DNA of 64,000 nucleotides, taken from the NCBI RefSeq assembly GCF_051903065.1, contig NZ_CP178438.1, one strand, 5' to 3'. A program made the position numbers and the translations under genes. Source of the DNA: Escherichia coli (lineage in GTDB: Bacteria > Pseudomonadota > Gammaproteobacteria > Enterobacterales > Enterobacteriaceae). Of this stretch, positions 1 to 64,000 are shown piece after piece. Below the pieces are notes generated by a model. That model saw only the letters and a list, made by a program, of their open reading frames with translations. It was not told where the DNA came from and ran no database searches. How positions within the stretch are numbered: position 1 is the stretch's first letter; every line of letters starts with the position of its first letter.

Positions 1-1682
<1,682 letters not shown>

Positions 1683-1813
1683 GAAAATAAAACCTTGCAG
1701 GAAAAACGGCGATAGCACCGGGTGAGAACAATACCCGAGAAGCGATATCCATACAAACAGATGAAGATTGCAGCCGTAACGTCTATAATCAGCGCCCCAC
1801 ACAGAGGTAGAAC

Positions 1814-3148
1814 ATGACTGTAACGACTTTTTCCGAACTTGAACTCGACGAAAGCCTGCTGGAAGCCCTCCAGGATAAAGGTTTCACTCGCCCGACCGCC
1901 ATTCAGGCTGCCGCCATTCCGCCTGCGCTCGATGGCCGTGATGTACTCGGTTCTGCGCCGACAGGCACCGGTAAAACGGCGGCGTATCTGCTGCCAGCGT
2001 TGCAGCACCTGCTCGATTTCCCGCGTAAGAAATCCGGTCCGCCGCGTATTTTGATCCTCACCCCAACTCGCGAGCTGGCGATGCAGGTGGCCGATCATGC
2101 CCGCGAACTGGCGAAACATACGCATCTGGATATCGCCACCATCACCGGCGGCGTAGCCTATATGAACCACGCGGAAGTGTTCAGCGAAAATCAGGACATC
2201 GTGGTCGCCACGACCGGACGTCTGCTGCAATACATAAAAGAAGAGAACTTCGATTGCCGCGCGGTTGAAACGCTGATCCTCGACGAAGCAGACCGTATGC
2301 TGGATATGGGCTTCGCTCAGGATATCGAACATATTGCTGGCGAAACGCGCTGGCGTAAACAGACCCTGCTCTTTTCGGCAACTCTGGAAGGCGATGCGAT
2401 TCAGGACTTTGCCGAGCGTCTGCTGGAAGATCCGGTGGAGGTTTCTGCCAATCCGTCCACCCGTGAGCGCAAAAAAATTCATCAGTGGTATTACCGCGCC
2501 GATGACCTGGAACATAAAACCGCATTGCTGGTGCATCTGTTAAAACAGCCGGAAGCGACCCGCTCAATTGTGTTTGTGCGTAAGCGTGAGCGTGTGCATG
2601 AGCTGGCAAACTGGCTGCGCGAAGCGGGCATCAACAACTGCTATCTCGAAGGTGAGATGGTACAAGGCAAGCGTAACGAAGCGATCAAGCGTTTGACCGA
2701 AGGTCGCGTAAACGTACTGGTTGCAACCGATGTTGCCGCGCGCGGTATCGACATTCCTGACGTCAGCCACGTCTTTAACTTCGATATGCCGCGCAGTGGC
2801 GATACTTATTTGCACCGTATCGGACGTACCGCGCGCGCCGGTCGTAAAGGCACCGCAATTTCGCTGGTAGAAGCCCATGACCATCTGCTGCTGGGCAAAG
2901 TTGGTCGCTATATTGAAGAGCCAATTAAAGCTCGCGTGATTGATGAGTTACGCCCGAAAACGCGTGCGCCAAGCGAGAAGCAGACCGGCAAGCCATCGAA
3001 GAAAGTACTGGCAAAACGCGCCGAGAAGAAAAAAGCTAAAGAGAAAGAGAAGCCGCGGGTGAAAAAACGCCATCGCGATACCAAAAATATTGGTAAGCGC
3101 CGTAAACCAAGCGGAACGGGCGTGCCACCGCAAACGACAGAAGAGTAA
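1814..3148 (+). CDS. srmB: DEAD-box ATP-dependent RNA helicase SrmB
   Basis: 444 aa; motifs [25 protein letters not shown]; basic C-terminal tail. Confidence 0.95.
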
Positions 3149-3180
3149 TCTCAATGCCGGGTTTAAGCCCGGCATTATTT

Positions 3181-4062
3181 TTATCCCGGCAAAAAACACT
3201 CTTCAACACACTGAATAAAAATGTGCATCGCCGGGCTAACCGCTTTTCCAGCATGATGTGCGCACATTGCCGTAATGGTCTGCGACTGTTCGCCAAAAGG
3301 CAATTCAATTAATTCTCCGCTCTCAAGCTCTTTTTCCACCGCAAAGCGGGGCAAGTAACTGACACCGATATTCGCCGCGACACAACGTTTGATACTTTCA
3401 ATGCTTAACAGCTCAATGGTGTTTTCCACCGTGCTCCGCCGCTGGCGCAATGTGCTTTCAAAGATCTGCCGAAAGACACATTGCGGTTCGTTGATAATAA
3501 AGCTACAGGCGTTATGTCTTCCCGGCTCAGTAAAATCGACATCTGCAATTTGCGGTGAAGCTACCAGCACCAGCGATTGCTCACCCAATTCTCGTCGGTT
3601 CAGGGCATCATCATTCCCTACGCGATAAAAAACCCCGACATCGGCCTCATCATTCAGTAGCGCATCACGGATCACGTAACAGTTCAGAGACTGCAACGAT
3701 AAACGCACTTTTGGGGCGCGTTGCCGAAAACGCTGCAACACCTGCGGCATTCGGTAAGAGAGCAACGTTTCGCCCGAAACAACGCGTAGTTCCCCGTCCG
3801 GATCCGACTCCTTTTTGGCAGCCTCACGAAGGGTATCCATCACTCTGGTGAGTTCATAAATGTGCGGCAGCAGCTTTTTACCTTCGCGAGTGAGGCACAT
3901 CCGTCGGCCAATTTTCTCAAATAACTGTACCGAGAACTCCTGCTCAAGCTGCTGAATATGAAAAGTCACCGTCGATTGTGTACAGCACAATTTTTGCGAA
4001 GCTCGCAAAAAGGAACCCTCTTCCACCACGGTTTTAAGCGTAATAAAACGGCGCAGATCCAT
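3181..4062 (-). CDS. yfiE: LysR-family transcriptional regulator
   Basis: 293 aa from ATG at 4062 (MDLRRFITLK...), N-terminal HTH plus LysR substrate domain; divergent from eamB. Confidence 0.85.
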   Translation of the reverse strand: MDLRRFITLKTVVEEGSFLRASQKLCCTQSTVTFHIQQLEQEFSVQLFEKIGRRMCLTREGKKLLPHIYELTRVMDTLREAAKKESDPDGELRVVSGETLLSYRMPQVLQRFRQRAPKVRLSLQSLNCYVIRDALLNDEADVGVFYRVGNDDALNRRELGEQSLVLVASPQIADVDFTEPGRHNACSFIINEPQCVFRQIFESTLRQRRSTVENTIELLSIESIKRCVAANIGVSYLPRFAVEKELESGELIELPFGEQSQTITAMCAHHAGKAVSPAMHIFIQCVEECFLPG

Positions 4063-4164
4063 AACCCCAAACCTATCGAAAATATCGAATTTAGAATGTA
4101 AAAACATTCATTTTTTTAAATGTTCCGTGTCGGGTACTGTCTACCAAAACAGAGGAGATAACAA

Positions 4165-4752
4165 GTGACACCGACCCTTTTAAGTGCTTTTTGGACTTAC
4201 ACCCTGATTACCGCCATGACGCCAGGACCGAACAATATTCTCGCCCTTAGCTCAGCCACAACGCACGGATTTCGTCAGAGTACCCGCGTGCTGGCAGGGA
4301 TGAGTCTGGGATTTTTAATAGTCATGTTGCTGTGTGCGGGCATTTCGTTTTCACTGGCTGTTATCGACCCGGCAGCTGTGCATCTGTTGAGTTGGGCGGG
4401 GGCGGCATATATTGTCTGGCTGGCGTGGACAATCGCTACCAGTCCAACAAAGGAAGACGGGCTTCAGACAAAACCAATCAGTTTTTGGGCCAGCTTTGCT
4501 TTGCAGTTTGTGAACGTCAAAATCATTTTGTACGGTGTTACGGCACTGTCGACATTTGTTCTGCCGCAAACACAGGCGTTAAGCTGGATAGTTGGCGTCA
4601 GCGTTTTGCTGGCAATGATTGGGACGTTTGGTAATGTGTGCTGGGCGCTGGCGGGGCATCTGTTTCAGCGATTGTTTCGCCAGTATGGTCGCCAGTTGAA
4701 TATCGTGCTGGCGCTGCTGCTGATCTATTGCGCAGTACGCATTTTCTATTAA
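4165..4752 (+). CDS. eamB: LysE-family cysteine/O-acetylserine exporter
   Basis: 195 aa, GTG start, multi-TM RhtB/LysE-like protein. Confidence 0.88.
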   Translation: MTPTLLSAFWTYTLITAMTPGPNNILALSSATTHGFRQSTRVLAGMSLGFLIVMLLCAGISFSLAVIDPAAVHLLSWAGAAYIVWLAWTIATSPTKEDGLQTKPISFWASFALQFVNVKIILYGVTALSTFVLPQTQALSWIVGVSVLLAMIGTFGNVCWALAGHLFQRLFRQYGRQLNIVLALLLIYCAVRIFY

Positions 4753-4807
4753 TGAAAAAAAGCGGAAGAGGTCGCCCTCTTCCGCTTAGTAACTTGCTAC
4801 TTAAGCC

Positions 4808-5191
4808 TTACAGGCTTTCAGTAAAGGTACGAGCGATAACGTCGCGCTGCTGTTCCGGAGTCAGAGAGTTAAAGCGAACTGCATAACCGGATACACGGAT
4901 GGTCAGCTGCGGATATTTTTCCGGATGCTTAACTGCATCTTCCAGAGTTTCACGACGCAGAACGTTAACGTTCAGGTGCTGACCACCTTCAACGCGAACT
5001 TCTGGTTTCACTTCTACTGGAACTTCACGGTACTCAATGTCACCCAGTTTGCTTACTGCAACCACTTCGTCTTCTGCAAAACCTGCTTTCGCAACGATGC
5101 AACGTGCTTCGCCTTTTTCGCTGTCCAGCAGCCAGAAAGAGTTCAGCAGATCGTCGTTAGCGGCTTTAGTAATCTGGATACCTGTAATCAT
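4808..5191 (-). CDS. grcA: autonomous glycyl-radical cofactor
   Basis: 127 aa from ATG at 5191 ([10 protein letters not shown]...), glycyl-radical motif RVSGYAV near C-terminus. Confidence 0.92.
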
Positions 5192-5495
5192 GTGATGCCT
5201 CCCCGGCAAAATTATTTGATTTGTTCAGCCTGTCGCGGCCAATTGGTAAAACCATTGTTGCTTGAGTGTATATATACTCCTCAAACACCCTTGATTCTTT
5301 GATTTAAATCAATAAAAACCACACATCGATTGTGGTCGCAAATGGATTTTATTGTTTTACATCAACTTATGCGGGTGTGAAATTTTACCAATTTACATTT
5401 TTTTGCACTCGTTTAAGTCTAAAAAATGAGCATGATTTTGTTCTGTAGAAAGAAGCAGTTAAGCTAGGCGGATTGAAGATTCGCAGGAGAGCGAG

Positions 5496-6185
5496 ATGGC
5501 TAACGAATTAACCTGGCATGACGTGCTGGCTGAAGAAAAGCAGCAACCCTATTTTCTTAATACCCTTCAGACCGTCGCCAGCGAGCGGCAGTCCGGCGTC
5601 ACTATCTATCCACCACAAAAAGATGTCTTTAACGCGTTCCGCTTTACCGAGTTGGGTGACGTTAAAGTGGTGATTCTCGGCCAGGATCCTTATCACGGAC
5701 CGGGACAGGCGCATGGGCTGGCATTTTCCGTTCGCCCCGGAATCGCCACTCCTCCGTCACTGCTGAATATGTATAAAGAGCTGGAAAATACTATTCCGGG
5801 CTTCACCCGCCCTAATCATGGTTATCTTGAAAGCTGGGCGCGTCAGGGCGTTCTGCTACTCAATACTGTGTTGACGGTACGCGCAGGTCAGGCGCATTCC
5901 CACGCCAGCCTCGGCTGGGAAACCTTCACCGATAAAGTGATCAGCCTGATTAACCAGCATCGCGAAGGCGTGGTGTTTTTGTTGTGGGGATCGCATGCGC
6001 AAAAGAAAGGGGCGATTATAGATAAGCAACGCCATCACGTACTGAAAGCACCGCATCCGTCACCGCTTTCTGCGCATCGTGGATTCTTTGGCTGTAACCA
6101 TTTTGTGCTGGCAAATCAGTGGCTGGAACAACGTGGCGAGACGCCGATTGACTGGATGCCAGTATTACCGGCAGAGAGTGAGTAA
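5496..6185 (+). CDS. ung: uracil-DNA glycosylase
   Basis: 229 aa; motifs GQDPYH and HPSPLS. Confidence 0.95.
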
Positions 6186-6232
6186 ATTTGCGGGAAAATG
6201 CCGGATGGCAGAGTTGTCACCCGGCTGATTTA

Positions 6233-7270
6233 TCAGGCTTTATTCTGACGCCACCATTCACCAAGCAAAACGCCTGTTGCAACAGAGATATTCAGCCCGG
6301 CAACGTTGCCCGTACCGTCAATCTTCACGCGCAGATCGTTCGGATCGCGTGCGGCATCCGGTAACCCTTCATATTCCTGACCCAGCACCAGTACCATTTT
6401 CGCTGGCAGACTGGTTTTGAACAGCGGCTTACCCTGCTCGCTGGAAGTTGTCACTACGGTGTAACCCGCCTGACGGAAATCATCCAGCACGTTAACAATG
6501 TTGTCGCCAGTAATCGGCTGAACGTGCTCTGCGCCGCCTTCTGCGGTACGGATAGCCGCACCCGACTCCAGCAGTGCCGCATCCTGCACCACAACGCCTT
6601 TCACGCCGAAGTGCGCGCAGCTGCGCATCATGCCACCCAGGTTATGCGGGTTAGATTCGTTTTCCAGTGCTAGAACGCAATCCTGCGCACCTGCCTGGCT
6701 TACCCACTGCTGCACGGTTGTGCCATTACGCTTTTTGATCAGGAAGCAAACGCCGCCGTGATGTTCCGTGCCTGACGCTTTTGTCAATTCCGCTTCATCC
6801 ACCACATGGTACGCTTTTCGGTTTGCCGCCATCCAGCGCAAGGCTTCTTTAAAACGTGGCGTTACGCTCTGGATAAACCAGGCGCGAACAATCGCTTCCG
6901 GACGGCTCTGGAACAGTGCCTGACATGCATTTTCGCCGTAGACGCGGGTTTCTTCCGCACGCTGACGACGCAAAACTTCTGGATCAATAAAACTTTTACC
7001 ACTGATGCCACCGTGATCGGCCTTTTCCGGCGTCTCATCACCCGGCGCGCGGGAAACCGTGCGCCACGGCGAATCTTCCCACTTGCGGTCACGGGGCTGA
7101 CTCTGTTTGTCATCGCGGGCGGGGCGACGGCCACCGTCAGCACGAGATTTTCCTGGACGCCCGCCCCCTTTCCCGGTACGCGGGTTGTGGGTACGTTTAT
7201 CAGAATCATCATCACTGCGGACATACATCACTTTGACCTTGCCGCTTTTACCTTTCATTTCATCGTTCAT
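6233..7270 (-). CDS. yfiF: SpoU/TrmH-family RNA 2'-O-methyltransferase
   Basis: 345 aa from ATG at 7270 ([10 protein letters not shown]...), basic Arg/Gly-rich N-terminal region plus SpoU methylase domain. Confidence 0.85.
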
Positions 7271-7476
7271 GCTTTTCTCCACCAGCGCTGCGCGAAGCGC
7301 GCAGATTACCCGAAGTCCGCGCGGTTCGCCATGATTTCGTACCAAAGCCTGCGACTATCATACCTATTGAATAAAACAGATTGTTGTCTGGAACAATGTC
7401 CCCGATAATATGTAACATATTAGAAACATACCGGCGTCGTTGCCGATAAGTCTCCTTACTCATCCCGAGGTTAGTT

Positions 7477-7896
7477 ATGAATACCGTTTGTACCCATTGT
7501 CAGGCCATCAATCGCATTCCCAACGATCGGATCGAAGATGCGGCAAAATGCGGACGCTGCGGTCACGACTTGTTTGACGGAGAGGTGATTAATGCGACCG
7601 GTGAAACGCTCGACAAATTGCTGAAAGATGATCTACCTGTGGTGATCGACTTCTGGGCACCGTGGTGCGGCCCCTGCCGTAATTTCGCACCAATTTTTGA
7701 AGATGTCGCGCAAGAGCGTAGCGGTAAAGTGCGCTTTGTGAAAGTGAATACCGAAGCTGAACGTGAATTGAGCAGTCGCTTTGGAATTCGTAGTATACCG
7801 ACGATCATGATTTTCAAAAACGGTCAGGTTGTCGACATGCTTAATGGCGCAGTACCGAAAGCGCCGTTCGATAGCTGGCTGAACGAATCTCTTTAA
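7477..7896 (+). CDS. trxC: thioredoxin 2
   Basis: 139 aa; N-terminal Zn-finger CxxC...CxxC and WCGPC active site. Confidence 0.95.
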
Positions 7897-7964
7897 TCTT
7901 ACCGGGGCACATCTTGTGCCCCGTTTTCTCCTCTGCGACAATGGCGTTTTTTCGACGCTCTCTT

Positions 7965-8663
7965 ATGACCGAAAACGCTGTTCTCCAGTTACGCGCCGAG
8001 CGTATTGCGCGCGCAACACGTCCTTTTCTTGCCCGCGGTAATCGCGTTCGTCGCTGCCAACGCTGTCTTTTGCCAGAGAAATTATGTCTCTGTTCGACAA
8101 TTACCCCAGCACAAGCAAAAAGTCGCTTCTGTTTGCTGATGTTCGACACCGAGCCAATGAAGCCCAGTAATACCGGGCGTCTGATTGCTGATATTTTGCC
8201 TGATACCGTTGCGTTTCAATGGTCGCGTACCGAACCCTCGCAGGATTTGCTGGATCTGGTACAAAACCCGGATTATCAGCCAATGGTGGTCTTTCCCGCC
8301 TCGTATGCTGATGAGCAACGGGAAGTGATCTTCACACCACCTGCCGGTAAGCCACCGCTGTTTATCATGCTCGATGGTACCTGGCCGGAAGCTCGCAAGA
8401 TGTTTCGTAAAAGTCCGTATCTGGATAATTTTCCCGTCATTTCCGTCGATCTTTCCCGGCTTTCTGCCTATCGCCTGCGTGAAGCCCAGGCTGAAGGCCA
8501 ATATTGTACTGCCGAGGTAGCCATCGCACTGTTAGATATGGCCGGCGATACCGGGGCGGCAGCAGGGTTAGGCGAGCATTTTACCCGCTTTAAAACACGC
8601 TATCTGGCAGGAAAAACGCAACATCTGGGTAGCATCACAGCAGAACAGTTAGAAAGCGTTTAA
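7965..8663 (+). CDS. tapT: DTW-domain tRNA-uridine aminocarboxypropyltransferase
   Basis: 232 aa from ATG at 7965; DTW motif (MLDGTWPEA); start chosen by length recalled for K-12 YfiP. Confidence 0.8.
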   Translation: MTENAVLQLRAERIARATRPFLARGNRVRRCQRCLLPEKLCLCSTITPAQAKSRFCLLMFDTEPMKPSNTGRLIADILPDTVAFQWSRTEPSQDLLDLVQNPDYQPMVVFPASYADEQREVIFTPPAGKPPLFIMLDGTWPEARKMFRKSPYLDNFPVISVDLSRLSAYRLREAQAEGQYCTAEVAIALLDMAGDTGAAAGLGEHFTRFKTRYLAGKTQHLGSITAEQLESV

Positions 8664-8694
8664 AATCATTCGGTCACTTCTGCGGGAGACCGGT

Positions 8695-11355
8695 ATGAGT
8701 CAGCGAGGACTGGAAGCACTACTGCGACCAAAATCGATAGCGGTAATTGGCGCGTCGATGAAACCCAATCGCGCAGGTTACCTGATGATGCGTAACCTGC
8801 TGGCGGGAGGCTTTAACGGACCGGTACTCCCGGTGACGCCAGCCTGGAAAGCGGTGTTGGGTGTGTTGGCCTGGCCAGATATTGCCAGCTTGCCCTTTAC
8901 ACCCGACCTTGCGGTTTTATGTACCAATGCCAGCCGTAATCTTGCTCTTCTGGAAGAGCTCGGCGAGAAAGGCTGTAAAACCTGCATTATTCTTTCCGCC
9001 CCGGCATCGCAACACGAAGATCTCCGCGCCTGCGCCCTGCGCCATAACATGCGCCTGCTTGGACCAAACAGTCTGGGTTTACTGGCTCCCTGGCAAGGTC
9101 TGAATGCCAGCTTTTCGCCTGTGCCGATTAAACGCGGCAAGCTGGCGTTTATTTCACAATCGGCTGCCGTCTCCAACACCATCCTCGACTGGGCGCAACA
9201 GCGTGAGATGGGCTTTTCCTACTTTATTGCGCTCGGCGACAGCCTGGATATCGACGTTGATGAATTGCTCGACTATCTGGCGCGCGACAGTAAAACCAGC
9301 GCCATCCTGCTCTATCTCGAACAGTTAAGCGACGCGCGACGCTTTGTTTCGGCGGCCCGTAGTGCCTCGCGCAATAAACCGATTCTGGTAATTAAAAGCG
9401 GACGTAGCCCGGCGGCTCAACGTCTGTTGAACACCACGGCAGGAATGGATCCGGCGTGGGATGCGGCTATTCAGCGTGCCGGTTTGTTGCGGGTACAGGA
9501 CACCCACGAACTGTTTTCGGCGGTAGAAACCCTTAGCCATATGCGCCCGCTGCGTGGCGACCGGTTGATGATTATCAGCAACGGTGCTGCGCCTGCCGCG
9601 CTGGCGCTGGATGCCTTATGGTCACGCAATGGCAAGCTGGCAACACTAAGCGAAGAAACCTGCCAGAAACTGCGCGATGCACTGCCAGGACATGTGGCAA
9701 TCTCTAACCCGCTCGATCTGCGCGATGACGCCAGCAGCGAGCATTATGTCAAAACGCTGGACATTCTGCTCCATAGCCAGGATTTTGATGCGCTGATGGT
9801 TATTCATTCGCCCAGCGCCGCTGCTCCCGCAACAGAAAGTGCGCAAGCATTAATTGAAGCGGTAAAGCATCATCCCCGCAGCAAGTATGTTTCTCTGCTG
9901 ACGAACTGGTGCGGCGAGCACTCCTCGCAAGAGGCACGACGTTTATTCAGCGAAGCCGGGCTGCCGACCTACCGTACCCCGGAAGGAACCATCACTGCTT
10001 TTATGCATATGGTGGAGTACCGGCGTAATCAGAAGCAACTACGCGAAACGCCGGCGTTGCCCAGCAATCTGACTTCCAATACCGCAAAAGCGCATCTTCT
10101 GTTGCAACAGGCGATTGCCGAAGGGGCTACGTCGCTCGATACCCATGAAGTTCAGCCCATCCTGCAAGCGTATGGCATGAACACGCTCCCTACCTGGATT
10201 GCCAGTGATAGCACGGAAGCGGTGCATATTGCCGAACAGATTGGTTATCCGGTGGCGCTGAAATTGCGTTCGCCGGATATTCCACATAAATCGGAAGTTC
10301 AGGGCGTCATGCTTTACTTGCGCACAGCCAATGAAGTCCAGCAAGCGGCAAACGCTATTTTCGATCGCGTAAAAATGACCTGGCCGCAGGCGCGGGTCCA
10401 CGGCCTGTTGGTGCAAAGTATGGCTAACCGTGCTGGCGCTCAGGAGTTGCGGGTTGTGGTTGAGCACGATCCGGTTTTTGGGCCGTTGATCATGCTGGGT
10501 GAAGGCGGTGTGGAGTGGCGTCCTGAAGATCAAGCCGTCGTCGCACTGCCGCCGCTGAATATGAACCTGGCCCGCTATCTGGTTATTCAGGGGATCAAAA
10601 GTAAAAAGATTCGTGCGCGCAGTGCGCTACGCCCATTGGATGTTGCAGGCTTGAGCCAGCTTCTGGTGCAGGTTTCCAACTTGATTGTCGATTGCCCGGA
10701 AATTCAGCGTCTGGATATTCATCCTTTGCTGGCTTCTGGCAGTGAATTTACCGCGCTGGATGTCACGCTGGATATCGCGCCGTTTGAAGGCGATAACGAG
10801 AGTCGGCTGGCAGTGCGCCCTTATCCGCATCAGCTGGAAGAATGGGTAGAATTGAAAAACGGTGAACGCTGCTTGTTCCGCCCGATTTTGCCAGAAGATG
10901 AGCCACAACTTCAGCAATTCATTTCGCGAGTCACCAAAGAAGATCTTTATTACCGCTACTTTAGCGAGATCAACGAATTTACCCATGAAGATTTAGCCAA
11001 CATGACGCAGATCGACTACGATCGGGAAATGGCGTTTGTAGCGGTACGACGTATTGATCAAACGGAAGAGATCCTCGGCGTCACGCGTGCGATCTCCGAC
11101 CCTGATAACATCGATGCCGAATTTGCCGTGCTGGTTCGCTCGGATCTCAAAGGGTTAGGCTTAGGTCGACGCTTAATGGAAAAGTTGATTACCTATACGC
11201 GAGATCACGGACTACAACGTCTGAATGGTATTACGATGCCAAATAATCGTGGCATGGTGGCGCTGGCCCGCAAGCTCGGGTTTAACGTTGATATCCAGCT
11301 CGAAGAGGGGATCGTTGGGCTTACGCTAAATCTTGCCCAACGCGAGGAATCATGA
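8695..11355 (+). CDS. patZ: protein lysine acetyltransferase (acyl-CoA synthetase-like plus GNAT)
   Basis: 886 aa; CoA-binding/ATP-grasp-like N-terminal region and C-terminal GNAT domain. Confidence 0.9.
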   Translation: MSQRGLEALLRPKSIAVIGASMKPNRAGYLMMRNLLAGGFNGPVLPVTPAWKAVLGVLAWPDIASLPFTPDLAVLCTNASRNLALLEELGEKGCKTCIILSAPASQHEDLRACALRHNMRLLGPNSLGLLAPWQGLNASFSPVPIKRGKLAFISQSAAVSNTILDWAQQREMGFSYFIALGDSLDIDVDELLDYLARDSKTSAILLYLEQLSDARRFVSAARSASRNKPILVIKSGRSPAAQRLLNTTAGMDPAWDAAIQRAGLLRVQDTHELFSAVETLSHMRPLRGDRLMIISNGAAPAALALDALWSRNGKLATLSEETCQKLRDALPGHVAISNPLDLRDDASSEHYVKTLDILLHSQDFDALMVIHSPSAAAPATESAQALIEAVKHHPRSKYVSLLTNWCGEHSSQEARRLFSEAGLPTYRTPEGTITAFMHMVEYRRNQKQLRETPALPSNLTSNTAKAHLLLQQAIAEGATSLDTHEVQPILQAYGMNTLPTWIASDSTEAVHIAEQIGYPVALKLRSPDIPHKSEVQGVMLYLRTANEVQQAANAIFDRVKMTWPQARVHGLLVQSMANRAGAQELRVVVEHDPVFGPLIMLGEGGVEWRPEDQAVVALPPLNMNLARYLVIQGIKSKKIRARSALRPLDVAGLSQLLVQVSNLIVDCPEIQRLDIHPLLASGSEFTALDVTLDIAPFEGDNESRLAVRPYPHQLEEWVELKNGERCLFRPILPEDEPQLQQFISRVTKEDLYYRYFSEINEFTHEDLANMTQIDYDREMAFVAVRRIDQTEEILGVTRAISDPDNIDAEFAVLVRSDLKGLGLGRRLMEKLITYTRDHGLQRLNGITMPNNRGMVALARKLGFNVDIQLEEGIVGLTLNLAQREES

Positions 11356-11468
11356 GTAAGGTACTGGAAATGTTGACCACTTAATCGGGACTGGTGTTAT
11401 TATTGCCCGCTTATGTCGTCTGCATTGCACAGAGGACCCTTCAATGAACAGAGAAGAAATGCACTGTG

Positions 11469-12824
11469 ATGTTGTCAAAATTTAAGCGTAATAAACATCA
11501 ACAACACCTTGCCCAACTACCCAAGATTTCTCAATCAGTTGATGATGTCGATTTCTTTTACGCTCCCGCCGACTTCCGGGAGACGCTGCTGGAAAAAATA
11601 GCCAGCGCGAAGCAGCGCATTTGCATTGTCGCCCTGTATCTCGAACAGGATGACGGTGGCAAAGGCATTCTGAACGCGTTGTATGAAGCTAAAAGGCAGC
11701 GTCCGGAACTGGATGTGCGGGTGCTGGTCGACTGGCATCGTGCACAACGTGGACGCATTGGCGCTGCGGCATCTAACACTAACGCTGACTGGTACTGCCG
11801 CATGGCGCAGGAAAATCCGGGCGTAGATGTTCCGGTTTATGGCGTTCCAATCAATACCCGTGAAGCCCTTGGTGTTCTGCACTTTAAAGGCTTTATCATC
11901 GACGATAGCGTACTTTATAGCGGTGCCAGCCTGAACGATGTTTACCTGCATCAGCACGATAAATATCGCTACGACCGTTATCATCTTATCCGTAACCGTA
12001 AGATGTCAGACATTATGTTTGAATGGGTTACACAGAATATTATGAATGGCCGCGGCGTTAATCGTCTGGATGATGTTAATCGGCCAAAAAGCCCGGAAAT
12101 CAAGAACGATATTCGTCTGTTCCGCCAGGAGCTGCGTGATGCCGCTTATCATTTCCAGGGCGATGCCGACAACGATCAGCTTTCCGTAACGCCGCTAGTG
12201 GGGCTGGGGAAATCGAGTCTGTTGAACAAGACCATTTTCCATCTTATGCCTTGTGCCGAGCAGAAACTAACCATCTGTACGCCATACTTCAACCTGCCAG
12301 CAATCCTTGTGCGCAATATTATCCAGTTGCTGCGCGAAGGGAAAAAGGTCGAAATTATTGTTGGTGATAAAACCGCGAACGACTTCTACATTCCGGAAGA
12401 TGAACCTTTCAAGATAATTGGCGCATTGCCTTATCTCTATGAGATCAATCTGCGTCGTTTCCTGAGCCGTTTGCAGTATTACGTCAATACTGACCAGCTA
12501 GTGGTTCGGTTATGGAAAGATGACGACAACACCTATCACCTAAAAGGGATGTGGGTTGATGATAAGTGGATGTTGATCACCGGTAATAACCTGAACCCGC
12601 GCGCCTGGCGTCTGGATCTGGAAAACGCCATTTTGATCCACGATCCACAACTGGAGCTTGCGCCGCAGCGAGAGAAAGAACTGGAGCTGATCCGCGAGCA
12701 TACCACCATCGTTAAGCACTATCGCGATCTGCAAAGTATTGCCGATTATCCGGTGAAGGTTCGTAAACTCATCCGCCGTTTGCGCCGTATCCGCATCGAC
12801 CGATTAATTAGCCGCATCCTGTAA
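11469..12824 (+). CDS. pssA: phosphatidylserine synthase (PLD-type)
   Basis: 451 aa from ATG at 11469; two HxK(x)4D-type PLD motifs (HFKGFIID, HLKGMWVDD). Confidence 0.93.
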   Translation: MLSKFKRNKHQQHLAQLPKISQSVDDVDFFYAPADFRETLLEKIASAKQRICIVALYLEQDDGGKGILNALYEAKRQRPELDVRVLVDWHRAQRGRIGAAASNTNADWYCRMAQENPGVDVPVYGVPINTREALGVLHFKGFIIDDSVLYSGASLNDVYLHQHDKYRYDRYHLIRNRKMSDIMFEWVTQNIMNGRGVNRLDDVNRPKSPEIKNDIRLFRQELRDAAYHFQGDADNDQLSVTPLVGLGKSSLLNKTIFHLMPCAEQKLTICTPYFNLPAILVRNIIQLLREGKKVEIIVGDKTANDFYIPEDEPFKIIGALPYLYEINLRRFLSRLQYYVNTDQLVVRLWKDDDNTYHLKGMWVDDKWMLITGNNLNPRAWRLDLENAILIHDPQLELAPQREKELELIREHTTIVKHYRDLQSIADYPVKVRKLIRRLRRIRIDRLISRIL

Positions 12825-12869
12825 TCACAACCCCGTCCTGTACGGGGTTTGTTTTTTGGAGGCCACGTT

Positions 12870-13193
12870 TTGCGTATTCTTTTTGTCTGTTCGCTATTGT
12901 TACTTTCTGGATGCAGCCATATGGCTAACGATAGCTGGAGCGGGCAGGATAAAGCTCAACACTTTATCGCCTCGGCGATGCTTTCCGCCGCCGGAAATGA
13001 ATATTCACAGCATCAGGGGATGAGCCGGGATCGCAGTGCCATGTTTGGATTGATGTTCTCTGTCAGTTTGGGGGCGTCAAAAGAGCTTTGGGATAGCCGC
13101 CCCGAAGGGAGCGGCTGGAGCTGGAAGGATTTGGCCTGGGATGTCGCCGGTGCAAGCACCGGCTATACCGTCTGGCAACTGACCCGTCACTAA
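12870..13193 (+). CDS. yfiM: small lipoprotein YfiM
   Basis: Lipobox LLLSGC; probable TTG start at 12870 with GGAGG 7 nt upstream; start uncertain. Confidence 0.7.
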
Positions 13194-14488
13194 AGACGCA
13201 TCCCCTTCCCTTTGCGATGTAGCATCAAAGAAACCAGAAACGCCACCACGGCCATCAAGGTCACATACCAGAAGAAGGCTGTTTCCATTCCTATTGATTT
13301 CAGCGACAACGCTACGTACTCCGCCGAACCACCAAATATAGCATTAGCGACCGCATATGACAGACCAACGCCTAATGCGCGAACCTGTGCCGGGAACATC
13401 TCAGCCTTCAGTATTCCACTGATTGATGTATAAAAACTCACTATCAGCAGGGCACACATCACCAGACCAAAAGCGGCATAAGGCGAGGAAACGTTTTGCA
13501 ATGCTGAGAGAATAGGAACGGTAAAAACGGCTGCCAGCGAACCGAAACATAACATTGAGGTACGGCGACCAATCTTATCCGACAGCGCGCCAATGAGTGG
13601 TTGAATAAGCATGAATACAAACAATGCGGCAGTCATAATGCCACTCGCCACGTTGGCATGCATTCCCGCAGTATTTACCAGATACTTCTGCATATAAGTG
13701 GTGAAGGTATAGAAACAAAGGGAGCCCGCAGCGGTAAAACCGAGAACCATGATGAATGCACGGCGATTACGCCATAATCCTTTCAGAGATCCAGCTTCTT
13801 TTAAAGCGCGCGTTTCTTGTTGCGAAGTTTCATCTAACTGACGACGTAACCACAACGCCACAACAGCTAACACAGCTCCTAACGCGAAAGGAATACGCCA
13901 TCCCCACTCTCTGAGTGCTGCGTCTTCCATGGTGTGTTGTAAAACCACGACAACCAGTAGGGCTAGCAGTTGTCCGCCGATCAACGTCACATACTGAAAT
14001 GATGCGTAAAAACCTTTGCGCCCTTCAACGGCAACTTCACTCATATAGGTGGCGCTGGTGCCATATTCTCCGCCAACGGATAATCCCTGAAATAAACGCG
14101 CGAGAAGCAATAATGCCGGAGCCCACGTACCGATTGTTTCATAACCAGGCAAACAGGCTATTACCAGTGAGCCGAAACACATCATACACACCGATAGCAG
14201 CATCGATTTTTTGCGACCATGTTTATCGGCTATGCGGCCAAATAGCCAACCGCCTATTGGGCGCATCAGGAATCCCGCAGCAAAAACACCTGCTGTTTGT
14301 AGTAGTTGAGTCGTCGTGTTCCCGGAAGGGAAGAAGATGTGGGCAAAGTAGAGTGAACAGAACGAGTAGACATAGAAATCGAACCACTCGACCAGATTAC
14401 CTGAAGAGGCCCCCACAATCGCCCAAATGCGGCGACGAGTATCACTACTTGTCAGTTTGCTGTCTGCCGTTACAGTACTTTCAGCCAT
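13190..14488 (-). CDS. kgtP: alpha-ketoglutarate:H+ symporter (MFS)
   Basis: 432 aa from ATG at 14488 ([10 protein letters not shown]...), 12-TM MFS protein. Confidence 0.93.
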
Positions 14489-14762
14489 GCCATTATGTCT
14501 CCTGCCGTAATCCGATGCTTTTGTCGGTCGCTTTTGTTTATTTTTTTTGGTAAAGGAAATGTTATACATTTGTTGCACATCATTATGCAACCTTAACCAT
14601 GAATTTAGTTAGCAGGAAAATGGTTATTGAGAAGCTTAAGGATAAATTTCTGGTAAGGAGAACACGTATGGAAGTAGGCAAGTTGGGGAAACCGTATCCG
14701 TTGCTGAATCTGGCATATGTGGGAGTATAAGACGCGCAGCGTCGCATCAGGTATTTTTTTCA

Positions 14763-14797
14763 CCAACGCAAAAAGGCCATCCGTCAGGATGGCCTTT
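14763..14797 (-). terminator. rRNA operon terminator downstream of 5S rRNA
   Basis: GC-rich hairpin (AAAGGCCATCC/GGATGGCCTTT) followed by T-run on the minus strand. Confidence 0.7.
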
Positions 14798-14808
14798 CGC
14801 TTTATTTG

Positions 14809-14928
14809 ATGCCTGGCAGTTCCCTACTCTCGCATGGGGAGACCCCACACTACCATCGGCGCTACGGCGTTTCACTTCTGAGTTCGGCATGGGGTCAGGT
14901 GGGACCACCGCGCTACGGCCGCCAGGCA
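14809..14928 (-). rRNA. rrfG: 5S ribosomal RNA
   Basis: 120 nt, reverse complement of TGCCTGGCGGCC...CTGCCAGGCAT. Confidence 0.97.
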
Positions 14929-15021
14929 AATTCTGTTTTATCAGACCGCTTCTGCGTTCTGATTTAATCTGTATCAGGCTGAAAATCTTCTCTCAATCCG
15001 CCAAAACAGCTTCGGCGTTGT

Positions 15022-17923
<2,902 letters not shown>

Positions 17924-18107
17924 TCACAACCCGAAGATGTTTCACTTCAGAGTTGCGAAAATTTGAGAGACTCACGAACAACTTTCGTTGTTCAGTGTTT
18001 CAATTTTCAGCTTGATCCAGATTTTTAAAGAGCAAATATCTCAAACATCACCCGAAGATGAGTTTTGAGATATTGAGGTCGGCGACTTTCACTCACAAAC
18101 CAGCAAG

Positions 18108-18183
18108 TGGCGTCCCCTAGGGGATTCGAACCCCTGTTACCGCCGTGAAAGGGCGGTGTCCTGGGCCTCTAGACGAAGGGGAC
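18108..18183 (-). tRNA. gltW: tRNA-Glu (UUC) in the 16S-23S spacer
   Basis: 76 nt, reverse complement of GTCCCCTTCGTCTAGAGG...GGGGACGCCA. Confidence 0.97.
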
Positions 18184-18268
18184 GTATCAGTCTGCTTCGC
18201 AAGACGCCTTGCTTTTCACTTTCTATCAGACAATCTGTGTGAGCACTGCAAAGCACAGTTCTTTAAGG

Positions 18269-19810
<1,542 letters not shown>

Positions 19811-19991
19811 AAAAGTTTGATGCTCAAAGAATTAAACTTCGTAATGAATTACGTGTTCACTCTTGAGACTTGGTATTCATTTTTCGTCTTGCGACGTTAA
19901 GAATCCGTATCTTCGAGTGCCCACACAGATTGTCTGATAAATTGTTAAAGAGCAGTGCCGCTTCGCTTTTTCTCAGCGGCGCGGGGTGTGC

Positions 19992-20019
19992 ATAATACGC
20001 TTTCCCGCTACAGAGTCAA
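19992..20019 (-). promoter_or_regulatory. rRNA operon promoter P2 (-35 TTGACT, -10 TATTAT, 16-bp spacer)
   Basis: Hexamers read on the minus strand about 180-210 bp upstream of the mature 16S 5' end. Confidence 0.6.
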
Positions 20020-20100
20020 GCATTTATTTTTGCTTTCTCTGCCGGAATTCTCAGGAGAACCCCGCTGACCCGGCGGCGTGTTTGCCGTTGTTCCGTGTCA

Positions 20101-20150
20101 GTGGTGGCGCATTATAGGGAGTTATTCCGGCCTGACAAGCGAAAAATATA
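20101..20150 (-). promoter_or_regulatory. rRNA operon promoter P1 (-35 TTGTCA, -10 TATAAT, 16-bp spacer) with A/T-rich UP element
   Basis: Consensus-like hexamers on the minus strand with an A/T tract immediately upstream. Confidence 0.65.
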
Positions 20151-20221
20151 AAAACTTTATCGCTCGCTCACTTTTCAGGCAAAACATCTTAAATATAGTC
20201 TTTTCCGTCTAACTTATAGAC

Positions 20222-20249
20222 AAAAACGAGCCCCGAAGGGCTCGTTTTA
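20222..20249 (-). terminator. clpB terminator (palindrome)
   Basis: AAAACGAGCCC-CGAA-GGGCTCGTTTT just after the clpB stop. Confidence 0.75.
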
Positions 20250-20253
20250 TCAT

Positions 20254-22827
20254 TTACTGGACGGCGACAATCCGGTCTTCATTAACTTCCAGGCGAATCA
20301 CTTTACCCGGAACCAATTCACCAGACAGTATTTGCTGTGCCAGCGGGTTTTCGATCTGCTGCTGAATTGCACGTTTCAGAGGACGTGCACCATAGACCGG
20401 ATCGTAACCGTTCTCGCTCAGTAGTTTCAGCGCCTCGTCAGAAATGTGGATTTCATAACCACGTTCTTCCAGACGTTTATACAGACGTTTCAACTGAATC
20501 TGCGCAATCGACGCAATGTGCTGTTCACCCAGCGGATGGAAGACCACCACTTCATCGATACGGTTAATGAATTCCGGACGGAAGTTATGGCTAACCACAC
20601 CGAGCACCAGCTCTTTCATGTGCGCATAATCCAGTTCACCGAAGCGTTCCTGAATCAGATCGGAACCGAGGTTAGAGGTCATAATGACAACCGTATTACG
20701 GAAGTCGACCGTTCTCCCCTGCCCGTCAGTCAGACGCCCATCATCCAGTACCTGCAACAGAATATTGAAGACATCCGGATGCGCTTTTTCCACTTCATCC
20801 AGCAGGATGACGGAATACGGACGACGACGCACAGCTTCGGTCAGGTAGCCACCTTCTTCATAACCGACATATCCCGGAGGCGCACCAACCAGACGAGACA
20901 CCGAGTGTTTCTCCATAAACTCGGACATATCGATACGGACCATCGCCTCGTCGCTATCAAACATAAAGTTCGCCAGCGCCTTACAAAGCTCTGTTTTCCC
21001 CACACCAGTTGGGCCGAGGAACAGGAATGAACCAATCGGGCGATTTGGATCCGCCAGCCCCGCACGGCTACGACGAATAGCGTTAGATACCGCATCAACC
21101 GCTTCGTTCTGACCAATTACGCGATGGTGCAGTTCTTGCTCCATACGCAGCAGTTTTTCGCGCTCGCTTTCCATCATGCGAGAAACCGGAATCCCCGTCC
21201 AACGCGCCAGCACTTCAGCAATTTCGGCGTCGGTCACTTTATTACGCAACAGACGCATAGTTTTGCCTTCGAGCTGCGTTGCGGCTTCCAGTTGCTTTTC
21301 CAGTTCCGGGATTTTGCCGTATTGCAGTTCAGACATCCGCGCCAGGTCCCCCACACGGCGAGCCTGTTCAATAGCGATTTTCGCCTGTTCCAGTTCCGCT
21401 TTAATGGTCTGCGTACCAGAAAGCGATGCCTTCTCTGCTTTCCACTCTTCTTCTAACTCGGAGTACTGACGTTCTTTGTCGCTCAGTTCTTCGTTGAGCA
21501 TATCCAGGCGTTTTTTACTGGCTTCATCAGACTCTTTCATTAACGCCTGTTGTTCCAGTTTGAGCTGGATGATACGACGATCGAGTCGGTCGAGTTCTTC
21601 TGGTTTTGAGTCAATCTGCATACGAATGCTGGATGCTGCTTCATCGATCAGGTCGATGGCTTTATCCGGCAGCTGACGGTCAGCAATGTAGCGATGAGAC
21701 AACGTCGCCGCTGCAACAATTGCCGGGTCAGTAATTTGCACATGGTGGTGCAATTCGTAACGTTCTTTCAGGCCACGCAGAATCGCAATGGTATCTTCAA
21801 CAGAAGGCTCGGCAACAAACACTTTCTGGAAACGACGTTCCAGCGCAGCATCTTTTTCGATGTACTGGCGATATTCGTCAAGCGTCGTGGCACCTACGCA
21901 GTGCAATTCACCACGCGCCAGCGCCGGTTTCAGCATGTTTCCGGCGTCCATTGCGCCATCGGCTTTACCCGCGCCGACCATGGTATGTAATTCGTCGATA
22001 AACAGGATGACGTTGCCTTCCTGTTTGGCAAGATCGTTAAGCACGCCTTTTAAACGTTCTTCAAACTCACCGCGATATTTCGCCCCAGCCACCAGCGCGC
22101 CCATATCCAGCGCCAGTACCCGGCGGCCTTTCAACCCTTCCGGCACTTCGCCGTTGATAATACGCTGCGCCAGACCTTCAACGATGGCAGTTTTACCGAC
22201 GCCGGGTTCACCAATCAGTACCGGGTTATTTTTAGTACGACGTTGCAGCACCTGAATGGTACGGCGAATTTCTTCATCACGACCAATCACCGGATCGAGT
22301 TTGCCCTGTTCGGCTCGTTCGGTAAGGTCGATGGTATATTTTTTCAAAGCCTGACGTTGGTCTTCAGCACCTTGATCGTTCACGCTTTCACCTCCACGCA
22401 TTTGTTCAATCGCTTGAGTAATGTTGGCGGTGGTCGCCCCTGCTGCTTTCAGGATGTCGGCCAGCGTGCCGCGAGACTCAAGTGCCGCCAGAACGAACAG
22501 TTCTGACGAGATAAAGTTATCACCACGTTTTTGCGCCAGCTTGTCGCAAAGATTAAGAACGCGCACCAGATCCTGTGATGGCTGGACATCACCACCAGTA
22601 CCTTCAACCTGCGGTAAACGATTTAATGCCTGATTGATATCTGTGCGCAACTGGCCAGCATTTATGCCAGCTGATGTTAACAAAGGACTAACCGAACCCC
22701 CTTCCTGATTCAGCAGGGCGCTCATTAAATGAAGTGGTTCGATGAATTGGTTGTCGTGCCCGAGTGCAAGTGATTGGGCATCGGCAAGAGCAAGCTGGAA
22801 TTTATTAGTAAGACGATCCAGACGCAT
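20254..22827 (-). CDS. clpB: ClpB disaggregase (Hsp100)
   Basis: 857 aa from ATG at 22827 ([10 protein letters not shown]...); two AAA+ modules with Walker A GEPGVGKT and GPTGVGKT. Confidence 0.96.
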
Positions 22828-22956
22828 AACTCCTCCCATAACGGATCAAAGTTGCTACTGGAGATTAAATGAGGTCATCCCTCAATTATTCAAGGTTATT
22901 GACCAGATTAATGTGAAAAGAAAATCACGCGTACCGGATCGTCTTGATTCTTTAGG

Positions 22957-23688
22957 TTATATCAGCCAAATGAAACTTGCCATACGACCGGTGGTCTTGT
23001 CGCGACGATAAGAGAAGAAAGTCTCATTTTCCGTATATGTACAACGGTCGCCGCCGAAAATTTGCTCAACACCAACGCTCGCCAGACGCTGGCGAGCAAG
23101 CTGATAAATATCCGCCAGATATTTATCACCATGCTGAATGAAAGCTGCACTCGCGTTGGCGTCTACTGCCATAAACGCCTCGCGAACCTCCGCCCCCACT
23201 TCAAACGCGCGTGGGCCAATTGCCGGCCCTAACCAGGCGAGAATATTTTCTGGATTATCAGCAAAACAGGAAACTGTCTCTTCCAGCACGCCTGCGCACA
23301 GTCCACGCCAGCCAGCATGAGCGGCGGCGACTTCCGTTCCCGCTCGATTGCAAAACAGCACAGGGAGGCAGTCGGCAGTCATCACTGCGCAAACCGTGCC
23401 GGGCGTATTGCTATAAGAGGCATCTGCTCGTTTTGAGGCATAAGGTTCGCCAGTAAGATTAAGCACATCTTTGCCGTGTACCTGCTCAAGCCAGACCGGT
23501 TTAGAAGGCAAATTGCCCGCAGCAAAAAGTCGCTTGCGATTCTCCTCAACGTGATCCGGGTTATCGCCACAATGGGCACCGAGGTTGAGCGAGTCATACG
23601 GGGGCAAGCTCACGCCGCCGATACGAGTAGAGCTACAGGCCGCAACACCTTTTGGCAGCGGCCACTGCGGGACAATCAGCTTACTCAT
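22957..23688 (-). CDS. pgeF: purine nucleoside phosphorylase / laccase-like YfiH
   Basis: 243 aa DUF152-type protein; 4-nt overlap with rluD. Confidence 0.88.
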   Translation of the reverse strand: MSKLIVPQWPLPKGVAACSSTRIGGVSLPPYDSLNLGAHCGDNPDHVEENRKRLFAAGNLPSKPVWLEQVHGKDVLNLTGEPYASKRADASYSNTPGTVCAVMTADCLPVLFCNRAGTEVAAAHAGWRGLCAGVLEETVSCFADNPENILAWLGPAIGPRAFEVGAEVREAFMAVDANASAAFIQHGDKYLADIYQLARQRLASVGVEQIFGGDRCTYTENETFFSYRRDKTTGRMASFIWLI

Positions 23689-24665
23689 AACCAGTCCACT
23701 TCATCTTTATGCTCTTCGAAATCGGCGCGCATCACCTCAATCAGCTCCACCATATCTTGTGGAATAGGCGCATGCCATTCCATTTCGATACCGGAGATCG
23801 GGTGATAAAGACGCAGCATGGTTGCATGAAGCGCCTGGCGGTCAAATTTACGCAGCGTGGAGATAAACGCTTCCGAAGCACCTTTTGGCGGACGCGGACG
23901 GCCACCATAAACCGGATCGCCCACCAGCGGATGAGTGATATGGGCCATATGCACGCGGATCTGGTGCGTACGTCCAGTTTCCAGACGCAACCGCAGACGC
24001 GTGTGCACACGGAAGTGTTCCATGATGCGATAGTGAGTCACCGCCGGTTTGCCCATCGGATGCACCGCCATGTGAGTACGTTTGGTCGGGTGGCGGCTGA
24101 TTGGTTCATCTACTGTACCGCCAGCGGTCATATGACCAATTGCCACCGCTTCATACTCACGAGTAATTTCACGCCTTTGCAAAGATTCGACTAAACGCGT
24201 CTGAGCCGGAACGGTTTTTGCCACAACCATCAGGCCAGTGGTGTCTTTATCCAGACGATGGACGATGCCTGCACGCGGTACATCAGCAATGGGCGGATAG
24301 TAATGAAGTAACGCATTCAGTACCGTGCCATCCGGGTTACCCGCGCCAGGATGTACCACCAGATCGCGCGGTTTATTAATGACGATGATATCTTCATCTT
24401 CATAGACGATATCCAGCGGGATATCCTGCGGTTCAAAACGCGCTTCTTCTTCAATCTCAGCGTTGATGGCAACCTGCTCGCCACCCAATACTTTTTCTTT
24501 CGGCTTATCACAAACTTTGCCGTTTACCAGCACGCGCTGGTCGAGGATCCATTCTTTTATTCGCGAACGTGAATAATCCGGGAACATTTCGGCCAAAGCC
24601 TGATCTAAGCGTTGTCCGAGTTGGTTTTCGGACACCGTTGCAGTGAGCTGTACTCGTTGTGCCAT
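23685..24665 (-). CDS. rluD: 23S rRNA pseudouridine synthase D
   Basis: 326 aa; S4 domain plus RluA-family catalytic motif HRLDKDTTG. Confidence 0.95.
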   Translation of the reverse strand: MAQRVQLTATVSENQLGQRLDQALAEMFPDYSRSRIKEWILDQRVLVNGKVCDKPKEKVLGGEQVAINAEIEEEARFEPQDIPLDIVYEDEDIIVINKPRDLVVHPGAGNPDGTVLNALLHYYPPIADVPRAGIVHRLDKDTTGLMVVAKTVPAQTRLVESLQRREITREYEAVAIGHMTAGGTVDEPISRHPTKRTHMAVHPMGKPAVTHYRIMEHFRVHTRLRLRLETGRTHQIRVHMAHITHPLVGDPVYGGRPRPPKGASEAFISTLRKFDRQALHATMLRLYHPISGIEMEWHAPIPQDMVELIEVMRADFEEHKDEVDWL

Positions 24666-24799
24666 ATATACTGCTTCTTCGTTTATCGTTGGGGTTTTAC
24701 GGCTTTGCCGTTTAATATAGTGTGCTATTGTAGCTGGTCTTAACCGGGAGCAGGAACAGAGAATCTCCCGTATTACATTTTGAGGAAAGTCAAAACGTC

Positions 24800-25537
24800 A
24801 TGACGCGCATGAAATATCTGGTGGCAGCCGCCACACTAAGCCTGTTTTTGGCGGGTTGCTCGGGGTCAAAGGAAGAAGTACCTGATAATCCGCCAAATGA
24901 AATTTACGCGACTGCACAACAAAAGCTGCAGGACGGTAACTGGAGACAGGCAATAACGCAACTGGAAGCGTTAGATAATCGCTATCCGTTTGGTCCGTAT
25001 TCGCAGCAGGTGCAGCTGGATCTCATCTACGCCTACTATAAAAACGCCGATTTGCCGTTAGCACAGGCTGCCATCGATCGTTTTATTCGCCTTAACCCGA
25101 CCCATCCAAATATCGATTATGTCATGTACATGCGTGGCCTGACCAATATGGCGCTGGATGACAGTGCGCTGCAAGGGTTCTTTGGCGTCGATCGTAGCGA
25201 TCGCGATCCTCAACATGCACGAGCTGCGTTTAGTGACTTTTCCAAACTGGTGCGCGGCTATCCGAACAGTCAGTACACCACCGATGCCACCAAACGTCTG
25301 GTATTCCTGAAAGATCGTCTGGCGAAATATGAATACTCCGTTGCCGAGTACTATACAGAACGTGGCGCATGGGTTGCCGTCGTTAACCGCGTAGAAGGCA
25401 TGTTGCGCGACTACCCGGATACCCAGGCTACGCGTGATGCGCTGCCGCTGATGGAAAATGCATACCGTCAGATGCAGATGAATGCGCAAGCTGAAAAAGT
25501 AGCGAAAATCATCGCCGCAAACAGCAGCAATACATAA
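24800..25537 (+). CDS. bamD: outer-membrane assembly lipoprotein BamD
   Basis: 245 aa; lipobox [11 protein letters not shown]-like repeats. Confidence 0.93.
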
Positions 25538-25753
25538 CAGAAACCTGAAACACAAAACGGCAGCCCTTGAGCTGCCGTTTTTTTATTCTGTTAGTTGTGA
25601 AACTGAAGCGATTTAGTCGCTATCGATCTCATCAAATATGGCTCGCTTTGAGATATTCCTCAAGTAAAAAAACACCTCTTCCTGCGATTTCTCACAAAAA
25701 AGATTCGTTGACAAAAAGTGACAAAATTATGAGATTTCCATCACACATTTTGA

Positions 25754-26149
<396 letters not shown>

Positions 26150-26252
26150 TCCTTTATATTGAGTGTATCGCCAACGCGCCTTCGGGCGCGTTTTTTGTTG
26201 ACAGCGTGAAAACAGTACGGGTACTGTACTAAAGTCACTTAAGGAAACAAAC

Positions 26253-26300
26253 ATGAAACACACACCGTTTTTCTTCGCATTCTTTTTTACCTTCCCCTGA
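26253..26300 (+). CDS. pheL: pheA leader peptide (Phe-rich, 15 aa)
   Basis: MKHTPFFFAFFFTFP, seven Phe codons, directly upstream of pheA. Confidence 0.9.
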   Translation: MKHTPFFFAFFFTFP

Positions 26301-26347
26301 ATGGGAGGCGTTTCGTCGTGTGAAACAGAATGCGAAGACGAACAATA

Positions 26348-26377
26348 AGGCCTCCCAAATCGGGGGGCCTTTTTTAT
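26348..26377 (+). terminator. pheA attenuator terminator
   Basis: Hairpin AGGCCTCCC...GGGGGGCCT followed by TTTTTTAT between pheL and pheA. Confidence 0.8.
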
Positions 26378-26398
26378 TGATAACAAAAAGGCAACACT

Positions 26399-27559
26399 AT
26401 GACATCGGAAAACCCGTTACTGGCGCTGCGAGAGAAAATCAGCGCGCTGGATGAAAAATTATTAGCATTACTCGCAGAGCGGCGCGAACTGGCCGTCGAG
26501 GTGGGAAAAGCCAAACTGCTCTCGCATCGCCCGGTACGTGATATTGATCGTGAACGCGATTTACTGGAAAGATTAATTACGCTCGGTAAAGCGCACCATC
26601 TGGACGCCCATTACATTACTCGCCTGTTCCAGCTCATCATTGAAGATTCCGTATTAACTCAGCAGGCTTTGCTCCAACAAAATCTCAATAAAATTAATCC
26701 GCACTCAGCACGCATCGCTTTTCTCGGCCCCAAAGGTTCTTATTCCCATCTTGCGGCGCGCCAGTATGCTGCCCGTCACTTTGAGCAATTCATTGAAAGT
26801 GGCTGCGCCAAATTTGCCGATATTTTTAATCAGGTGGAAACCGGCCAGGCCGACTATGCCGTCGTACCGATTGAAAATACCAGCTCCGGTGCCATAAATG
26901 ACGTTTACGATCTGCTGCAACATACCAGCTTGTCGATTGTTGGCGAGATGACGTTAACTATCGACCATTGTTTGTTAGTCTCCGGCACGACTGATTTATC
27001 CACCATCAATACGGTCTACAGCCATCCGCAGCCATTCCAGCAATGCAGCAAATTCCTTAATCGTTATCCGCACTGGAAGATTGAATATACCGAAAGTACG
27101 TCTGCGGCAATGGAAAAGGTTGCACAGGCAAAATCACCGCATGTTGCTGCGTTGGGAAGCGAAGCTGGCGGCACTTTGTACGGTTTGCAGGTACTGGAGC
27201 GGATTGAAGCGAATCAGCGACAAAACTTCACCCGATTTGTGGTGTTGGCGCGTAAAGCCATTAACGTGTCTGATCAGGTTCCGGCGAAAACGACGTTGTT
27301 AATGGCGACCGGGCAACAAGCCGGTGCGCTGGTTGAAGCGTTGCTGGTACTGCGCAACCACAATCTGATTATGACCCGTCTGGAATCACGCCCGATTCAC
27401 GGTAATCCATGGGAAGAGATGTTTTATCTGGATATTCAGGCCAATCTTGAATCAGCGGAAATGCAAAAAGCATTGAAAGAGTTAGGGGAAATCACCCGTT
27501 CAATGAAGGTATTGGGCTGTTACCCAAGCGAGAACGTAGTGCCTGTTGATCCAACCTGA
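26399..27559 (+). CDS. pheA: chorismate mutase / prephenate dehydratase
   Basis: 386 aa bifunctional P-protein. Confidence 0.96.
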
Positions 27560-27601
27560 TGAAAAAGTGCCGGATGATGTGAATCATCCGGCACTGGATT
27601 A

Positions 27602-28723
27602 TTACTGGCGATTGTCATTCGCCTGACGCAATAACACGCGGCTTTCACTCTGAAAACGCTGTGCGTAATCGCCGAACCAGTGCTCCACCTTGCGGAAACT
27701 GTCAATAAACGCCTGCTTATCGCCCTGCTCCAGCAACTCAATCGCCTCGCCGAAACGCTTATAGTAACGTTTGATTAACGCCAGATTACGCTCTGACGAC
27801 ATAATAATGTCGGCATAAAGCTGCGGATCCTGAGCGAACAGTCGCCCGACCATCGCCAGCTCAAGGCGGTAAATCGGCGAAGAGAGCGCCAGAAGTTGCT
27901 CAAGCTGAACATTTTCTTCTGCCAGGTGCAGCCCGTAAGCAAAAGTAGCAAAGTGGCGCAGTGCCTGAATAAACGCCATATTCTGATCGTGCTCGACGGC
28001 GCTAATACGATGCAACCGAGCGCCCCAGACCTGAATTTGCTCCAGAAACCATTGGTATGCTTCCGGTTTACGTCCATCACACCAGACCACAACTTGCTTT
28101 GCCAGGCTACCGCTGTCCGGACCGAACATTGGGTGTAACCCCAGTACCGGGCCATCGTGCGCCGCCAGCATGGCCTGTAATGGTCCATTTTTCACTGATG
28201 CCAGATCAACCAGAATACAATCTTTCGGTAAAGGCGGTAATTTGCCAATAACTTGCTCAGTAACGTGGATTGGCACACTAACAATCACCATTCCGGCATC
28301 GGCAACAATATCAGCCGCTCGATCCCAGTCATGTTGCTCCAGAATCCGCACCTGATAACCCGAGAGTGTCAGCATCTTCTCGAACAGACGTCCCATCTGA
28401 CCGCCGCCGCCAACGATAACTACCGGGCGTAACGCAGGACAAAGCGTTTTAAATCCTTTGTCGTTTTCACTGGAGTAAGATTCACGCATCACCCGACGCA
28501 AAACATCCTCAATCAGATCTGGCGGTACACCCAGAGCTTCCGCCTCTGCACGACGCGAGGCCAACATAGATGCCTCTCGCTCCGGAACATAAATAGGCAG
28601 TCCAAAGCGGCTTTTCACCTCTCCCACTTCAGCAACCAGTTCCAGACGCTTCGCTAATAAATTCAGCAGCGCTTTATCGACTTCATCAATTTGATCGCGT
28701 AATGCGGTCAATTCAGCAACCAT
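27602..28723 (-). CDS. tyrA: chorismate mutase / prephenate dehydrogenase
   Basis: 373 aa T-protein; NAD-binding [10 protein letters not shown]. Confidence 0.96.
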
Positions 28724-28733
28724 AATAAACCTC

Positions 28734-29804
28734 TTAAGCCACGCGAGCCGTCAGCTGCCCGTTCAGATCCTGATGAATTTCACGCAGCAAGGCATCGGTC
28801 ATTTCCCAGCTAATGCAGGCATCGGTTACGGATACACCGTATTTCATTTCACTGCGCGGTTGCTCGGAAGACTGATTGCCCTCGTGGATATTACTTTCGA
28901 TCATCAGACCAATAATTGAGCGATTGCCATCTTTGATTTGAGCAACCACGGATTCTGCCACCGCAGGCTGACGGCGATAATCTTTATTGGAATTACCGTG
29001 GCTGCAATCTACCATCAGAGACGGGCGCAGTCCCGCCTGTTCCATCTCTTTTTCACATTGCGCAACATCCGCAGGGCTATAGTTCGGCGCTTTACCACCG
29101 CGCAGGATGACATGTCCGTCCGGATTCCCCTGAGTTTGTAGCAACGCAACCTGCCCTGCTTGGTTAATGCCAACAAAACGGTGCGGCTGGGCGGCGGCGC
29201 GCATAGCGTTAATTGCTGTTGCCAGACTGCCGTCGGTGCCGTTTTTAAAACCAACCGGCATGGAAAGCCCGGAGGCCATTTCACGGTGAGTTTGCGATTC
29301 CGTTGTACGAGCACCAATTGCTGACCAGCTAAACAGATCGCCCAGGTATTGCGGGCTATTCGGATCTAACGCTTCCGTCGCCAGTGGCAGTCCCATATTC
29401 ACCAGCTCAAGCAGCAATTTACGCGCGATCTGCAGCCCGGCTTCTACATCAAAAGAGCCATCCATACGGGGATCGTTAATTAACCCTTTCCAGCCGACAG
29501 TGGTACGGGGTTTTTCAAAATAGACGCGCATTACCAGATAGAGGCTATCGCTGACCTCTGCGGCAAGGGCTTTAAATCGACGAGCATATTCCAGAGCAGT
29601 TTCCGGATCATGAATGGAACAAGGGCCACATACTACCAGCAGACGAGGATCGCGCCCGGCGATAATATCTGAAATGGTTTTACGCGAGTCAGCAATCTGG
29701 GCTTCTTGTTGCAGGCTTAATGGAAAAGCGGCCTTCAGTTGTGCCGGAGTCATTAAAACCTGTTCGTCGGTAATATGTACGTTATTCAGCGCGTCTTTTT
29801 GCAT
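28734..29804 (-). CDS. aroF: DAHP synthase, Tyr-sensitive
   Basis: 356 aa from ATG at 29804 ([10 protein letters not shown]...); forms aroF-tyrA operon. Confidence 0.95.
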
Positions 29805-29894
29805 GATGGCGATCCTGTTTATGCTCGTTTGCGATAGTTGATCCTCAGCGAGGATGACGTAACGATAACACATAAAGTAAAGTTTTCAATCCAT

Positions 29895-29970
29895 ATTTCG
29901 TACACCTTTCTTTACATAAGCAATTTATTCGCGCTTTCAATCCTTGATTCTGTATAGAAAAATTTACACC
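29895..29970 (-). promoter_or_regulatory. aroF promoter region with TyrR-box-like dyads
   Basis: TGTATA-N6-TTTACA at 29951-29968 and a weaker GTACAC-N6-TTACAT around 29899-29917, upstream of aroF. Confidence 0.55.
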
Positions 29971-30013
29971 ACCTTTGAAAACAATCCGCTATGCTTTGAA
30001 AAAGGAGAAAGAA

Positions 30014-30379
30014 ATGATGAAAAAGTTTATCGCCCCCTTGTTGGCTTTACTGGTTAGCGGATGCCAGATTGATCCTTATACTCACGCGCCAACCTTGACC
30101 AGCACCGACTGGTATGATGTTGGTATGGAAGATGCGATATCGGGCAGCGCCATAAAAGATGACGATGCATTTAGCGATTCACAGGCGGATCGCGGTCTAT
30201 ACCTTAAAGGATATGCCGAAGGACAAAAGAAAACTTGCCAGACCGATTTTACTTATGCCCGAGGACTTTCCGGTAAAAGCTTTCCTGCCAGCTGCAACAA
30301 TGTTGAAAATGCCAGCCAACTGCATGAAGTATGGCAAAAAGGGGCTGATGAAAATGCCAGCGCAATACGATTAAATTAA
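30014..30379 (+). CDS. yfiL: lipoprotein YfiL
   Basis: 121 aa from ATG at 30014; lipobox LLVSGC. Confidence 0.8.
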   Translation: MMKKFIAPLLALLVSGCQIDPYTHAPTLTSTDWYDVGMEDAISGSAIKDDDAFSDSQADRGLYLKGYAEGQKKTCQTDFTYARGLSGKSFPASCNNVENASQLHEVWQKGADENASAIRLN

Positions 30380-30528
30380 TTAAAACCCCACAAATAAATT
30401 AAACATAAGATTTTACTCATTATGTTTTATTTCTCACAATGATGACGACCGCATGAAATAATGATATTTTAATGAGCATTCTGAAAAAATATCGATGCAT
30501 TTCGAGCGAAGATGGTGGGGATCCCTGA

Positions 30529-31047
30529 ATGCGTTTTTCTCACCGACTGTTCTTACTTCTGATTCTCCTGCTGACGGGAGCACCAATACTCGCTCAGGAG
30601 CCTTCTGACGTTGCGAAAAACGTGCGTATGATGGTTTCCGGTATTGTCAGTTACACCCGCTGGCCTGCGCTATCAGGGCCACCAAAGTTATGTATCTTTT
30701 CATCTTCACGTTTTAGTACCGCCCTACAAGAGAATGGCGCGACATCTTTGCCTTATCTGCCTGTCATCATTCACACTCAACAAGAGGCGATGATTTCAGG
30801 CTGCAATGGTTTTTATTTTGGCAACGAGTCACCGACATTCCAGATGGAATTAACCGAACAATATCCGTCAAAGGCGTTATTATTAATTGCCGAACAAAAT
30901 ACCGAGTGCATTATTGGTAGCGTCTTTTGTCTAATCATCCACAATAATGACGTCAGATTTGCCGTAAACCTGGATGCCTTATCGCGTAGCGGTGTAAAGG
31001 TCAACCCGGATGTCTTGATGCTCGCACGGAAGAAAAATGATGGATAA
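30529..31047 (+). CDS. yfiR: periplasmic repressor of DgcN
   Basis: 172 aa, signal peptide; first gene of yfiR-dgcN-yfiB. Confidence 0.88.
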
Positions 31048-32263
31048 CGATAATTCTCTTAATAAGCGCCCCACGTTTAAAAGAGCATTACGCAACATCA
31101 GTATGACCAGCATATTTATCACTATGATGCTGATCTGGTTGCTGCTTTCCGTGACCTCGGTGCTGACCCTGAAACAGTACGCGCAAAAAAACCTGGCACT
31201 GACAGCAGCAACAATGACTTACAGTCTGGAAGCAGCTGTCGTTTTTGCCGATGGCCCTGCAGCAACTGAAACACTGGCAGCGCTGGGCCAGCAAGGGCAA
31301 TTTTCAACTGCAGAAGTACGTGATAAGCAGCAAAATATTCTGGCATCCTGGCATTACACCCGTAAGGATCCAGGCGATACTTTCAGCAATTTCATAAGCC
31401 ACTGGCTCTTCCCTGCTCCCATCATTCAGCCGATTCGTCACAATGGCGAAACCATTGGCGAAGTACGCTTAACCGCTCGCGACAGTTCAATCAGCCATTT
31501 TATCTGGTTTTCGCTCGCCGTACTGACCGGTTGTATTCTGCTGGCATCAGGAATCGCAATTACCCTCACCCGCCATTTGCACAATGGCCTGGTGGAAGCA
31601 CTGAAAAATATCACCGATGTCGTACATGATGTGCGTTCCAACCGCAATTTTTCCCGACGAGTTTCGGAAGAACGTATCGCTGAGTTTCACCGCTTCGCTC
31701 TCGACTTCAACAGTCTGCTGGATGAAATGGAAGAGTGGCAGCTTCGTTTACAGGCCAAAAATGCGCAGCTTCTGCGTACCGCGCTACATGACCCATTAAC
31801 CGGGCTGGCTAACCGCGCAGCGTTTCGTAGCGGCATCAATACGTTGATGAACAATTCCGATGCCCGAAAAACGTCGGCGTTACTATTTCTTGATGGCGAT
31901 AATTTCAAATATATCAATGATACCTGGGGTCATGCGACGGGCGATAGAGTCTTGATTGAAATCGCAAAACGGTTAGCTGAATTTGGCGGGCTGCGACATA
32001 AAGCATACCGCCTGGGCGGCGATGAATTCGCTATGGTGCTCTATGATGTACAGTCGGAATCTGAAGTGCAGCAGATATGCTCAGCACTGACACAAATCTT
32101 TAATCGCCCGTTTGATCTTCATAATGGCCATCAGACCACCATGACATTAAGCATTGGTTACGCAATGACCATTGCGCACGCTTCTGCGGAAAAATTACAA
32201 GAGCTGGCCGATCACAATATGTATCAGGCCAAACACCAGCGTGCCGAAAAGCTGGTGAGATAA
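31037..32263 (+). CDS. dgcN: diguanylate cyclase (GGDEF) DgcN
   Basis: 408 aa, two TM segments, HAMP-like region, GGDEF motif (RLGGDEF). Confidence 0.93.
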
Positions 32264-32278
32264 CAAGGATATATCGAT

Positions 32279-32761
32279 ATGATAAAGCACCTGGTAGCAC
32301 CCCTGATTTTCACCTCACTAATACTGACTGGCTGCCAGTCCCCTCAGGGAAAGTTTACTCCTGAGCAAGTCGCCGCTATGCAATCTTATGGATTTACTGA
32401 ATCCGCCGGCGACTGGTCGCTGGGCTTATCAGATGCCATTCTGTTCGCAAAAAATGACTACAAATTGCTCCCGGAAAGCCAGCAACAGATCCAAACCATG
32501 GCAGCCAAATTGGCCTCGACAGGGCTAACACATGCCCGTATGGATGGACACACCGATAACTATGGTGAAGACAGTTACAACGAAGGCTTATCATTGAAAC
32601 GGGCGAATGTCGTGGCCGATGCATGGGCTATGGGTGGACAAATTCCACGCAGCAATCTCACCACACAGGGTTTAGGAAAAAAATATCCCATAGCCAGTAA
32701 CAAGACCGCCCAGGGCCGCGCCGAGAACCGCCGCGTCGCAGTGGTGATTACTACCCCTTAA
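32279..32761 (+). CDS. yfiB: OmpA-family outer-membrane lipoprotein YfiB
   Basis: 160 aa; lipobox LTGC, OmpA-like peptidoglycan-binding C-terminus (NRRV). Confidence 0.92.
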   Translation: MIKHLVAPLIFTSLILTGCQSPQGKFTPEQVAAMQSYGFTESAGDWSLGLSDAILFAKNDYKLLPESQQQIQTMAAKLASTGLTHARMDGHTDNYGEDSYNEGLSLKRANVVADAWAMGGQIPRSNLTTQGLGKKYPIASNKTAQGRAENRRVAVVITTP

Positions 32762-32837
32762 AACACGAGCAAACAGATAAAAAAAGGGCCAGCCAATTGG
32801 CCAGCCCTTCTTAACAGGATGTCGCTTAAGCGAAATC

Positions 32838-33188
<351 letters not shown>

Positions 33189-33226
33189 TTAATCTCTTAT
33201 CCTGGGTAAACTGATATCTCGGGGGC

Positions 33227-33994
33227 TTACGCCATCCCATCATGTTTATGTTGCTGTTGTGCGTGTTCCGTTTTGAACTCCGCCAGCAACCTTGCTTGCT
33301 CTTCAGTCAGAGCCAGGTTTTCCAGAAGTTCAGGTCTTCTAAGCCAGGTACGGCCCAGCGACTGTTTCAAACGCCAGCGACGTATCTCGGCATGGTTGCC
33401 CGACAGTAACACTGGCGGAACTTCCATCCCTTCTAACACCTCAGGCCGCGTATAGTGCGGGCAATCCAGCAATCCTTCAGCAAAGGAATCTTCCGTTGCC
33501 GAGGCTTCATGTCCCAGTACTCCCGGAATAAACCGGGAAACGGAGTCAATCAGCGTCATTGCTGGTAACTCACCACCACTGAGAACGTAATCGCCGATTG
33601 ACCATTCTTCGTCAATTTCGGTTTGGATCACGCGCTCATCTATACCTTCGTAGCGACCGCACACCAGAATCAATTTTTGATTCGTTGCCAGTTCGCTGAC
33701 GCCCGCTTGATCAAGCTTGCGTCCCTGTGGTGAAAGATAAATCACCTTTGCGCCTTCACCCGCCGCGGCTTTTGCTGCATGAATGGCGTCCCGCAAGGGT
33801 TGCACCATCATTAACATCCCCGGTCCGCCGCCGTAAGGACGATCGTCCACGGTACGGTGCCGGTCATGCGTGAAGTCGCGAGGACTCCAGCTCTGGATGC
33901 TCAGCAGGCCATTTTTAACTGCCCGGCCAGTTACCCCGTAATCGGTAATTGCGCGGAACATTTCAGGAAACAGGCTAATTATGCCAATCCACAT
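33227..33994 (-). CDS. trmD: tRNA (guanine37-N1)-methyltransferase
   Basis: 255 aa SPOUT-knot methyltransferase. Confidence 0.96.
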
Positions 33995-34024
33995 AGCGCC
34001 GTCTTTTACCGTTTATCCGGTGGT

Positions 34025-34573
34025 TTAAAAACCAGGATCCCAATCTACTTCGATTGAACGAGTAGTGAGATCGACTTTCTTGATAACCTGCCCATCGAGG
34101 AACGGTACGAGACGTTCCTTGATACCAAACGCATCTTTCAGGTTTGCCTTAATGACGAGAACGTCATTGGATCCGGTTTCCATCATATCGACGACTTTAC
34201 CGAGATCGTAGCCTTCAGTGGTTACTACCTGGCAGCCCATCAGGTCTTTCCAGTAGTAGTCACCCTCTTCAAGCTGAGGCAGCTGCGATGAATCCACGAC
34301 AATTTCACAATTCGTCAGCAGGTTCGCCGCATCACGATCGTCAACGCCTTTCAGCTTGATGATCATGTCCTGATTGTGGTGCTTCCAGCTTTCCAGCTGG
34401 ACTTGCTGCCACTGACCCGCCTTCTGGATAAACCAAGGCTGATAGTCAAAAATGCTTTCGGCGTCTTCGGTGGAAGAAAACACTCTGAGCCACCCACGAA
34501 TACCGTAAGACGAACCCATTTTTCCCAAAACGATGGGATCAACAGGTGCTTGCGCGGTGAGTTGTTTGCTCAT
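34025..34573 (-). CDS. rimM: 16S rRNA processing protein RimM
   Basis: 182 aa from ATG at 34573 ([10 protein letters not shown]...). Confidence 0.93.
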
Positions 34574-34591
34574 CATGACCACCGTGACAGA

Positions 34592-34918
<327 letters not shown>

Positions 34919-34976
34919 TTACTGATTTCTGGAGAAAATGCAATCAGCAGTTAATAACTCTGTCGCATAAGGTCAT

Positions 34977-36338
34977 TTAGCGACCAGGAAATCCCGGCGG
35001 CATCATCCCCTTCATGCTTCTCATCATCTTCGCCATTCCGCCCTTCTTCATTTTCTTCATCATGCGCTGCATGTCGTCGAACTGTTTCAGAAGACGGTTA
35101 ACGTCCTGCACCTGCATACCGCAACCGGCAGCAATACGGCGTTTACGCGAACCTTTGATGATTTCTGGCTTAGCGCGCTCTTTCATCGTCATCGAGTTGA
35201 TGATGGCTTCCATACGCACCAGCACTTTATCGTCCATCTGTGACTTGACGTTATCCGGGATCTGCCCCATGCCCGGCAGCTTGCCCATCAGGCTAGCCAT
35301 GCCGCCCATATTTTTCATCTGGCGCAGCTGCTCAAGAAAGTCGTTGAGATCGAAGCCGTCACCTTTTTTCAGCTTGCTGGCTAATTTCTCTGCCTGCGCG
35401 CGGTCAACTTTGCTTTCGATATCTTCGATCAGCGACAGTACGTCGCCCATGCCGAGAATACGCGACGCGATGCGGTCCGGATGGAACGGCTCCAGCGCCT
35501 CAGTTTTCTCGCCAACACCGAGGAACTTGATCGGTTTGCCAGTGATGTGACGAATAGAGAGCGCCGCACCGCCGCGGGCATCGCCGTCCACTTTGGTCAA
35601 CACTACGCCGGTAAGCGGTAACGCTTCATTGAATGCTTTTGCCGTATTGGCCGCATCCTGACCGGTCATGGCGTCAACCACAAACAGGGTTTCAACCGGG
35701 TTAATCGACGCATGGACTTGTTTGATCTCGTCCATCATCGCTTCGTCAACGTGCAGACGACCAGCGGTATCCACCAGCAGCACGTCGTAGAATTTCAGTT
35801 TGGCTTCTTTCAGCGCCGCGTTAACGATATCTACCGGCTTCTGACCAACATCAGAAGGGAAGAAATCAACGCCCACCTGCTCTGCCAGCGTCTCAAGCTG
35901 TTTGATTGCCGCCGGGCGATAAACGTCGGCAGAAACCACCAGCACTTTCTTCTTGTGCTTCTCGCGCAGGAACTTACCGAGTTTACCAACGCTGGTTGTT
36001 TTACCGGCACCTTGCAGGCCCGCCATCAGCACGACCGCTGGCGGTTGCGCAGCCAGGTTCAGGGTCTGGTTCTCTTCGCCCATCGCCGCAACCAGTTCGT
36101 TACGGACGATTTTGACGAACTCCTGCCCCGGCGTCAGGCTCTTATTAACTTCATGACCAACCGCTTTCTCTTTTACGCGATTGATAAACTCACGCACTAC
36201 CGGCAGAGCGACGTCCGCCTCCAGCAGCGCCATGCGCACTTCGCGCAGCGTATCTTTTACGTTGTCTTCAGTGAGGCGTCCACGGCCACTGATATTGCGC
36301 AGCGTGCGCGACAAACGATCGGTTAAATTATCAAACAT
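34977..36338 (-). CDS. ffh: signal recognition particle protein Ffh
   Basis: 453 aa; SRP GTPase motifs (GLQGAGKTT, DTAGR), Met-rich M domain. Confidence 0.97.
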   Translation of the reverse strand: MFDNLTDRLSRTLRNISGRGRLTEDNVKDTLREVRMALLEADVALPVVREFINRVKEKAVGHEVNKSLTPGQEFVKIVRNELVAAMGEENQTLNLAAQPPAVVLMAGLQGAGKTTSVGKLGKFLREKHKKKVLVVSADVYRPAAIKQLETLAEQVGVDFFPSDVGQKPVDIVNAALKEAKLKFYDVLLVDTAGRLHVDEAMMDEIKQVHASINPVETLFVVDAMTGQDAANTAKAFNEALPLTGVVLTKVDGDARGGAALSIRHITGKPIKFLGVGEKTEALEPFHPDRIASRILGMGDVLSLIEDIESKVDRAQAEKLASKLKKGDGFDLNDFLEQLRQMKNMGGMASLMGKLPGMGQIPDNVKSQMDDKVLVRMEAIINSMTMKERAKPEIIKGSRKRRIAAGCGMQVQDVNRLLKQFDDMQRMMKKMKKGGMAKMMRSMKGMMPPGFPGR

Positions 36339-36504
36339 TGTCTCTCGCCTGGGGTGGAAACGGTTGGCCGCAATCGCGACACATCATCAGTATTTTGCCG
36401 CAGTATAACATGAAGGCGTCTTTGTTGTTATGCAACGGTTGGAGCAGCGTTCACCTGACGCTATACTGCTTCTCTTTCTTATTGCTCAAACTGTCGACAT
36501 TACT

Positions 36505-37296
36505 ATGCCCGTTTTTGCTCTGCTCGCGCTTGTCGCCTACTCCGTCAGTCTTGCGCTGATTGTTCCCGGTCTGCTGCAAAAAAACGGCGGCTGGCGGCGC
36601 ATGGCTATTATTTCTGCGGTCATTGCGCTGGTCTGCCACGCAATCGCTCTGGAAGCCCGCATCCTGCCCGACGGTGATAGCGGACAAAACCTCAGCCTGC
36701 TGAACGTTGGTTCATTGGTCAGTTTGATGATCTGTACGGTAATGACCATTGTGGCTTCTCGCAATCGTGGCTGGTTGCTGCTACCCATTGTCTATGCCTT
36801 TGCGCTTATCAACCTGGCGCTGGCGACCTTCATGCCCAATGAATACATCACCCATCTGGAAGCAACGCCTGGGATGCTGGTGCACATTGGCTTATCGCTC
36901 TTTTCCTATGCCACGCTAATTATCGCCGCCCTGTACGCGCTGCAACTGGCGTGGATTGATTACCAACTGAAGAACAAGAAGCTGGCGTTTAACCAGGAAA
37001 TGCCGCCATTGATGAGTATCGAGCGTAAAATGTTCCACATCACGCAGATTGGCGTGGTGCTGCTAACGCTCACGCTTTGCACTGGCCTGTTCTACATGCA
37101 CAACTTATTTAGCATGGAAAATATCGACAAGGCTGTGCTCTCTATCGTGGCGTGGTTTGTCTATATTGTGCTGCTGTGGGGACATTATCATGAAGGATGG
37201 CGTGGACGTCGCGTCGTCTGGTTTAACGTTGCGGGTGCAGTCATTCTGACACTGGCCTACTTCGGCAGCCGAATTGTCCAGCAGTTAATCAGCTAA
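36505..37296 (+). CDS. ypjD: inner-membrane protein (cytochrome c assembly-like)
   Basis: 263 aa from ATG at 36505; polytopic membrane protein. Confidence 0.8.
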   Translation: MPVFALLALVAYSVSLALIVPGLLQKNGGWRRMAIISAVIALVCHAIALEARILPDGDSGQNLSLLNVGSLVSLMICTVMTIVASRNRGWLLLPIVYAFALINLALATFMPNEYITHLEATPGMLVHIGLSLFSYATLIIAALYALQLAWIDYQLKNKKLAFNQEMPPLMSIERKMFHITQIGVVLLTLTLCTGLFYMHNLFSMENIDKAVLSIVAWFVYIVLLWGHYHEGWRGRRVVWFNVAGAVILTLAYFGSRIVQQLIS

Positions 37297-37316
37297 ACCC
37301 AGAAAAGGAGTTTCCC

Positions 37317-38603
37317 CTGGAACACATTTCTACTACTACGTTGATCATTATTCTGATCATCATGGTGGTCATTTCAGCCTATTTTTCCGGGTCCGAAACC
37401 GGAATGATGACCCTCAACCGCTATCGTCTGCGACATATGGCGAAACAGGGTAATCGCTCGGCCAAACGCGTCGAAAAATTGCTGCGTAAGCCAGACCGCC
37501 TGATAAGCCTGGTGTTAATCGGCAATAACCTGGTCAATATTCTTGCCTCCGCGCTCGGCACTATTGTTGGGATGCGTTTGTACGGCGATGCGGGCGTGGC
37601 AATTGCGACTGGTGTGCTGACTTTTGTCGTACTGGTTTTTGCTGAGGTATTGCCGAAAACCATTGCCGCGCTGTACCCGGAAAAAGTCGCTTATCCAAGT
37701 AGTTTTCTGCTGTCTCCGCTGCAAATTTTGATGATGCCGCTGGTCTGGTTGCTGAATGCTATCACCCGTATGCTGATGCGCATGATGGGTATCAAAACCG
37801 ATATCGTGGTTAGCGGCTCTTTGAGCAAAGAAGAGTTGCGCACTATCGTGCACGAATCGCGCTCACAAATTTCCCGTCGCAATCAGGATATGCTGCTGTC
37901 GGTGCTCGATCTGGAAAAAATGACCGTTGATGACATCATGGTGCCGCGCAGTGAAATTATCGGTATTGATATCAACGATGACTGGAAATCTATTCTGCGC
38001 CAACTCTCCCACTCACCTCACGGGCGCATCGTGCTCTACCGTGATTCGCTGGACGACGCCATCAGTATGCTGCGAGTACGTGAAGCCTGGCGGTTGATGT
38101 CGGAGAAAAAAGAGTTCACCAAAGAAACCATGCTGCGCGCCGCGGACGAGATCTATTTTGTGCCGGAAGGTACGCCGCTCAGCACGCAGTTGGTAAAGTT
38201 TCAGCGCAACAAAAAGAAAGTCGGCCTGGTCGTCAACGAGTATGGAGACATTCAGGGGCTGGTGACGGTTGAAGATATTCTGGAAGAGATTGTCGGCGAT
38301 TTCACTACGTCGATGTCGCCAACACTTGCCGAAGAGGTCACGCCGCAAAACGACGGTTCGGTGATTATCGATGGCACCGCCAACGTGCGGGAAATCAACA
38401 AAGCCTTTAACTGGCATCTACCGGAAGATGATGCCCGCACGGTTAATGGCGTCATTCTTGAGGCACTGGAAGAGATCCCTGTCGCAGGCACCCGCGTGCG
38501 TATTGGCGAGTACGATATCGATATTCTCGACGTACAGGACAATATGATTAAGCAGGTAAAAGTTTTTCCTGTGAAACCGCTGCGCGAGAGTGTGGCGGAG
38601 TAA
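37317..38603 (+). CDS. yfjD: CNNM/CorC-family membrane protein (DUF21, CBS pair, CorC-HlyC)
   Basis: Frame open from 37317 (CTG, AAAAGGAG 7 nt upstream); later candidate starts TTG 37341 and ATG 37362; start uncertain. Confidence 0.8.
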   Translation: MEHISTTTLIIILIIMVVISAYFSGSETGMMTLNRYRLRHMAKQGNRSAKRVEKLLRKPDRLISLVLIGNNLVNILASALGTIVGMRLYGDAGVAIATGVLTFVVLVFAEVLPKTIAALYPEKVAYPSSFLLSPLQILMMPLVWLLNAITRMLMRMMGIKTDIVVSGSLSKEELRTIVHESRSQISRRNQDMLLSVLDLEKMTVDDIMVPRSEIIGIDINDDWKSILRQLSHSPHGRIVLYRDSLDDAISMLRVREAWRLMSEKKEFTKETMLRAADEIYFVPEGTPLSTQLVKFQRNKKKVGLVVNEYGDIQGLVTVEDILEEIVGDFTTSMSPTLAEEVTPQNDGSVIIDGTANVREINKAFNWHLPEDDARTVNGVILEALEEIPVAGTRVRIGEYDIDILDVQDNMIKQVKVFPVKPLRESVAE

Positions 38604-38657
38604 CGAAAACGGCCCTGCATTCGCATGCAAGGCCGTGAATTATTACGAAAACAGAAA

Positions 38658-39284
<627 letters not shown>

Positions 39285-39373
39285 CTAACTTCGCTTATTA
39301 TGGGGATCAGTTTCAGGGTTTCAAGGGAAGCACTCACATTGTCATCAATCTTCGCAACAAGGACCTCGGAAAA

Positions 39374-40252
39374 ATGAATAATCATTTCAAGTGTATTGGC
39401 ATTGTGGGACACCCACGGCACCCTACTGCACTGACAACACATGAAATGCTCTACCGCTGGCTGTGCACAAAAGGTTACGAGGTCATCGTTGAGCAACAAA
39501 TCGCTCACGAACTGCAACTGAAGAATGTGAAAACTGGCACGCTCGCGGAGATTGGGCAACTGGCTGATCTCGCGGTAGTCGTTGGTGGCGACGGTAATAT
39601 GCTGGGCGCGGCACGCACACTCGCCCGTTACGATATTAAAATTATTGGAATCAACCGTGGCAACCTGGGTTTCCTGACTGACCTTGACCCCGATAACGCC
39701 CAGCAACAGTTAGCCGATGTGCTGGAAGGCCACTACATCAGCGAGAAACGTTTTTTGCTGGAAGCGCAAGTCTGTCAGCAAGATTGCCAGAAACGCATCA
39801 GCACCGCGATAAATGAAGTGGTACTTCATCCAGGCAAAGTGGCGCATATGATAGAGTTCGAAGTGTATATCGACGAGATCTTTGCGTTTTCTCAGCGATC
39901 TGATGGGCTAATTATTTCGACGCCAACAGGCTCCACCGCCTATTCCCTCTCTGCGGGCGGTCCTATTCTGACCCCCTCTCTGGATGCGATTACCCTGGTG
40001 CCCATGTTCCCGCATACGTTGTCAGCACGACCACTGGTCATAAACAGCAGCAGCACGATCCGTCTGCGTTTTTCGCATCGCCGTAACGACCTGGAAATCA
40101 GTTGCGACAGCCAGATAGCACTGCCGATTCAGGAAGGTGAAGATGTCCTGATTCGTCGCTGTGATTACCATCTGAATCTGATTCATCCGAAAGATTACAG
40201 TTATTTCAATATATTAAGCACCAAGCTCGGCTGGTCAAAAAAATTATTCTAA
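39374..40252 (+). CDS. nadK: NAD kinase
   Basis: 292 aa; GGDG motif ([11 protein letters not shown]). Confidence 0.96.
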
Positions 40253-40259
40253 TTTTACG

Positions 40260-40301
40260 CCAGCCTCTTTACTGTATATAAAACCAGTTTATACTGTACA
40301 C
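40260..40301 (+). promoter_or_regulatory. tandem LexA (SOS) boxes upstream of recN
   Basis: CTGTATATAAAACCAG (40262-40277) and CTGTACACAATAACAG (40284-40299) fit CTGT-N8-ACAG. Confidence 0.85.
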
Positions 40302-40337
40302 AATAACAGTAATGGTTTTTCATACAGGAAAACGACT

Positions 40338-41999
40338 ATGTTGGCACAACTGACCATCAGCAACTTTGCTATCGTTCGTGAGCTTGAGATTGATTTTCAT
40401 AGCGGCATGACCGTAATAACTGGCGAGACCGGCGCGGGTAAATCTATTGCAATAGATGCCCTCGGTCTTTGTCTCGGTGGTCGCGCTGAAGCCGACATGG
40501 TGCGTACCGGCGCTGCTCGCGCTGACCTGTGCGCCCGTTTTTCTCTGAAAGATACGCCAGCGGCTCTGCGCTGGCTGGAAGAAAACCAGCTTGAAGACGG
40601 GCATGAATGTTTGCTTCGTCGCGTGATCAGCAGCGATGGTCGCTCCCGTGGTTTCATCAACGGTACAGCTGTTCCTCTGTCACAACTGCGCGAACTGGGT
40701 CAGTTGCTGATTCAGATCCATGGTCAGCACGCTCATCAGTTACTCACCAAACCCGAGCACCAAAAGTTCCTGCTTGATGGCTATGCCAATGAAACCTCTC
40801 TACTCCAGGAAATGACCGCACGTTATCAGTTGTGGCATCAAAGCTGCCGTGACCTCGCGCATCATCAACAGTTAAGTCAGGAACGCGCCGCCCGTGCGGA
40901 ACTGCTGCAATACCAATTAAAAGAACTTAACGAATTTAATCCGCAGCCCGGAGAGTTTGAGCAAATCGACGAAGAGTACAAACGTCTGGCGAACAGCGGT
41001 CAATTGCTGACCACCAGCCAGAATGCTTTGGCATTAATGGCCGACGGTGAAGACGCAAACCTGCAAAGTCAGCTTTACACGGCTAAACAACTGGTGAGCG
41101 AATTGATTGGCATGGACAGCAAACTGTCCGGCGTACTTGATATGCTGGAAGAAGCTACCATCCAGATTGCTGAAGCCAGCGACGAACTGCGCCACTACTG
41201 CGATCGTTTGGATCTCGATCCCAACCGGCTGTTTGAACTTGAACAACGCATCTCAAAACAGATTTCGCTGGCACGTAAACATCACGTCAGCCCTGAGGCA
41301 TTACCACAGTATTACCAGTCGCTACTGGAAGAACAGCAGCAACTGGACGATCAGGCCGACTCACAAGAAACGCTCGCGCTGGCGGTAACGAAACATCATC
41401 AGCAGGCACTGGAAACCGCGCGCGCATTACACCAACAACGCCAGCAATATGCAGAAGAACTTGCACAGCTGATCACCGACAGTATGCATGCGCTCTCAAT
41501 GCCGCATGGGCAGTTTACGATCGATGTTAAATTTGACGAACATCACCTGGGCGCTGACGGTGCCGATCGTATTGAGTTTCGGGTAACCACCAACCCAGGT
41601 CAGCCAATGCAGCCTATTGCCAAAGTCGCATCCGGTGGTGAATTGTCCCGCATCGCACTGGCAATCCAGGTCATCACAGCGCGTAAAATGGAAACCCCGG
41701 CACTGATTTTTGATGAAGTGGATGTAGGGATTAGCGGTCCAACAGCGGCAGTTGTCGGCAAACTGCTGCGTCAACTCGGCGAATCAACTCAGGTGATGTG
41801 TGTTACCCACCTGCCACAAGTCGCGGGATGTGGTCATCAACACTATTTTGTCAGCAAAGAAACCGATGGTGCGATGACAGAAACGCATATGCAATCTCTG
41901 GATAAAAAAGCGCGGTTACAAGAGCTGGCGCGCCTGCTTGGTGGCAGTGAAGTCACACGTAACACACTGGCGAATGCGAAAGAACTGCTTGCGGCGTAA
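40338..41999 (+). CDS. recN: DNA repair protein RecN (SMC-like)
   Basis: 553 aa; Walker A GETGAGKS, long coiled-coil. Confidence 0.97.
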
Positions 42000-42147
42000 A
42001 CTTTTTTCCTGCTTCACGGTCAGAGTAAACAGCAAAACGCCGTAAGACCGGAAAGCAAAAGGTTTTAAAGTGATGAAAGGTCTATTATCATCGGCATATT
42101 ACAGATGAGCCACGTACTGCTCGGGCCCGAAAAGGAATCAAATCACT

Positions 42148-42489
42148 ATGCGCTGTAAAACGCTGACTGCTGCAGCAGCAGTACTATTGATGTTGACCGC
42201 AGGCTGTTCCACTCTGGAGCGAGTGGTTTACCGTCCTGACATCAACCAGGGGAACTATCTGACCGCTAACGACGTATCCAAAATACGTGTTGGCATGACG
42301 CAACAACAAGTTGCGTACGCATTGGGTACACCGCTGATGTCCGATCCATTTGGTACGAATACCTGGTTCTATGTCTTCCGCCAGCAACCAGGTCATGAAG
42401 GTGTAACGCAGCAAACGCTGACGCTAACCTTTAACAGTAGCGGTGTGTTGACCAATATTGATAACAAACCTGCGCTGAGTGGTAACTAA
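42148..42489 (+). CDS. bamE: outer-membrane assembly lipoprotein BamE
   Basis: 113 aa; lipobox LTAGCS. Confidence 0.93.
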
Positions 42490-42550
42490 TAATAAAGTTG
42501 CTCTCAAAGACGTTAAAAAAGGTGCTCAATGAGCACCTTTTTTCTGTCCG

Positions 42551-42841
42551 TTATTTATTCGCTGATTTTTCTGCTCGTTGCCTGCGAAGCTCTTTCGGAT
42601 CGGCAATGAGAGGGCGATAAATCTCCACCCGATCGCCATCATGCACACTATCGCTTAGTTTTGCCGGACGGCTGTAAATGCCGACTTTGTTTTTAGTTAA
42701 ATCGATATCGGTACGCAATTCCAGCAAGCCACTGGCGCGAATAGCTTCTTCAACCGTCGCGCCCTCCTGCAGCGTCACGCGCTGCAGGTACTGCTTCTCA
42801 GGTAGCGCATAAGCCACCTCAACGGCAATTTTACCTGGCAC
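42551..42841 (-). CDS. ratB: RatB (UPF0125) protein
   Basis: 96 aa from GTG at 42841 ([10 protein letters not shown]...), 11-nt overlap with ratA stop. Confidence 0.8.
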
Positions 42842-43307
42842 TGTAAACCTCTTTCGCACGAACCGTAAAAGCCTGGACCATATTAGCCGCCAGCTCTTTA
42901 AACACGCGACCAAAGGCGAGTTCAATCAACTTATTGGTAAACTCAAAGTCGAGATGAAACTCGATACGACACGCCTCCTGGCTCAGCGGCGTAAACTTCC
43001 ATCCACCGATCAATTTCTTGAACGGCCCATCCACCAGATTCATAAGAATACTTTGGTTACTGGTCAACTGGTTGCGGGTAGTAAACGTTTTGCTGATCCC
43101 AGCCTTAGAGACATCTACCGCCGCAGTCATCTGCCCAGGAGTGGACTCCAGAATCCGACTTCCGGTACAACCCGGCAAAAACTGAGGATAAGACTGAACG
43201 TCATTCACTAACTGATACATTTGCTCCGCGCTGTAGGGTACCAGTGCGGTCCGGCTAATCTGAGGCATAACAATTTCCATCAACAAAAATCCAACAAATA
43301 ATATCAT
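42831..43307 (-). CDS. ratA: ribosome-association toxin RatA (SRPBCC/polyketide-cyclase-like)
   Basis: 158 aa; conserved partner upstream of ratB. Confidence 0.85.
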
Positions 43308-43438
43308 TTATCCTGCTGTAAAAAAAACGCTATCCCGGCGCTGGGTAACATCGGGTTCATGCTAAGATAGAGCCTTGTCCCCCGCAGGATTGATATGGGG
43401 TGTTTTCGATTTCAGATTACCGATGATTCACGACGCTT

Positions 43439-43921
43439 ATGACGAAGAAAAAAGCACATAAACCTGGTTCAGCGACCATCGCGCTTAACAAGCGCGCCCG
43501 TCACGAATACTTTATCGAAGAAGAGTTCGAAGCGGGACTTGCCCTGCAAGGCTGGGAAGTTAAATCCCTGCGCGCAGGAAAAGCCAATATCAGCGACAGC
43601 TACGTCCTTCTGCGTGACGGAGAGGCATTTCTGTTTGGCGCTAACATCACGCCAATGGCCGTGGCCTCCACGCATGTGGTGTGCGATCCTACCCGTACCC
43701 GCAAGTTACTTCTCAACCAGCGCGAACTGGACTCATTGTACGGTCGCGTCAATCGAGAAGGCTATACCGTAGTGGCGCTCTCCCTGTACTGGAAAAATGC
43801 CTGGTGCAAAGTGAAAATCGGCGTCGCCAAAGGTAAGAAACAGCACGATAAACGTTCAGATATCAAAGAGCGCGAATGGCAGGTGGATAAAGCGCGTATC
43901 ATGAAAAACGCCCACCGTTAA
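43439..43921 (+). CDS. smpB: SsrA-binding protein SmpB
   Basis: 160 aa ([25 protein letters not shown]...). Confidence 0.97.
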
Positions 43922-44135
43922 ACCTGCACTCCAATTATTGACCAGTTCCTCACCGCGCCTCCCTCTCCGGCGGCGCGAATGAACATCTTATTGGTTATCA
44001 CATCCGACACAAATGTTGCCATTCCATTGCTTAATCGAATAAAAATCAGGCTACATGGGTGCTAAATCTTTAACGATAACGCCATTGAGGCTGGTCATGG
44101 CGCTCATAAATCTGGTATACTTACCTTTACACATT

Positions 44136-44498
44136 GGGGCTGATTCTGGATTCGACGGGATTTGCGAAACCCAAGGTGCATGCCGAGGGGCGGTTGGCCT
44201 CGTAAAAAGCCGCAAAAAATAGTCGCAAACGACGAAAACTACGCTTTAGCAGCTTAATAACCTGCTTAGAGCCCTCTCTCCCTAGCCTCCGCTCTTAGGA
44301 CGGGGATCAAGAGAGGTCAAACCCAAAAGAGATCGCGTGGAAGCCCTGCCTGGGGTTGAAGCGTTAAAACTTAATCAGGCTAGTTTGTTAGTGGCGTGTC
44401 CGTCCGCAGCTGGCAAGCGAATGTAAAGACTGACTAAGCATGTAGTACCGAGGATGTAGGAATTTCGGACGCGGGTTCAACTCCCGCCAGCTCCACCA
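44136..44498 (+). ncRNA. ssrA: tmRNA (transfer-messenger RNA)
   Basis: 363 nt from GGGGCTGATTCTGGATTCGACGGG to ...GGTTCAACTCCCGCCAGCTCCACCA; tag-ORF region present. Confidence 0.97.
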
Positions 44499-44508
44499 AA
44501 TAAATCAA

Positions 44509-44540
44509 GGGGTTACGTGAAAGCGTAGCCCCTTTTTCTT
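44509..44540 (+). terminator. intrinsic terminator downstream of ssrA
   Basis: Hairpin GGGGTTACG...CGTAGCCCC (one G:U) followed by TTTTTCTTT. Confidence 0.7.
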
Positions 44541-44621
44541 TGGTAGTGGCGGCAAAATGGCGACAGACTTTTGCGTCCATCTTGCCTGTCGCCATCTTGA
44601 AATCATGCAAAGAGGTTTCAC

Positions 44622-45104
44622 ATGGAAGAACTTCACTTTGTTTACATCAATGCAAATGGTCGTATCGGTGTTCACTCAATACAGAGCATCAGTTATAGCG
44701 AAAATCATATACAGGGCATTTGTAAGAACACCGATCGAATAAAAACCTTCCGAAAAGACCGCATTCTTAAACAGTACGATTCACCAGAACAAGCCATTCA
44801 GGAATGCGCGTCATTCCTCCCCGAAAACTACTCACATCTCACTAAGCAGTCTGGTCCGAAAAAAAATACATTCGATGTGTGCTTCACCGGATTTAAGAAA
44901 GCAGATAAAGAAAGATTGGTTGATAAGGCGAATGAACAAGGATTAACGGTAAGAACCTCTGTAACCCAAAGCCTTCAGATGCTCTGTTGCGGTTACAATG
45001 CAGGCCCATCAAAAGTATCGGCAGCCAGGATGAAAGGCACAATCATCATAGATGAGCCTGGCTTTATACATTTTCTTGAAACGGGTGAGATCCCAGATGA
45101 ATAA
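44622..45104 (+). CDS. hypothetical prophage cargo protein, WYL-like N-terminal domain plus BRCT-like C-terminal domain
   Basis: 160-aa ORF with AGAGG 10 nt upstream of ATG; N-terminal ...DRIKTFRKDRI resembles the WYL-domain RxFRxDRI strand; C-terminal FDVCFTGF...GLTV...GPSKVSAARMKGTIIIDEPGF resembles the LigA-type BRCT fold pattern. Confidence 0.6.
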   Translation: MEELHFVYINANGRIGVHSIQSISYSENHIQGICKNTDRIKTFRKDRILKQYDSPEQAIQECASFLPENYSHLTKQSGPKKNTFDVCFTGFKKADKERLVDKANEQGLTVRTSVTQSLQMLCCGYNAGPSKVSAARMKGTIIIDEPGFIHFLETGEIPDE

Positions 45105-45107
45105 AAA

Positions 45108-45125
45108 CCTGCCGTAGCAGGTTCT
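45108..45125. terminator. bidirectional terminator between the cargo gene and ogr
   Basis: Hairpin AACCTGC-CGTA-GCAGGTT flanked by A/T runs between convergent stops. Confidence 0.6.
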
Positions 45126-45130
45126 CTTTC

Positions 45131-45349
45131 TCAAAAATTCATATGCCCCTGACCACCTGGCAATGGATGTGGAGGGGCTGTAGCAATCAATGCAGGTGTC
45201 ACAATAAACCGGACCACTGTTTCATGGGTAACAAAAGTGCTCCCGCAGTTAATATTTTGGCACTGGCAGTAACGCTCTTTGGTGCTTTCTGTTACTTGAA
45301 AACTGCTCCTTGTGTGCGCCGCATGACCACACTTCGGACAATTCATCAT
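45131..45349 (-). CDS. ogr: Ogr-type zinc-finger late-gene activator
   Basis: From ATG at 45349 (or 45346): MMNCPKCGHAAHTRSS...KERYCQCQNINCGSTF...PHPLPGGQ matches the P2 Ogr CxxC-N22-CxxxxC pattern; ORF-track GTG extension rejected. Confidence 0.85.
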   Translation of the reverse strand: MMNCPKCGHAAHTRSSFQVTESTKERYCQCQNINCGSTFVTHETVVRFIVTPALIATAPPHPLPGGQGHMNF

Positions 45350-45417
45350 ATCCAGATCCCTACCTTTGCTATCAGAATCATTGTAATGATACACAAAATA
45401 TCAATATTGAGAACACT

Positions 45418-46518
45418 TTATTCCATTTCAAGATCATCAATCTTCACTTCGAGTTCAATACTGGTTGTAAAACCGTTATCCGGGCTGACGGTATGTGTCA
45501 GAGTCGTAATGGTCCATTCCGCATCATCTATCGGCTGTTTAAAGCCACTGACTTTCACTGGCATTTCCGTGTAGAGATCTGCCCGACCTTCCGCCAGTTG
45601 TAGCGAGAATGACGCAACGCCGCGTTGCAGGCGTTCCCACTGCATTTTCGCTGCCCGTTCAGCGTTGCTCCGGTTGGCATAAGTGCGATTAAGTACCAGC
45701 ACGTTTTCATCCGTACCCACCAGGTAATCGCCCTGCTTTGCTTCCGGCTCTTTCTTCTGCTTTGCGGTCCTGCGCTTACGCTTCACCGTGGTGCTTTCTT
45801 TCTTCGCGGGTTCGCGGGTATGCAACCAACTGGCAATTACGCCCGTATAGGCTCCGCGATCTGCCAGGGTAAAGCGGTGACTGTCGCCGTCCTTGCGTGT
45901 GATAGTGATCACCGGCAGAGGTTTACCGCTGGCGCTTTTGCCCTGTCCCTGCCGGATGAATAACAGATTGCCATTTTTCACCGACGCAATAGCACCGTAC
46001 TGGCGCGCCAGCCGCATCAGAAAACTGCCGTCACTCTCATTGGTCTGGTCTATATGTTCCACGGGCTTATCCGACAGGTCTTTACCCAGTGCCATCTTCA
46101 GCTTGTGCCGCGCGGCTATTTCCTTCACCACTTCCCCGACGGTGGTCTTGTGCCACGACTTTTCACGACGGGTATTCAGCGTTTCCCGAAAATCAGCACT
46201 TCGCGCCCGGATAGTCAGGCGGTCCGGTGCGCCAGTGTGTTCAATCTCGTCCACCGTGAATGCCCCTTTAGGGAAAAGCGGCTGCCCCTTCCAGCCCAGC
46301 GCCAGCGTAATGACCGCACCACGGCGCGGCAGCACGATTTTTCCGTCGGCGTCGTCCAGCTCCAGATCAAGCTGGTCCGCTTCAAAGCCCCGATTGTCCG
46401 TCAGAGTCAAACTCATCAGGCGGTTATCCAGCACAGTGGTGATATCCCTGCCCTCAATACTGATGCTGAATGCGGGAGTTTTGTTGCCTTTGTTAAGCAG
46501 TTCAGAGCTGAAATTCAC
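45418..46518 (-). CDS. D: tail protein D (P2 gpD-like)
   Basis: 366 aa at the position downstream of U; overlapping stop/start with U. Confidence 0.8.
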   Translation of the reverse strand: MNFSSELLNKGNKTPAFSISIEGRDITTVLDNRLMSLTLTDNRGFEADQLDLELDDADGKIVLPRRGAVITLALGWKGQPLFPKGAFTVDEIEHTGAPDRLTIRARSADFRETLNTRREKSWHKTTVGEVVKEIAARHKLKMALGKDLSDKPVEHIDQTNESDGSFLMRLARQYGAIASVKNGNLLFIRQGQGKSASGKPLPVITITRKDGDSHRFTLADRGAYTGVIASWLHTREPAKKESTTVKRKRRTAKQKKEPEAKQGDYLVGTDENVLVLNRTYANRSNAERAAKMQWERLQRGVASFSLQLAEGRADLYTEMPVKVSGFKQPIDDAEWTITTLTHTVSPDNGFTTSIELEVKIDDLEME

Positions 46519-47000
46519 GACAGCAGCCCTCCCACCGTTTTACTGATATCACTTAAGGCAGATGTTGCCGTGTCCTGCAGATTATTCAGTTGCGTACTGA
46601 GATCACCGAACATATCGGACAGGGATTCATCCACCCGTTTGAGCGACAGGGTGAACTCAATCCGGCGCGGCATACCGTCGCGGAAAAACTCCGTTTTAGT
46701 CAGATTCAGTCCCTCAATCACATACATGCCGTAAATCGTGCCGCTGCCTTCAATCAGGGGCCATGCTTTTCCCTGTTCTGCCATCTGCTCCAGAGCCAGC
46801 AACGACAGCCTGCCGCCCGTTATCTCCGGCATAAGAACACCAGAAAGCGTCAGCATGTCGTTGTCCGGTCCCAGAAACTGCGTGGACGGACGACGGTTTA
46901 CCCGGCTGTTTGCCGCATGTCGCCAGCTGCGTTGATACTGCAGTTCCTGATACGGAACGGTGCGCAGCATAAACACGTACAATCCCAGCACCATCATCAT
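46515..47000 (-). CDS. U: tail protein U (P2 gpU-like)
   Basis: 161 aa, position and size as P2 gpU; 4-nt overlaps with T and D. Confidence 0.8.
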   Translation of the reverse strand: MMMVLGLYVFMLRTVPYQELQYQRSWRHAANSRVNRRPSTQFLGPDNDMLTLSGVLMPEITGGRLSLLALEQMAEQGKAWPLIEGSGTIYGMYVIEGLNLTKTEFFRDGMPRRIEFTLSLKRVDESLSDMFGDLSTQLNNLQDTATSALSDISKTVGGLLS

Positions 47001-50000
47001 GCGTCGTATCCCCCCTGATCGCTGTAGTTACTCCTGGCTTTTGCCTTCAGCCTGCGTTCACGTTCATCAAGCTGGCGTGCCACCTCCCGCGCAATATCCT
47101 GCGCACTTTGTCCTGGCTGCGTCTGAATGATGATCTGCGTCGGTGCCTCAATCCGGTGAACGGGCGGCACAGTGGCTGCACGACTCACCATCGCTTCGCC
47201 GCCTTTCGCGGGAAGTGCCAAAGGATGCAACGGTGGAAGCTCTGCAGGCGCGGCAGCAACGCCCATCATTCCGGCAACAACGGCAGCCAGTGCAGCTGTA
47301 TTTCTCCGGCTGGTCACATTTGCCGGGCCGTTAACAATTTCCGGCCCGTTTTCACCGACGATGCCAAACTGCCCGCGCGGGATATAGCCGCCGCTGTCAT
47401 ACATCCCCGCAAAGCCATATCCCCATGACGGAAAACCACCCGGTGGCATCATCACTTTACCGTCTGCATTCACCGTCGCAGGTTGCTGACGCGTCACTCT
47501 TTCCGGCAGTTTCGCCTTTGCAGCCTCTTTACTGACAATGCCGAGTTTCTCCAGCAACCAGGAAACGCCGGATTTCAGGGAGTCCAGCGGATGCATGACC
47601 ATATTCAGCCCTTCCGCCAGTGCCTCCCCGAATCGTCGCCCCATTGCCGCTGCGCTCTGCAGTTCGGCAGAGGTCGACTTAACGGGCGTCAGCAGATCAG
47701 TAAACCAGCCCCACAACGCCTGCACTTTGTCGCCAATCCACTGAAACACAGGCTTAAGTGGTTCGAATGCTGCACTGATGGGACCTGCCGCCGCTTTGAA
47801 TCCTTCCACCACACCAGCGAGAAATGCGGTGATGGGTTGCCAGTATTTCCAGACAACCAGCGCCACGCCCGCCAGTGCAGTAACCACAAGACCTATCGGA
47901 CTGAGCAGAGCACCTAACAGACCAGATATGGCATACAGGGCAACGCGCAGCATCGCCAGCGGACCAGATGCAAGCACACGAAGCACCGCGCCTGCGGCAG
48001 CCAGTCCACCGCGCAGTACCGCCAGAGGATTCATAAACATCACAGCAACCGCACGTAAACCGGATAATCCAGACCGCAATAGTGCAACCGGCGCACCTGC
48101 TACAGTTTTCAGGACATTTCCCGTCAGTGATGCCGTACGGCGCAAAGACGACAACGGCGCAGTAAGTAAACCCGCTGCGTTACCCGATGAAGCAAGCCCG
48201 CGTCGCAGCACTGCCAGTGGTGCGCCTGCCAGCCAGGACAAAGCGTTGCTGGTTCGGGTTACTGCTGCCGTAACGGAAGGTAACGTTTTGATACCCAGCA
48301 CAGAGAGTCCCAGACGGATGACTGCCAGCGGCCCCAGCACTGCAGCCAGCGCCACCGCTAAGGTGCCGAGGCCCACGGTAACGGCAGCCACCACTGCGGC
48401 TACTTTCATCAGAGTGCCCGTCAGTTCCGGGTTAGCTTCCACCCAGCGACGCAACGCCCCCGTGACGCTTTTCACCGTGTACAGAATATCCATCAGCGGC
48501 TGGCGCAGCGTTTCGCCCAGGCTGCTGAAGGTGTTCTGTGCTCCGGTTTTGACCAGCAACCACTGAGCAGAAAGTGAGTCTTTGTTGATGTCGGATTCTT
48601 TCTGCATGGAGCCGAGCGCATCATTGCCCGCAGTCAGTTTTAGCTGGCGCTGTAGTTCCGGCAGGTTGTTTGCCAGTTTCGCCGCGTCATCGCCAAACTC
48701 TTTACCAAACAACATGGTCATGGCAGACAGACGCTTATCCTGCGGCAGTGCGTTCACCTTCTCCAGCACACGCTGGATAGTTCCCATCGCATCCTTCGTC
48801 ATCTGCTTTTCAATCACTTCAGGATTGAGTTTCAGCAGATTCATCCCTTCAAAGAAACTCTTGCTTTGCATGGTGGCAATGGACAATTCACGCACCATCG
48901 CGTTTGCTGCACTGGCTGCAACCTCCGGCGCAGCGCCCAGTGTCAGAAAGGTGGAACCCAGTGCCGCAGCTTTACGATAATCCAAACGGTCAGCCACACC
49001 ACCCAGGCGTTGCATGACATCAATAATGTCCGCCCCTTTCGACATGGCGTTATCATCCAGATAGTTCAGCGCATCACCGAGCTGTTCAATATTGCGGGTA
49101 GGGATTTTGTAGAGCTGGGCGATTTTCCCCAGACTTTCTGACAGTTCATCCGCTGGCAGCTCAAAGGCTGTTGCCGCCTTTGCTGCCGTACTGGCGAAGG
49201 CCAGCAGGTCACGTTTCTGGTCCTCCCAGCTGTCGTCAGGGTTTGCGACGTTCATGCGCGCCCCACCTTCAACCAGTGCAGCGAAATCCACCGCACCGTT
49301 TTCCATCGGCAACTGTTCGCTGGCAGCCTTGATGGCATCCTGCATTTCATAAAAACGTGCAGTGGGGTTGCCATTATCGTCACGCAGACCATTGACCTGC
49401 TTTGCCACACCTTTCATGGCATCTTCCATGCTGGTATAGATTTTTACTGCCGCCATCACTGGTGCGCCCATTGCCAGCCCTGCAGCCGTGGTGGTGGCTC
49501 CGGCACCTGCAATACGATCACGCACCTCCAGCGAACGGGCATAACTGGCACGCGCTGCATTCATCCTGCGCTGAGCTTCCCCCAGTCGCTTCAGCCGCGC
49601 CTCCTGTTTCGAAAGTTCCTGGTTATAACGTGATGTTTCACGGGCTAAACGGGCAGTTGCTCCCGCATCATCTTTCGCAGAAATTCCCGCCCGGTACAGT
49701 TCAGCACGCACAAGCGCCGTTTGCTTCTGCAAATATTTTTGTTGTTCTTCCAGGCGTTGGACTGCCAGCGTTTGCCGACCTAAAGCCACAAGATGCCTTT
49801 GTGATGGTTGCTCCATCGCCTCCAGCTCAGAGCTAAGCAAATTAGCCTTCTGTCTGGCATAGTTCAGCCTGTCGCCTAACTTCTTGTTATCAGCCTGCAG
49901 CTTGCGAAATTTTTCCAGGCTGTTACCCGCCTGATTGAGTTGCTTTAATGCGTCACGGGAGTTTCTGATTGCGCCAGCCAGCTCTTTCGAACTGGCCTGT

Positions 50001-50074
50001 GCAGCACGGAATGGGCGGGTGAGTTTGTCAACCGCATTAAGAATGACCTGCAGGCGCAGGTTGTTATCACTCAT
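46997..50074 (-). CDS. T: tail tape-measure protein (P2 gpT-like)
   Basis: 1025 aa, coiled-coil N-terminal part, hydrophobic repeat region, C-terminal Gly-rich part; downstream of E/E'. Confidence 0.88.
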   Translation of the reverse strand: MSDNNLRLQVILNAVDKLTRPFRAAQASSKELAGAIRNSRDALKQLNQAGNSLEKFRKLQADNKKLGDRLNYARQKANLLSSELEAMEQPSQRHLVALGRQTLAVQRLEEQQKYLQKQTALVRAELYRAGISAKDDAGATARLARETSRYNQELSKQEARLKRLGEAQRRMNAARASYARSLEVRDRIAGAGATTTAAGLAMGAPVMAAVKIYTSMEDAMKGVAKQVNGLRDDNGNPTARFYEMQDAIKAASEQLPMENGAVDFAALVEGGARMNVANPDDSWEDQKRDLLAFASTAAKAATAFELPADELSESLGKIAQLYKIPTRNIEQLGDALNYLDDNAMSKGADIIDVMQRLGGVADRLDYRKAAALGSTFLTLGAAPEVAASAANAMVRELSIATMQSKSFFEGMNLLKLNPEVIEKQMTKDAMGTIQRVLEKVNALPQDKRLSAMTMLFGKEFGDDAAKLANNLPELQRQLKLTAGNDALGSMQKESDINKDSLSAQWLLVKTGAQNTFSSLGETLRQPLMDILYTVKSVTGALRRWVEANPELTGTLMKVAAVVAAVTVGLGTLAVALAAVLGPLAVIRLGLSVLGIKTLPSVTAAVTRTSNALSWLAGAPLAVLRRGLASSGNAAGLLTAPLSSLRRTASLTGNVLKTVAGAPVALLRSGLSGLRAVAVMFMNPLAVLRGGLAAAGAVLRVLASGPLAMLRVALYAISGLLGALLSPIGLVVTALAGVALVVWKYWQPITAFLAGVVEGFKAAAGPISAAFEPLKPVFQWIGDKVQALWGWFTDLLTPVKSTSAELQSAAAMGRRFGEALAEGLNMVMHPLDSLKSGVSWLLEKLGIVSKEAAKAKLPERVTRQQPATVNADGKVMMPPGGFPSWGYGFAGMYDSGGYIPRGQFGIVGENGPEIVNGPANVTSRRNTAALAAVVAGMMGVAAAPAELPPLHPLALPAKGGEAMVSRAATVPPVHRIEAPTQIIIQTQPGQSAQDIAREVARQLDERERRLKAKARSNYSDQGGYDA

Positions 50075-50503
50075 CGTTGGCCCCGCATCTCTGAATCGCT
50101 TTATACCGCCATTCCAGCACTTCGGTCAGCGGCATAACGTCAGTAACGGATGGCGGCCAGTGAAAAATGGTGGCGATATCTGCCACCAGATCGTCAACCG
50201 TCAGGCTGTCGGTAAACCGGCAAGTACCGACTTCTTCAACAAAAAAGTGACAACCTCAACCGACATAGCGGTGAGATCTGCCGGGTCCATCTCTGCAATT
50301 TCCTGTGCAGTCAGTGCCGGGCTGGAGATGCGGGGGATCACGGTCATCATCGCGTTCACATCCATATCCATAATGGCCTGCAGGCGTGTACCGCGCAGTG
50401 CACCGGACTGCGGTTTACGCAGCACAATTTCGGTGATTTCCGTTTTACCGCGCTTGATAGGGGTATCCAGTTGAATAGTCTTTTCAGTCTGCTTATCGCT
50501 CAT
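50067..50503 (-). CDS. E': tail assembly chaperone E' (E plus -1 frameshift extension, about 145 aa)
   Basis: -1 frame is open from the slippery site T-TTT-TTG (50246-50240) to a TGA at 50069-50067, overlapping the T start codon by 8 nt. Confidence 0.7.
50201..50503 (-). CDS. E: tail assembly chaperone E (P2 gpE-like)
   Basis: 100-aa ORF between FII and T containing the slippery heptamer near its 3' end. Confidence 0.8.
   Translation of the reverse strand: MSDKQTEKTIQLDTPIKRGKTEITEIVLRKPQSGALRGTRLQAIMDMDVNAMMTVIPRISSPALTAQEIAEMDPADLTAMSVEVVTFLLKKSVLAGLPTA
50240..50246 (-). promoter_or_regulatory. programmed -1 ribosomal frameshift slippery heptamer TTTTTTG
   Basis: Heptamer in X-XXY-YYZ register within E (codons ACT-TTT-TTG). 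Confidence 0.7.
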
Positions 50504-50557
50504 TTTTCTGTCCTGTAAATTGGGTTCTGGCGCGGCATTCCGCGCCGTTCAGATACA

Positions 50558-51073
50558 TCAGAGGCCGAGTGCGTTGCGGTGCGCTTCCATCAGGTCCACA
50601 CCGTCCACAATTTCCACCATGTTGATAAGGTCCACTTCATAGAGCACCTCACCATTGATAGTCAGCTTCGCGTAGCTGTTGGTACTGGTCACTTTGGTGG
50701 TGTTGCTTTCGCCCGTCTTCCACTCGCCGGAATCCACTTCTTTGTGACGTCCACGCACCACAAGCTCCACGGCCTGCACTTCTCCGGTATCGTCACGCTG
50801 GATAGAGCCGGTGAAGCGCAACTGGATGCCATCCACCGTGGCTTTGCCCATCTGTTTAAACAGCAGCAGTTCAGTACCACCAATGGAAAATTCTGTGTCC
50901 AGCGCACTGTCATCAAGCCCCAGATCCACATCCACTGCACCCGGCATTCCGCCGCCGCGATACTTCTCATATTTGCGGGTGAATTTCGGCAGCGTCAGCG
51001 ACTCAACGATCCCCTGCCAGTTGTTCCCGTCATTAAACAGGTTCAGGTGTTTTAATTTGCGTGGTAAAGCCAT
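50558..51073 (-). CDS. FII: tail tube protein (P2 gpFII-like)
   Basis: 171 aa immediately downstream of the sheath gene. Confidence 0.85.
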   Translation of the reverse strand: MALPRKLKHLNLFNDGNNWQGIVESLTLPKFTRKYEKYRGGGMPGAVDVDLGLDDSALDTEFSIGGTELLLFKQMGKATVDGIQLRFTGSIQRDDTGEVQAVELVVRGRHKEVDSGEWKTGESNTTKVTSTNSYAKLTINGEVLYEVDLINMVEIVDGVDLMEAHRNALGL

Positions 51074-51082
51074 GTTGTCCCC

Positions 51083-52255
51083 TTACGCGCTGACCTGGCT
51101 GGAGAAATTCACCAGGTACTGATCGGTGATGCGCTGACGCAGCATCAGGTTTTCAAGTGGCGGCACTGGCGTGTAGTCGTAGTCGATGGTGAGTTTTCCG
51201 GCTTTCAGCGTGTCTTTGTCGTTCACCGACTCATCCAGCCAGCAATCACCACCAATGAGATAGCCCTGACTGACCAGGCTGCGCATTTTGGCGCGGATAC
51301 CCTCGATAATGTCGCGGGCCAGCGACGGATTCAGCGGTTTATCCACCGCCCACATGTGCGCTTCTGCCATCGTGTCCGTCAGCACCTGCGCCGTGCGGGT
51401 GTAGTTTTCGAAGGCAAAGAGCGGGTCATCACTCAGGCAGCGGGAACCCCAGAAGCGAAAACCGTCTTTGCGGATAAGGGTGGTGACGTCGTTCTGGTTC
51501 AGCAGTCCCGCATCGGTTGCCGGGTCCTGCAGATCCCAGAACACATCAGCAGAAATTCCGGTGACACCGTTAACGCCCACGTTGGACAGGCTTTTGTGCC
51601 ATCCGGTCTGCTCGTCAATTTTGGCGCGCAGACCAAGCGCACGGGCGGTGGCATAAGCCGTTGCTTCGGCATTCAGCACCGTGTCCCAGCCAGTAAAGTC
51701 GGGCCAGATCAGCATTCCTTCGCGCTGGCTGAAGTTTTCACGGTAAGTGATCGCCTCCTGTACCGTCTTGCAGCCATACGCTGACAGGTAGGCAAACCCA
51801 CGCAGGCTTTGCGCCACGCTCAGCAACTCAGTAGCAACGGCTTTGTTATCGTGACCTGGCACGCCGAGAATGCGCGGTTTAACGCCGAGCTGTGTCTGGG
51901 CAGATAACAGGGCTTTCATGCCTGTTTTTTTACCTTCAGCAGTCACTGCGCCGATGATATTGGTCGTGGTTTCTTCTTCCGTTTCACCCTGCGGCACACG
52001 CACAACAACGGTCACTGGTTTTGCCTGGTCAGCGATGGCATCCAGCGAACGGGCCAGCGTGCCGGACTCACCCGCTTTACCGCTGGCAGTCAGCACATCA
52101 GTGATCAGCACGGGTTTATTAAGAGGAAACATTTTTGCATCGGCATCATCGCCCGTGCAGACCATACCCACGATGGCGGTGCTCACCGTGGTAATGGATC
52201 GGGTGCCTTCGTTGACTTCAGCAACGCGCACCCCGTGGTGGTAATCCTGAGCCAT
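51083..52255 (-). CDS. FI: contractile tail sheath protein (P2 gpFI-like)
   Basis: 390 aa, sheath-like sequence, first gene of the FI-FII-E-T-U-D operon. Confidence 0.88.
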
Positions 52256-52331
52256 AGTGGCGAACCTCCTGATTGGATTAGGCTTCGCCCTATGTTGAAG
52301 TGATTGTGCCTGACAAACAGCTAAGCACAGT

Positions 52332-52349
52332 TGTGTCGTTATTCACACA
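52332..52349. promoter_or_regulatory. Ogr-box-type dyad TGT-N12-ACA upstream of FI (late promoter candidate)
   Basis: TGTGTGAATAACGACACA on the minus strand, centred about 85 bp upstream of the FI start. Confidence 0.55.
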
Positions 52350-52397
52350 AAATGACGGTATTTGTCCGCTTACAGGAAAAATCAAAATAATACTGAC

Positions 52398-52964
52398 TCA
52401 GGGCGATTCATTGCTCTCATTCGCCGGAAATTTTCTATAAATGGTAGAAACGCCCACATCAAAAATCAGTGCAATACGCTGTCTTGATTCTCCGGCCTCG
52501 AGTAAACGTCCAATCTGTGCCCACTGTTCGGTGGTCAACTTAGGACGGCGTCCACCTACTCTGCCTTTGGCACGAGCTGCAGCCAGCCCTGCTCTGGTAC
52601 GTTCAACTATCAGTTCACGTTCCATTTCAGCCAGAGCCCCCATGACGTGAAAAAAGAAACGGCCCATTGGGGTACTGGTATCAATACTGTCAGTCAGGCT
52701 TCGGAAATTCACACCACGCTGGCGCAACTCTTCTATCAGCGTAACAAGATGCCGCATACTGCGCCCCAGTCTATCCAGCTTCCAGACAACCAGCGTGTCT
52801 CCTGCCGATAGTGTCCTGAGCAGTTTTTTAAGCCCCGGTCTGTCGGACTTAGTGCCACTGATTTTATCCTCAAAAATCCGCTCACATCCCGCGCAGTTCA
52901 GTGCATTACGTTGCAAATCGGTGTTCTGGTCATTTGTTGACACGCGTACATAGCCAATAAGCAT
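52398..52964 (-). CDS. serine DNA invertase (Hin/Gin/Pin family)
   Basis: 188 aa from ATG at 52964: MLIGYVRVSTNDQNTDLQ... with catalytic Ser region and C-terminal HTH (GVSTIYRKF); ORF-track upstream extension rejected. Confidence 0.9.
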   Translation of the reverse strand: MLIGYVRVSTNDQNTDLQRNALNCAGCERIFEDKISGTKSDRPGLKKLLRTLSAGDTLVVWKLDRLGRSMRHLVTLIEELRQRGVNFRSLTDSIDTSTPMGRFFFHVMGALAEMERELIVERTRAGLAAARAKGRVGGRRPKLTTEQWAQIGRLLEAGESRQRIALIFDVGVSTIYRKFPANESNESP

Positions 52965-53019
52965 GATCAATCCCCTGAATAAAAACCGGGGATGATGCCA
53001 GTTAGCCATTATCTCTGCA

Positions 53020-53045
53020 TTTTCTTAAACGTTGGTTTGGGAGAA
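53020..53045. repeat. hix/gix-like 26-bp inversion site (left)
   Basis: TTTTCTTAAACG-TT-GGTTTGGGAGAA; bottom strand reads TTCTCCCAAACC-AA-CGTTTAAGAAAA; shares 14 bp with the right site in inverted orientation. Confidence 0.75.
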
Positions 53046-53468
53046 GGTTCGGCATTACCCGTTGGTGTGCCTGTTCCGTGGCCTTCTGCAATACCGCCTA
53101 CTGGCTGGCTGAAATGTAACGGTGCGGCTTTTTCTGCCGTTGAATATCCTAAACTGGCGAGGGTTTACCCGACAAATAAATTACCTGATTTACGCGGTGA
53201 GTTTATTCGTGGCTGGGATGATGGGCGTGGAGTGGATAGTGGGCGCGCGTTATTATCAACTCAAACAGATGAATTTAAATCACATAGTCATTATTTCGAA
53301 AGAACATGGGCACAAACTGGATTTGATACAACAGGTGGATATTATCTTTTAGCCGCTGATGTTTCTGGCTCAGTAAATCAACAGAGATCCGATAGCACTA
53401 ACTCGGTGGGGGGGAGAGAATCTCGCCCTCGTAATATTGCATTTAACTATATTGTGAGAGCTGTGTAA
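53033..53468 (+). CDS. alternative tail-fibre C-terminal segment, promoterless in this orientation
   Basis: Frame continuous through the left site; encodes GLGEGSALPVGVPVPWP...LPDLRG...SHSHYF...NIAFNYIVRAV, the P2 gpH-type C-terminal pattern. Confidence 0.75.
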
Positions 53469-54073
53469 TGGATAATGCTGTATTAAATAGCGAACATATT
53501 GCTACGAAGGCTGGAAATGTTACTGTTTATAACTTTGACGGTGAAACGCGAGAGTATATTTCCCCATCTATTGAATATATTGCCGTTGGTGTCGGTATTC
53601 CGGCATATTCATGTTTAGATGCTCCTGCCACACGTAAAGATGGTTATGCTATTTGCCGTTCTGCAGGCTTAAACTCATGGGAATATATACCAGACCATCG
53701 CAGTGAAATTGTCTATAGCACTGAAACAGGAGAATCAAAAGAAATCACAGCTCTGGGGGATTACCCTGAAAATACAACCATTATCGCCCCATTAACGCCA
53801 TACGATAAATGGGATGGTGAGAAATGGGTGACGGATACCGAGGCACAGCGTAGCGCCGCAGTAGACGCGGCAGAAGCACAGCGCCAGTCGCTGATTGATG
53901 CTGCTATGGCTTCCATTAGCCTGCTTCAACTGAAATTACAGGCCGGACGGAAGCTGACGCAAGCAGAAACAACCCGACTAAACGCCGTGCTGGATTACAT
54001 TGACGCGGTGATGGCAACGGATACCAGCAACGCGCCGGGGGTTATCTGGCCAGTTCCACCTGAGATGGTTTAA
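53468..54073 (+). CDS. tail-fibre assembly chaperone (Tfa/gpG-like) for the alternative fibre segment
   Basis: 201 aa, start overlaps upstream stop (TAATG); C-terminal pattern ...TDTSNAPGVIWPVPPEMV typical of Tfa proteins. Confidence 0.8.
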   Translation: MDNAVLNSEHIATKAGNVTVYNFDGETREYISPSIEYIAVGVGIPAYSCLDAPATRKDGYAICRSAGLNSWEYIPDHRSEIVYSTETGESKEITALGDYPENTTIIAPLTPYDKWDGEKWVTDTEAQRSAAVDAAEAQRQSLIDAAMASISLLQLKLQAGRKLTQAETTRLNAVLDYIDAVMATDTSNAPGVIWPVPPEMV

Positions 54074-54225
54074 TCTCAATCAGAATGGGTTCGCCCTTCT
54101 CGTTAACAGATATTTCCATTCCTTCAGGGATTTCAGATGCAGTAAAAAACCAGTTATCTTCTGGTAATTCAACAGCCCCGGTCACGTCATGAAGACCGGG
54201 GATTACTTCAGTCAAAGTAACAGGA
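54042..54225 (-). CDS. short ORF downstream of H (possible truncated or non-canonical Tfa); uncertain
   Basis: Only about 61 codons are open after the H stop in this frame and no ATG with a clear RBS is present; the track's 95-aa ORF overlaps H. Confidence 0.25.
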
Positions 54226-55617
54226 TTAAACAGGCGCACAATAAACTCTCCAAGAAAAAGCACTTGTTGATGGTCTTCCGTCGTACATCTGGCAGCGGAC
54301 ATAAAAACCGGTATTAGTGACCTGGTCATCCACGATCATTGAAACGTGAACGTTATTAGATGTGCTCCCGTAATCCGTTCTTATTCTTTCCGCTATGCTG
54401 ATAAAACGTGAAAGCTTAGGTAGCGCAATTGGATAAACGACTTTAGCCAGTCCATTATCATTAGAACCACCCGTTCCAAAGACTTCTATTGCACCATCTG
54501 ACCAGCGTATCCATGCACCATTGGCATTAGCTCCTCGTTGAATGACATATCTGGCTTCTCCCAAACCAAGGTATGCGAGAAGACCAGCTACATCCTTTCC
54601 ACTCAAATTGGTAAGCGTATTGTCCAGCGGTTGTTTACCTGCCAGCGCATTAAGCATTGTCGTGGCAAAGTTCGGATCATTCCCCAGTGCCGCCGCCAGT
54701 TCGTTCAGTGTATCCAGTGCCGCAGGTGCAGAACCCACCATTGCTGCAATCGCTGATTTCACAAAAGCCGTGGTGGCAATCTGTGTATTGTTGACCGACT
54801 GTGCCGCAGTAGGTGCGGTTGGCGTTCCGGTGAGTGCCGGACTCGACAGCGGCGCTTTCAGTGCCAGTGCATTGTTAATGGTGGTACTGAATTTCGGATC
54901 ATTGTTAATGGCTGCGGCTATTTCTTTCAGCGTGTCCAGCGTGGCTGGCGCACCATTAATAAGAGCCGTCAGAGCCGCCTGAACAAACGCGGTGGTCGCA
55001 ATCTGCGTGGTGTTATTCCCTGCTGCTGGCGTTGGCGCTTTGGGTGTCCCGGTAAACGTCGGACTTTCTTTGGGTGCATACTGTGAATGCGGGTCCGGTG
55101 CGGCAAGATGTTTTGCCATCTGATCATCCGCGTACACCTTCAGCTCCAGTGCCTTGTCATCCACATACTTGCGGGTTGCCAGCACTACAGCAGGGTCGAT
55201 TTTCAGGGTGATATTGTCCGTGCTGCTGGTAATCAGCACCATGCGCACGGTCTGAGTGCGCCCGCTACCTTCAGCCAGTTGCGGCTTATAGCTTTCCGGG
55301 CAGTTGCCCACGGCAATCAATGCCTCGGACTCATCAAACAGGCCCACTTCACGAATCCACCAACCGCCCTCGTTTTCAGGGATCACCTGTTCGGCAATAA
55401 TCTGGCTGCTGTTCTGCGGGTCGATATAGAGCATATTCAGCGCAGCCCGGCGTTTCTCATTTACCAGTGCAGTCTGCTTTGAGTCTGGCGTTGGCAATAC
55501 TCCGCCGCCATCGCCGACCGCCATATGGGTAATTTTTAGCGGCACACCGAGCGCGGCGGCGCTGGCAAGTTTCGCCGCGCCAATATCCGTCAGCAGGGTA
55601 TAAAATTTTGTGCTCAT
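54226..55617 (-). CDS. H: tail fibre protein (P2 gpH-like), currently expressed variant
   Basis: 463 aa; conserved N-terminal part, two about 70-aa Ala/Thr-rich repeats, junction ...AYLGLGEA at the right inversion site, then a distinct C-terminal domain ending YCAPV. Confidence 0.88.
   Translation of the reverse strand: MSTKFYTLLTDIGAAKLASAAALGVPLKITHMAVGDGGGVLPTPDSKQTALVNEKRRAALNMLYIDPQNSSQIIAEQVIPENEGGWWIREVGLFDESEALIAVGNCPESYKPQLAEGSGRTQTVRMVLITSSTDNITLKIDPAVVLATRKYVDDKALELKVYADDQMAKHLAAPDPHSQYAPKESPTFTGTPKAPTPAAGNNTTQIATTAFVQAALTALINGAPATLDTLKEIAAAINNDPKFSTTINNALALKAPLSSPALTGTPTAPTAAQSVNNTQIATTAFVKSAIAAMVGSAPAALDTLNELAAALGNDPNFATTMLNALAGKQPLDNTLTNLSGKDVAGLLAYLGLGEARYVIQRGANANGAWIRWSDGAIEVFGTGGSNDNGLAKVVYPIALPKLSRFISIAERIRTDYGSTSNNVHVSMIVDDQVTNTGFYVRCQMYDGRPSTSAFSWRVYCAPV
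54546..54571. repeat. hix/gix-like 26-bp inversion site (right), inside H
   Basis: TTCTCCCAAACC-AA-GGTATGCGAGAA; 12-bp imperfect inverted half-sites around a central AA, close to hixL as recalled. Confidence 0.75.
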
Positions 55618-56219
55618 GGATTCACTCTCATTGTGTCAATAACATGGACCGCCCCGCCTTCATGCGCGGTGCCGCCAGAAATAATTGTTTCGTTGATATA
55701 CGGATAGATCGTGATTTCTTCGCCAAGATAGCTGGCGGCTCCCACCCAATGCGGGCCGCTGGTCTGCAGATTGATGGACATGCCGATCATGTGGCGGCTA
55801 CATGGTTTGGCATCGCTTATCAGTCGCTCAAGTTCCAGATAGGTATCTTCAGTGATGCCCTGGTCCTGCACGCCGATATCCAGGCGAAACGTGCCCGGAG
55901 CCTCTCCGGTCTGCCACCACTCAATAATGCGGATCAGGAATCCGAACGGTTCCACCACCCGCCGCACGGCACTGGTGGTTCCTTTATGCTGATGAATATA
56001 AAAAGCATCCTTCACTACCTGGCGTTTGACGCTTTCTGTCCAGCCCTCGTCCCAGCGATCCACAGAGAACGCCCAGGCGAGATAAGGCAGGAAGCTGACC
56101 GGGCAGGTAGCCGGATTCCACAAGTCACGCAGCGGCACCTGCAGATCAGAAATCCCGCTACAGGTTTGCGCCAGTCGGCGCTCCAGTGAAGTTGAACCCG
56201 GTGGCAGCAGACTATTCAT
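55614..56219 (-). CDS. I: baseplate protein I (P2 gpI-like)
   Basis: 201 aa between J and H, overlapping start/stop on both sides. Confidence 0.8.
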   Translation of the reverse strand: MNSLLPPGSTSLERRLAQTCSGISDLQVPLRDLWNPATCPVSFLPYLAWAFSVDRWDEGWTESVKRQVVKDAFYIHQHKGTTSAVRRVVEPFGFLIRIIEWWQTGEAPGTFRLDIGVQDQGITEDTYLELERLISDAKPCSRHMIGMSINLQTSGPHWVGAASYLGEEITIYPYINETIISGGTAHEGGAVHVIDTMRVNP

Positions 56220-57120
56220 CCGTTCCTCCGTTGGTTACGCTCCACTGCGTACATGATGCCGCCTGTGTTTTGTTCAGGACCACATCCGCCAGAGGAGAAG
56301 CCAGCTCCACACGCTGCACACCCTCAACATGCAGGGCGGCAAAGATGGCGCTACGGCGAATATCCCGACCAAGACGCGTCTGACTGGCGATGTACTTCTG
56401 CAGGCTGGCTTTTGCCGCTGCCATTACCGGCTCTGCTTCCGGTCCCGGATAGAGAAAAATGGTGGCTTCCACGCGATACGGGATGATTTCTGCGCTGCGA
56501 ACCGTCAGACGGTCAGCCACCGGGCGGACGTTCTCACTGTTCAGAGCTTTTTCCACCACGTCCAGCAGGTCTTTTTCTGCAGTTCCATCGCCTTCGCGGC
56601 TAAGGACAGTCAGCACCACCTCTGCAGGTGCCGGGCTGGTTGCACTGGCATCCGCCACCCGACCGTCGGCGCTTCGGGCATGAAATTCATAAGCTGCAGT
56701 TGGCCCCGCAACAGAAAGCCCTTCAAAGGCTGCAGGCACACGCAGGCGTAACGCTTCATCGCTTTCCATCACAGCTGCAACGGGCGGCACAGCATCATTA
56801 TCAGCAGGCGTCACCGTCAGGCGTGTCACGTTGTAGTTGGCAGCGAGCTGGTCAAGATCGCCGCCCATCGCGTAAGCCACCATCACCGCCTGCGCGGCTT
56901 CGTTAATGCGCTGGCGCAGAAGCAACTCACGGTAAGCGTTCTCCTGCAACAATTTAGTGACGGGTTCAGATTCCAGTTCCAGCGTTCGGATCACGGCTTC
57001 CTGCTCATCTTTCGGATGAAGCGCCACAAATTCTGCCTTGCGTTCGGCAAGCAGCGTCTCAAAGTCCGGCACATCCACAATCTGCGGTGCAGGCAACTGC
57101 GAAAGGTCAATCACTGCCAT
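56212..57120 (-). CDS. J: baseplate protein J (P2 gpJ-like)
   Basis: 302 aa from ATG at 57120 (MAVIDLSQLPAPQIV...), matches the gpJ sequence pattern recalled for P2. Confidence 0.88.
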   Translation of the reverse strand: MAVIDLSQLPAPQIVDVPDFETLLAERKAEFVALHPKDEQEAVIRTLELESEPVTKLLQENAYRELLLRQRINEAAQAVMVAYAMGGDLDQLAANYNVTRLTVTPADNDAVPPVAAVMESDEALRLRVPAAFEGLSVAGPTAAYEFHARSADGRVADASATSPAPAEVVLTVLSREGDGTAEKDLLDVVEKALNSENVRPVADRLTVRSAEIIPYRVEATIFLYPGPEAEPVMAAAKASLQKYIASQTRLGRDIRRSAIFAALHVEGVQRVELASPLADVVLNKTQAASCTQWSVTNGGTDE

Positions 57121-57466
57121 TCTCTGCTCCTGTTGATACGGAAAGGGACACAGGCACACCGTTATTCCGCCGCCCGGTCAGCTCCACCACCATAGAACCG
57201 TCAAAGTTGCTGTTGATGGTGATGGAATCCAGCGTCAGCCGTGGCTCCCAGCGACTCAGCGCCACATACACTGCCGACATGACCTGCAGGCGTAATGCCG
57301 GATTTTGTGGCTGATCTATTAAAACCGACAGGAGGGAACCATATTCCCGGCGGGCAATACGGCTACCCTGCGGTGTCAGCAGAATGTCCCGCACCGACTG
57401 GCGCAGATGATCAATATCAGTAATGACTTTGCCGCTGGTATTGTTCATCCCGCTATAAAGCGTCAT
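57107..57466 (-). CDS. W: baseplate protein W (P2 gpW-like)
   Basis: About 115-119 aa, motif SRWEPRLTL; position between V and J. Confidence 0.85.
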   Translation of the reverse strand: MTLYSGMNNTSGKVITDIDHLRQSVRDILLTPQGSRIARREYGSLLSVLIDQPQNPALRLQVMSAVYVALSRWEPRLTLDSITINSNFDGSMVVELTGRRNNGVPVSLSVSTGAENGSD

Positions 57467-58041
57467 ACCGGGCCTCCGGTTGTATCGCCGCCTTTCAGGA
57501 CGCCAGTATGCTGATGCGCATCAACCACGATCCCGTTAGAACTCATCGCTCCGCCGCCCTGGGTAACGCCACCATTGATCACCACTTCGCTGTTAATGCG
57601 CGTGCGGTCAGCCTCCAGTACAAACTCACTGGTTTTCATGGTGATGTTGTCAGCAGCCTCAATGACCATTGATTTGATGCCCCTGACATACCAGCGCCCG
57701 GTGGCGGGTTCGTATTCAAACCAGCCACCGTCAGGATGTTCTGTCACGCAGGCGTCCGCCGACGTCGACGGTGGTGCGAACTGATTCGAATAGACAGCGG
57801 GCAGCGCAAAGGCGGTTTCCAGATTGCCGCCCAGACTCAGCAGCACCACCTGCTCACCTTCCGATGGTCGCCACCATGTACGGGCATTCCCGGCACGCAG
57901 CGTCAGCCAGCTGATCCAGTTGGTTTCAAGCTCGCCCGTTTTCACCCGGCAAAGCCAGTTTTCCCTGTCCACTTCGGTGACTACCCCTGTGCGGATCAGG
58001 TTGGTGATAAGGCGCATGATTTCGGTTAATTGTGCGTTCAT
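57463..58041 (-). CDS. V: baseplate spike/assembly protein V (P2 gpV-like)
   Basis: 192 aa; first gene downstream of a TGT-N12-ACA dyad. Confidence 0.82.
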   Translation of the reverse strand: MNAQLTEIMRLITNLIRTGVVTEVDRENWLCRVKTGELETNWISWLTLRAGNARTWWRPSEGEQVVLLSLGGNLETAFALPAVYSNQFAPPSTSADACVTEHPDGGWFEYEPATGRWYVRGIKSMVIEAADNITMKTSEFVLEADRTRINSEVVINGGVTQGGGAMSSNGIVVDAHQHTGVLKGGDTTGGPV

Positions 58042-58087
58042 AGGGAAAGGTTGCCATCAGGGGAAGAAAGGCGGCAATGCTGCAACT

Positions 58088-58105
58088 TGTATCAGTGCTG
58101 ATACA
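58088..58105. promoter_or_regulatory. Ogr-box-type dyad TGT-N12-ACA upstream of V (late promoter candidate)
   Basis: TTGTATCAG-TGCTGA-TACAA; extended perfect 9-bp inverted arms; centred about 55 bp upstream of the V start. Confidence 0.6.
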
Positions 58106-58109
58106 AAGA

Positions 58110-58556
58110 TCACCCCGCCAGCCATTGCAGAATCATGTCACGGGTCATTGCCTCAACATCATCATTTACACCCAGAAGGCGACGCTCTGCGTAACGCACC
58201 TCCGGTCCCTTACGACTGACGCGATCTCGCAGGCCGTAATGGTGAACGCGGGCAATGCGCTGCACCTTGCCTTCAAACTGCACGCTGGCAGAGTCGGTGC
58301 TGGCGGCAGTTTTCAGGTATTTTGTGGTGCGCAGCTTTGCAAACATCTGACGTTTGATACGGCCTTTTTTACTGCGTGCTGTTACCCGTCGCGGTTCATA
58401 GCTGCTGCCGTCAGGGTTGCGCTGCATCCTGATATTCTGCTGCTGTGTCCGGCGAAGTTCCTGCGCCAGCTGGCGCATCATGCGGCTTCTCGTGGCTGGT
58501 TCCAGATTCGCCAGCAAGGCACTCAGCCAGTCGTCCACCTTCTGCAGTTCAGCCAC
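58110..58556 (-). CDS. S: tail completion protein S (P2 gpS-like)
   Basis: 148 aa; position and size. Confidence 0.78.
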   Translation of the reverse strand: MAELQKVDDWLSALLANLEPATRSRMMRQLAQELRRTQQQNIRMQRNPDGSSYEPRRVTARSKKGRIKRQMFAKLRTTKYLKTAASTDSASVQFEGKVQRIARVHHYGLRDRVSRKGPEVRYAERRLLGVNDDVEAMTRDMILQWLAG

Positions 58557-59001
58557 GTTTCACCGTCCACATTTCTTCAGGTGCATCAGGTTCCGCTATA
58601 GCTTCAACGCTCGACACACTGCCGTCAGTGCTGACCAGCACACGCTCCGTCAGTTGCAGGTTCAGGCTGATATCACAGACATCGTTGCGCAGAATATCCA
58701 CCTCAAAGGTGAATAACTTTTCCCGTAAAGCTGGATTATTGATGGCATCGGGCTGGTTATCCCGCAGCCACAGCAAAACCGGGGCCATCAGCAGATTCTG
58801 GTCGCCGCTGAAATCCTCAATCACCACGTTCAGGGTGTAGCGGTACTCCCATGACATGGAGCTGGCCCCCGTGGCAACCAGCGAACCGTTATCCACAAAC
58901 AGATGCAGTTTGTCCGGGTTATTGCGGACATAAGGCACCGCCTTATTGAGTGCGTGGCGCAGGGATTGTGGTTTGTTCACTATTTCGCTCCTGACACGCA
59001 A
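58549..59001 (-). CDS. R: tail completion protein R (P2 gpR-like)
   Basis: 150 aa; position and size. Confidence 0.78.
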   Translation of the reverse strand: MRVRSEIVNKPQSLRHALNKAVPYVRNNPDKLHLFVDNGSLVATGASSMSWEYRYTLNVVIEDFSGDQNLLMAPVLLWLRDNQPDAINNPALREKLFTFEVDILRNDVCDISLNLQLTERVLVSTDGSVSSVEAIAEPDAPEEMWTVKRG

Positions 59002-59233
59002 TAATCATGTCCACTTTGTCTGCACAGACCGCCCAGGCGGCCTCCGTTTCATCCAGCAACGCGTTCAGATCACCGTTAGTGTGCGGCGCTGTCTGATCCA
59101 GCCGACACGGCGTCACTCGCGGACAGCCACTGACGGTAAGCTGCACCTCCGGTGAATGCCGGGCGTTTCCGCAGCCGGATAATGTCAGCAGGCAAAGGAG
59201 TATCAGCCCAGCGGCGTAAATCCTCGTTCTCAC
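58943..59233 (-). CDS. lysC: outer-membrane spanin lipoprotein (LysC/Rz1-like), embedded in lysB in another frame
   Basis: Lipobox LLTLSGC, Pro-rich mature part; starts within lysB and runs into R. Confidence 0.6.
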   Translation of the reverse strand: MRTRIYAAGLILLCLLTLSGCGNARHSPEVQLTVSGCPRVTPCRLDQTAPHTNGDLNALLDETEAAWAVCADKVDMIIACQERNSEQTTIPAPRTQ

Positions 59234-59504
59234 GTTTCAGTTCCTCGATCCGGTGTTGTCGTTGACTCAGCAGCGCGCTAGTCTGTTCTGCTTCGGCATA
59301 GAGCCGCGCCTGCTCCCGGTTATTGGTTTCAGCCAGAATGGACAGACCGATCAGCTGGCTGTTTTTCTTCGTCAGTTCCTGCGCTTTACTTTTCAGCGCC
59401 GTGCGCTGCGTTTCGATGGTGTGGCTGGCGCTGTTAAGCCGCCACGACTGCCAGCCCAGCGCAACGAGTGCCAGCGCCACCACTACTGCCAGTGCACGCG
59501 TCAT
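59076..59504 (-). CDS. lysB: inner-membrane spanin (LysB/Rz-like)
   Basis: 142 aa; N-terminal TM segment, coiled-coil periplasmic part. Confidence 0.75.
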   Translation of the reverse strand: MTRALAVVVALALVALGWQSWRLNSASHTIETQRTALKSKAQELTKKNSQLIGLSILAETNNREQARLYAEAEQTSALLSQRQHRIEELKRENEDLRRWADTPLPADIIRLRKRPAFTGGAAYRQWLSASDAVSAGSDSAAH

Positions 59505-60016
59505 AGTCCAGCTCCTTTAAGGCACCAGGCCATCTCCCGCGCACGGCGGTTATCCAGCCCCTGATTAAACACACCTTTTACATACACCCAGCGCGGCAAC
59601 TGTCGGCACGCATCCGCCCAGCGCCGCTGATTGAGCAATTTCACCAGCGTGGAACTACAGGCATTGCCCGTCCCCACGTTGAAGGCAAACGACACCGTAG
59701 CGTCATACACCTTCTGCGGTGGCTGTTGCTTCACACACCTTTCCAGCGCCCGCTCCACACGTAGCACGTTGGAGATCAGCCCTTCCGCTGCCTGTCGTTC
59801 CGTAATGGTTTTGCCTGGAATGACGCCAGATGTATTACCAATGCCGTCGGTCCAGACACCCGCGCTGCACTGATACGGCTGCAGACGACAGCCTTCGTAA
59901 TCGGCAATCAGTTTCAGCCCCTCCACGGAGGTGTGAAGCTGCTGAAAACCCGGCAGCGTGGCAGCAATAGCCAGCACGGCCCCGACAAGGCAGCGTTTAA
60001 CGATTGATGGATTCAT
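59501..60016 (-). CDS. K: endolysin, T4-lysozyme-like with SAR-type N-terminal segment
   Basis: 171 aa; N-terminal Ala/Gly-rich hydrophobic stretch CLVGAVLAIAATLPG then EG-x-RL...Y...GVWT-GIG lysozyme pattern. Confidence 0.8.
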   Translation of the reverse strand: MNPSIVKRCLVGAVLAIAATLPGFQQLHTSVEGLKLIADYEGCRLQPYQCSAGVWTDGIGNTSGVIPGKTITERQAAEGLISNVLRVERALERCVKQQPPQKVYDATVSFAFNVGTGNACSSTLVKLLNQRRWADACRQLPRWVYVKGVFNQGLDNRRAREMAWCLKGAGL

Positions 60017-60212
60017 AGTCCTCCCGCGAGATCTGCCCGTCGCGCAGAAGCTGGTAGGCTTTGTGTTTGTAGTACCAGTTGATAGCCAGCATCAGCACAC
60101 CAATCATCAGGCCGCCCAGCGTTGAGGCATCCTTGATGGACAAATCGCCCAGCCAGGCCAGCACAACGGCGATGCAGTACGTGATAAAGGCGCTGATTCG
60201 CTCAAGCGTCAT
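59997..60212 (-). CDS. small two-TM holin (pinholin-like)
   Basis: 71 aa, two hydrophobic helices and charged C-terminus, immediately upstream of the endolysin. Confidence 0.7.
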   Translation of the reverse strand: MTLERISAFITYCIAVVLAWLGDLSIKDASTLGGLMIGVLMLAINWYYKHKAYQLLRDGQISREDYESINR

Positions 60213-60215
60213 AAT

Positions 60216-60419
60216 TCAGTCCCATAGCTGGACGGTCTGCACGGTGGTGGTGGTCGGAATGTCCGGCAGCTCCACCTGCAGCCCGTGAGGTAAAAAGGGG
60301 CCATATTCGGCAAGCCCCGGATTTGCCTTCAGTACCTGCTCCGTGACACCCTGCGTGCGCCCGTAATGACGCCAGCAAAGCGCGTCCACCGTGTCATACT
60401 GATGCGCACGCACTTTCAT
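60216..60419 (-). CDS. X: tail protein X (P2 gpX-like)
   Basis: 67 aa, same size and position as P2 gpX. Confidence 0.75.
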   Translation of the reverse strand: MKVRAHQYDTVDALCWRHYGRTQGVTEQVLKANPGLAEYGPFLPHGLQVELPDIPTTTTVQTVQLWD

Positions 60420-60946
60420 CAGATAAGCTCCACTGTGCAGTGCGGCGCATCCTGCACCCGGCTGATGGCCCAGCGGGCGTCACGCCACAAATCACCGCTT
60501 GATTCCGCCAGTTCCTCGCTCCGCTTCACACCGGATGCCGTGGCGTCATAGTCCTGGTAACGTTCGTTGAGCATGGCGCGAGCCCAGCAGTAAACCGCGT
60601 TGAAATAGTGCTGAATGCGCTCACTTTTCCCGTCCAGCTGTTCCGCCGGAACCTCAGCCAGCGACGCATACCCCAGCATCTGCTGGCGTCTGCGAAACTC
60701 ATACAGCTCTGCGTTAACCTCCGAAATTGCCGACAGCGCAACCTGCTTTAAACGCGGCTGCGTCACCGTGCCGTCAGTGCGCATGACACTGCGAAACTCC
60801 GACAGGTCCACATCAGGCCAGAACGGCGTATTCCTGATGATTTCCGCCTGTTCCGGTGCCTGTTCTGGCGCAACAAACTTCATGCTGCTTTCTCCTGAAA
60901 TAGAGGGCGGTGGACGGGGTTTTGATGTGGCAGTGCCTTTCGCCAC
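60419..60946 (-). CDS. L: head completion protein L (P2 gpL-like)
   Basis: 175 aa; position downstream of M. Confidence 0.78.
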   Translation of the reverse strand: MAKGTATSKPRPPPSISGESSMKFVAPEQAPEQAEIIRNTPFWPDVDLSEFRSVMRTDGTVTQPRLKQVALSAISEVNAELYEFRRRQQMLGYASLAEVPAEQLDGKSERIQHYFNAVYCWARAMLNERYQDYDATASGVKRSEELAESSGDLWRDARWAISRVQDAPHCTVELI

Positions 60947-60978
60947 CCCGTGCCGCCCGTGCGCGGGGGCACGTTCTG

Positions 60979-61629
60979 TCAGCGGCTGTCATTGCGCAGT
61001 CTGCGCTCCAGCTGCTGTTTGTCTTTTTTCACGCCACAGCGGGGATCGAGCTGTAGCGCATGGTTGAGATGATTAAGGGCGAACGCCGGATTGTTTTCAC
61101 TCAGAACAGCGCCAATCGCTTTATGCAGACGCGCCCGTGACTGGTCCGGCATATCCATACCGTCTGTCAGCTCCAGCGTCTGCAGCAACAGATCGGCATC
61201 AAAGCCGGTGGCGGCAAGCATTGCGCTCTGGGCTGCATCTGCCATTTCCTCTGCCAGCACGGTCTGCACGTTGCGGTTACCCAACGGCATCACCCAGCCA
61301 TGACGCAGGGCGTGACGCCCGATCTCCAGCGCCCCGGCATAATCTCCGGCATCAATGCGCCACAGCATCACGTACATCAGCACGTCATCCTGCTGTACGC
61401 CTCCGGCAGTCAGGACACCCTCTGCCCAGGCGGCGTACTTCGGCAGCAGTTCCACCTTAATTTCCGCTTTTTTGACCGTGGACTGAACGCCCTTGAGACG
61501 GCGGCGGTCTTCCGCCAGTTGCAGCAGCATCAGGTCATAGCCCGACGCGTGGCGAACGCTGCCGCCCTCGCGGGCGGCCTGTTCAGCCTGAACGCGCAGG
61601 CGATGCTGCCGTGCGGGACTCAGGCTCAT
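60979..61629 (-). CDS. M: terminase small (endonuclease) subunit M (P2 gpM-like)
   Basis: 216 aa; position between N and L. Confidence 0.78.
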   Translation of the reverse strand: MSLSPARQHRLRVQAEQAAREGGSVRHASGYDLMLLQLAEDRRRLKGVQSTVKKAEIKVELLPKYAAWAEGVLTAGGVQQDDVLMYVMLWRIDAGDYAGALEIGRHALRHGWVMPLGNRNVQTVLAEEMADAAQSAMLAATGFDADLLLQTLELTDGMDMPDQSRARLHKAIGAVLSENNPAFALNHLNHALQLDPRCGVKKDKQQLERRLRNDSR

Positions 61630-61632
61630 GGG

Positions 61633-62691
61633 TTACGCTCCGGCTTCTGCTGCAGCGGCGCTGAAATCGCCAATCTGGATGTTTTCCACCAGTGCGGCGC
61701 AGCGGTAATCCTCAACCACATAGGCTTCGTTAACGGATTCAAAGTTTTCAATCCGGTCACGTTTCGGGTTGTCGATAACTGAACGGCGGCGGGTGTCTTC
61801 CTGCCAGTAGATGGACAGGTTATCCAGACGGGTGATCAGCAGCGCATTCGGCGGGAAGAACGGCGCACGCACGGCCTGCAGGCCACCCATGCGTTTCTGG
61901 CTGATGATCATATCGGCAGCCAGTTTTTCACTGTTTTCCTGCTCTTTGTTGACCAGCGGGAAATACTTGTCAGACAGCAGTTCACGACCGCAAATCACCA
62001 CCAGATCGTCATCGTCCTGGTAGACCACGTCGATAAGCTCATTGACGGCATCCATCACCACGGCGTCCAGGTTGGCATATTCGCCACCTTTACCGACTTT
62101 CACCGCACCCGGTGTGGTTTCACCGCCCGTGGTGGTGCTGCCCATGACGTGATCCGGTGCATCTTCACGGATTTTCTGCAGCCAGCCTTTGTTCACATCC
62201 TGCAGCAGCGGGCTTTCGCTACGGTTGGAGGTTTTCGCACGCTTCACGCCGTTAAAGCCGATCATGATGCGGTCCAGTGCCTGACGTTTTACGATGGCGT
62301 CACGGATACGCACCTGGAAATCCTGAAACTTCGCCCACAGGTCCAGCTTCGCGTAGGTCAGCACCGTGTCAAAGTTAGTCTGCTCGCATTTATATTCCAC
62401 ATCGACCATCAGCGTCGGATCGACAGGCTCACGCTCTTTAGCTGTGGTATCAGTGGTTCCGGCAATGGTGCTGCCAACACCCAGCCCCAGCAACTGACCA
62501 GACTGCTCAGTCACTGGCGTGACGTTAATCAGCGTCAGGAATGCGGCGGACTGCTGGATCTGATCTTCCAGCGTCTGCTGCACAGACGGCTCTACAGTGA
62601 ACTTGCTGGACAGTTCTTCAACGGCCACACCGTTCAGACGCGCCAGCTGCTGCAGGTAAGCGTTAAAAGCAAAGCGGGTATTCTTCTTCAT
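61633..62691 (-). CDS. N: major capsid protein N (P2 gpN-like)
   Basis: 352 aa; size and position. Confidence 0.85.
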   Translation of the reverse strand: MKKNTRFAFNAYLQQLARLNGVAVEELSSKFTVEPSVQQTLEDQIQQSAAFLTLINVTPVTEQSGQLLGLGVGSTIAGTTDTTAKEREPVDPTLMVDVEYKCEQTNFDTVLTYAKLDLWAKFQDFQVRIRDAIVKRQALDRIMIGFNGVKRAKTSNRSESPLLQDVNKGWLQKIREDAPDHVMGSTTTGGETTPGAVKVGKGGEYANLDAVVMDAVNELIDVVYQDDDDLVVICGRELLSDKYFPLVNKEQENSEKLAADMIISQKRMGGLQAVRAPFFPPNALLITRLDNLSIYWQEDTRRRSVIDNPKRDRIENFESVNEAYVVEDYRCAALVENIQIGDFSAAAAEAGA

Positions 62692-62707
62692 CGGGTTTTG
62701 TGCTCCA

Positions 62708-63541
62708 TCAGCAATTGGTCAGAGTGTCAGCGTGGGCGTTACCGCCTGTTGCACGCTGGCGGTAGTCCTGGCGGCTGTCTTCATGACTCAGCTTATTCAC
62801 CAGTTCGTTAAAGGCGGTCTGCTGTGCCTGCAGGGCAGTCTCCAGCTCAGACAGACGTTCTTCCTGCTCAGACAGGGATTTTTCGGTGCGTGCGCTCAGG
62901 TTTTGCTGCTCAGTGGCGACCAGCTCCACGGCCTTATGCACATCAGAGAACCGGGCATCGTCGGACTGCTCTTTTTTGGTGAACAGCGCCGTGACGCGGG
63001 CAAACAGGGACGGCTTGTCCTCCTGGATTTCTTCCAGTTCGATCACCGTTTCCTCTGCGGCGGTAAAGAGATTGGCGGGATTCTGCTTGCGGTTTGCCAG
63101 CGGGTTATGGGCTGCACTGGCGCTGAATGTCAGCATTTCAGTGCCCAGACTGGCAGGGTCATCAGTGGCAGCCAGGCCGACCAGGTAGGCTTTGCCCGTA
63201 TCAGCAAACTTCGGGCTGACTTCCATAGAGGTGAATAATTTCTGGCCTTTTTTCACCAGTTCCACCAGGGATTCCGTTGGCTCAACGTCGGCATACAGCG
63301 CCATCTTGCCTGCCAACGGACCTTCCGTGATTTCTTCAGCAAACAGCGCCGTCACCTTGCCGTAGCGGTTAAAGGTGCTGTCCGGCAGATAAGACTTGAT
63401 GTGCTCAAGGTTAATCAGCGCGGTATACACCGCCGGGTTGTAGCTGGCTGCCATCTGTTCCAGCCATTCACGCTGGATTTCGCGTCCGTCGGTGGTGGCA
63501 CCTTCCACCCCGATGCGAAAACGCTTTGCTTTCACTGTCAT
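62708..63541 (-). CDS. O: capsid scaffolding protein O (P2 gpO-like)
   Basis: 277 aa, coiled-coil acidic C-terminal part; first gene of the O-N-M-L operon. Confidence 0.82.
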   Translation of the reverse strand: MTVKAKRFRIGVEGATTDGREIQREWLEQMAASYNPAVYTALINLEHIKSYLPDSTFNRYGKVTALFAEEITEGPLAGKMALYADVEPTESLVELVKKGQKLFTSMEVSPKFADTGKAYLVGLAATDDPASLGTEMLTFSASAAHNPLANRKQNPANLFTAAEETVIELEEIQEDKPSLFARVTALFTKKEQSDDARFSDVHKAVELVATEQQNLSARTEKSLSEQEERLSELETALQAQQTAFNELVNKLSHEDSRQDYRQRATGGNAHADTLTNC

Positions 63542-63618
63542 GAGCCGTGCTCCGTTAGAAAAAACTTACTGGAGCCTTATGGTTGCGGTGATGGGGGCAG
63601 TGAAACAATGCGCGGTAT

Positions 63619-63636
63619 TTGTACCGACAACCACAC
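63619..63636. promoter_or_regulatory. Ogr-box-type dyad TGT-N12-ACA in the divergent O/P intergenic region
   Basis: TGTACCGACAACCACACA, about 86 bp from the O start and 55 bp from the P start. Confidence 0.5.
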
Positions 63637-63682
63637 AAACCGCAGGCGGGGAAAGCCTTCATTCAAGGCTGTAGGTTTGTGC

Positions 63683-64000
63683 CATGAACACCACACTGAC
63701 ACCCGCAGATCTCGATCCCCGTCGGCAGGCCATGCTGCTGTACTTTCAGGGATACCGCGTCGCCCGCATTGCTGAAATGCTAGGCGAGAAAGTTGCAACC
63801 GTTCACAGCTGGAAAAAACGCGACAAGTGGGGTGACTATGGGCCGCTGGATCAGATGCAGCTCACCACCGCCGCACGCTACTGCCAGCTCATTATGAAGG
63901 AGCACAAAGAAGGGAAAGATTTCAAAGAGATTGACCTGCTGGCGCGCCAGTCGGAGCGCCACGCGCGGATCGGCAAGTTTAACAATGGCGGCAACGAAGC
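63683..64000 (+). CDS. P: terminase ATPase subunit P (P2 gpP-like), N-terminal part; continues beyond window
   Basis: MNTTLTPADLDPRRQAMLLYFQGYRVARIAEMLGE...HSWKKRDKWGDYGPLD matches the gpP N-terminal pattern; no stop within window. Confidence 0.85.

What the first reader, a model, noticed from the sequence alone, without database searches (positions are those of the whole stretch)
45131..45394. ogr reading frame: in-frame upstream extension versus conserved zinc-finger start
The maximal ORF begins at a GTG 15 codons upstream, but the Ogr homology (MxCPxCxHAAH) starts at the tandem ATGs at 45349/45346, which have a purine-rich stretch upstream. Automated annotation would probably over-extend this gene.
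Basis: seen in the sequence. Interest (0 to 1): 0.2.

Follow-up and report, generated by a model that had tools for sequence, protein, structure and literature searches.

The report
Ogr late-activator gene start codon
This is the ordinary 72-codon late-gene activator gene (ogr) of a P2/186-like prophage in E. coli; the 15 extra in-frame codons upstream are the gene's promoter and leader, not protein, and mainstream annotation already calls it that way.

Summary
The longest ORF on the minus strand runs from GTG 45394 to TGA 45131 (87 codons). Tandem ATGs sit at 45349/45346, and Ogr homology begins there. Every family profile and every relative aligns from the first ATG. Relatives with 88-94% identical Ogr carry frame-shifting indels or a TAA two codons upstream. 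Among 25 close haplotypes the extension has 0 synonymous and 7 non-synonymous changes, against 18 and 4 in the core (p=2e-4). The GTG has no Shine-Dalgarno sequence; the ATG has one (-8.3 kcal/mol). The GTG also lies inside a conserved sigma-70 promoter (TTCTCA-16-TATCAT). That promoter aligns with the annotated pB promoter of phage 186, so the gene's own transcript should start downstream of the GTG. The prediction that automated annotation would over-extend is mostly wrong. PGAP/RefSeq and most phage records aa, and that exact protein occurs on at least 1000 contigs. The 87-aa call exists only on 16 metagenome contigs under 5 kb. One relative (Salmonella phage RE-2010) is deposited with a similar over-extension. 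This is ordinary, already-known biology of low interest.

The parts
45131..45349 (-). ogr coding sequence as best supported: 72 codons plus TGA, starting at the first of the tandem ATGs
   Evidence: NCBIfam NF007241 position 1 and all tblastn and MAFFT alignments begin at this Met. PGAP annotates exactly this CDS in the 100%-identical genome. Purifying selection: 18 synonymous and 4 non-synonymous changes.
45245..45340 (-). C4 zinc-finger segment CX2CX22CX4C: Cys codons 4, 7, 30 and 35 at 45340, 45331, 45262 and 45247
   Evidence: These Cys are invariant in alignment A1 with P2 Ogr, 186 B, PSP3 Pag and Fels-2. The motif definition is quoted in PMC3931495.
45350..45394 (-). The 15-codon 'extension' from the GTG up to the ATG. 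It is non-coding: the end of the promoter spacer, the -10 hexamer, the predicted transcription start (about 45381-45377) and the 5' leader
   Evidence: 0 synonymous and 7 non-synonymous polymorphisms. Indels that are not multiples of three, and TAA at codon -2, in relatives.
45392..45394 (-). GTG that opens the maximal ORF; it forms the last three bases of the promoter spacer, abutting the -10 hexamer
   Evidence: No Shine-Dalgarno sequence (duplex dG +0.6 kcal/mol). The first base varies (G/C/A) in relatives, and Fels-2 has CTG.
45408..45413 (-). Predicted -35 hexamer TTCTCA of the ogr promoter
   Evidence: Promoter scan. It aligns with the annotated -35 TTCACA of 186 pB and is nearly invariant in 14 relatives.
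45386..45391 (-). Predicted -10 hexamer TATCAT of the ogr promoter
   Evidence: Promoter scan. It is identical to the annotated -10 TATCAT of 186 pB. The block GTAT(C)ATTA is invariant across relatives, and close haplotypes show no polymorphism here.
45401..45410 (-). Perfect 10-bp palindrome TCAATATTGA overlapping the -35; a candidate repressor (CI) operator
   Evidence: By analogy, the 186 pB CI sites also overlap the -35. In phage Cartapus the 12-mer recurs once, inside the cI gene. Binding is inferred, not shown.
45359..45366 (-). Shine-Dalgarno-like AAGGTAGG, 9 nt before ATG 45349 and 12 nt before ATG 45346
   Evidence: Duplex with the 16S rRNA 3' end is -8.3 kcal/mol; fewer than 3.5% of random 20-mers of the window reach -7.
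45099..45126 (-). Intrinsic terminator after ogr: a GC-rich hairpin followed by a U-run, shared with the convergent gene 44622-45104
   Evidence: RNA fold -17.7 kcal/mol, z = -4.76, 0 of 200 shuffles as stable; terminator scan. P2 and 186 annotate a terminator at the same place.
45418..46518 (-). Tail gene D (Phage_GPD), the last gene of the late tail operon; its stop lies 23 nt upstream of the GTG
   Evidence: Pfam PF05954, E=1.9e-27; annotation in relatives.
52332..52349 (-). TGT-N12-ACA element in the intergenic region upstream of the tail-sheath gene (ATG 52255); a likely Ogr target (PF-type late promoter)
   Evidence: The consensus for P2 late promoters is quoted in PMC3931495 and PMC3152322.
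58088..58105 (-). TGTATCAGCACTGATACA, a TGT-N12-ACA element with extended dyad in the 68-nt gap upstream of the V-like baseplate gene (ATG 58041); a likely Ogr target (PV-type)

Best explanation
The window carries the right-hand part of a P2/186-like (Peduoviridae) prophage inserted at ssrA in an E. coli chromosome. The feature is its ogr gene. The gene encodes a 72-residue C4 zinc-finger activator, which by family knowledge binds TGT-N12-ACA elements about 55 bp upstream of the phage late promoters and recruits RNA polymerase through the alpha subunit. Translation starts at ATG 45349, with the adjacent ATG 45346 as a possible minor alternative, and is served by the AAGGTAGG ribosome-binding site. 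The 45 nt between GTG 45394 and the ATG are not coding. They hold the end of the spacer and the -10 hexamer of the gene's own sigma-70 promoter (TTCTCA-16-TATCAT, 45413-45386), the predicted transcription start near 45379, and a leader of about 30 nt. The GTG is therefore absent from the ogr promoter's own mRNA. It is present only on read-through transcripts of the upstream tail operon, where it has no ribosome-binding site. A palindrome over the -35 probably lets the prophage repressor shut the promoter off, as CI does at pB of phage 186. Shown here: the ORF anatomy, family membership, alignment start, non-conservation of the extension, the substitution pattern, and the ribosome-binding-site energies. 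Inferred: promoter activity and the transcription start (by alignment to the annotated 186 and P2 promoters), repressor control, and the activation mechanism (by family knowledge).
For: 1) Family start. Pfam Ogr_Delta covers residues 18-64 of the 87-aa ORF. NCBIfam NF007241, a 72-position profile, aligns positions 1-70 to residues 16-85. tblastn of the 72-aa form against 227 phage records starts at query residue 1 in 59 of the 60 rows listed (the other at residue 2). In the alignment with P2 Ogr, 186 B, PSP3 Pag, Fels-2 and others, Met16 is invariant and six of the eight are 72 aa; the seventh is the 89-aa RE-2010 annotation, used here as deposited, and Klebsiella ST11phi3.1 was cut short by the end of its record.
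2) The extension is not conserved. Of 45 distinct upstream sequences from 80 related viral contigs, those with 88-94% identical Ogr have 1-2 nt indels. Five (L060, L063, L064, L073, L084) have TAA at codon -2.
3) Selection. Among 25 haplotypes within 11 differences of the window, the extension has 0 synonymous and 7 non-synonymous sites and the core has 18 and 4; Fisher p=2.1e-4.
4) Ribosome-binding site. The duplex with the anti-SD sequence is +0.6 kcal/mol upstream of the GTG and -8.3 upstream of ATG 45349, with 8-9 nt spacing.
5) Promoter. The scan finds TTCTCA-16-TATCAT at 45413-45386. These blocks are the only invariant stretches between D and ogr in 14 relatives. They align with the annotated 186 pB -35 TTCACA and -10 TATCAT. 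The P2 record likewise annotates -35 and -10 signals between D and ogr, with a similar distance from the -10 to the ATG: 33 nt in P2 (34 if its -10 is read as the hexamer TAAAAT), 31 in 186, 36 here.
6) Curated annotation. PGAP nt in the identical genome and in other E. coli genomes; phage records do the same.
7) Targets. TGT-N12-ACA elements sit in the intergenic regions upstream of the sheath and V-like genes, matching the described Ogr mechanism (PMC3152322, PMC3931495).
Against: There is no transcript-start or N-terminal protein data for this phage, and the primary P2 and 186 papers could not be read here. The promoter therefore rests on consensus, conservation and annotated homologous promoters. 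The Fels-2, SopEPhi and RE-2010 subgroup keeps the same 17-codon open stretch, with an in-frame ATG at -15 to -17 in SopEPhi and RE-2010 and at -16 only in Fels-2 (which has CTG at -15), and shares 'YHY' with the window's extension. That similarity is encoded by the conserved -10 block TGTATCATTA, and the rest of the extension is about 30-40% identical against 78% for the core. On late read-through mRNA the GTG is present 23 nt after the D stop, so a trace of re-initiation cannot be excluded. The score to the NCBIfam equivalog model (111.6 bits) is just under its 116-bit cut-off. The choice between ATG 45349 and ATG 45346 rests on homology (P2 and 186 have Met-Phe) and spacing, not on experiment.
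Confidence: 0.93

Rival explanations
1. The full 87-codon ORF from GTG 45394 is the real gene, and the 15-residue N-terminal tail is part of the functional protein.
For: It is the longest ORF. Some gene callers chose it on 16 short metagenome contigs. A related phage, RE-2010, is annotated with an equivalent extension. The Fels-2 subgroup keeps the frame open over the same length.
Against: There is no ribosome-binding site. The GTG lies inside the conserved promoter, upstream of the predicted transcript start. The extension has 0 synonymous and 7 non-synonymous changes. Closer relatives have frame shifts and a stop at codon -2. No family profile or homologue aligns to it.
Confidence: 0.02
2. 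Translation starts at the second ATG (45346), giving a 71-residue protein, or at both ATGs.
For: Both ATGs are invariant in the 14 relatives of the MMNCP type. Two older NCBI records annotate the 71-aa form. The Shine-Dalgarno duplex is nearly as stable when measured from the second ATG (-8.0 kcal/mol).
Against: P2 Ogr and 186 B have Met-Phe at these two positions, so only the first position is a universally conserved Met. Spacing from the SD sequence is 8-9 nt for the first ATG and 11-12 nt for the second. NCBIfam profile position 1 aligns to the first Met. PGAP and nearly all records use the first.
Confidence: 0.1
3. There are two isoforms. The gene's own promoter yields the 72-aa protein. 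Late read-through mRNA from the tail operon yields some 87-aa protein by re-initiation at the GTG, 23 nt after the D stop codon.
For: The P2 record notes one terminator for both 'ogr transcript and F operon', so late transcripts read through ogr. The GTG lies close to the D stop.
Against: The extension is not conserved, and 0 of its 7 changes are synonymous, so no selected function is visible. There is no SD sequence, and 23 nt is long for termination-reinitiation coupling (general knowledge, not tested).
Confidence: 0.03

Closest known systems
Ogr of bacteriophage P2 (NP_046785.1, 72 aa)
   Same: Same length, same CX2CX22CX4C zinc finger and same Met three residues before the first Cys; 54% identity. 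Same gene position: after tail gene D, with its own annotated -35/-10 promoter in the D-ogr gap and a terminator right after the gene. P2 also has in-frame upstream start codons (at -3, -12, -21), one of them overlapping its -10 signal, and these are not used in its annotation.
   Different: The promoter sequence is unrelated (TTG...TAAAATG in P2). P2 has a P2-type C repressor rather than a 186-type CI. This protein has Cys at residue 28 where P2 has His, and Met-Met-Asn instead of Met-Phe-His at the N-terminus.
B protein and pB promoter of coliphage 186 (NP_052276.1)
   Same: 63% identical 72-aa activator. The promoter hexamers align: TTCACA-17-TATCAT in 186 against TTCTCA-16-TATCAT here. An inverted repeat overlaps the -35 in both. 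The closest complete phage, Cartapus, has a 186-type cI/apl/cII switch, and its palindrome recurs inside cI, where 186 has its FL site.
   Different: The operator sequence differs (ATTCAC-N5-GTGAAT in 186, TCAATATTGA here). Repressor binding here is untested. The attachment site is ssrA rather than a tRNA-Ile gene.
Ogr-like proteins of Fels-2, SopEPhi and RE-2010 (Felsduovirus) and of E. coli phages 500465-1 and Cartapus
   Same: 78% (Fels-2) to 99-100% (Cartapus, 500465-1 and p13P477T-2) identical protein. Same 68-nt D-ogr gap, same conserved promoter blocks, and the same ssrA integration site for the E. coli group.
   Different: None of substance for the E. coli phages; this is the same gene. 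RE-2010 is annotated 17 codons too long.
Delta of satellite phage P4
   Same: Same Ogr/Delta zinc-finger family. The match is to query residues 1-44 at 45% identity, E=4e-5.
   Different: Only the N-terminal 44 residues of the query match P4; from memory, P4 Delta is longer and has a duplicated Ogr-like domain. It is encoded by a satellite, not a helper phage, and is not adjacent to a tail operon.

Membership tests
Ogr/Delta zinc-finger late-gene activators (Pfam PF04606) | Significant match to the Ogr_Delta profile above the curated cut-off | tested here: met
   73.3 bits against a 26.3-bit cut-off, E=1.5e-20, full profile 1-47; PHROG 603 'transcriptional regulator', E=9e-28.
Ogr/Delta zinc-finger late-gene activators (Pfam PF04606) | Four Cys in the spacing CX2CX22CX4C | tested here: met
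   Cys4, Cys7, Cys30 and Cys35 of the 72-aa form, invariant in alignment A1; the motif is as quoted in PMC3931495.
Ogr/Delta zinc-finger late-gene activators (Pfam PF04606) | A protein of about 72 residues starting with Met three residues before the first Cys | tested here: met
   Met16 of the long ORF is invariant, and P2, 186, PSP3, Fels-2 and other homologues are all 72 aa.
Ogr/Delta zinc-finger late-gene activators (Pfam PF04606) | Gene located after tail gene D and next to the attachment site of a P2-like phage, with its own promoter and terminator | tested here: met
   D lies at 45418-46518 and tmRNA/att at 44136-44498, with a terminator at 45099-45126. One cargo gene (44622-45104) lies between ogr and att.
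Ogr/Delta zinc-finger late-gene activators (Pfam PF04606) | Cognate late promoters carrying TGT-N12-ACA upstream of the late operons | tested here: met
   Elements at 52332-52349 (before the sheath gene) and 58088-58105 (before the V-like gene). Window-wide the motif is not enriched (19 found, 15.2 expected), so the argument is position, not count. Transcript starts are not mapped.
Ogr/Delta zinc-finger late-gene activators (Pfam PF04606) | Zinc binding and activation through the RNA polymerase alpha C-terminal domain | not testable with these tools
   Known for P2 Ogr (PMC3152322); this needs biochemistry or genetics.
NCBIfam NF007241 (PRK09678, equivalog 'DNA-binding transcriptional regulator') | Score at or above the curated equivalog cut-off of 116 bits | tested here: not met
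   111.6 bits, E=1.9e-32, profile 1-70 of 72. This is just under the cut-off, consistent with PGAP naming it only 'ogr/Delta-like zinc finger family protein'.
186 pB-type repressor-controlled late-activator promoter | Sigma-70 -35/-10 pair in the D-B(ogr) gap | tested here: met
   TTCTCA-16-TATCAT aligns to the annotated pB hexamers and is conserved. Activity is not measured.
186 pB-type repressor-controlled late-activator promoter | Immunity-repressor operator (inverted repeat) overlapping the promoter, with the same repeat at a flanking site in the cI region | tested here: inconclusive
   The palindrome TCAATATTGA overlaps the -35. In Cartapus the 12-mer TCAATATTGATA recurs once, inside cI (about 0.004 expected by chance by my estimate). 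The main cI/apl operator region shows a different arrangement of repeats, and no binding data exist.

The most novel reading that the evidence does not exclude
The GTG extension is translated only from late read-through transcripts of the tail operon. This would give a second, N-terminally extended Ogr isoform late in infection, in this lineage and the Fels-2 lineage, which keep the frame open.
Probability: 0.03. Interest if true: 0.25.

Novelty: already known. Interest (0 to 1): 0.06.

Why it matters
It matters little. The gene, its family, its start and its position are established, and RefSeq already carries the correct 72-aa model (WP_000980501.1). There are three small practical points. 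First, longest-ORF or metagenome-mode gene calling on short contigs does sometimes produce the 87-aa artefact. Second, at least one deposited phage genome, RE-2010, carries a similar over-extension that could be corrected. Third, the 'extension' is useful as a marker of the ogr promoter: it suggests this ssrA-integrating E. coli phage group controls its late activator as phage 186 does, by direct repressor binding, which is testable.

Tried and rejected
1) The primary papers on ogr transcription (Birkeland et al. 1991) and on 186 B (Pountney et al. 1997) are not held in the library. Three full-text searches gave only secondary statements. I used the regulatory features annotated in the P2 and 186 records instead.
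2) An Rfam scan of 43800-46000 at E<=1 found only the tmRNA and sub-threshold noise, so no known RNA element lies in the D-ogr gap.
3) A window-wide count of TGT-N12-ACA is at chance level (19 found, 15.2 expected). Only the two sites in the right intergenic positions are used.
4) I asked whether the palindrome at the ogr promoter matches the main operator at the cI/apl switch of Cartapus. It does not obviously match, because the half-site arrangement differs. Only the copy inside cI matches, so repressor control stays an inference.
5) I considered the plus-strand antisense ORFs over ogr (45143-45574 and 45310-45603). They have no support, because the minus-strand frame shows clear purifying selection, and I did not pursue them.
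6) A Pfam search of the N-terminal half of the neighbouring 160-aa protein found nothing, even at E<=10.
7) I did not run the large protein-database searches, structure prediction or fold search. The question was settled without them.

Full report
WHAT IS THERE. On the minus strand an ORF runs from GTG 45394 to TGA 45131 (87 codons). In-frame ATGs sit at 45349 and 45346, 15 and 16 codons downstream of the GTG. From the first ATG the product reads MMNCPKCGHAAHTRSS..., 72 residues.

CONTEXT. The window is an E. coli chromosome, 100% identical over the queried stretch to strain MARGA_3. The tmRNA gene ssrA lies at 44136-44498 on the plus strand. Directly to its right begins a P2/186-like prophage (Peduoviridae). 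Its closest sequenced phages are Escherichia phages 500465-1 and Cartapus, at about 97% DNA identity. Reading the minus strand, the order is tail tape-measure gene, U, D (45418-46518, Pfam Phage_GPD), then ogr. A strong hairpin terminator follows at 45099-45126 (-17.7 kcal/mol, z = -4.8). A convergent 160-aa cargo gene (44622-45104) then separates ogr from ssrA. This is the canonical position of ogr in P2 and of B in 186.

FAMILY MEMBERSHIP. Pfam Ogr_Delta matches at E=1.5e-20, covering residues 18-64 of the 87-aa ORF. PHROG 603 matches at E=9e-28. NCBIfam NF007241, a 72-position model, aligns positions 1-70 to residues 16-85. Its score of 111.6 bits is just under the 116-bit equivalog cut-off. 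Alignment with P2 Ogr (54% identity), 186 B (63%), PSP3 Pag (54%), Fels-2 (78%) and others shows the invariant CX2CX22CX4C cysteines and an invariant Met at the position of ATG 45349. Six of the eight relatives in that alignment are 72 residues long; the seventh is the 89-aa RE-2010 annotation and Klebsiella ST11phi3.1 was cut short by the end of its record. A tblastn search of the 72-aa form against 227 phage records starts at query residue 1 in 59 of the 60 listed rows.

IS THE EXTENSION CODING? FIVE INDEPENDENT LINES SAY NO.

(1) Relatives. I compared 80 related viral contigs and a set of annotated phages. The upstream 45 nt are not kept in frame. Contigs whose Ogr is 88-94% identical have 1-2 nt indels. 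Five of them carry TAA two codons before the ATG. Other relatives have stops at -9 to -12.

(2) Substitution pattern. Among 25 distinct haplotypes within 11 differences of the window, the 45-nt extension has 7 variable sites. All 7 are non-synonymous in the ORF frame. The 216-nt core has 18 synonymous and 4 non-synonymous changes. Fisher's exact test gives p=2.1e-4. Protein-level constraint therefore begins at the ATG.

(3) Ribosome binding. The 20 nt before the GTG form no duplex with the 16S rRNA 3' end (+0.6 kcal/mol). Those before ATG 45349 give -8.3 kcal/mol with 8-9 nt spacing. Fewer than 3.5% of random 20-mers from the window reach -7.

(4) Promoter. A sigma-70-like pair, TTCTCA-16-TATCAT, occupies 45413-45386. 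In an alignment of 14 relatives the only invariant blocks between the D stop and the ATG are this -35 block and GTAT(C)ATTA around the -10. These blocks align with the annotated pB promoter of phage 186, TTCACA-17-TATCAT. The P2 record also annotates a -35/-10 pair in its D-ogr gap, with a similar distance from the -10 to the ATG. The GTG forms the last three bases of the spacer, directly abutting the -10 hexamer. Its first base is G, C or A in different relatives. A transcript from this promoter should begin near 45379, so it would not contain the GTG. The partial amino-acid resemblance between the window's extension and that of the Fels-2 group ('YHY') is simply the translation of the conserved -10 block TGTATCATTA.

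(5) Chance. Seventeen stop-free codons containing one alternative start codon is unremarkable. Eleven of 17 representative relatives, P2 included, have some in-frame upstream ATG/GTG/TTG, at scattered positions.

WHICH ATG? Both ATGs are invariant in the MMNCP-type relatives. P2 and 186 have Met-Phe, so only the first position is universally Met. The SD spacing also favours the first, and the NCBIfam profile begins there. I put about 0.8 on 45349 as the main start. Use of the second ATG cannot be excluded without protein data.

THE ANNOTATION CLAIM. PGAP annotates a 219-nt CDS from 45349 in the identical genome (WP_000980501.1). In two other E. coli genomes it calls the equivalent ATG, giving 219 nt in TOK-001 and 216 nt (71 aa) in H22. 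The records of 500465-1, Cartapus, p13P477T-2, Fels-2 and SopEPhi agree. The same look-up puts the 87-aa form on 11 contigs. The contig search read 16 contigs carrying the 87-aa form, all shorter than 5 kb, from Logan and ENA metagenome assemblies. Over-extension is therefore rare, but it does occur. Salmonella phage RE-2010 is deposited, and retained in RefSeq, with a 270-nt ogr that starts 17 codons too early.

HOW IT WORKS. By family knowledge, Ogr is a small zinc-binding activator that binds inverted repeats centred about -55 at the P2 late promoters and needs contact with the RNA polymerase alpha subunit (PMC3152322). The late promoters share TGT-N12-ACA (PMC3931495). In the window such elements sit in the two expected intergenic regions: 52332-52349, before the sheath gene, and 58088-58105, before the V-like baseplate gene. 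Control of ogr itself is probably 186-like. Cartapus has a cI/apl/cII switch. A perfect palindrome, TCAATATTGA (45401-45410), overlaps the -35, just as the 186 CI sites overlap the -35 of pB. In Cartapus the 12-mer TCAATATTGATA recurs exactly once elsewhere, inside the cI gene, which is where 186 has its FL site carrying the pB-type repeat. This last step is inference; binding has not been tested.

VERDICT. The annotation prediction is largely wrong. This is a textbook gene, already annotated correctly, and of low interest.

Noticed in passing
window 44622-45104 (+): A 160-aa gene lies convergent with ogr, wedged between ogr and the ssrA attachment site. It has only a weak C-terminal BRCT match (Pfam E=1e-3; PADLOC PDC-S48 E=2e-7, C-terminal part) and no Pfam hit for the N-terminal half. 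Different records call it 'DNA ligase', 'putative exonuclease' or 'BRCT domain-containing protein' (PHROG 2561 'DNA ligase', E=2e-77), although at 160 aa, with only a BRCT-domain match, a ligase looks implausible (my judgement). Function is unknown; it looks like prophage cargo. The local G+C is about 0.41-0.43, against 0.53-0.59 in the tail genes.
   Followed up: partly
L002/L102 (Cartapus) 23583-24788; L098 1161-1866: The slot next to the BRCT gene, between ogr and att/int, holds different cargo in relatives. Cartapus has a RES-domain (NAD+-binding) protein there, and a Logan contig has a DarT/NADAR pair. In the window nothing lies between the BRCT gene and ssrA. This suggests a variable defence/toxin hot spot beside the attachment site.
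   Followed up: no
window 45401-45410; L102 (Cartapus) 22507 and 25956: The perfect palindrome TCAATATTGA overlaps the -35 of the ogr promoter. In Cartapus the 12-mer TCAATATTGATA recurs once, inside the cI repressor gene about 500 bp from the switch. This parallels the 186 pB and FL CI sites and marks a candidate operator for direct repression of ogr.
   Followed up: partly
L089/L106 (Salmonella phage RE-2010, NC_019488.1 33686-33955): The deposited and RefSeq annotation of the ogr homologue is 270 nt (89 aa), starting 17 codons upstream of the conserved Met.
   Followed up: yes
L099 1040-1200 and L100 936-1096 (ENA metagenome contigs): Here ogr, with its promoter and the last ~60 nt of gene D, follows directly on a resolvase/invertase gene. 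The whole tail operon from sheath to D appears to be deleted. This is either a defective prophage remnant or an assembly artefact.
   Followed up: partly
window 44136-44498 (+): An intact tmRNA gene (ssrA; tag ANDENYALAA) lies immediately left of the prophage end, so the prophage uses ssrA as its integration site. The other prophage end lies beyond the window. The phage records 500465-1 and p13P477T-2 include ssrA and smpB, so their boundaries contain host DNA.
   Followed up: partly
window 52398-54073: Between the tail-fibre genes and the sheath operon lie a minus-strand 203-aa ORF and oppositely oriented plus-strand ORFs. In Cartapus this region holds a Gin-like DNA invertase and alternative tail-fibre assembly genes, so it is probably an invertible host-range segment.
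   Followed up: no

What the first reader, a model, noticed from the sequence alone, without database searches (positions are those of the whole stretch)
47760..48310. Expanded tape-measure protein with degenerate hydrophobic tandem repeats
T is 1025 aa, against about 815 aa recalled for P2 gpT, and contains at least four copies of a motif like (A/G/N)P(L/V)A(V/L/M)LR(R/S/G)(G/A)L within a Val/Ala/Leu-rich stretch. Tape-measure length scales with tail length, so this phage probably has a longer tail than P2.
Basis: partly seen in the sequence, partly recalled or inferred. Interest (0 to 1): 0.3.

Follow-up and report, generated by a model that had tools for sequence, protein, structure and literature searches.

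The report
Repeat-built P2-type tail tape measure
This is the ordinary tail-length "ruler" protein of a very common P2-family prophage of E. coli; its water-repelling middle is built from seven degenerate 21-22-residue repeats, which makes it 210 residues longer than phage P2's ruler and probably, though nobody has measured it reliably, gives a somewhat longer tail.

Summary
The ORF at 46997-50074 (-) encodes a 1025-aa tape measure protein (TMP); P2 gpT is 815 aa. Residues 581-746 form seven degenerate tandem units of 21-22 aa, with a 43-aa super-period. The consensus is x-P-L-A-x-L-R-x-G-L followed by a Gly/Ala/Ser-rich tail. The motif occurs 6 times against 0.015 expected, and the self-similarity z-score at offset 43 is 7.5. 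The units lie in a 206-aa stretch with no acidic residues.

The array explains 112 of the 210 extra residues over P2 and 86 of the 90 extra over Fels-2/RE-2010 (935 aa). The unit DNA is only 50-73% identical, so the array is old and is conserved at the protein level.

The gene is ordinary. Its DNA is 96.8% identical to that of Klebsiella phage 4LV2017, and the array DNA occurs in 1049 of 5426 complete E. coli genomes. Related TMPs span 801-1218 aa (median 972), so P2 is the short outlier.

Close relatives carry mostly in-register gains and losses of units (+11, +/-22, -37, -64, -75 aa) within intact tail operons.

A longer tail is a reasonable inference from work on TP901-1, diffocin and monocin, but it is untested. 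The one published micrograph measurement of a relative is internally inconsistent.

The parts
46997..50074 (-). Tape measure protein gene (P2 gpT orthologue), 1025 aa
   Evidence: ORF. TIGR01760 scores 313 bits against a cutoff of 28.8. PF10145 and phrog_28 also match. DNA is 96.8% identical to the annotated TMP of Klebsiella phage 4LV2017.
48374..49477 (-). Conserved TMP core region (aa 200-567), shared with P2 gpT
   Evidence: TIGR01760 covers aa 200-567 here and aa 199-549 in P2 gpT.
47807..48424 (-). Hydrophobic zone free of acidic residues (aa 551-756, 206 aa). It has strongly hydrophobic blocks at both ends and Arg-bearing amphipathic units in the middle.
   Evidence: Longest Asp/Glu-free stretch is 551-756. 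Kyte-Doolittle 19-residue windows reach 1.6 or more at 551-596 and 684-745. The zone has 14 Lys/Arg and 0 Asp/Glu.
47837..48334 (-). Array of seven degenerate 21-22-aa units (aa 581-746) starting at aa 581, 618, 639, 661, 682, 704 and 725. Consensus: x-P-L-A-x-L-R-x-G-(L/M)-xxx-G-xx-L-xx-(L/V)-xx.
   Evidence: Across the 7 units in 40 orthologues, Pro at position 2 is 100% conserved and Arg at position 7 is 85% conserved.
47966..48223 (-). Units 2-5 (aa 618-703). This stretch roughly matches the ~86-aa segment missing from the 935-aa Fels-2/RE-2010/SEN8 TMPs, and it is the main site of copy-number change in close relatives.
   Evidence: MAFFT gap, region counts, and indel map of 120 relatives.
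47297..47422 (-). C-terminal block GGYIPRGQFGIVGENGPEIVNGPANV (aa ~885-926). It contributes to the length excess over P2.
   Evidence: The block is absent from P2 gpT in the alignment. It is about 60% identical to TMPs of many siphophages. It is tandemly duplicated (+114 aa) in 1139-aa relatives.
50201..50503 (-). gpE tail assembly chaperone gene. The T-TTT-TTG slippery site lies at 50240-50246.
   Evidence: ORF and sequence. It corresponds to the P2 gpE-like CDS of 4LV2017. The P2 -1 frameshift site is annotated.
50067..50186 (-). E' extension frame (product E+E' by -1 frameshift). It overlaps the T start codon by 8 nt.
   Evidence: Read from the sequence. It has the same layout as the 120-nt 'gpE-like' CDS in 4LV2017, Fels-2 and MLG42.
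46515..47000 (-). gpU gene, immediately downstream of T and overlapping it by 4 nt
   Evidence: PF06995 Phage_P2_GpU, E=9.5e-44.
45418..46518 (-). gpD baseplate hub gene. In solved tails of other systems the TMP C-terminus anchors at the hub or spike.
   Evidence: PF05954 Phage_GPD. The anchoring role is inferred from the diffocin and monocin structures (PMC11329794, PMC11830787).

Best explanation
The gene encodes the tail tape measure protein of a P2-family (Elveevirus/Felsduovirus-like) prophage integrated beside ssrA.

Shown. Between the conserved TMP core and the conserved '...WKYWQP...' block lies a hydrophobic, acid-free, Arg-bearing zone. Here it is built from seven degenerate 21-22-residue units, each starting with Pro. 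The units arose by ancient internal duplication and are kept at the protein level. Occasional in-register recombination between units changes their number in related prophages.

Inferred, in the virion. During tail assembly three copies of T, kept soluble by the gpE/gpE+E' chaperones, would be anchored by their C-termini in the gpD hub. They would stretch as a mostly helical trimer through the tube lumen and stop tube and sheath polymerisation at their N-terminal end. On this view the repeat zone is part of the ruler. At about 0.15 nm per residue, the whole protein predicts a tail roughly 30 nm (about 8 tube/sheath layers) longer than P2's. Units 2-5 alone would add about 13 nm over Fels-2-type phages.

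Inferred, after ejection. After sheath contraction the TMP is expelled. By analogy with other TMPs, the hydrophobic units would refold into membrane-inserting helices that help form the DNA conduit across the inner membrane.
For: Identity.
- TIGR01760 scores 313 bits against a cutoff of 28.8; PF10145 and phrog_28 also match.
- The gene order is sheath, tube, E, E', T, U, D, ogr, with a P2-type slippery site.

Repeats.
- establish the array.
- The array sits exactly where the window protein is longer than RE-2010 (+86 aa) and P2 (+112 aa).
- The 7-unit state is conserved at 72-98% identity across Escherichia, Klebsiella, Citrobacter, Enterobacter, Lelliottia, Salmonella and Yersinia phage MLG42.
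- Substitutions between relatives fall mostly on third codon positions of the T frame.

Family pattern.
- Distant relatives have the same three-part layout, with zones of 42-251 aa.
- Zone length correlates with TMP length (r=0.41, p=0.001).
- Some distant relatives carry independent 22-aa Pro-initiated arrays, for example P0198.

Ruler role of hydrophobic segments.
- In TP901-1, tail length falls linearly with deletions in both the repeats and the first hydrophobic region (PMC5099701).
- In the contractile diffocin, the full-length 817-aa TMP, which has five predicted TM helices, is an extended trimeric coiled coil spanning 32 layers (PMC11329794).
- Monocin has a 622-aa TMP and 22 rings of 4 nm (PMC11830787).

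Membrane role.
- Kyte-Doolittle windows reach 1.6 or more at 551-596 and 684-745.
- A post-ejection refolding and pore model is proposed for diffocin.
Against: - No tail of a phage with this TMP has been measured reliably.
- The only numbers, for MLG42, give a tail/head ratio of 1.82 against about 2.2 for the 186-type phages. Taken at face value that argues against a relatively longer tail, but the 128-nm head shows the measurement or the imaged particle is wrong.
- AlphaFold2 predicts helices throughout but with pLDDT below 50 in the repeat zone. Extended and folded-back arrangements therefore cannot be told apart.
- The unit length (21.5 aa, about 3.2 nm) does not match one tube layer (about 4 nm), so a single-unit change need not alter the layer count.
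- Mahony et al. found the second hydrophobic region of the TP901-1 TMP dispensable for infection, and they doubted a membrane role for such regions.
Confidence: 0.6

Rival explanations
1. The repeat zone does not act as ruler length. It is packed compactly, for example as helical hairpins in the baseplate-proximal lumen. Its role would be in membrane insertion, channel formation or chaperone (gpE/E+E') docking. The tail would then be no longer than expected from the non-repeat part, and unit number would tune penetration or escape from injection-blocking immunity instead.
For: - The two ends of the zone are TM-like and the middle units are amphipathic and Arg-rich.
- The zone has no acidic residues at all.
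- The normalised MLG42 measurement does not show a longer tail.
- Hydrophobic TMP regions have been linked to chaperone recruitment (PMC5099701).
- The unit length does not match the tube-layer rise.
Against: - In the only full-length TMP structure, diffocin, the protein is reported as an extended coiled coil spanning the whole particle even though it has a predicted TM region.
- Deleting a hydrophobic region shortens the TP901-1 tail in proportion.
- Zone length correlates with total TMP length across the family.
Confidence: 0.25
2. The array is a tolerated, essentially neutral spacer. Recombination between units creates length variants with no phenotypic consequence, or variants that survive only in prophages that no longer need to make particles.
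For: - Many variant clusters are singletons.
- Some database relatives are clearly damaged: a frameshifted array in P0039, T-U read-through fusions at 1107 and 1186 aa, and an 85-aa deletion into the conserved block in P0045.
Against: - The motif is conserved at the protein level while the unit DNA has diverged to 50-73% identity.
- The 7-unit form dominates; the largest 1025-aa cluster has 9661 member sequences.
- 973 complete E. coli genomes carry the region at 80% coverage or more, mostly colinear.
- The 1047-aa and 961-aa alleles sit in intact, syntenic tail operons.
- The -22 allele cluster has 1764 members.
Confidence: 0.1
3. The apparent repeats are a chance by-product of Ala/Leu/Val/Gly-rich low-complexity composition, or the signal belongs to the antisense ORF at 47778-48566 (+).
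For: - The region is compositionally biased.
- An antisense ORF stays open here (262 aa), in 4LV2017 (342 aa) and in MLG42 (332 aa).
Against: - None of 20000 composition-matched shuffles reached the observed motif count.
- The offset-43 z-score is 7.5.
- Pro at position 2 is invariant in every unit of 40 orthologues.
- Indels in relatives are in register with the units in the T frame.
- The antisense ORF lies in the frame whose third positions coincide with those of T. It has no stable length and its product is low-complexity.
Confidence: 0.03

Closest known systems
TMPs of Klebsiella phage 4LV2017 (Elveevirus), Escherichia phage 500465-1 and Escherichia phage Cartapus (LF82 prophage)
   Same: All are 1025 aa with the same 7-unit array and the same operon. 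Protein identity is 96-98% for 4LV2017-type Klebsiella phages and 500465-1; DNA identity is 94.5-96.8%.
   Different: Only point substitutions differ, and Cartapus has a different N-terminal allele. These records annotate the gene simply as a tape measure. I found no description of the repeats.
TMPs of Fels-2, SopEPhi, SEN8 and RE-2010 (Felsduovirus), 935 aa
   Same: RE-2010 is about 74% identical and colinear with the window protein. All share the same core, the same first and last units, the same C-terminal block and the same operon. Fels-2 is also integrated at ssrA (from memory).
   Different: RE-2010 lacks about 86 aa covering roughly units 2-5, so its array has about 3 units. Fels-2 and SEN8 have the same 935-aa length.
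Bacteriophage P2 gpT (815 aa)
   Same: It has the TIGR01760 core, a coiled-coil N-terminus, a hydrophobic zone followed by RKYWEP, the E/E+E' frameshift chaperones upstream, and U and D downstream.
   Different: It is 210 aa shorter: 88 aa against 200 in the zone, with no PLAxLR array, only two degenerate 'WPV' units. It lacks the GxVGENGPE block. tblastn gives only 37.5% identity over 29% of the query.
Aromatic-marked 11/18-aa tandem repeats of TP901-1-type TMPs (Belcaid 2011; Mahony 2016)
   Same: These are degenerate tandem repeats inside a TMP. Their deletion shortens the tail. They have been proposed as natural facilitators of duplication and deletion (PMC5099701). The 22-aa unit here equals two 11-aa periods, and one relative carries an 11-aa half-unit duplication (P0058).
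   Different: The marker residues here are Pro and Arg, not Trp/Phe. The period is 21-22/43 aa. The array lies inside the hydrophobic zone. The phage is contractile-tailed.
Diffocin TMP CD1366 (817 aa; contractile R-type bacteriocin)
   Same: It belongs to a contractile system. The TMP has a predicted multi-helix TM region yet is resolved as a trimeric coiled coil spanning the tube. It is proposed to refold into a membrane pore after ejection (PMC11329794).
   Different: There is no detectable sequence similarity in the repeat zone. It targets a Gram-positive cell. No repeat array is described.
Monocin TMP FtbJ (PDB 9j1k chain J)
   Same: This is the only PDB sequence hit (E=0.0023, query aa 692-827 against chain 356-496). 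It has a 622-aa TMP and 22 rings.
   Different: The match is weak. The aligned part is not resolved in the structure; only residues 573-622 are (PMC11830787). The repeat zone alone finds nothing in the PDB.

Membership tests
Phage tail tape measure protein (TIGR01760 / PF10145) | Match to the curated family model above its cutoff | tested here: met
   TIGR01760 scores 313.4 bits against a cutoff of 28.8, covering aa 200-567. PF10145 scores 67.5 bits against a cutoff of 33.2. phrog_28 matches at E=1e-197.
Phage tail tape measure protein (TIGR01760 / PF10145) | Position in the tail operon directly after a chaperone pair made by programmed -1 frameshift and before hub proteins | tested here: met
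   gpE at 50201-50503, slippery T-TTT-TTG at 50240-50246 and the E' frame at 50067-50186 lie upstream. gpU and gpD lie downstream. P2 shows the same layout.
Phage tail tape measure protein (TIGR01760 / PF10145) | Long, mostly alpha-helical protein | tested here: inconclusive
   The AlphaFold2 model of aa 541-800 is helical throughout, but mean pLDDT is 56 and the repeat zone is below 50. Weak SMC/Rad50 matches suggest a coiled-coil N-terminus.
Phage tail tape measure protein (TIGR01760 / PF10145) | Protein length sets tail length (about 0.15 nm per residue); trimer inside the tube lumen | not testable with these tools
   This needs EM of particles. Literature on relatives gives no usable measurement.
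P2 gpT orthologue (Peduoviridae tail gene T) | Colinear homology to P2 gpT with conserved synteny | tested here: met
   The MAFFT alignment is colinear from N- to C-terminus with three length-variable regions. tblastn gives 37.5% identity over the matched parts. The operon is identical.
TMP tandem-repeat class of Belcaid/Mahony (TP901-1 type) | Repeats of 11 or 18 aa marked by Trp/Phe at fixed spacing | tested here: not met
   Significant offsets are 21/22, 43, 64 and 86 aa; offset 11 is not significant. The conserved markers are Pro (100%) and Arg (85%). The resemblance is in principle (degenerate tandem units within a TMP), not in family.
TMP hydrophobic / transmembrane region (as in TP901-1 and diffocin) | One or more stretches of about 19 or more residues hydrophobic enough to span a bilayer | tested here: met
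   Kyte-Doolittle 19-residue windows reach 1.6 or more at 551-596 (peak 2.38) and 684-745 (peak 2.42). P2 gpT and RE-2010 have the equivalent blocks.
TMP hydrophobic / transmembrane region (as in TP901-1 and diffocin) | Actual insertion into the host membrane or channel formation after ejection | not testable with these tools
   There is no experiment for any P2-family TMP in the papers I could read. The role is an analogy only.

The most novel reading that the evidence does not exclude
The array works as a naturally adjustable ruler. In-register recombination between the degenerate units repeatedly generates heritable TMP length alleles in circulating P2-family prophages of Enterobacteriaceae. 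Examples are +11, +/-22, -37, -64 (twice independently) and -75 aa. These alleles would change tail length by whole sheath/tube layers, or change the length of the membrane conduit, and be selected by differences in host envelope or capsule thickness or by injection-blocking immunity.
Probability: 0.2. Interest if true: 0.5.

Novelty: new member of a known kind. Interest (0 to 1): 0.2.

Why it matters
The importance is modest. The gene is a routine, correctly annotated tape measure present in about a fifth of complete E. coli genomes.

What is mildly useful is a natural allelic series (961, 988, 1003, 1025, 1036 and 1047 aa). The two alleles whose context I examined (961 and 1047 aa) sit in tail operons whose other genes keep the same sizes. 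That series would allow a clean test of the ruler rule in a contractile-tailed phage. It would also test whether hydrophobic TMP segments count as ruler length. Both questions bear on engineering tail or tailocin length.

It also corrects the framing of the finding. P2's 815-aa gpT is the short extreme of its family and is not the norm.

Tried and rejected
- **DNA-level repeats.** Tandem Repeats Finder and the direct-repeat search found nothing, so this is not a recent DNA duplication.
- **Structure prediction.** AlphaFold2 of aa 541-800 with a 30-sequence alignment gave mean pLDDT 56 and below 50 in the array. I did not use it for fold searches.
- **Solved structures.** The PDB sequence search gave only a weak hit to monocin FtbJ, in a part that is not resolved. 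The repeat zone alone gave no hit.
- **Published tail lengths.**
  - SEN8 was not imaged.
  - Cartapus was never visualised.
  - The MLG42 numbers are internally inconsistent.
  - The RE-2010/ELPhiS paper is not held in the library.
  - Two other P2-like papers were uninformative.
- **Is the PLAxLR array widespread?** In 62 distant full-length representatives the motif occurs 0-3 times. The amplified motif is therefore lineage-specific, although the zone and the 21-22-aa periodicity recur elsewhere.
- **Antisense ORF 47778-48566 (+).** I considered it and judged it compositional.
- **Chance or low complexity.** Rejected by the shuffle tests.
Full report
**1. What is at the coordinates**

The finding lies inside one ORF, 46997..50074 on the minus strand, of 1025 aa.
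- It matches the curated tape-measure model TIGR01760 at 313 bits against a cutoff of 28.8, over aa 200-567.
- It also matches Pfam PF10145 and PHROG 28, 'tail length tape measure protein'.
- Upstream lie the sheath gene (51083-52255), the tube gene (50558-51073) and gpE (50201-50503). gpE carries a T-TTT-TTG slippery site at 50240-50246, and an E' frame ends 8 nt inside T.
- Downstream lie gpU, gpD and ogr.
- smpB and the tmRNA gene (44136-44498) flank the element, so this is a P2-family prophage sitting next to ssrA.
- The T gene is 96.8% identical in DNA to the annotated TMP of Klebsiella phage 4LV2017 (Peduoviridae, Elveevirus). It is 94.5% identical to Escherichia phage 500465-1 and 96% identical over 86% of its length to the LF82 prophage Cartapus. 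All three have a T gene of the same length.
- P2 gpT is 815 aa. Fels-2, SEN8 and RE-2010 have 935 aa. Yersinia phage MLG42 has 1021 aa.

**2. The repeats are real**

A fourth copy at 704 is one residue off. Three more degenerate copies lie at 581, 639 and 725. Spacings are 37, 21, 22, 21, 22 and 21 aa.
- The relaxed core P[LVI][AGS]x[LIV]R occurs six times against 0.015 expected. No composition-matched shuffle out of 20000 had more than one.
- A BLOSUM62 self-comparison of aa 576-750 peaks at offset 43 (z=7.5). Further peaks are at 21/22 (z=3.6/3.2), 64 (z=4.6) and 86 (z=3.6). Nothing else in the protein repeats at the chosen threshold.
- Across the seven units in 40 orthologues, the consensus is x-P-L-A-x-L-R-x-G-(L/M)-xxx-G-xx-L-xx-(L/V)-xx. 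Pro is invariant and Arg is present in six of seven units.
- The array spans aa 581-746, window 47837-48334. This is slightly wider at the high-coordinate end than the finding's range.
- At the DNA level the units are only 50-73% identical over their first ten codons, with exact runs of at most 8 nt. Neither Tandem Repeats Finder nor the repeat finder sees them. The duplication is therefore old, and the motif is held by selection on the protein.
- Differences from 4LV2017 and MLG42 fall mainly on third codon positions of the T frame.

**3. Setting of the array**

The array lies in a 206-aa stretch (aa 551-756) without a single Asp or Glu.
- In aa 560-747, Ala, Leu, Val and Gly make up 65% of residues, and there are 14 Arg/Lys.
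- The two ends (551-596 and 684-745) are hydrophobic enough to span a membrane. Units 2-4 are less hydrophobic, and units 2 and 3 carry Arg pairs.

**4. Where the extra length sits**

I used 'RRWVEANP' and 'WKYWQP' as anchors.

| Protein | N-part (aa) | Zone (aa) | C-part (aa) |
|---|---|---|---|
| Window T | 541 | 200 | 284 |
| RE-2010 | 541 | 114 | 280 |
| P2 gpT | 524 | 88 | 203 |

- The zone explains 86 of the 90 extra residues over the Fels-2 type, but only 112 of the 210 over P2.
- Another 81 residues lie in the C-terminal part. These include the block GGYIPRGQFGIVGENGPEIVNGPANV, which P2 lacks. That block is about 60% identical to TMPs of many unrelated siphophages.

**5. Comparison across the family**

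A full HMMER scan of 1.84 billion representatives with aa 541-800 found 637 relatives.
- Among 62 full-length representatives, TMP length runs 801-1218 aa with a median of 972.
- The acid-free zone runs 42-251 aa with a median of 116.
- The two lengths correlate (r=0.41, p=0.001).
- The layout is conserved: a hydrophobic block with '...LGPLA(L/V)xR...', then a variable basic Gly/Ala/Ser/Leu-rich stretch, then '(S/N)P(I/V)GL...(K/Y)YW(Q/E)P'.
- The amplified PLAxLR motif is lineage-specific, occurring 0-3 times elsewhere.
- Independent Pro-initiated 22-aa arrays exist in distant members, for example P0198, with z=4.5 at offset 22.
- P2's gpT is therefore the short extreme, and 1025 aa is unremarkable.

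**6. Copy-number variation in close relatives**

Among the 120 best 90%-identity clusters (78-98% identical), the large in-frame indels cluster in the array.

| Change | Length | Notes |
|---|---|---|
| +22 aa | 1047 aa | exact duplication of unit 5 |
| -22 aa | 1003 aa | one cluster has 1764 members |
| -22 aa, different site | 999 aa | Salmonella relatives; these also carry a small C-terminal deletion |
| +11 aa | 1036 aa | half-unit duplication |
| -37 aa | 988 aa | |
| -64 aa | 961 aa | two different junctions on two different N-terminal alleles, so two independent events |
| -75, -28, -50, -101 aa | 950, 997, 975, 924-925 aa | |

- Most junctions are in register with the units.
- The 1047-aa and 961-aa alleles lie in intact, syntenic late operons. 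Sheath (390 aa), tube (171), E (100), U (161) and D (366) are unchanged.
- A second hot spot is the C-terminal block: +114 aa in 1139-aa forms, and +31 and +78 aa in others.
- A 1053-aa allele replaces units 2-5 with an unrelated acidic cassette.
- Still, the 7-unit, 1021-1025-aa form dominates; the largest 1025-aa cluster has 9661 member sequences.
- The array DNA is present in 1049 of 5426 complete E. coli genomes, 973 of them with at least 80% coverage.

**7. How it most likely works**

Steps shown here:
- the protein is a TMP;
- the array exists and is conserved;
- it accounts for the length differences given above;
- it varies by whole units.

Steps inferred:
- *The zone is part of the ruler.* The inference rests on three systems.
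  - In TP901-1, tail length falls linearly with deletions in both the repeat region and the first hydrophobic region. The authors suggested that repeats facilitate natural duplication and deletion (PMC5099701).
  - In the contractile diffocin, the full-length 817-aa TMP, which has five predicted TM helices, is resolved as an extended trimeric coiled coil through 32 layers (PMC11329794).
  - Monocin has a 622-aa TMP for 22 rings of 4 nm (PMC11830787).
  - These give about 0.14-0.15 nm per residue. That predicts about 30 nm, or about 8 layers, more than P2, and about 13 nm more than Fels-2-type phages.
- *After contraction and ejection the hydrophobic units refold into membrane helices that contribute to the DNA conduit.* This was proposed for diffocin and other TMPs. 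Mahony et al. questioned it for TP901-1.
- *The units may be binding sites for gpE/E+E'.* This was not tested.

**8. Why the tail-length claim remains open**

- Cartapus could not be propagated or seen by TEM (PMC9928086).
- MLG42 (1021-aa TMP) is listed with a 128.4-nm head and a 234.3-nm tail. Thirteen 186-type phages in the same table average 71 nm and 156 nm (PMC11126057).
- In my judgement a 128-nm head is far too large for a 31-kb P2-like genome. Either the scale is wrong or another particle was imaged.
- Normalised to head size, the MLG42 tail is relatively shorter (ratio 1.82 against about 2.2).
- Nearly identical 186-type phages in that table range from 133 to 188 nm, which shows how large the measurement noise is. 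I treat this evidence as unusable in either direction.
- AlphaFold2 gives helices but no confident arrangement.
- No solved structure covers the zone.

**9. Verdict**

- The object is an ordinary, widespread and already annotated prophage tape measure.
- The specific Pro/Arg-marked 21-22-aa array and its unit-wise polymorphism appear undescribed in the papers I could search. They are a new member of a known kind, namely repeat-containing TMPs.
- Interest is low to modest.

Noticed in passing
window 50067-50503 (-): gpE, a T-TTT-TTG slippery heptamer (50240-50246) and an E' frame ending 8 nt inside the T start. This is the P2-type -1 frameshift chaperone pair, and it is conserved in 4LV2017, Fels-2 and MLG42.
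   Followed up: partly
window 43439-45394: smpB (43439-43921) and the tmRNA gene ssrA (44136-44498) directly flank the prophage end, so the prophage sits next to ssrA. Between ssrA and ogr lies a 160-aa ORF (44622-45104, +) with no Pfam match. It may be a prophage moron.
   Followed up: partly
window 52398-55617: A serine invertase (Resolvase + HTH_7, 52398-53009, -) sits next to oppositely oriented tail-collar (52992-53468, +) and tail-fibre-assembly (53468-54073, +) ORFs. These lie downstream of the tail fibre gene (54226-55617, -). The layout looks like a Gin/Cin-type invertible tail-fibre segment. The same module is present in the 961-aa-allele prophage L009 but not in L007.
   Followed up: partly
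window 47297-47422 (-); relatives P0001, P0020-P0031, P0116, P0117: The C-terminal block GGYIPRGQFGIVGENGPEIVNGPANV is missing from P2 gpT. It is about 60% identical to TMPs of many Pseudomonas, Xanthomonas, Vibrio and Acinetobacter siphophages. It is a second site of tandem expansion (+114, +78, +31 aa) in relatives.
   Followed up: partly
window 47778-48566 (+); L001 7509-8537 (-); L006 3819-4817 (-): A long antisense ORF overlaps the array and stays open in 4LV2017 (342 aa) and MLG42 (332 aa). It lies in the frame whose third positions coincide with those of T, and it encodes a low-complexity Ala/Ser/Thr/Pro/Arg-rich product of unstable length. I judged it a compositional by-product, but this is not strictly excluded.
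   Followed up: partly
relatives P0061, P0078, P0079, P0102, P0105-P0111 (1053 aa): A common E. coli allele replaces units 2-5 with an unrelated cassette containing acidic runs ('GGGDDDGGG'). This breaks the otherwise acid-free zone and shows mosaic exchange inside the TMP.
   Followed up: no
relatives P0002 (1186 aa), P0040-P0054 (1107 aa), P0039 (1020 aa), P0045 (940 aa): Some database relatives are T-U read-through fusions, are frameshifted within the array, or have deletions reaching into the conserved WKYWQP block. These are probably sequencing errors or decaying prophages, and they inflate the apparent length diversity.
   Followed up: no
L006 (Yersinia phage vB_YpM_MLG42, PP599993): The record annotates the 1021-aa T homologue as 'tail fiber assembly protein'. 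The paper reports a 128-nm head for this 31-kb phage. Both look like errors in the public record.
   Followed up: partly

What the first reader, a model, noticed from the sequence alone, without database searches (positions are those of the whole stretch)
50067..50503. Conserved E/E' programmed -1 frameshift upstream of the tape-measure gene
The heptamer T-TTT-TTG lies in-register near the end of E. The -1 frame then stays open for 57 codons and terminates 8 nt inside the T start region, giving a ~145-aa fusion chaperone, analogous to lambda G/GT and close to the P2 E' size I recall.
Basis: partly seen in the sequence, partly recalled or inferred. Interest (0 to 1): 0.35.

Follow-up and report, generated by a model that had tools for sequence, protein, structure and literature searches.

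The report
P2-type E/E' tail-chaperone frameshift site
This is the well-known programmed -1 ribosomal frameshift that P2-like phages use to make a short and a long tail-assembly chaperone from one gene start, here in an ordinary P2-like prophage, so it is real but already understood.

Summary
Gene E (50503..50201, minus strand, 100 aa) carries T TTT TTG in register at 50246..50240. From that point the -1 frame is open for 57 codons. It stops at 50069..50067, 8 nt inside the tape-measure gene T (ATG at 50074), so the fusion protein would be 145 aa.

The 0-frame part matches Pfam Phage_TAC_7 up to the slip site. The -1 part matches Pfam Phage_P2_GpE (E=2e-17). The genes around it are sheath, tube, E, T, U and D, as in P2. 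The GenBank record of P2 marks the homologous heptamer as the site of a -1 frameshift.

All 37 diverged lineages I compared keep an in-register slippery heptamer at this position, against 0.67 expected from their protein sequences. All 98 diverged loci checked have the E' part in the -1 frame.

The only practical gap is annotation. RefSeq and the closest phage records list E' as a separate 39-aa gene starting at GTG 50186, which is probably wrong.

I found no convincing stimulatory RNA structure. An upstream Shine-Dalgarno-like GAGG is only weakly supported.

Verdict: real, functional by homology, already known, low interest.

The parts
50201..50503 (-). Gene E, the short tail-assembly chaperone (100 aa, 0-frame product, stop TGA 50203..50201). 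AGGA at 50514..50511 is its likely ribosome-binding site.
   Evidence: ORF and translation. Pfam PF10109 Phage_TAC_7, E=1e-18, residues 9-88. PHROG 103 'tail protein', E=4e-44.
50240..50246 (-). Slippery heptamer T TTT TTG in the X XXY YYZ register (P-site TTT is codon 87, A-site TTG is codon 88).
   Evidence: Read directly from the sequence. Same heptamer at the homologous codon in P2, where it is annotated as the frameshift site. Conserved in 37/37 diverged lineages against 0.67 expected from protein sequence alone.
50067..50240 (-). E' extension: 57 codons in the -1 frame plus stop TGA 50069..50067. The fused product E+E' is join(50503..50240, 50240..50067), 145 aa.
   Evidence: Translation. 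Pfam PF06528 Phage_P2_GpE, E=2e-17, at fusion residues 107-143. PHROG 1756 covers residues 3-57 of the extension.
50067..50074 (-). ATGAGTGA: the E' stop codon overlaps the T start codon by 8 nt.
   Evidence: Sequence. The same 8-nt overlap is annotated in P2, RE-2010 and 186. Overlaps of 4-26 nt occur in 16 of 18 diverse relatives.
46997..50074 (-). Gene T, tape-measure protein (1025 aa), presumed client of the chaperones.
   Evidence: Pfam PF10145 PhageMin_Tail. Annotated as tape measure in relatives.
50558..51073 (-). Gene FII, tail tube protein (context, upstream neighbour of E).
   Evidence: Pfam PF04985 Phage_tube, E=9e-60.
51083..52255 (-). Gene FI, tail sheath protein (context).
   Evidence: Pfam PF04984, PF17482 and PF22671.
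50254..50257 (-). [quoted passage not shown] Weak support.
   Evidence: Meets the motif and spacing criteria of Sharma et al. 2014 (PMC4066793). Found in 23/37 lineages against 16.3 expected from protein sequence.
50208..50231 (-). Possible 7-bp hairpin GTCGGTA-N10-TACCGAC starting 8 nt after the heptamer. Not statistically supported.
   Evidence: Folding z=-0.5 against dinucleotide shuffles. One compensatory T-A to C-G change in two Kapieceevirus-like relatives. No comparable structure across the family.
50184..50186 (-). GTG used by automatic annotation as the start of a stand-alone 39-aa 'GpE family' gene. Probably not a real start.
   Evidence: Annotated this way. No Shine-Dalgarno sequence upstream. 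The column is GCC, TGG, ATT or GTT in four relatives.

Best explanation
The region is the E/E+E' tail-assembly-chaperone gene pair of a P2-like (Peduoviridae) prophage.

Most ribosomes read E in frame and stop at 50201, giving the 100-aa gpE. A minority slip back one base when tRNA-Phe sits on TTT in the P site and tRNA-Leu sits on TTG in the A site of T TTT TTG (50246..50240). Both tRNAs re-pair on TTT TTT. Translation then continues in the -1 frame for 57 codons and gives a 145-aa protein, gpE+E'. This protein shares its first 88 residues with gpE and ends 5 nt after the ATG of the tape-measure gene T.

By analogy with lambda gpG/gpGT, both proteins would bind the tape-measure protein, and the E' domain would link the complex to the tail tube during assembly. 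The fixed slip frequency would set the ratio of the two proteins.

Shown here: the sequence anatomy, homology of both halves, and conservation of the signal at synonymous sites. Inferred: that slippage occurs in this prophage, how often it occurs, and the protein functions.
For: - **Anatomy.** It is exactly as described.
- **Homology.** The 0-frame part matches PF10109 up to residue 88, which is the slip site. The -1 part matches PF06528.
- **Context.** Sheath, tube, E, T, U, D.
- **P2 reference.** tblastn with the fusion finds 419 phage records, 387 of them covering at least 80% of the query; all but three of the 60 rows shown align as two pieces. The P2 record annotates gpE+E' as a joined CDS with a -1 frameshift at the same heptamer. 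KS14 and Midge annotate joined CDSs, and 186 notes a probable frameshift.
- **Diverse genera.** Eighteen diverse Peduoviridae genera all have an in-register slippery heptamer at the homologous codon, with 51-71 open -1 codons.
- **IMG/VR loci.** In 80 of 80 diverged loci the E' domain is in the -1 frame with T TTT TTN in the overlap. In the close set, 79 of 80 have TTTTTTG.
- **Synonymous sites.** The heptamer is kept in 37/37 lineages against 0.67 expected from the amino-acid sequences. The base before it is T after codons for six different residues.
- **Translated linker.** The linker between the slip site and the Pfam domain is conserved as protein in the -1 frame and is covered by PHROG 1756.
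- **Literature.** The P2 frameshift at TTTTTTG gives E (91 aa) and E+E' (142 aa). E' lacks a ribosome-binding site, and the arrangement is conserved among P2-like phages (PMC3091744; PMC3931495). The lambda G/GT mechanism is described in PMC5009743.
Against: - No expression data exist for this prophage, and it may be silent or defective.
- U UUU UUG is not among the most efficient heptamers in E. coli (PMC4066793).
- I found no significant downstream stimulatory structure.
- A GTG at 50186 could in principle start a separate 39-aa product, which is how RefSeq annotates it.
- The original P2 paper (Christie et al. 2002) is not in the held library. Its results are cited second-hand. The roughly 10% efficiency is from my memory only.
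Confidence: 0.93

Rival explanations
1. E' is a separate small gene. A 39-aa 'GpE family phage tail protein' would be started independently at GTG 50186, with no frameshift.
For: This is how PGAP/RefSeq and the closest phage records annotate it. Most relatives have ATG or GTG at this column. The Pfam model PF06528 begins exactly there.
Against: - There is no Shine-Dalgarno sequence upstream of the GTG in the window.
- The column is GCC, TGG, ATT or GTT in RSA1, VHML, Mannheimia and ST16phi5.4.
- The -1 frame is open from the heptamer to this column in every one of the 98 diverged loci, although the linker varies from about 12 to 29 codons.
- The linker is conserved as protein and matches PHROG 1756 from residue 3.
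- Independent initiation would not explain 37/37 conservation of the heptamer at synonymous sites.
- In P2, E' is reported to lack a ribosome-binding site and to be made as an extension of E.
Confidence: 0.03
2. The frame change happens at the RNA level. RNA polymerase would stutter on the T6 run and insert one extra U, so that a fraction of mRNAs encode E+E' in one frame.
For: The site is a homopolymer run of six T. One inserted U would give the same -1 frame product. Transcriptional slippage is known for other recoded genes (PMC5009743).
Against: - Six residues is short for efficient slippage (my knowledge, not tested).
- Homologous sites in relatives are not homopolymers: G GGA AAG, C CCT TTC and A AAT TTT. 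These fit tandem tRNA slippage but not polymerase stuttering.
- The run is in the exact X XXY YYZ register in all 98 diverged loci. Ribosomal slippage requires this register; transcriptional slippage does not.
Confidence: 0.03
3. The signal is an inert relic. The prophage is cryptic and the E/E' region is no longer expressed or selected.
For: Only part of the prophage lies in the window. Nothing here shows that it can be induced.
Against: All tail genes examined are full-length and match their families. The region is 97-99.5% identical to isolated Klebsiella phages and to prophages in 990 of 5426 complete E. coli genomes, with the heptamer intact. This rival concerns activity, not the identity of the feature.
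Confidence: 0.02

Closest known systems
Bacteriophage P2 gpE / gpE+E' programmed -1 frameshift (Christie et al. 2002; GenBank AF063097)
   Same: - Same gene position between FII and T.
- Same heptamer TTTTTTG at the homologous codon.
- Same 57-codon -1 extension and the same 8-nt overlap with T.
- Both halves are homologous: 47.5% identity over the fusion, with PF10109 and PF06528.
   Different: E is 100 aa rather than 91, and the fusion is 145 aa rather than 142. The 0-frame tail after the slip site is 12 residues rather than 6 and is unrelated in sequence. T is 1025 aa rather than 815 (P2 T spans 19850..22297). The prophage belongs to the Elveevirus/Felsduovirus-like group, not Peduovirus.
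Klebsiella phage 4 LV-2017 (Elveevirus) and E. coli / Klebsiella prophages of the same lineage
   Same: 97.5-99.5% nucleotide identity across the tube-E-E'-T region, with identical heptamer and frames.
   Different: Those records annotate E' as a separate 39-aa gene, not as a frameshift product.
Phage lambda gpG / gpGT tail assembly chaperones
   Same: Two products share an N terminus through a -1 frameshift near the end of the upstream gene, between the major tail gene and the tape-measure gene. The proposed roles are binding the tape measure and recruiting the tube subunit (PMC5009743; PMC3091744).
   Different: No Pfam family of lambda G or T was hit. Lambda's heptamer is G GGA AAG (my knowledge). 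Lambda has a non-contractile tail, whereas this phage has a sheath.
E. coli dnaX and IS911/IS3 -1 frameshift signals
   Same: X XXY YYZ tandem slippage. The window also has an SD-like GAGG at a spacing that meets published criteria for a stimulator.
   Different: Those signals have proven upstream SD and downstream hairpin or pseudoknot stimulators. Here the downstream structure is not significant, and the SD-like element is only weakly enriched beyond what the protein sequence imposes.

Membership tests
P2-type E/E+E' tail chaperone frameshift (Peduoviridae) | Gene lies between the tail tube gene (FII) and the tape-measure gene (T) in an FI-FII-E-T-U-D operon | tested here: met
   Pfam assignments of the neighbours: sheath, tube, PhageMin_Tail, GpU, GPD.
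P2-type E/E+E' tail chaperone frameshift (Peduoviridae) | 0-frame product homologous to gpE | tested here: met
   PF10109, E=1e-18. Aligns with P2 gpE.
P2-type E/E+E' tail chaperone frameshift (Peduoviridae) | -1 frame ORF homologous to E' that overlaps the end of E | tested here: met
   PF06528, E=2e-17, in the -1 frame. The -1 frame is open from the heptamer, 13 codons before the E stop.
P2-type E/E+E' tail chaperone frameshift (Peduoviridae) | In-register slippery heptamer (TTTTTTG) at the homologous position | tested here: met
   Heptamer at 50246..50240 over codons 86-88. Aligned with P2's annotated site.
P2-type E/E+E' tail chaperone frameshift (Peduoviridae) | E' lacks its own translation initiation signal | tested here: inconclusive
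   A GTG exists at 50186 but has no SD upstream, and the start codon is not conserved in 4 of the relatives. Absence of initiation cannot be proven from sequence.
P2-type E/E+E' tail chaperone frameshift (Peduoviridae) | E' stop overlaps the T start | tested here: met
   ATGAGTGA at 50074..50067. Same overlap in P2.
P2-type E/E+E' tail chaperone frameshift (Peduoviridae) | Fusion protein actually made, and essential for tail assembly | not testable with these tools
   Needs protein detection and genetics. Reported for P2 in the literature.
Lambda G/GT-type conserved tail-chaperone frameshift (Xu, Hendrix and Duda 2004 class) | Two overlapping ORFs joined by a slippery sequence, between the major tail gene and the tape-measure gene | tested here: met
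Lambda G/GT-type conserved tail-chaperone frameshift (Xu, Hendrix and Duda 2004 class) | Sequence homology to lambda gpG/gpT | tested here: not met
   Pfam hits are only to the P2-type families. The literature also reports no similarity between the P2 and lambda proteins. Shared architecture and mechanism, not family membership.
dnaX/IS-type stimulated -1 frameshift signal | Upstream SD-like element 6-17 nt before the motif | tested here: inconclusive
   GAGG at a spacing of 8 nt. Found in 23/37 lineages against 16.3 expected from protein sequence, nominal P=0.003 ignoring relatedness.
dnaX/IS-type stimulated -1 frameshift signal | Stable hairpin or pseudoknot 5-9 nt downstream | tested here: not met
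   The 7-bp hairpin 8 nt downstream has z=-0.5, and the family-wide z-scores range from -2.2 to +1.0 with no common structure. This agrees with the literature for P2.

The most novel reading that the evidence does not exclude
The P2-type signal may have cis elements that have not been described.

- An upstream Shine-Dalgarno-like element (GAGG or AGGTG, 6-8 nt before the heptamer) could boost an otherwise weak U UUU UUG.
- In this lineage, a terminator-like hairpin plus U5 lies inside E' (50188..50168), 13 nt after the E stop. Only frameshifted ribosomes would unwind it, which could tie transcription or translation of T-U-D to the frameshift event.
- The conserved overlap between the E' stop and the T start would add translational coupling of T to the frameshifted ribosomes.
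Probability: 0.08. Interest if true: 0.35.

Novelty: already known. Interest (0 to 1): 0.08.

Why it matters
For biology it matters little. It is one more copy of a textbook recoding event whose conservation among P2-like phages was published in 2002-2004.

The practical value is in annotation. The same region occurs in 990 of 5426 complete E. coli genomes and in many Klebsiella phages. There the 145-aa product is missing and a probably spurious 39-aa gene is listed instead. The 37/37 conservation at synonymous sites gives a simple rule for correcting those records.

Tried and rejected
1. **Downstream stimulatory structure.** A 7-bp hairpin at 50231..50208 sits at the classic 8-nt spacing and has one compensatory change in relatives. 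Its folding energy is not better than shuffles (z=-0.5), and no common structure exists across 20 relatives (an 87-nt fold gave z=-2.6, driven by other helices). Rejected as unsupported.
2. **Hairpin at the conserved ADIA motif.** The scan flagged 50188..50168 as terminator-like. Across 37 lineages this 30-nt segment has mean z=-2.2 against dinucleotide shuffles, while the rest of the gene is near 0. Resampling synonymous codons shows that the peptide itself imposes most of this: -8.5 against -10.9 kcal/mol, z=-0.78, with a control segment at -0.55. P2 and 186 lack the hairpin. Left as unresolved and probably incidental.
3. **SD-like element.** Enrichment looked strong against raw background (12/18 and 11/20 against about 10%). 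It shrinks to 23 observed against 16.3 expected once the protein sequence is fixed.
4. **Independent start at GTG 50186 and transcriptional slippage.** Both were considered and judged unlikely (see rivals).
5. **Database searches with no result.** The PDB sequence search gave no hit. NCBIfam gave no hit for the fusion.
6. **Literature access.** Christie et al. 2002 could not be read, by DOI or by PMC id. Two searches failed because a term was too short.
7. **Control set caveat.** My greedy gene set for the chance estimate dropped E itself in favour of a 179-aa shadow ORF on the other strand. It therefore serves only as background.

Full report
**1. The observation**

On the minus strand, an ORF runs from ATG 50503 to TGA 50203..50201 and encodes 100 aa. 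Its codons 86-88 are ACT TTT TTG. The heptamer T TTT TTG at 50246..50240 is therefore in the X XXY YYZ register needed for tandem -1 slippage.

Reading on from base 50240 in the -1 frame gives VEEVGTCRFTDSLTVDDLVADIATIFHWPPSVTDVMPLTEVLEWRYKAIQRCGANDE. That is 57 codons, ending at TGA 50069..50067. The next gene starts at ATG 50074, so the string ATGAGTGA holds both the start of T and the stop of E', an 8-nt overlap. The fusion would be 88 + 57 = 145 aa.

As a background, I looked at the window's likely coding ORFs. Only 4.7% of codon positions are followed by 57 or more open -1 codons. Only 44 of 18,011 positions carry an in-register slippery heptamer.

**2. What it is**

- The 0-frame protein matches Pfam PF10109 (Phage_TAC_7, tail assembly chaperone E; E=1e-18). 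The match ends at residue 88, which is exactly the slip site.
- The -1 frame part matches PF06528 (Phage P2 GpE; E=2e-17).
- PHROGs place both parts in tail families. PHROG 1756 covers the extension from its third residue, so it includes the linker upstream of the Pfam domain.
- The neighbours are the tail sheath (51083..52255), tail tube (50558..51073), a 1025-aa tape-measure protein (46997..50074), GpU (46515..47000) and GpD (45418..46518). This is the FI-FII-E-T-U-D operon of P2.
- The prophage end lies next to the tmRNA gene at 44136..44498.
- The DNA is 97.5-98% identical to Klebsiella phage 4 LV-2017 (Elveevirus) and many other Klebsiella phages. It is up to 99.5% identical to prophages present in 990 of 5426 complete E. 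coli genomes.

**3. Relation to the known case**

A tblastn search with the 145-aa fusion found 419 phage records. In 387 of them one place covers at least 80% of the query, and all but three of the 60 rows shown align as two pieces, as expected when the two halves lie in different frames. P2 itself aligns at 47.5% identity.

The P2 GenBank record annotates gpE, a joined CDS gpE+E' ('-1 frameshift; essential tail protein'), and a feature 'site of -1 translational frameshift' in the same TTTTTTG. KS14 and Midge carry joined CDSs, and 186 notes a probable frameshift.

The literature held here says that P2 shifts at TTTTTTG to give E (91 aa) and E+E' (142 aa). It also says that E' lacks a ribosome-binding site and that the arrangement is conserved among P2-like phages and parallels lambda G/GT (PMC3091744; PMC3931495; PMC5009743). 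I could not read the primary paper, Christie et al. 2002.

**4. Conservation tests**

In 18 phages from different Peduoviridae genera, plus VHML and a Zymomonas plasmid prophage, every E gene has an in-register slippery heptamer at the homologous codon. It is followed by 51-71 open -1 codons that contain the E' domain. Most heptamers are TTTTTTG. Variants are TTTTTTC, TTTTTTT, G GGA AAG, C CCT TTC and A AAT TTT.

In 80 further diverged IMG/VR loci (45-75% identical to a Pseudomonas homologue), E' is in the -1 frame in all 80. A T TTT TTN heptamer lies in the overlap in all 80. In 80 close relatives, 79 have TTTTTTG.

I then held the three amino acids at the site fixed and resampled synonymous codons. 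A slippery heptamer would be expected in 0.67 of 37 lineages, yet it is present in all 37. The base before the run is T after codons for Gly, Ser, Thr, Leu, Asp and Val. This is selection on the nucleotide sequence, which is the signature of a recoding signal.

The 0-frame tails after the site vary in length (5-22 residues) and are largely unrelated outside the closest relatives. The -1 frame is conserved as protein.

**5. Mechanism**

The best-supported mechanism is tandem -1 slippage. tRNA-Phe on TTT and tRNA-Leu on TTG re-pair on TTT TTT, and decoding then resumes at GTT (50240).

This is inferred from homology to P2 and from the register and synonymous-site conservation. It has not been shown for this prophage.

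The function is also an inference, by analogy to lambda: both products act as chaperones of the tape measure, and the E' domain links the complex to the tube.

The E' stop overlaps the T start in 16 of 18 relatives. This suggests translational coupling of T to the few ribosomes that shifted. That is my inference and is untested.

**6. Stimulators**

- A 7-bp hairpin (50231..50208) starts 8 nt after the heptamer and shows one compensatory change in relatives. It is no more stable than shuffled sequence (z=-0.5), and the family has no common structure there. This agrees with published statements for P2.
[quoted passage not shown] Such elements occur in 23 of 37 lineages against about 10% background. 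The protein sequence alone predicts 16.3, so the excess is small and the lineages are not independent.
- A terminator-like hairpin plus T5 lies inside E' (50188..50168). The segment is unusually structured across the family against dinucleotide shuffles (mean z=-2.2). Synonymous resampling shows that the conserved peptide D-A-M-A-D-L-A-V imposes most of this (z=-0.78), and P2 and 186 lack it. I treat it as probably incidental.

**7. Rivals**

- **Independent initiation at GTG 50186.** This is how RefSeq annotates E'. It is unlikely for five reasons: there is no SD; the start column is not conserved; the -1 frame is always open back to the heptamer; the linker is conserved as protein; and the heptamer is conserved at synonymous sites.
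- **Transcriptional slippage on T6.** This is unlikely because the homologous sites include non-homopolymeric heptamers and are always in codon register.
- **Inactive prophage.** Whether the prophage is active cannot be told from the window.

**8. Verdict**

It is the already known P2 E/E+E' programmed frameshift in an ordinary, very common P2-like prophage. The only useful by-product is that public annotation of this lineage omits the frameshift product.

Noticed in passing
window 50168-50188 (minus strand): A terminator-like element lies inside E': a 7-bp GC-rich hairpin TGGTGGC-AGATATC-GCCACCA followed by TTTTT, 13 nt after the E stop. A hairpin at this peptide motif recurs across the family but is mostly imposed by the amino-acid sequence.
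   Followed up: yes
window 50254-50257 (minus strand): [quoted passage not shown] Similar elements occur in 23/37 lineages, against 16.3 expected from protein sequence.
   Followed up: yes
window 52398-55617: This looks like an invertible tail-fibre segment. It has a serine recombinase (Resolvase + HTH_7, 52398..53009, minus strand) and 27-nt imperfect inverted repeats at 53020-53046 and 54555-54581. An alternative fibre C-terminus (52992..53468, Collar domain) and a fibre-assembly gene (53468..54073) lie on the opposite strand to the fibre gene 54226..55617.
   Followed up: partly
window 44136-44498 (plus strand): A tmRNA gene (tag ANDENYALAA) lies about 900 bp from the D gene at the prophage end. 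The attachment site itself was not mapped. In E. coli TO6 the same tail operon ends next to ybjL instead (L181).
   Followed up: partly
window 50184-50186; L001, L002, L004, L181: RefSeq/PGAP and several phage records annotate E' as a separate 39-aa 'GpE family phage tail protein' starting at this GTG, with no joined frameshift CDS. The Pfam model PF06528 begins at exactly this residue, so it may have been built from such truncated ORFs.
   Followed up: yes
window 50529-50546 (minus strand): A GC-rich hairpin GGCGCGG-AATG-CCGCGCC lies between the tube gene stop and the E start, without a T-run. Phage 186 annotates a partial terminator (tI) and the Mannheimia phage a rho-independent terminator at the same intergenic position.
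   Followed up: no
window 39266 (plus strand) and 3196 (minus strand): Two other in-register heptamers are followed by long open -1 frames. TTTTTTC at 39266 has a -1 frame that is simply the next gene (39374..40252, 4-nt overlap). TTTTTTG at 3196 lies 5 codons before the end of a 308-aa ORF, with 80 open codons that lie antisense to a 444-aa plus-strand ORF. Both look like chance.
   Followed up: no
L001 (CP019275.1): A 37.4-kb circular 'plasmid' of E. coli 13P477T carries the same P2-like tail operon at 98% identity. It may be a phage maintained or assembled as a circular episome.
   Followed up: no

Follow-up and report, generated by a model that had tools for sequence, protein, structure and literature searches.

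The arrangement in which a DNA invertase gene directly precedes the tail-sheath gene FI of a P2-like phage is already known from the annotations of Fels-2 and SopEPhi and from Egorov et al. 2024, who count DNA invertases as part of what the Z/fun hotspot of these phages contains. In Fels-2, a 'DNA-invertase' is annotated between FI and an inverted pair of gpH-like and gpG-like genes, and orf34 of SopEPhi is annotated as a 'putative fragment of DNA-invertase'. The interval between G and FI has been named the Z-region (PMC3091744) and 'moron position 2' (PMC3573123). Invertases and fun are mentioned neither by Rousset et al. 2022 (PMC9122126), which covers the old/tin locus only, nor in a 2026 preprint on P2/P4 defence hotspots. 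In P2 itself, G is followed by a terminator, by fun(Z) on the opposite strand and then by pF and FI; the gap between G and FI measures 2,377 bp. The P2 record therefore bears out the statement, in an earlier note on the DNA studied here, that P2 holds fun(Z) between G and FI.

The window analysed in this study is a 64-kb stretch of Escherichia coli DNA, the right half of which is a P2-like prophage adjoining the tmRNA gene (44136-44498). The prophage is of the Elveevirus/Fels-2-like type and is integrated at ssrA. Its nearest deposited phages belong to Elveevirus, such as Escherichia phage Cartapus, with 96.5% identity across the matched parts. Fels-2 too is integrated at ssrA; its record annotates attP ends only. 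The late genes of the prophage lie on the minus strand in the order D, U, T, E, FII, FI, the interval, the invertible region, H, I, J, W and V. At the other end of the prophage, a 160-aa open reading frame (44622-45104, plus strand) lies between the tmRNA gene, which marks the prophage end, and an ogr-like gene (45131-45394); its sole match is a sub-threshold one to BRCT (E 0.0011), and it is a candidate for accessory cargo of the att-proximal prophage end. The features from FII to H are as follows.

50558-51073, minus strand: FII, the late gene beside FI
51083-52255, minus strand: FI, tail sheath (Pfam Phage_sheath_1, Phage_sheath_1C and Gp18_domIII_N)
52256-52397, minus strand, 142 bp: FI late promoter region (pF equivalent), GC 0.42, with a conserved activator element
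52398-52964, minus strand: serine DNA invertase of the Gin/Cin/Pin/Hin family, 188 aa (Pfam and Gin structure match)
52965-53019, minus strand, 55 bp: leader from the crossover site to the invertase start, with block-wise homology to the Mu gix-gin leader
53020-53045, 26 bp: left (invertase-side) crossover site, TTTTCTTAAACG TT GGTTTGGGAGAA
53046-53468, plus strand: silent alternative tail-fibre C-terminus (Pfam Collar, E 2.4e-14)
53468-54073, plus strand: silent tail-fibre assembly gene of the alternative cassette (Pfam Caudo_TAP, E 1.5e-30)
54042-54239, minus strand: small open reading frame of 65 aa, its GTG start overlapping the stop of H (GTG and stop codon confirmed)
54226-55617, minus strand: H tail fibre as currently assembled (Pfam Phage_tail_fib at the N-terminus, E 2.8e-64)
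54556-54581, 26 bp: right (H-side) crossover site within H, TTCTCCCAAACC AA GGTATGCGAGAA

We consider it very probable that the interval before FI holds the recombinase of a tail-fibre host-range switch of the Mu-G, P1-C and e14-P type, which replaces the simple H-G fibre end. The 188-aa invertase would bind both 26-bp sites, at 53020-53045 and 54556-54581, and strand exchange at their matching central AA/TT dinucleotide would then flip the segment of about 1.5 kb between them. Behind the constant part of H, such a flip would put one fibre C-terminus, with its chaperone, in place of the other; H is predicted to stay in frame either way, and the change of orientation would switch host range. 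The architecture of such a module would put the invertase just beyond the distal segment end, on the fibre-gene strand, and would thus bring it to the end of the tail-fibre operon, immediately ahead of the FI late promoter.

The interval at 52256-53019 runs exactly from the FI start codon to the left crossover site, since FI begins at 52255 and the site starts at 53020. FI is the first gene of the F late operon and forms the right-hand fixed border of the variable interval; the FI of the window shares 90-99% identity with FI of its IMG/VR relatives. Upstream of FI, a TGT-N12-ACA element, TGTGTGAATAACGACACA, lies at 52332-52349 on the minus strand, 77-94 bp from the FI start. Its TTGT...CA columns are invariant when the element is aligned with the activator site annotated for P2 pF, with Fels-2 and with five relatives that have differing upstream genes. 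The stretch 52256-52397 is thus the FI late promoter, carries no invertase sequence and closes the variable region on its right side.

The invertase gene itself is intact. The open reading frame at 52398-53009 (minus strand) matches Pfam Resolvase over the N-terminal catalytic part (E 2.9e-53) and HTH_7 at the C-terminus (E 1.7e-15), and searches of the NCBIfam profiles returned distant sub-threshold recombinase models only. Residues 1-184 match the Mu Gin structures 3uj3 and 4m6f (E ~1e-92), and the Ser9 active-site context, MLIGYVRVSTNDQ, aligns to Gin. By tblastn, the protein is 74.6% identical to Mu Gin, 79.1% to P1 Cin and 86.3% to the Fels-2 invertase, and its residues 1-186 are 99.5% identical to the annotated invertase of Cartapus. 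Homology supports a start at the MLIGYVRVS codons (52964), which gives a protein of 188 aa: this start fits both the Gin alignment and the 567-bp coding sequence that is annotated at the same position in Cartapus and in UPEC-245U, Z226-7 and EC444, so that the upstream ATG at 53009 is not the start. The DNA of 52256-53019 is 99.5% identical in the last three, which are E. coli strains. Within the invertase gene, the part that matches the annotated P7 cin enhancer (nt 19-86) shows good conservation, yet it is coding sequence, and its conservation is uninformative because nt 19-86 is also under coding constraint. By inference, the invertase may depend on Fis and an enhancer.

A scan of 52100-54700 for sigma-70 promoters and terminators found no promoter-like minus-strand site in the 55-bp leader of the invertase gene; the sole minus-strand sigma-70 match of the scanned region falls within the invertible segment. 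The promoter of the invertase is presumed to lie in the leader or over the crossover site. The earlier note had described the interval as the invertase gene and its promoter. The gene is confirmed, at 52398-52964; 52256-52397 is the FI late promoter, and the leader shows no sigma-70-like site. The same scan detected a weak terminator-like hairpin in the leader, at 53003-52984. In addition, within ATCCCCGGTTTTTATTCAGGGGAT, just upstream of the invertase start (52965-52990), ATCCCC could pair with GGGGAT and bury the Shine-Dalgarno sequence. Such a hairpin or pairing (52984-53003 and 52965-52990) may limit read-through into the invertase gene or its translation.

Our sequence analysis of the adjoining region reveals the other parts that such a switch requires. 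A 27-nt inverted repeat, 53020-53046 against 54555-54581, is 81% complementary and contains the two crossover sites. Their inner half-sites are complementary at 12 of 12 positions, both cores read AA from inside to outside, which is the arrangement required for inversion, and both can be aligned with gix of Mu. The constant part of H extends from 55617 down to the right site, and the variable C-terminus occupies 54226-54555, where a weak Gp53-like_C match was found. H now has 463 aa and remains uninterrupted and in frame, with 494 aa, after inversion in silico. The Collar type of cassette, silent in the window, is the fixed fibre end in four relatives without an invertase (L004, L005, L008 and L047). 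Invertase, sites and inverted cassettes together form one module of lower GC (0.46 for the segment and 0.50 for the invertase) against a backbone of 0.55-0.57. The open reading frame at 54042-54239 is presumed to encode the chaperone of the expressed fibre end. In related prophages it is a 198-bp gene for a hypothetical protein (WP_001236015.1) that flips with the segment, and in one relative (L072) it stands in the fixed layout H_C-orf-FI. Pfam and NCBIfam searches of its 65-aa form and of the maximal 95-aa frame (54042-54329) found no family, and an NCBIfam search of fibre chaperones gave nothing; it occupies the position expected of a tail-fibre assembly gene and may be an unclassified short fibre chaperone.

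Evidence that such modules flip comes from comparison of genomes. None of the IMG/VR loci carries the same cassette pair at high identity; orientation was therefore tested by querying complete E. coli genomes with 52700-54900, both as it stands and flipped in silico, at a coverage of at least 80%. The flipped orientation was found in 38 complete E. coli genomes and the orientation of the window in 19. Two chicken isolates, DG343-1 and DG341-1, agree in genome length and in the protein accessions around the locus, and carry the module beside FI in opposite orientations. Across the 7,273 bp of their loci, the sole difference is a 1,583-bp stretch that one isolate carries as the exact reverse complement of the other, and the ends of this stretch fall at the site sequences that the window has too. 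This pair shows that a module about 93% identical to that of the window is active. We infer that the window's own copy is probably active in its strain as well. A second set of closely related isolates, of human origin, was also noted: near 1.555 Mb, E. coli M7424 and M00057, judged from their query matches, carry a homologous segment in the opposite orientation to M11957 at the same chromosomal position.

What occupies the interval in other prophages was determined from 80 IMG/VR loci with an FI 90-99% identical to that of the window, which were classed by tblastn, inspection of open reading frames, Pfam and site searches. The tally is partly hand-curated and the IMG/VR sample is biased, consisting mostly of Klebsiella and E. 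coli prophages. In about 46 of the 80, the interval is empty: 119-150 bp before FI lies the end of a fibre-assembly gene or of a second fibre gene, in many cases with a hairpin terminator after it. An empty interval is also seen in Klebsiella phage 4LV2017, from the same genus. A full-length invertase is found in 22, ending 143-146 bp before FI; nearly all of these have both paired sites, and most invertase-bearing relatives have a paired site at the junction between the constant and variable parts of H. One further locus (L081) carries the invertase together with an N6/N4 DNA methylase between invertase and FI. Three loci retain invertase remnants: a 3' remnant beside an Acyl_transf_3 gene in L017, the first 53 residues alone in L075, and in L054 a gene split by an internal inversion. 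In the last (5633-6252), codons 1-87 are inverted relative to codons 85-182, as if a breakpoint lay inside the invertase gene. Inverted cassettes with no invertase occur once (L051), and five loci have other cargo and no invertase, namely Acyl_transf_3 genes in L018, L029 and L083 and unannotated membrane proteins in L060 and L082, with a GC of 0.35-0.43. The remaining two fall outside these classes, L044 being rearranged and L068 unplaced.

Two variations of the fibre region itself were seen in the same sample. One locus (L076), whose invertase is 90% identical to that of the window, has three crossover-like sites instead of two, at -2803, -1483 and -771 relative to FI, which suggests a multi-cassette, shufflon-like fibre switch. 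A sub-lineage with an FI about 91% identical (L055, L059, L062-L065, L067, L069-L071, L073, L079 and L080) has a different fibre region, with a fibre or spike gene of more than 770 aa followed by another fibre gene, about 396 aa long, whose N-terminus is H-like; this other gene ends about 150 bp before FI, and neither an invertase nor Caudo_TAP was seen in these loci.

Among complete E. coli genomes, matches to the 764-bp interval might include pin of e14, and the count was therefore redone with a 442-bp junction query covering FI, pF and the end of the invertase gene. This FI type occurs in 982 genomes and the junction in 697 of them (about 71%). The adjacency of invertase and FI recurs in four groups of deposited phages: Elveevirus (Cartapus and Kp4850-2), Felsduovirus (Fels-2 and SEN8), P2-type Peduovirus (NC_041848) and one phage of Yersinia enterocolitica. 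It is absent from the Xuanwuvirus P88, in which FI is located elsewhere. The comparison of the region from FI to the tail fibres that the earlier note had proposed thus shows acyltransferases, membrane proteins, a methylase or nothing alternating with the invertase. Its view of the interval as a slot of variable content holds among close relatives, where the interval is empty or contains an invertase, acyltransferases, membrane proteins, or an invertase with a methylase. An invertase universal at this position, with no variable cargo there, would speak against that view; what is seen is an invertase that is common (22 of the 80 IMG/VR relatives and about 71% of the E. coli genomes with this FI type) but not universal, with other cargo in its place.

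The observation made in the earlier note is therefore confirmed, and its interpretation, in which the invertase is the cargo of the slot, is partly supported: position and polymorphism agree with it, whereas independence as cargo does not, the gene being part of a module with its sites and cassettes. Taken in its strong form, that interpretation makes the invertase an interchangeable moron that fills the Z/fun hotspot as fun(Z), sopE and acyltransferases do, which we regard as possible but doubtful. The gene does occupy the position of P2 fun(Z), it shows presence/absence polymorphism with other cargo in the same interval of close relatives, its GC lies below that of the backbone, and DNA invertases are listed in the hotspot by Egorov et al. 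2024. However, it is tied functionally and physically to the adjoining cassettes and sites, and the unit they form is homologous to Mu gix-gin, and Mu has no P2 slot. It also lies on the late-operon strand, which fun(Z), sopE and several acyltransferases do not, and the L081 methylase between invertase and FI is a separate gene, and thus the invertase and the moron slot are separable. A moron in the strict sense would be autonomous and without a role in the virion, would typically bring a promoter or terminator and would often lie on the opposite strand. The invertase differs from this: it acts on the adjacent fibre genes, runs in the direction of the late operons, travels with its sites and cassettes, and yielded no promoter or terminator of its own in the scan.

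Such observations raise the question of whether the two kinds of content interfere with each other. We tentatively suggest, from three or four anecdotal cases, that the G-FI interval may be contested: gain of a moron or a deletion may repeatedly truncate the invertase and freeze the fibre orientation, which would amount to a trade-off between lysogenic-conversion cargo and host-range switching. Truncations at differing breakpoints are seen with sopE in SopEPhi, with the acyltransferase in L017 and with a deletion in L075. To our knowledge, a systematic, selectable trade-off between morons and the switch has never been quantified.

It might also be asked whether the module in the window is a frozen relic, with its invertase or sites inactive and its fibre orientation fixed. 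Decay of this kind does exist among relatives, as remnants or orphans in L017, L022, L051, L054 and L075 and in orf34 of SopEPhi. For example, L022 keeps a full invertase but has a degenerate H-side site and neither an invertase-side site nor a second cassette, while in L051 the H-side site and the inverted cassettes remain and no invertase is present; invertase and segment can therefore decay independently. In the window, the invertase is a full-length frame with the Ser9 context MLIGYVRVSTNDQ and near-identity to the Cartapus protein over residues 1-186, both crossover sites are intact with matching cores, and an exact flip separates sister isolates that have these sites too. We therefore consider a relic quite improbable here. 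Gin, Cin, Pin and Hin cross-complement one another, and the window cassettes are about 90% identical to segments in the K-12-derived strains DH5alpha and KO11FL, which are annotated as phage tail proteins, a tail fiber assembly protein and a recombinase and which annotation and chromosomal position suggest to be e14. That the invertase acts mainly in trans on host Din-type segments, such as the e14-like P segment, with its place beside FI incidental, is nevertheless very improbable, for a cognate site pair flanks its own segment right beside the gene, and action in trans would be an added effect rather than an alternative.

Returning to the tail-fibre switch as the preferred reading, several implications follow for annotation and comparison. 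The interval should be annotated as the FI late promoter together with part of a Gin-type host-range switch, and it represents no new kind of cargo. The term 'Z/fun hotspot' mixes tail-fibre switch modules with true morons, and prophage surveys should score each apart. Furthermore, the receptor-binding end found on the induced phage depends on how the segment is oriented, and this bears on host-range prediction and on assembly comparison of clonal isolates.

Fels-2 (Salmonella Typhimurium LT2, NC_010463; invertase STM2702) and Cartapus (NC_070909, Elveevirus) have a gene order identical to that of the window, I - H - tfa - inverted tfa' - inverted H' - invertase - FI, in which the invertase shares the strand of FI and stops about 100-145 bp short of it; they differ from the window in their fibre cassettes, and the interval itself is alike. 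SopEPhi (AY319521) has a Fels-2-type backbone and, as in the window, invertase sequence directly before FI, but only a fragment matching window residues 113-177, with the sopE cassette between G and the fragment; here a moron has displaced most of the switch. The fun(Z) locus of P2 is the same interval, bounded on the right by pF and FI and of variable content among relatives. Its gene is different, being a 1.6-kb lysogenic-conversion/exclusion gene on the opposite strand, with the V-operon terminator before it, whereas the invertase of the window is co-oriented with the late operons and serves virion fibre genes.

The switch itself is of the same type as the Mu G segment with Gin, the P1/P7 C segment with Cin and the e14 P segment with Pin, and the same invertase family adjoins tail-fibre genes in Mu, P1/P7 and lambdoid phages. 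As a unit, the module is homologous to the switches of Mu, P1 and e14, which sit in phages without a P2 slot. The 26-bp sites of the Mu-type systems and of the window have a common AAACC-NN-GGTTT architecture. Unlike in the window, the orientation of cin in P1/P7 makes cixL overlap the 3' end of the gene. In Mu, the unit of site, leader and invertase start aligns block by block with that of the window, with a site-to-start spacing of 67/68 bp. The Mu order S-U-U'-S'-gin parallels H-tfa-tfa'-H'-invertase, with the invertase in both cases on the fibre-gene (S/H) strand, just outside the distal site. The two diverge beyond this point: in Mu, com/mom follow, whereas in the window the P2-like backbone comes next, beginning with FI and its Ogr-type late promoter.

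Follow-up and report, generated by a model that had tools for sequence, protein, structure and literature searches.

The DNA analysed here is a stretch of 64,000 nucleotides from Escherichia coli, hereafter called the window. Positions 1 to about 44500 belong to the E. coli chromosome, with recN, bamE, ratA, smpB and ssrA, and are 99% identical to the corresponding region of thousands of E. coli genomes. A P2-like prophage, inserted at ssrA, occupies the remainder of the window, beginning at about 44.5 kb; the window ends inside gene P, and the prophage is thus seen only as far as that gene. Escherichia phage 500465-1 (Peduoviridae, Wadgaonvirus) and a series of Klebsiella prophages match this region with 96-97% identity. 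With the exception of P, which is on the plus strand, the late genes of the prophage are carried by the minus strand (Table 1). An earlier sequence-only reading of the window had named FI, V, O and P, and these identities are correct, being supported by Pfam matches in the case of FI, V and O, and by the annotation of a relative together with an N-terminal alignment with the P2 and 186 proteins in the case of P.

Table 1. Genes, predicted activator sites, -10-like hexamers and predicted transcript starts of the prophage region and its boundary
Feature	Position	Strand	Basis or remark
tmRNA gene	44136-44498		
ogr, late-gene activator (72 aa)	45131-45349	minus	Pfam Ogr_Delta
D, U, T, E/E', FII	between ogr and FI	minus	
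FI	51083-52255	minus	Pfam
Serine invertase	52398-53009		Resolvase + HTH_7
Invertible tail-fibre segment, then H, I, J, W	between invertase and V	minus	
V	57463-58041	minus	Pfam
S	58110-58556	minus	followed by R, lysis genes, X, L, M, N
O	62708-63541	minus	Pfam
P	start 63684, runs off the window	plus	annotation of a relative; N-terminal alignment with P2 and 186 P
PF activator site (predicted)	52331-52350	minus	TTGTGTGAATAACGACACAA, read on the minus strand
PV activator site (predicted)	58087-58106	minus	TTGTATCAGCACTGATACAA, perfect 9-bp arms
Shared PO/PP activator site (predicted)	63619-63638		TTGTACCGACAACCACACAA
PF -10-like hexamer	52292-52297	minus	CAACAT; register against P2 and 186
PV -10-like hexamer	58048-58053	minus	CAACCT; register against P2 and 186
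PO -10-like hexamer	63580-63585	minus	CAACCA; register against P2 and 186
PP -10-like hexamer	63672-63677	plus	TAGGTT; TAGCCT at the same position in P2 and 186
PF start (predicted)	near 52285	minus	A
PV start (predicted)	58041	minus	A of the V ATG
PO start (predicted)	near 63573	minus	
PP start (predicted)	63684	plus	A of the P ATG

Between the ssrA attachment end and ogr, an ORF of 160 residues (44622-45104, plus strand) matches phrog_2561, 'DNA ligase', at 2e-77, and shows weak matches to the C-terminal parts of NAD-dependent ligase families; it has no Pfam match. This ORF, which is probably a cargo gene, is convergent with ogr, and a hairpin at 45106-45123 is common to both. Between H and FI, the segment 52398-54329 encodes the serine invertase, alternative tail-fibre tip ORFs and tail-fibre assembly ORFs, at the place occupied by Z/fun in P2. 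A search for inverted repeats as candidate crossover sites of the invertase near PF yielded nothing at the PF dyad described below and no more than weak pairs within 52618-54258. The stop codon of the invertase gene lies 49 bp upstream of that dyad, and no terminator is called between them. Relatives without the invertase have, directly next to the dyad, a G+C-rich hairpin and a subsequent T run that look like a terminator on visual inspection.

Three perfect TGT-N12-ACA dyads are present, one before FI, one before V and one in the O/P gap, as placed by the ORF map, the annotation of a relative and Pfam. The first two, at 52332-52349 (TGTGTCGTTATTCACACA) and 58088-58105 (TGTATCAGTGCTGATACA), are found exactly where the sequence-only reading had put them, and the second indeed extends to perfect 9-bp arms (TTGTATCAG/CTGATACAA) over 58087-58106. 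The third was also rightly recognised, but its coordinates had been given one base too low (63619-63636); it occupies 63620-63637 (TGTACCGACAACCACACA). Each dyad lies within a small non-coding gap at the head of an operon; the gaps before FI and between O and P are both 142 bp long, and that separating S from V is 68 bp. The PF dyad is centred between 52340 and 52341, with the FI ATG (52255) 85.5 nt downstream. The PV site begins 3 nt past the S stop codon (58110) and is centred 55.5 nt before the V ATG (58041). The O/P dyad, centred between 63628 and 63629, is 87.5 nt from the ATG of O (63541, minus strand) and 55.5 nt from that of P (63684, plus strand).

Late control of the P2 type has been known since the 1980s. 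The TGT-N12-ACA element is given as the consensus of the four P2 late promoters PP, PO, PV and PF in a passage of PMC3931495, which cites Delta footprinting work as its source. Late transcription of P2 depends on Ogr, a zinc-binding activator of the C-X2-C-X22-C-X4-C type (passages of PMC3931495 and PMC5694545). Delta of the satellite P4 is a homologue of Ogr, and both proteins promote the expression of P2 and P4 late genes (passage of PMC8628076).

With regard to P2 itself, the same four late operons are found in the same gene order as in the window. Its GenBank record annotates activator sites at 17555-17583 (pF), 10239-10266 (pV) and 3057-3087 ('pO, pP promoters'), and transcript starts at 17626-17628, 10308, 3127 and 3016. 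For phage 186, sites of the B protein are annotated at 14091-14110 (pJ) and 3798-3817 ('activation of pV and p12'). Upon alignment, the window dyads are in register with the pF, pV and pO/pP sites of P2 and with the pJ and pV/p12 sites of 186, in agreement with the proposal of the sequence-only reading that they match the P2 late-promoter activator site. The distance from dyad centre to ATG is likewise similar, being 85.5 nt for FI (82.5 in P2), 55.5 nt for V (56.5 in P2) and 87.5 nt for O (95.5 in P2 and 87.5 in 186). In P2 as in the window, TGT and ACA-type halves are 12 bp apart, one site is shared by O and P, and an Ogr_Delta zinc-finger activator is encoded after gene D; the P2 centres are 55.5-58.5 nt upstream of the transcript starts. 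In 186, a single B-protein site is annotated for the divergent pV and p12, like that of the O/P gap in the window, the pJ site is upstream of the sheath gene, and only a short gap separates the neighbouring homologues of S and V, which is also the arrangement in the window.

However, the window differs from these phages in several respects. Its three sites are perfect TTGT-N12-ACAA, whereas the right halves are CCA or CAA instead of ACA in P2 (3063-3080, 10243-10260 and 17561-17578), and the 186 sites (3800-3817 and 14093-14110) are TGT-N12-CCA or worse in the right half. The late promoters of 186 also include that of orf32, the homologue of V, for which its record shows no upstream site. Compared with P2, the window lacks an insertion of the orf30 type, which in P2 occupies the S/V junction, and carries the invertase and the invertible tail-fibre segment upstream of PF in place of Z/fun; its Ogr is only 56% identical to that of P2. 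More distant P2-like phages of Ralstonia, phiRSY1 and phiRSA1, which belong to a distant lineage and infect a distant host, carry TGTTGT-N13-ACAACA, with longer half-sites and a 13-bp spacer.

Conservation was evaluated in relatives whose sequences around the dyads diverge. The region upstream of FI is represented by 59 distinct sequences from 80 viral contigs, falling into 7 families at 60% identity, and all 59 contain a perfect TGT-N12-ACA, 78.5-85.5 nt from the ATG. The V proteins of the relatives share about 99% identity, but the DNA upstream of V comprises 17 distinct sequences from approximately 10 mutually unrelated families. Every one of the 17 has a perfect dyad, at 54.5-56.5 nt from the ATG. 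In control zones of equal size, taken upstream and inside the genes, the number of matches was between 0 and 2. As for the O/P gap, the 80 loci with gpO relatives in viral contigs are all 99-100% identical and hence uninformative, and six further genera of the Peduoviridae were used instead. Each of them (Gegevirus, Duonihilunusvirus, Vimunumvirus, Reipivirus, Gemsvirus and Senquatrovirus) has one main dyad between P and O. The S/V junction (58042-58109; loci L084-L163) is a swap point, where homology breaks just 5' of the dyad, and the dyad is the first element retained on the V side.

A six-base motif carries little information, and the dyads might be chance occurrences without any role. The bare TGT-N12-ACA is not enriched in the 64 kb, with 19 matches against 15.2 +/- 4.1 in shuffled sequences (at least 19 in 23 of 100 shuffles), and 16 of the 19 are at unrelated places, so that the case rests on position, on the extended motif and on conservation. 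The extended TTGT-N12-ACAA occurs three times in the 64 kb, only at the three dyads, but its count is in itself not unusual, since 18 of 100 shuffles contain at least three matches. The sequence-only reading had proposed a motif scan of the prophage, and regarded an equal density of dyads in non-promoter DNA as an argument against itself; such a density is formally what is observed for the six bases alone, but neither for the extended motif nor for the positions. All three dyads fall within about 350 bp of non-coding DNA at operon heads, and the joint probability that all three gaps would contain one or more bare matches by chance is approximately 2e-5. Furthermore, they are in register with annotated sites of P2 and 186, and keep a fixed distance to the ATG despite unrelated flanks (59/59 and 17/17, against 0-2 in the controls). 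Position and conservation therefore exclude a fortuitous origin, to which we attribute practically no probability. The long palindrome before V could, alternatively, act mainly at the RNA level, as a hairpin terminating or stabilising the O-operon transcript, rather than as a DNA site. It does fold in the predicted RNA, with a 9-bp stem and a 4-nt loop, and a putative O-operon terminator has been placed between S and V in P2. However, the stem is A+T-rich and is not followed by a U tract, the predicted fold is no more stable than that of shuffled sequences (z = 0.59), and the terminator scan does not call it, features on which an intrinsic terminator at this palindrome was rejected. Where relatives have a different S/V junction, the long arms are missing, but the spacing between TGT-N12-ACA and the V ATG is unchanged. 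A predominantly RNA-level role is therefore very improbable. Finally, the PF dyad resembles a site for the cAMP receptor protein (CRP), which would place tail genes under catabolite control: 52332-52347 (TGTGTCGTTATTCACA) is one mismatch away from the CRP core TGTGA-N6-TCACA. Yet the window contains 3 such one-mismatch matches where 2.2 are expected, close relatives do not preserve the CRP half-sites (TTGTATGA..., ...GGTACAA) but keep the outer TGT and ACA, and neither the PV nor the PO/PP site matches CRP. A CRP site at PF would be centred near -54.5, outside the standard class I and class II positions. The CRP reading was rejected on account of these chance-level matches, variable half-sites and the non-standard position; we regard the resemblance as coincidental and control by CRP as very unlikely.

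A weight matrix built from the sites of other phages ranks the three dyads first to third in the window (21.6, 20.7 and 19.0 bits), while 15 of the other bare matches, leaving out that at 63678-63695, reach at most 7.2 bits. We give this matrix little weight, because its sites had been picked as the best TGT...ACA match and its core columns are consequently circular. The annotated sites of P2 and 186, being TGT-N12-CCA or CAA, score only 7.5-8 bits, below some unannotated positions. The matrix is thus tuned to perfect dyads and is not a general detector, and its scores reflect the unusually perfect palindromes of this lineage. With this tool, no further strong site that might indicate a fifth late promoter was found in the window or in the 30.7 kb of 500465-1, where the scan returned the same three sites plus one; the next best score, 12.6 bits, lies inside gene D. 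In phage 186, the best match of the matrix is an unannotated sequence at 29576-29593 (TGTATGGGATTACACACA, 16.2 bits), located about 20 nt upstream of orf97 and directly after the terminator t95a.

The arrangement of the O/P gap deserves separate consideration. The sequence-only reading had suggested that its dyad may be shared by the two divergent promoters, which agrees with the annotation of P2 and 186, each with one site. In P2, the shared site (3057-3087) is centred at 3071.5, and the starts at 3016 and 3127 are each 55.5 nt away; in the window, the single dyad is located at the same distance from both predicted starts. The accompanying statement that the region holds only one perfect dyad does not stand, however, since a second perfect bare TGT-N12-ACA is present at 63678-63695 (TGTGCCATGAACACCACA), 58 bp from the main dyad. 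It overlaps the P start codon, its TGT half being intergenic and its ACA half lying in codon 4 of P. PO and PP might therefore depend on separate sites, the second being either this match or a degenerate dyad elsewhere in the gap. Besides being a perfect bare match, 63678-63695 ranks fourth in the window with the weight matrix (16.4 bits), and Julien and Calendar reportedly described, in 1995, an additional Delta site in P4 late promoters. Nevertheless, its centre falls at +2.5 with respect to the predicted start of PP and at about -113 with respect to that of PO, and hence at -55 of neither. The match is not kept in the equivalents from the nearest other genus (Gegevirus), from Yersinia or from P2, all of which keep the main dyad, and a close relative (L222) has TAT for TGT. 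No other position of the gap scores well with the weight matrix, and the single shared sites annotated in P2 and 186 are 54.5-57.5 nt from both starts. Separate sites for PO and PP thus appear improbable. The match at 63678-63695 is probably fortuitous, and the chance that it has a role is small. As a speculative and still unlikely variant, PP may have been shortened in this lineage to give a leaderless mRNA for the terminase (P), with 63678-63695 as a low-affinity Ogr operator throttling PP as Ogr accumulates. If this were true, the shared O/P control region would combine an activator site with an autoregulatory switch.

Counted from the dyad centres, all four window promoters have a -10-like hexamer at +44 to +49 (Table 1). 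It has the same place in 5 of the 7 promoters of P2 and 186 that were compared, and lies at +45 to +50 in P2 pF and 186 pJ. The P2 hexamers are GAAAAT for the F-type promoter (one base later), CAATCT for the V-type, GAAACT for the O-type and TAGCCT for the P-type, and those of 186 are GACAAT (F-type, one base later), GAAACT (O-type) and TAGCCT (P-type), the comparison with 186 covering these three types without the V-type. A scan for the sigma-70 consensus detected no promoter containing a -35 element at PF, PV or PO/PP, which fits a dependence on an activator; the P2 promoters similarly combine a weak -10 at +44 to +49 (one base further in pF) with the lack of a -35.

The annotated P2 starts are 55.5-58.5 nt from the dyad centres, and the window starts listed in Table 1 were predicted on this basis. 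From these, FI would have a leader of about 30 nt with an AGGAGG Shine-Dalgarno sequence, and O a leader of about 32 nt with GGAG. The ATGs of V and P, in contrast, are at +56 from the dyad centre, 7 nt past the -10-like hexamer, and no Shine-Dalgarno sequence is found at either start codon. Since both ATGs coincide with the predicted transcript starts and lack a Shine-Dalgarno sequence, leaderless mRNAs are predicted, and the V and P mRNAs are probably of this kind. In the case of V, this fits the P2 record, where the start of the V-operon transcript is annotated on the first base of the V coding sequence, the same start as predicted here. With regard to P, the window differs from P2, in which the ATG is 78.5 nt from the dyad centre and preceded by a 23-nt leader with GAGG. 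The short arrangement of P is also present in Yersinia phage YenM06.16-2 (56.5 nt) and Salmonella phage SEN4 (55.5 nt), both of which carry TAGCCT at -12 to -7 of the P ATG.

The gene for the presumed activator is intact. The predicted ogr product matches Pfam Ogr_Delta with 74 bits (cut-off 26.3; E = 9e-21) and contains the cysteine pattern C3-X2-C6-X22-C29-X4-C34. The end of gene D, directly before ogr, contains three overlapping candidates for a sigma-70-like promoter (45431-45377, minus strand), which correspond to the ogr promoter annotated in P2.

Taken together, the position, register and conservation of the three dyads indicate that they are very likely the activator-binding sites of four late promoters, PF, PV and the divergent PO and PP, of a P2-like prophage. 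P2 Ogr is known to activate transcription through the C-terminal domain of the RNA polymerase alpha subunit. In the window, following induction of the prophage, the 72-residue Cys4 zinc-finger Ogr protein would recognise TTGT-N12-ACAA about 55.5 nt upstream of the transcript starts, and would recruit sigma-70 RNA polymerase to promoters with a weak -10 and without a usable -35. The one dyad midway between O and P would serve both divergent promoters. We infer the binding of Ogr, the contact with the alpha subunit and the exact transcript starts from the literature on P2, 186 and P4. Ogr/Delta homologues of P4-like satellites would be expected to act on the same sites; in P4, with its Psid and PLL promoters, the activator Delta is homologous to Ogr, from which cross-activation of the window sites may be anticipated.

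These dyads are a further instance of the long-known late control of P2, and identifying them is ordinary annotation that leaves the understanding of this control unchanged. What is gained is a regulatory annotation, naming four late promoters, their activator sites and predicted transcript starts, for P2-like prophages of E. coli and Klebsiella (Wadgaonvirus and relatives) that are common but unstudied. The dyad is, in addition, the one fixed landmark of the S/V and G/FI junctions, at which unrelated accessory genes are swapped in, and is of use in delimiting cargo genes and in predicting the helper prophages that P4-like satellites could activate.

What the first reader, a model, noticed from the sequence alone, without database searches (positions are those of the whole stretch)
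52398..54571. Invertible tail-fibre switch: serine invertase with two hix/gix-like sites flanking about 1.5 kb
A Hin/Gin/Pin-family invertase gene lies next to a 26-bp site (53020-53045). A second site inside H (54546-54571) shares the same 14 bp (TTCTCCCAAACCAA) in inverted orientation with the same central dinucleotide, as required for inversion. Inversion would replace the last ~110 codons of H with the currently silent P2-H-like C-terminal segment and bring its Tfa chaperone into the late operon, switching host range. The phage population is predicted to be a mixture of two receptor specificities.
Basis: partly seen in the sequence, partly recalled or inferred. Interest (0 to 1): 0.68.

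Follow-up and report, generated by a model that had tools for sequence, protein, structure and literature searches.

The report
Invertible tail-fibre switch in P2-like prophage
A P2-like prophage of E. coli carries a DNA-flipping enzyme and two matching sites that swap the tip of its tail fibre, as in phages Mu and P1; the feature is real and almost certainly works, but it is ordinary.

Summary
An intact Gin/Cin/Fin-type serine invertase gene (52398-52964, minus strand) lies 55 nt from a 26-bp crossover site (53020-53045). The second site lies inside tail-fibre gene H at 54556-54581, not 54546-54571. The two sites are inverted, match at 21 of 26 positions, and share a 16-nt exact arm and the same central AA/TT. 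A consensus search finds no other such site in the 64 kb, and none in 100 shuffles. Flipping 53032-54569 in silico replaces the last 114 codons of H in frame with a silent 145-codon tail-collar tip. It also places that tip's Caudo_TAP chaperone gene behind H. About 93% identical prophages occur in both orientations in complete E. coli genomes (54 and 85). Two pairs of same-clone genomes differ only by a perfect inversion bounded by these arms. An E. coli E2348/69 locus shown experimentally to invert has the identical 15-nt arms. Synonymous sites in the invertase gene's 5' end are conserved where P1's Fis-dependent enhancer is annotated. This is a well-known kind of system (Mu G, P1 C, e14 P, Fels-2 Fin). 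Inversion in this exact genome and the change in host range are inferred, not shown.

The parts
52398..52964 (-). Serine DNA invertase gene (188 aa, start MLIGYVRVSTNDQ). It is transcribed away from the invertible segment, in the same direction as H, which is the arrangement of gin in Mu.
   Evidence: Pfam Resolvase and HTH_7; phrog_125 DNA invertase; E = 1e-92 to Mu Gin structures 3uj3 and 4m6f over residues 1-184; 86% aa identity to Fels-2 Fin, 79% to P1 Cin, 99.4% to the invertase of E. coli DG341-1.
52875..52946 (.). Probable recombinational (Fis-type) enhancer embedded in invertase codons 7-30. Candidate G-N13-C 15-mers lie at 52929-52943 and 52880-52894.
   Evidence: Aligns with the enhancer annotated in P1 cin at nt 19-90, 56 of 72 identical. 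Across 16 diverged invertase genes, synonymous-site identity peaks at codons 5-16 and 21-32. Mean for codons 7-30 is 0.65 against 0.48 elsewhere, and only 8 of 157 windows score as high. TCAACAAATGA and GGATG.GA are invariant and present in the window. Fis binding itself was not tested.
53020..53045 (.). Crossover site 1 (invertase-proximal): TTTTCTTAAACG-TT-GGTTTGGGAGAA, core at 53032-53033.
   Evidence: It matches P1 cixL at 19 of 26 positions with the same layout, and P1's annotated crossover lies between the two central T's.
53032..54569 (.). Invertible segment, 1538 bp from core to core.
   Evidence: In-silico inversion keeps both fusions in frame. The homologous segment is a perfect reverse complement between same-clone E. 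coli genomes.
53034..53468 (+). Silent alternative C-terminal tip of H (145 codons including the junction codon). It has a conserved collar part, a hypervariable middle and a conserved end, RPRNIAFNYIVRA.
   Evidence: Pfam Collar 3e-14; phrog_523 tail collar fibre 4e-70; alignment with E. coli alleles shows the hypervariable middle.
53468..54073 (+). Silent tail-fibre assembly chaperone (Tfa, 201 aa) that belongs to the silent tip.
   Evidence: Pfam Caudo_TAP 2e-30; phrog_105 tail fiber assembly 2.5e-92.
54042..54239 (-). 65-aa ORF downstream of the expressed tip (GTG start, GGAG ribosome-binding site). It overlaps the end of H by 14 nt and the 3' end of the convergent Tfa gene by 32 nt. Function unknown; possibly a truncated accessory gene.
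   Evidence: Matches only positions 1-66 of the 145-position phrog_5400, a family of unknown function. No Pfam match. PGAP calls the same 65-aa ORF in E. coli homologues. The homologue in Cronobacter phage JK004 is 128 aa.
54226..54569 (-). Currently expressed variable C-terminal tip of H (residues 350-463).
   Evidence: The only Pfam match is a weak Gp53-like_C hit (E = 0.11).
54556..54581 (.). Crossover site 2, inside H, encoding LGLGE: TTCTCCCAAACC-AA-GGTATGCGAGAA, core at 54568-54569.
   Evidence: It matches P1 cixR at 21 of 26 positions. Both of the window's sites are identical to those of E. coli strains 64 and 61, which differ by the inversion.
54570..55617 (-). Constant N-terminal part of tail-fibre gene H (349 codons plus 1 nt).
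   Evidence: Pfam Phage_tail_fib 8e-64 at residues 1-150; phrog_327 and phrog_7032 tail fibre.

Best explanation
This is a working two-state invertible tail-fibre switch of the Mu G / P1 C / e14 P / Fels-2 Fin type. It sits in a P2-like (Peduoviridae) prophage inserted next to ssrA in E. coli.

Inferred mechanism, from the family. The invertase binds as dimers to the two 26-bp sites. With Fis bound to an enhancer inside the 5' end of the invertase gene, it forms an invertasome on supercoiled DNA. It cuts both sites at the central AA/TT, rotates the half-sites by 180 degrees and religates, so that 53032-54569 is inverted.

Shown by the sequence. Site 2 lies inside H. Each orientation therefore fuses the constant 349 N-terminal codons of H in frame to one of two unrelated receptor-binding tips, and puts that tip's downstream gene into the late operon. 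In the orientation seen here, the expressed tip is a 114-residue, weakly gp53-like tip followed by a 65-aa ORF. After inversion it is a 145-residue tail-collar tip followed by a Caudo_TAP chaperone.

Inferred by analogy with Mu and P1. Lysogen populations should hold both orientations, and induced phage should have two adsorption specificities.
For: - Invertase intact. It has Resolvase and HTH_7 domains, gives E = 1e-92 to Mu Gin structures with Ser9 and the DRLGR motif conserved, and is 99.4% identical to the invertase of a clone that has flipped.
- Sites. They are the best inverted repeat in the region and the only consensus matches in 64 kb, with none in shuffles. Their 12-2-12 layout and central dinucleotide match P1's annotated cixL and cixR and the Mu gix sites.
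- In-frame fusion in both orientations, with domain content that fits a fibre tip plus chaperone.
- Both orientations in about 93% identical E. coli prophages: 54 complete genomes in the window's orientation and 85 flipped.
- Two independent same-clone pairs differ in 5.5-6.5 kb only by a perfect inversion whose ends fall in the shared arm: DG341-1 versus DG343-1, and strain 64 versus strain 61.
- Metagenome contigs that carry both flanks show both arrangements.
- The E. coli E2348/69 P2-type locus shown by sequencing and PCR to phase-vary (PMC4272514, Table S1) has the identical 15-nt arms and an invertase 80% identical to this one.
- Synonymous-site conservation marks an embedded DNA element where P1's enhancer is annotated.
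Against: - There is no read-level or experimental evidence for this genome. The only near-identical copy of this exact cassette pair (metagenome contig L016) has the same orientation as the window.
- The simple scan found no sigma-70-like promoter for the invertase.
- Fis binding is inferred only from conservation.
- The gene behind the currently expressed tip is not a recognisable chaperone and may be truncated, so one of the two states could give a poorer fibre.
- Receptor specificities are unknown.
Confidence: 0.9

Rival explanations
1. The switch is a frozen relic in this genome. The module descends from an invertible switch but no longer flips here, because the invertase is silent or weakly expressed or there is a subtle defect in a site or the enhancer. 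The fibre is then fixed with the gp53-like tip.
For: Only one orientation is seen for this exact cassette pair, in the window and in L016. No promoter-like site was found upstream of the invertase, and a terminator-like hairpin lies between site 1 and the ATG.
Against: The invertase has no frameshift or catalytic change and differs at 1 of its first 180 residues from the invertase of a clone that flipped. Both sites are identical to those of the strain 64/61 pair, which did flip. The invariant enhancer positions are present. By established knowledge of Gin, Cin, Hin and Pin, invertases of co-resident prophages can complement in trans.
Confidence: 0.07
2. The two orientations among relatives arise from RecA-dependent homologous recombination between the short inverted repeats. 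The neighbouring recombinase gene would be incidental.
For: An inverted repeat is present, and comparing genomes cannot by itself identify the enzyme responsible.
Against: The exact arms are only 15-16 nt, far below efficient RecA substrates (established knowledge). The arms coincide with a 26-bp site that has the layout of the P1 and Mu crossover sites. In metagenomes, sequences diverge immediately after the central dinucleotide. The frequency needed for sister isolates to differ fits a dedicated invertase. The adjacent gene is 76-86% identical to proven invertases.
Confidence: 0.01
3. Besides or instead of switching phage host range, the switch serves the lysogen. A free or fused fibre tip made from one orientation blocks adsorption of other phages, as reported for PinQ and StfE2 of e14.
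For: PMC12529663 reports that inversion of the e14 P segment creates StfE2, which blocks T2 adsorption. The e14 P segment has the same GGTTTGGGAGAA arm. In the window's orientation the silent tip has its own in-frame ATG at 52992, giving a 158-aa ORF, and PGAP calls the equivalent ORF in E. coli.
Against: The prophage appears complete within the window, with capsid-to-tail late genes about 96.5% identical to isolated phages, so the phage-side function is sufficient. There is no evidence that the free ORF is expressed and no promoter was found.
Confidence: 0.05

Closest known systems
Fels-2 prophage Fin invertase with its H/G and inverted H'/G' cassette (Salmonella LT2), and the P2-like prophage inversions of E. 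coli E2348/69 (Goldberg et al. 2014, PMC4272514)
   Same: Same phage family and the same gene order: I, H, chaperone, inverted chaperone', inverted H' tip, invertase, FI. The invertase is 86% identical to Fin. The E2348/69 locus has the identical 15-nt arms and also pairs a gp53-like tip with a collar tip. That locus was shown experimentally to hold both orientations.
   Different: The hypervariable receptor-binding parts differ. The expressed tip here is followed by a 65-aa ORF unrelated to the 146-aa Tfa of E2348/69. The E2348/69 locus is a truncated remnant lacking the H constant part, whereas this one is complete.
Phage Mu G segment with Gin
   Same: The order is constant fibre part, invertible segment with two convergent tip-plus-chaperone sets, then the invertase transcribed away from the segment. 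The invertase gives E = 1e-92 to Gin structures and is 76% identical over the first 180 residues. The sites are 26 bp and one lies inside the fibre gene.
   Different: The Mu G segment is about 3 kb against 1.5 kb here. The gix core is TC/GA, not TT/AA. The fibre gene is P2 H-type, not Mu S. The two tips here are unrelated in fold.
Phage P1 C segment with Cin
   Same: The sites are most alike: cixL 19 of 26 and cixR 21 of 26, with the same TT/AA core. P1's annotated enhancer in cin nt 19-90 aligns with 56 of 72 identical positions.
   Different: The 3' end of cin abuts cixL, whereas here the 5' end of the invertase gene faces site 1. The C segment is 4.2 kb.
e14 P segment with Pin (E. coli K-12)
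   Same: The inner arm is identical: AAACCTTGGTTTGGGAGAAGG in e14. Inversion likewise swaps the C-terminus of a tail-fibre gene.
   Different: e14 is a defective lambdoid element, and its fibre gene is stfE/ycfK, not P2 H.
Salmonella Hin with the H segment
   Same: The invertase family is the same. The solved Hin DNA-binding domain 1hcr matches residues 141-183 of this invertase. From established knowledge, hix sites are 26 bp and a Fis enhancer lies within hin.
   Different: Hin flips a promoter, and hin lies inside the segment. Here a coding C-terminus is swapped and the invertase gene lies outside the segment.
Multiple-inversion systems (p15B Min; the three-site P2-like shufflon in E2348/69)
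   Same: Same kind of enzyme and sites, and the same purpose of varying the fibre tip.
   Different: Those systems have three or more sites and more than two tips. Here only two sites exist.

Membership tests
Enhancer-dependent serine DNA invertases (Hin/Gin/Cin/Pin/Fin) | Small (about 190 aa) serine recombinase with an N-terminal catalytic domain carrying the nucleophilic Ser near residue 9-10 and a C-terminal helix-turn-helix | tested here: met
   Resolvase at residues 3-135 and HTH_7 at 138-181. VRVSTNDQ and KLDRLGRS are conserved against Gin and gamma-delta resolvase.
Enhancer-dependent serine DNA invertases (Hin/Gin/Cin/Pin/Fin) | Close sequence relationship to proven invertases | tested here: met
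   E = 1e-92 to Gin structures. Identity is 86% to Fin, 79% to Cin and 80% to the E2348/69 P2 invertase.
Enhancer-dependent serine DNA invertases (Hin/Gin/Cin/Pin/Fin) | Two 26-bp imperfect-dyad sites (12-2-12) in inverted orientation with identical central dinucleotides | tested here: met
   Sites at 53020-53045 and 54556-54581 match at 21 of 26 positions with core TT/AA. They are the only consensus matches in 64 kb, with none in shuffles. The layout equals P1 cixL/cixR and Mu gix.
Enhancer-dependent serine DNA invertases (Hin/Gin/Cin/Pin/Fin) | Cis-acting recombinational enhancer in the 5' part of the invertase gene | tested here: met
   The stretch aligned with P1's annotated enhancer is 56 of 72 identical. 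Synonymous-site conservation shows two peaks about 50 nt apart at codons 5-16 and 21-32, and the invariant motifs are present in the window. This shows that an embedded DNA element exists at the right place, not that it has enhancer activity.
Enhancer-dependent serine DNA invertases (Hin/Gin/Cin/Pin/Fin) | Dependence on Fis and on negative supercoiling | not testable with these tools
   Needs in-vitro inversion assays or a fis mutant. A simple G-N13-C scan is too unspecific to count.
Invertible tail-fibre segments (Mu G, P1 C, e14 P, Fels-2) | One crossover site inside the fibre gene, so that each orientation gives an in-frame fusion of a constant N-terminus to a different C-terminus | tested here: met
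   H is 463 aa as found and 494 aa after in-silico inversion, both open to a stop. PGAP annotates both forms in E. coli sister genomes.
Invertible tail-fibre segments (Mu G, P1 C, e14 P, Fels-2) | Each tip is accompanied by its own assembly chaperone, with the two sets convergent | tested here: inconclusive
   The silent set has a clear Caudo_TAP chaperone. The expressed set has only a 65-aa ORF with no Pfam match, matching the N-terminal half of phrog_5400, a family of unknown function.
Invertible tail-fibre segments (Mu G, P1 C, e14 P, Fels-2) | Both orientations actually occur | tested here: met
   Met for homologues: 54 against 85 E. coli genomes, two same-clone pairs with perfect inversions, metagenome contigs in both states, and the experimental E2348/69 locus with identical arms. 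It could not be tested for this exact genome, because no reads are available.
Invertible tail-fibre segments (Mu G, P1 C, e14 P, Fels-2) | The two orientations confer different host range | not testable with these tools
   Inferred from unrelated tips (Collar against weak gp53-like) and a hypervariable middle. Adsorption assays are needed.
P2-like phages (Peduoviridae) | P2 late-gene order and high identity to isolated P2-like phages | tested here: met
   The gene order is D, U, T, E, FII, FI, switch, H, I, J, W, V and then the lysis and capsid genes. The region is 96.5% identical over 89-96% of 19.5 kb to Escherichia phages 500465-1 and Cartapus. The prophage sits next to ssrA.

The most novel reading that the evidence does not exclude
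The switch may also act for the lysogen. In the orientation seen here, the 'silent' collar tip has its own in-frame ATG (52992), and with its chaperone it could be made as a free receptor-binding fragment. That fragment could block receptors against other phages, as reported for the inversion-generated StfE2 of e14. Separately, the same inner arm is identical in e14, a Mu-like prophage and P2-like prophages. In metagenomes it is joined to at least 8 kinds of outer half-site. The crossover site could therefore serve as a shared splice point for invertase-mediated exchange of fibre tips between co-resident prophages.
Probability: 0.07. Interest if true: 0.5.

Novelty: already known. Interest (0 to 1): 0.15.

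Why it matters
It explains why prophages of this type have two fibre tips, and why genome assemblies of the same clone differ or break at this locus. It also warns annotators that the 'phage tail protein' fragment beside the recombinase is the alternative end of H, not a pseudogene. For phage therapy or typing, lysates induced from such lysogens should contain two adsorption types. None of this is new in principle: Mu, P1, e14, Fels-2 and the P2-like prophages of E. coli E2348/69 established it.

Tried and rejected
- A third site, which would make a multi-inversion shufflon as in E2348/69 or p15B. Neither the full consensus nor a core pattern finds anything beyond the two sites.
- RecA-type inversion. 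The exact arms are only 15-16 nt and coincide with a cix-like site.
- The 65-aa ORF as a shortened version of the E2348/69 Tfa, and the expressed tip as a homologue of the E2348/69 gp53-like tip. BLASTP shows no significant similarity for either.
- NCBIfam gave no names for any fibre part.
- A simple Fis-consensus scan (G-N13-C) was too unspecific, and my first script read the window wrongly (redone). I replaced it with the synonymous-site test.
- The sigma-70 scan found no invertase promoter.
- The Kutsukake 2006 paper on Fin is not in the library, so what I say about Fin activity rests on my own knowledge and on its citation in PMC4272514.
- Host identity. RecN is identical to E. coli RecN, so the Klebsiella phage hits reflect shared P2-like backbones, not the host.
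Full report
**Context.** The window is E. coli chromosome. Its RecN protein is identical to that of E. coli ABW_A19, and the neighbouring genes (nadK, recN, bamE, smpB, ssrA) are in the same order. Directly after the tmRNA gene (44136-44498) begins a P2-like prophage whose late genes run on the minus strand: D, U, T, E, FII, FI, then the finding, then H, I, J, W, V, and the lysis and capsid genes. This 19.5-kb stretch is about 96.5% identical over 89-96% of its length to isolated or induced P2-like phages such as Escherichia phages 500465-1 and Cartapus. Most of the shortfall in coverage falls in the tail-fibre tips: those phages cover only 56% of the 3.4-kb switch region.

**Checking the observation.** The ORF at 52398..53009 (minus strand) is a serine recombinase. 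Its likely start is the ATG at 52964, giving 188 aa that begin MLIGYVRVSTNDQ.
- It carries Pfam Resolvase (4e-53) and HTH_7 (3e-15) and matches phrog_125 'DNA invertase' at 7e-101.
- It aligns end to end with the solved Mu Gin structures (E = 1e-92), with the catalytic serine and the DRLGR motif in place.
- It is 86% identical to Fels-2 Fin and 79% to P1 Cin.

The shared 14-mer TTCTCCCAAACCAA occurs exactly twice, at 53032-53045 (minus) and 54556-54569 (plus). The pair is the best inverted repeat in the region (27 nt). It matches at 21 of 26 positions with the same central AA/TT. The 14-mer alone is not statistically remarkable when 2 mismatches are allowed. A 26-bp hix/gix/cix-type consensus with up to 3 mismatches, however, hits only these two sites in 64 kb and nothing in 100 shuffles. 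That consensus was written from memory. I therefore also compared the sites with annotated ones. P1's record marks cixL, cixR and the crossover points. The window's sites have the same 12-2-12 layout and the same TT/AA core, and match cixL at 19 of 26 and cixR at 21 of 26 positions. Mu's gix sites have the same layout.

**What inversion would do.** Site 2 lies inside H and encodes LGLGE. Inverting 53032-54569 in silico keeps the reading frame. H changes from 463 aa to 494 aa, and its last 114 residues are replaced by 145 residues encoded at 53034-53468.
- The constant part has the Phage_tail_fib N-terminal domain.
- The silent tip has a Collar domain. It is followed by a 201-aa Caudo_TAP tail-fibre assembly protein.
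- The silent tip has a conserved start, a conserved end (RPRNIAFNYIVRA) and a middle that differs in every strain compared. This pattern is expected of a receptor-binding part.
- The tip expressed now resembles Gp53-like_C only weakly (E = 0.11). It is followed by a 65-aa ORF (54042-54239, GTG start after GGAG) with no Pfam match, which covers only the first 66 of 145 positions of phrog_5400.

The order is therefore: H constant part, segment with two convergent sets, then the invertase transcribed away from the segment. Mu and Fels-2 have the same order.

**Does it flip?** The window is a single sequence, so this question can only be answered through relatives.
- In 5,426 complete E. coli genomes, 54 hold the locus (at least 80% of 3.4 kb in one piece, 91-94% identity) in the window's orientation. 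With an in-silico flipped query, 85 hold it flipped.
- The lists contain same-clone pairs. DG341-1 and DG343-1 have chromosomes of identical length. Over 6.5 kb they differ only by a perfect reverse complement of 1,583 nt, and the breakpoints can be placed anywhere within the 16-nt shared arm.
- Strains 64 and 61 show the same thing, and both of their sites are identical to the window's.
- The window's invertase differs from that of DG341-1 at 1 of its first 180 residues.
- An exact-match metagenome scan used the 27-mer made of the inner arm plus the start of the collar tip, and found 69 contigs. Immediately after the central dinucleotide, 23 continue with an invertase-proximal half-site and 45 continue with a fibre-constant half-site of at least 8 sequence types.
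- Among contigs long enough to carry both flanks, some have the window's arrangement (L016, L038, L047, L048) and some the flipped one (L026, L044, L057). L016 is essentially identical to the window's segment and has the same orientation, so for this exact cassette pair only one state has been seen.
- Goldberg et al. (PMC4272514) showed by sequencing and PCR that P2-like prophage loci of E. coli E2348/69 hold both orientations within single colonies. The simple two-state locus at 2977580-2979467 has the identical 15-nt arms TTGGTTTGGGAGAAG, an invertase 80% identical to this one, and likewise pairs a collar tip with a gp53-like tip. The e14 P segment and a Mu-like prophage in that study share the same arm.

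**Enhancer.** Invertases of this family need a Fis-bound enhancer, which P1's record annotates at cin nt 19-90. The aligned stretch in the window (52875-52946) is 56 of 72 identical, but it is also coding sequence. To separate DNA-level from protein-level constraint, I took 16 invertase genes less than 95% identical to each other: the window, Mu, P1, Fels-2, E2348/69 and metagenome loci. For each codon I measured how often sequence pairs with the same amino acid also use the same codon. This synonymous identity averages 0.65 over codons 7-30 against 0.48 elsewhere. Only 8 of 157 windows of 24 codons score as high, and the best of them starts at codon 3. There are two peaks, at codons 5-16 and 21-32, with a dip between them. 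TCAACAAATGA (gene nt 25-35) and GGATG.GA (nt 75-82) are invariant in all 16 genes, the window included. This is the pattern expected of two protein-binding sites about 50 nt apart. Fis binding itself was not tested.

**Rivals.**
- A frozen relic cannot be excluded without reads. Nothing in the invertase, the sites or the enhancer positions differs from copies that have flipped, and invertases of this family complement each other in trans (established knowledge).
- RecA-mediated inversion is implausible for 16-nt arms that coincide with a cix-like site.
- A host-side role is not excluded but has no support here. The model is the report that e14 P-segment inversion creates StfE2, which blocks T2 adsorption (PMC12529663). 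The silent tip does have its own in-frame ATG at 52992, but no promoter was found.
- A multi-site shufflon is excluded, because there is no third site.

**Comparison and verdict.** The element meets every sequence-level criterion of the Gin/Cin/Pin/Fin invertible tail-fibre systems. Its nearest described relatives are Fels-2 and the E2348/69 P2-like loci. It differs only in the particular tips it carries and in the odd 65-aa ORF behind the expressed tip. The host-range change and the mixed population remain inferences by analogy. The kind of system is long known and this family of prophages has been shown to flip, so interest is low.

Noticed in passing
window 54042-54239 (-): The 65-aa ORF behind the expressed H tip overlaps H by 14 nt and the convergent Tfa gene by 32 nt. 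It matches only the N-terminal 66 of 145 positions of phrog_5400 (unknown function). Homologues are 87 aa in phage S164 and 128 aa in Cronobacter phage JK004, so it may be a truncated accessory gene.
   Followed up: partly
window 52332-52349: A TGT-N12-ACA dyad lies between the invertase stop and the FI start, about 85 nt upstream of the FI ATG. It looks like a P2-type Ogr-dependent late promoter (consensus recalled from memory). If so, the invertase sits at the very end of the V-to-H operon, just before the FI operon.
   Followed up: no
window 52984-53003 (-): A terminator-like hairpin followed by a T-run lies between crossover site 1 and the invertase ATG. It might end the late fibre transcript or occlude the invertase ribosome-binding site. 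No sigma-70-like promoter for the invertase was found.
   Followed up: no
E. coli NCTC8623, NZ_LR134234.1 13373-16875 and 4934118-4937620: The same record holds the homologous locus twice, about 22.6 kb apart across the record ends, once in each orientation (H42, H99). This may be an untrimmed circular overlap assembled from a mixed population.
   Followed up: no
loci L015-L083 (metagenome contigs): The identical 27-nt inner arm plus collar-tip start is joined to at least 8 different fibre-constant half-sites (for example GGTTTTCGAGAGCC and GGTAATCAAGAACT) and to several invertase-proximal half-sites. The crossover site thus marks a module boundary shared by different phage backbones.
   Followed up: partly
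window 44136-44498 and 44500-45400: The prophage abuts the 3' end of ssrA (tmRNA, tag ANDENYALAA), the attachment site used by Fels-2-type phages. In E. coli ABW_A19 a different element, with an integrase and P4-like genes, occupies the same site.
   Followed up: no
L084 (E. coli E2348/69, 2977243-2980112): The E2348/69 locus shown experimentally to invert is a remnant. The constant part of H is gone and a truncated integrase gene abuts the segment, yet it still flips (93% forward). The repeat printed in that paper's Table S1 (TTGTTTGGGAGAAG) lacks one G compared with the genome sequence (TTGGTTTGGGAGAAG).
   Followed up: partly
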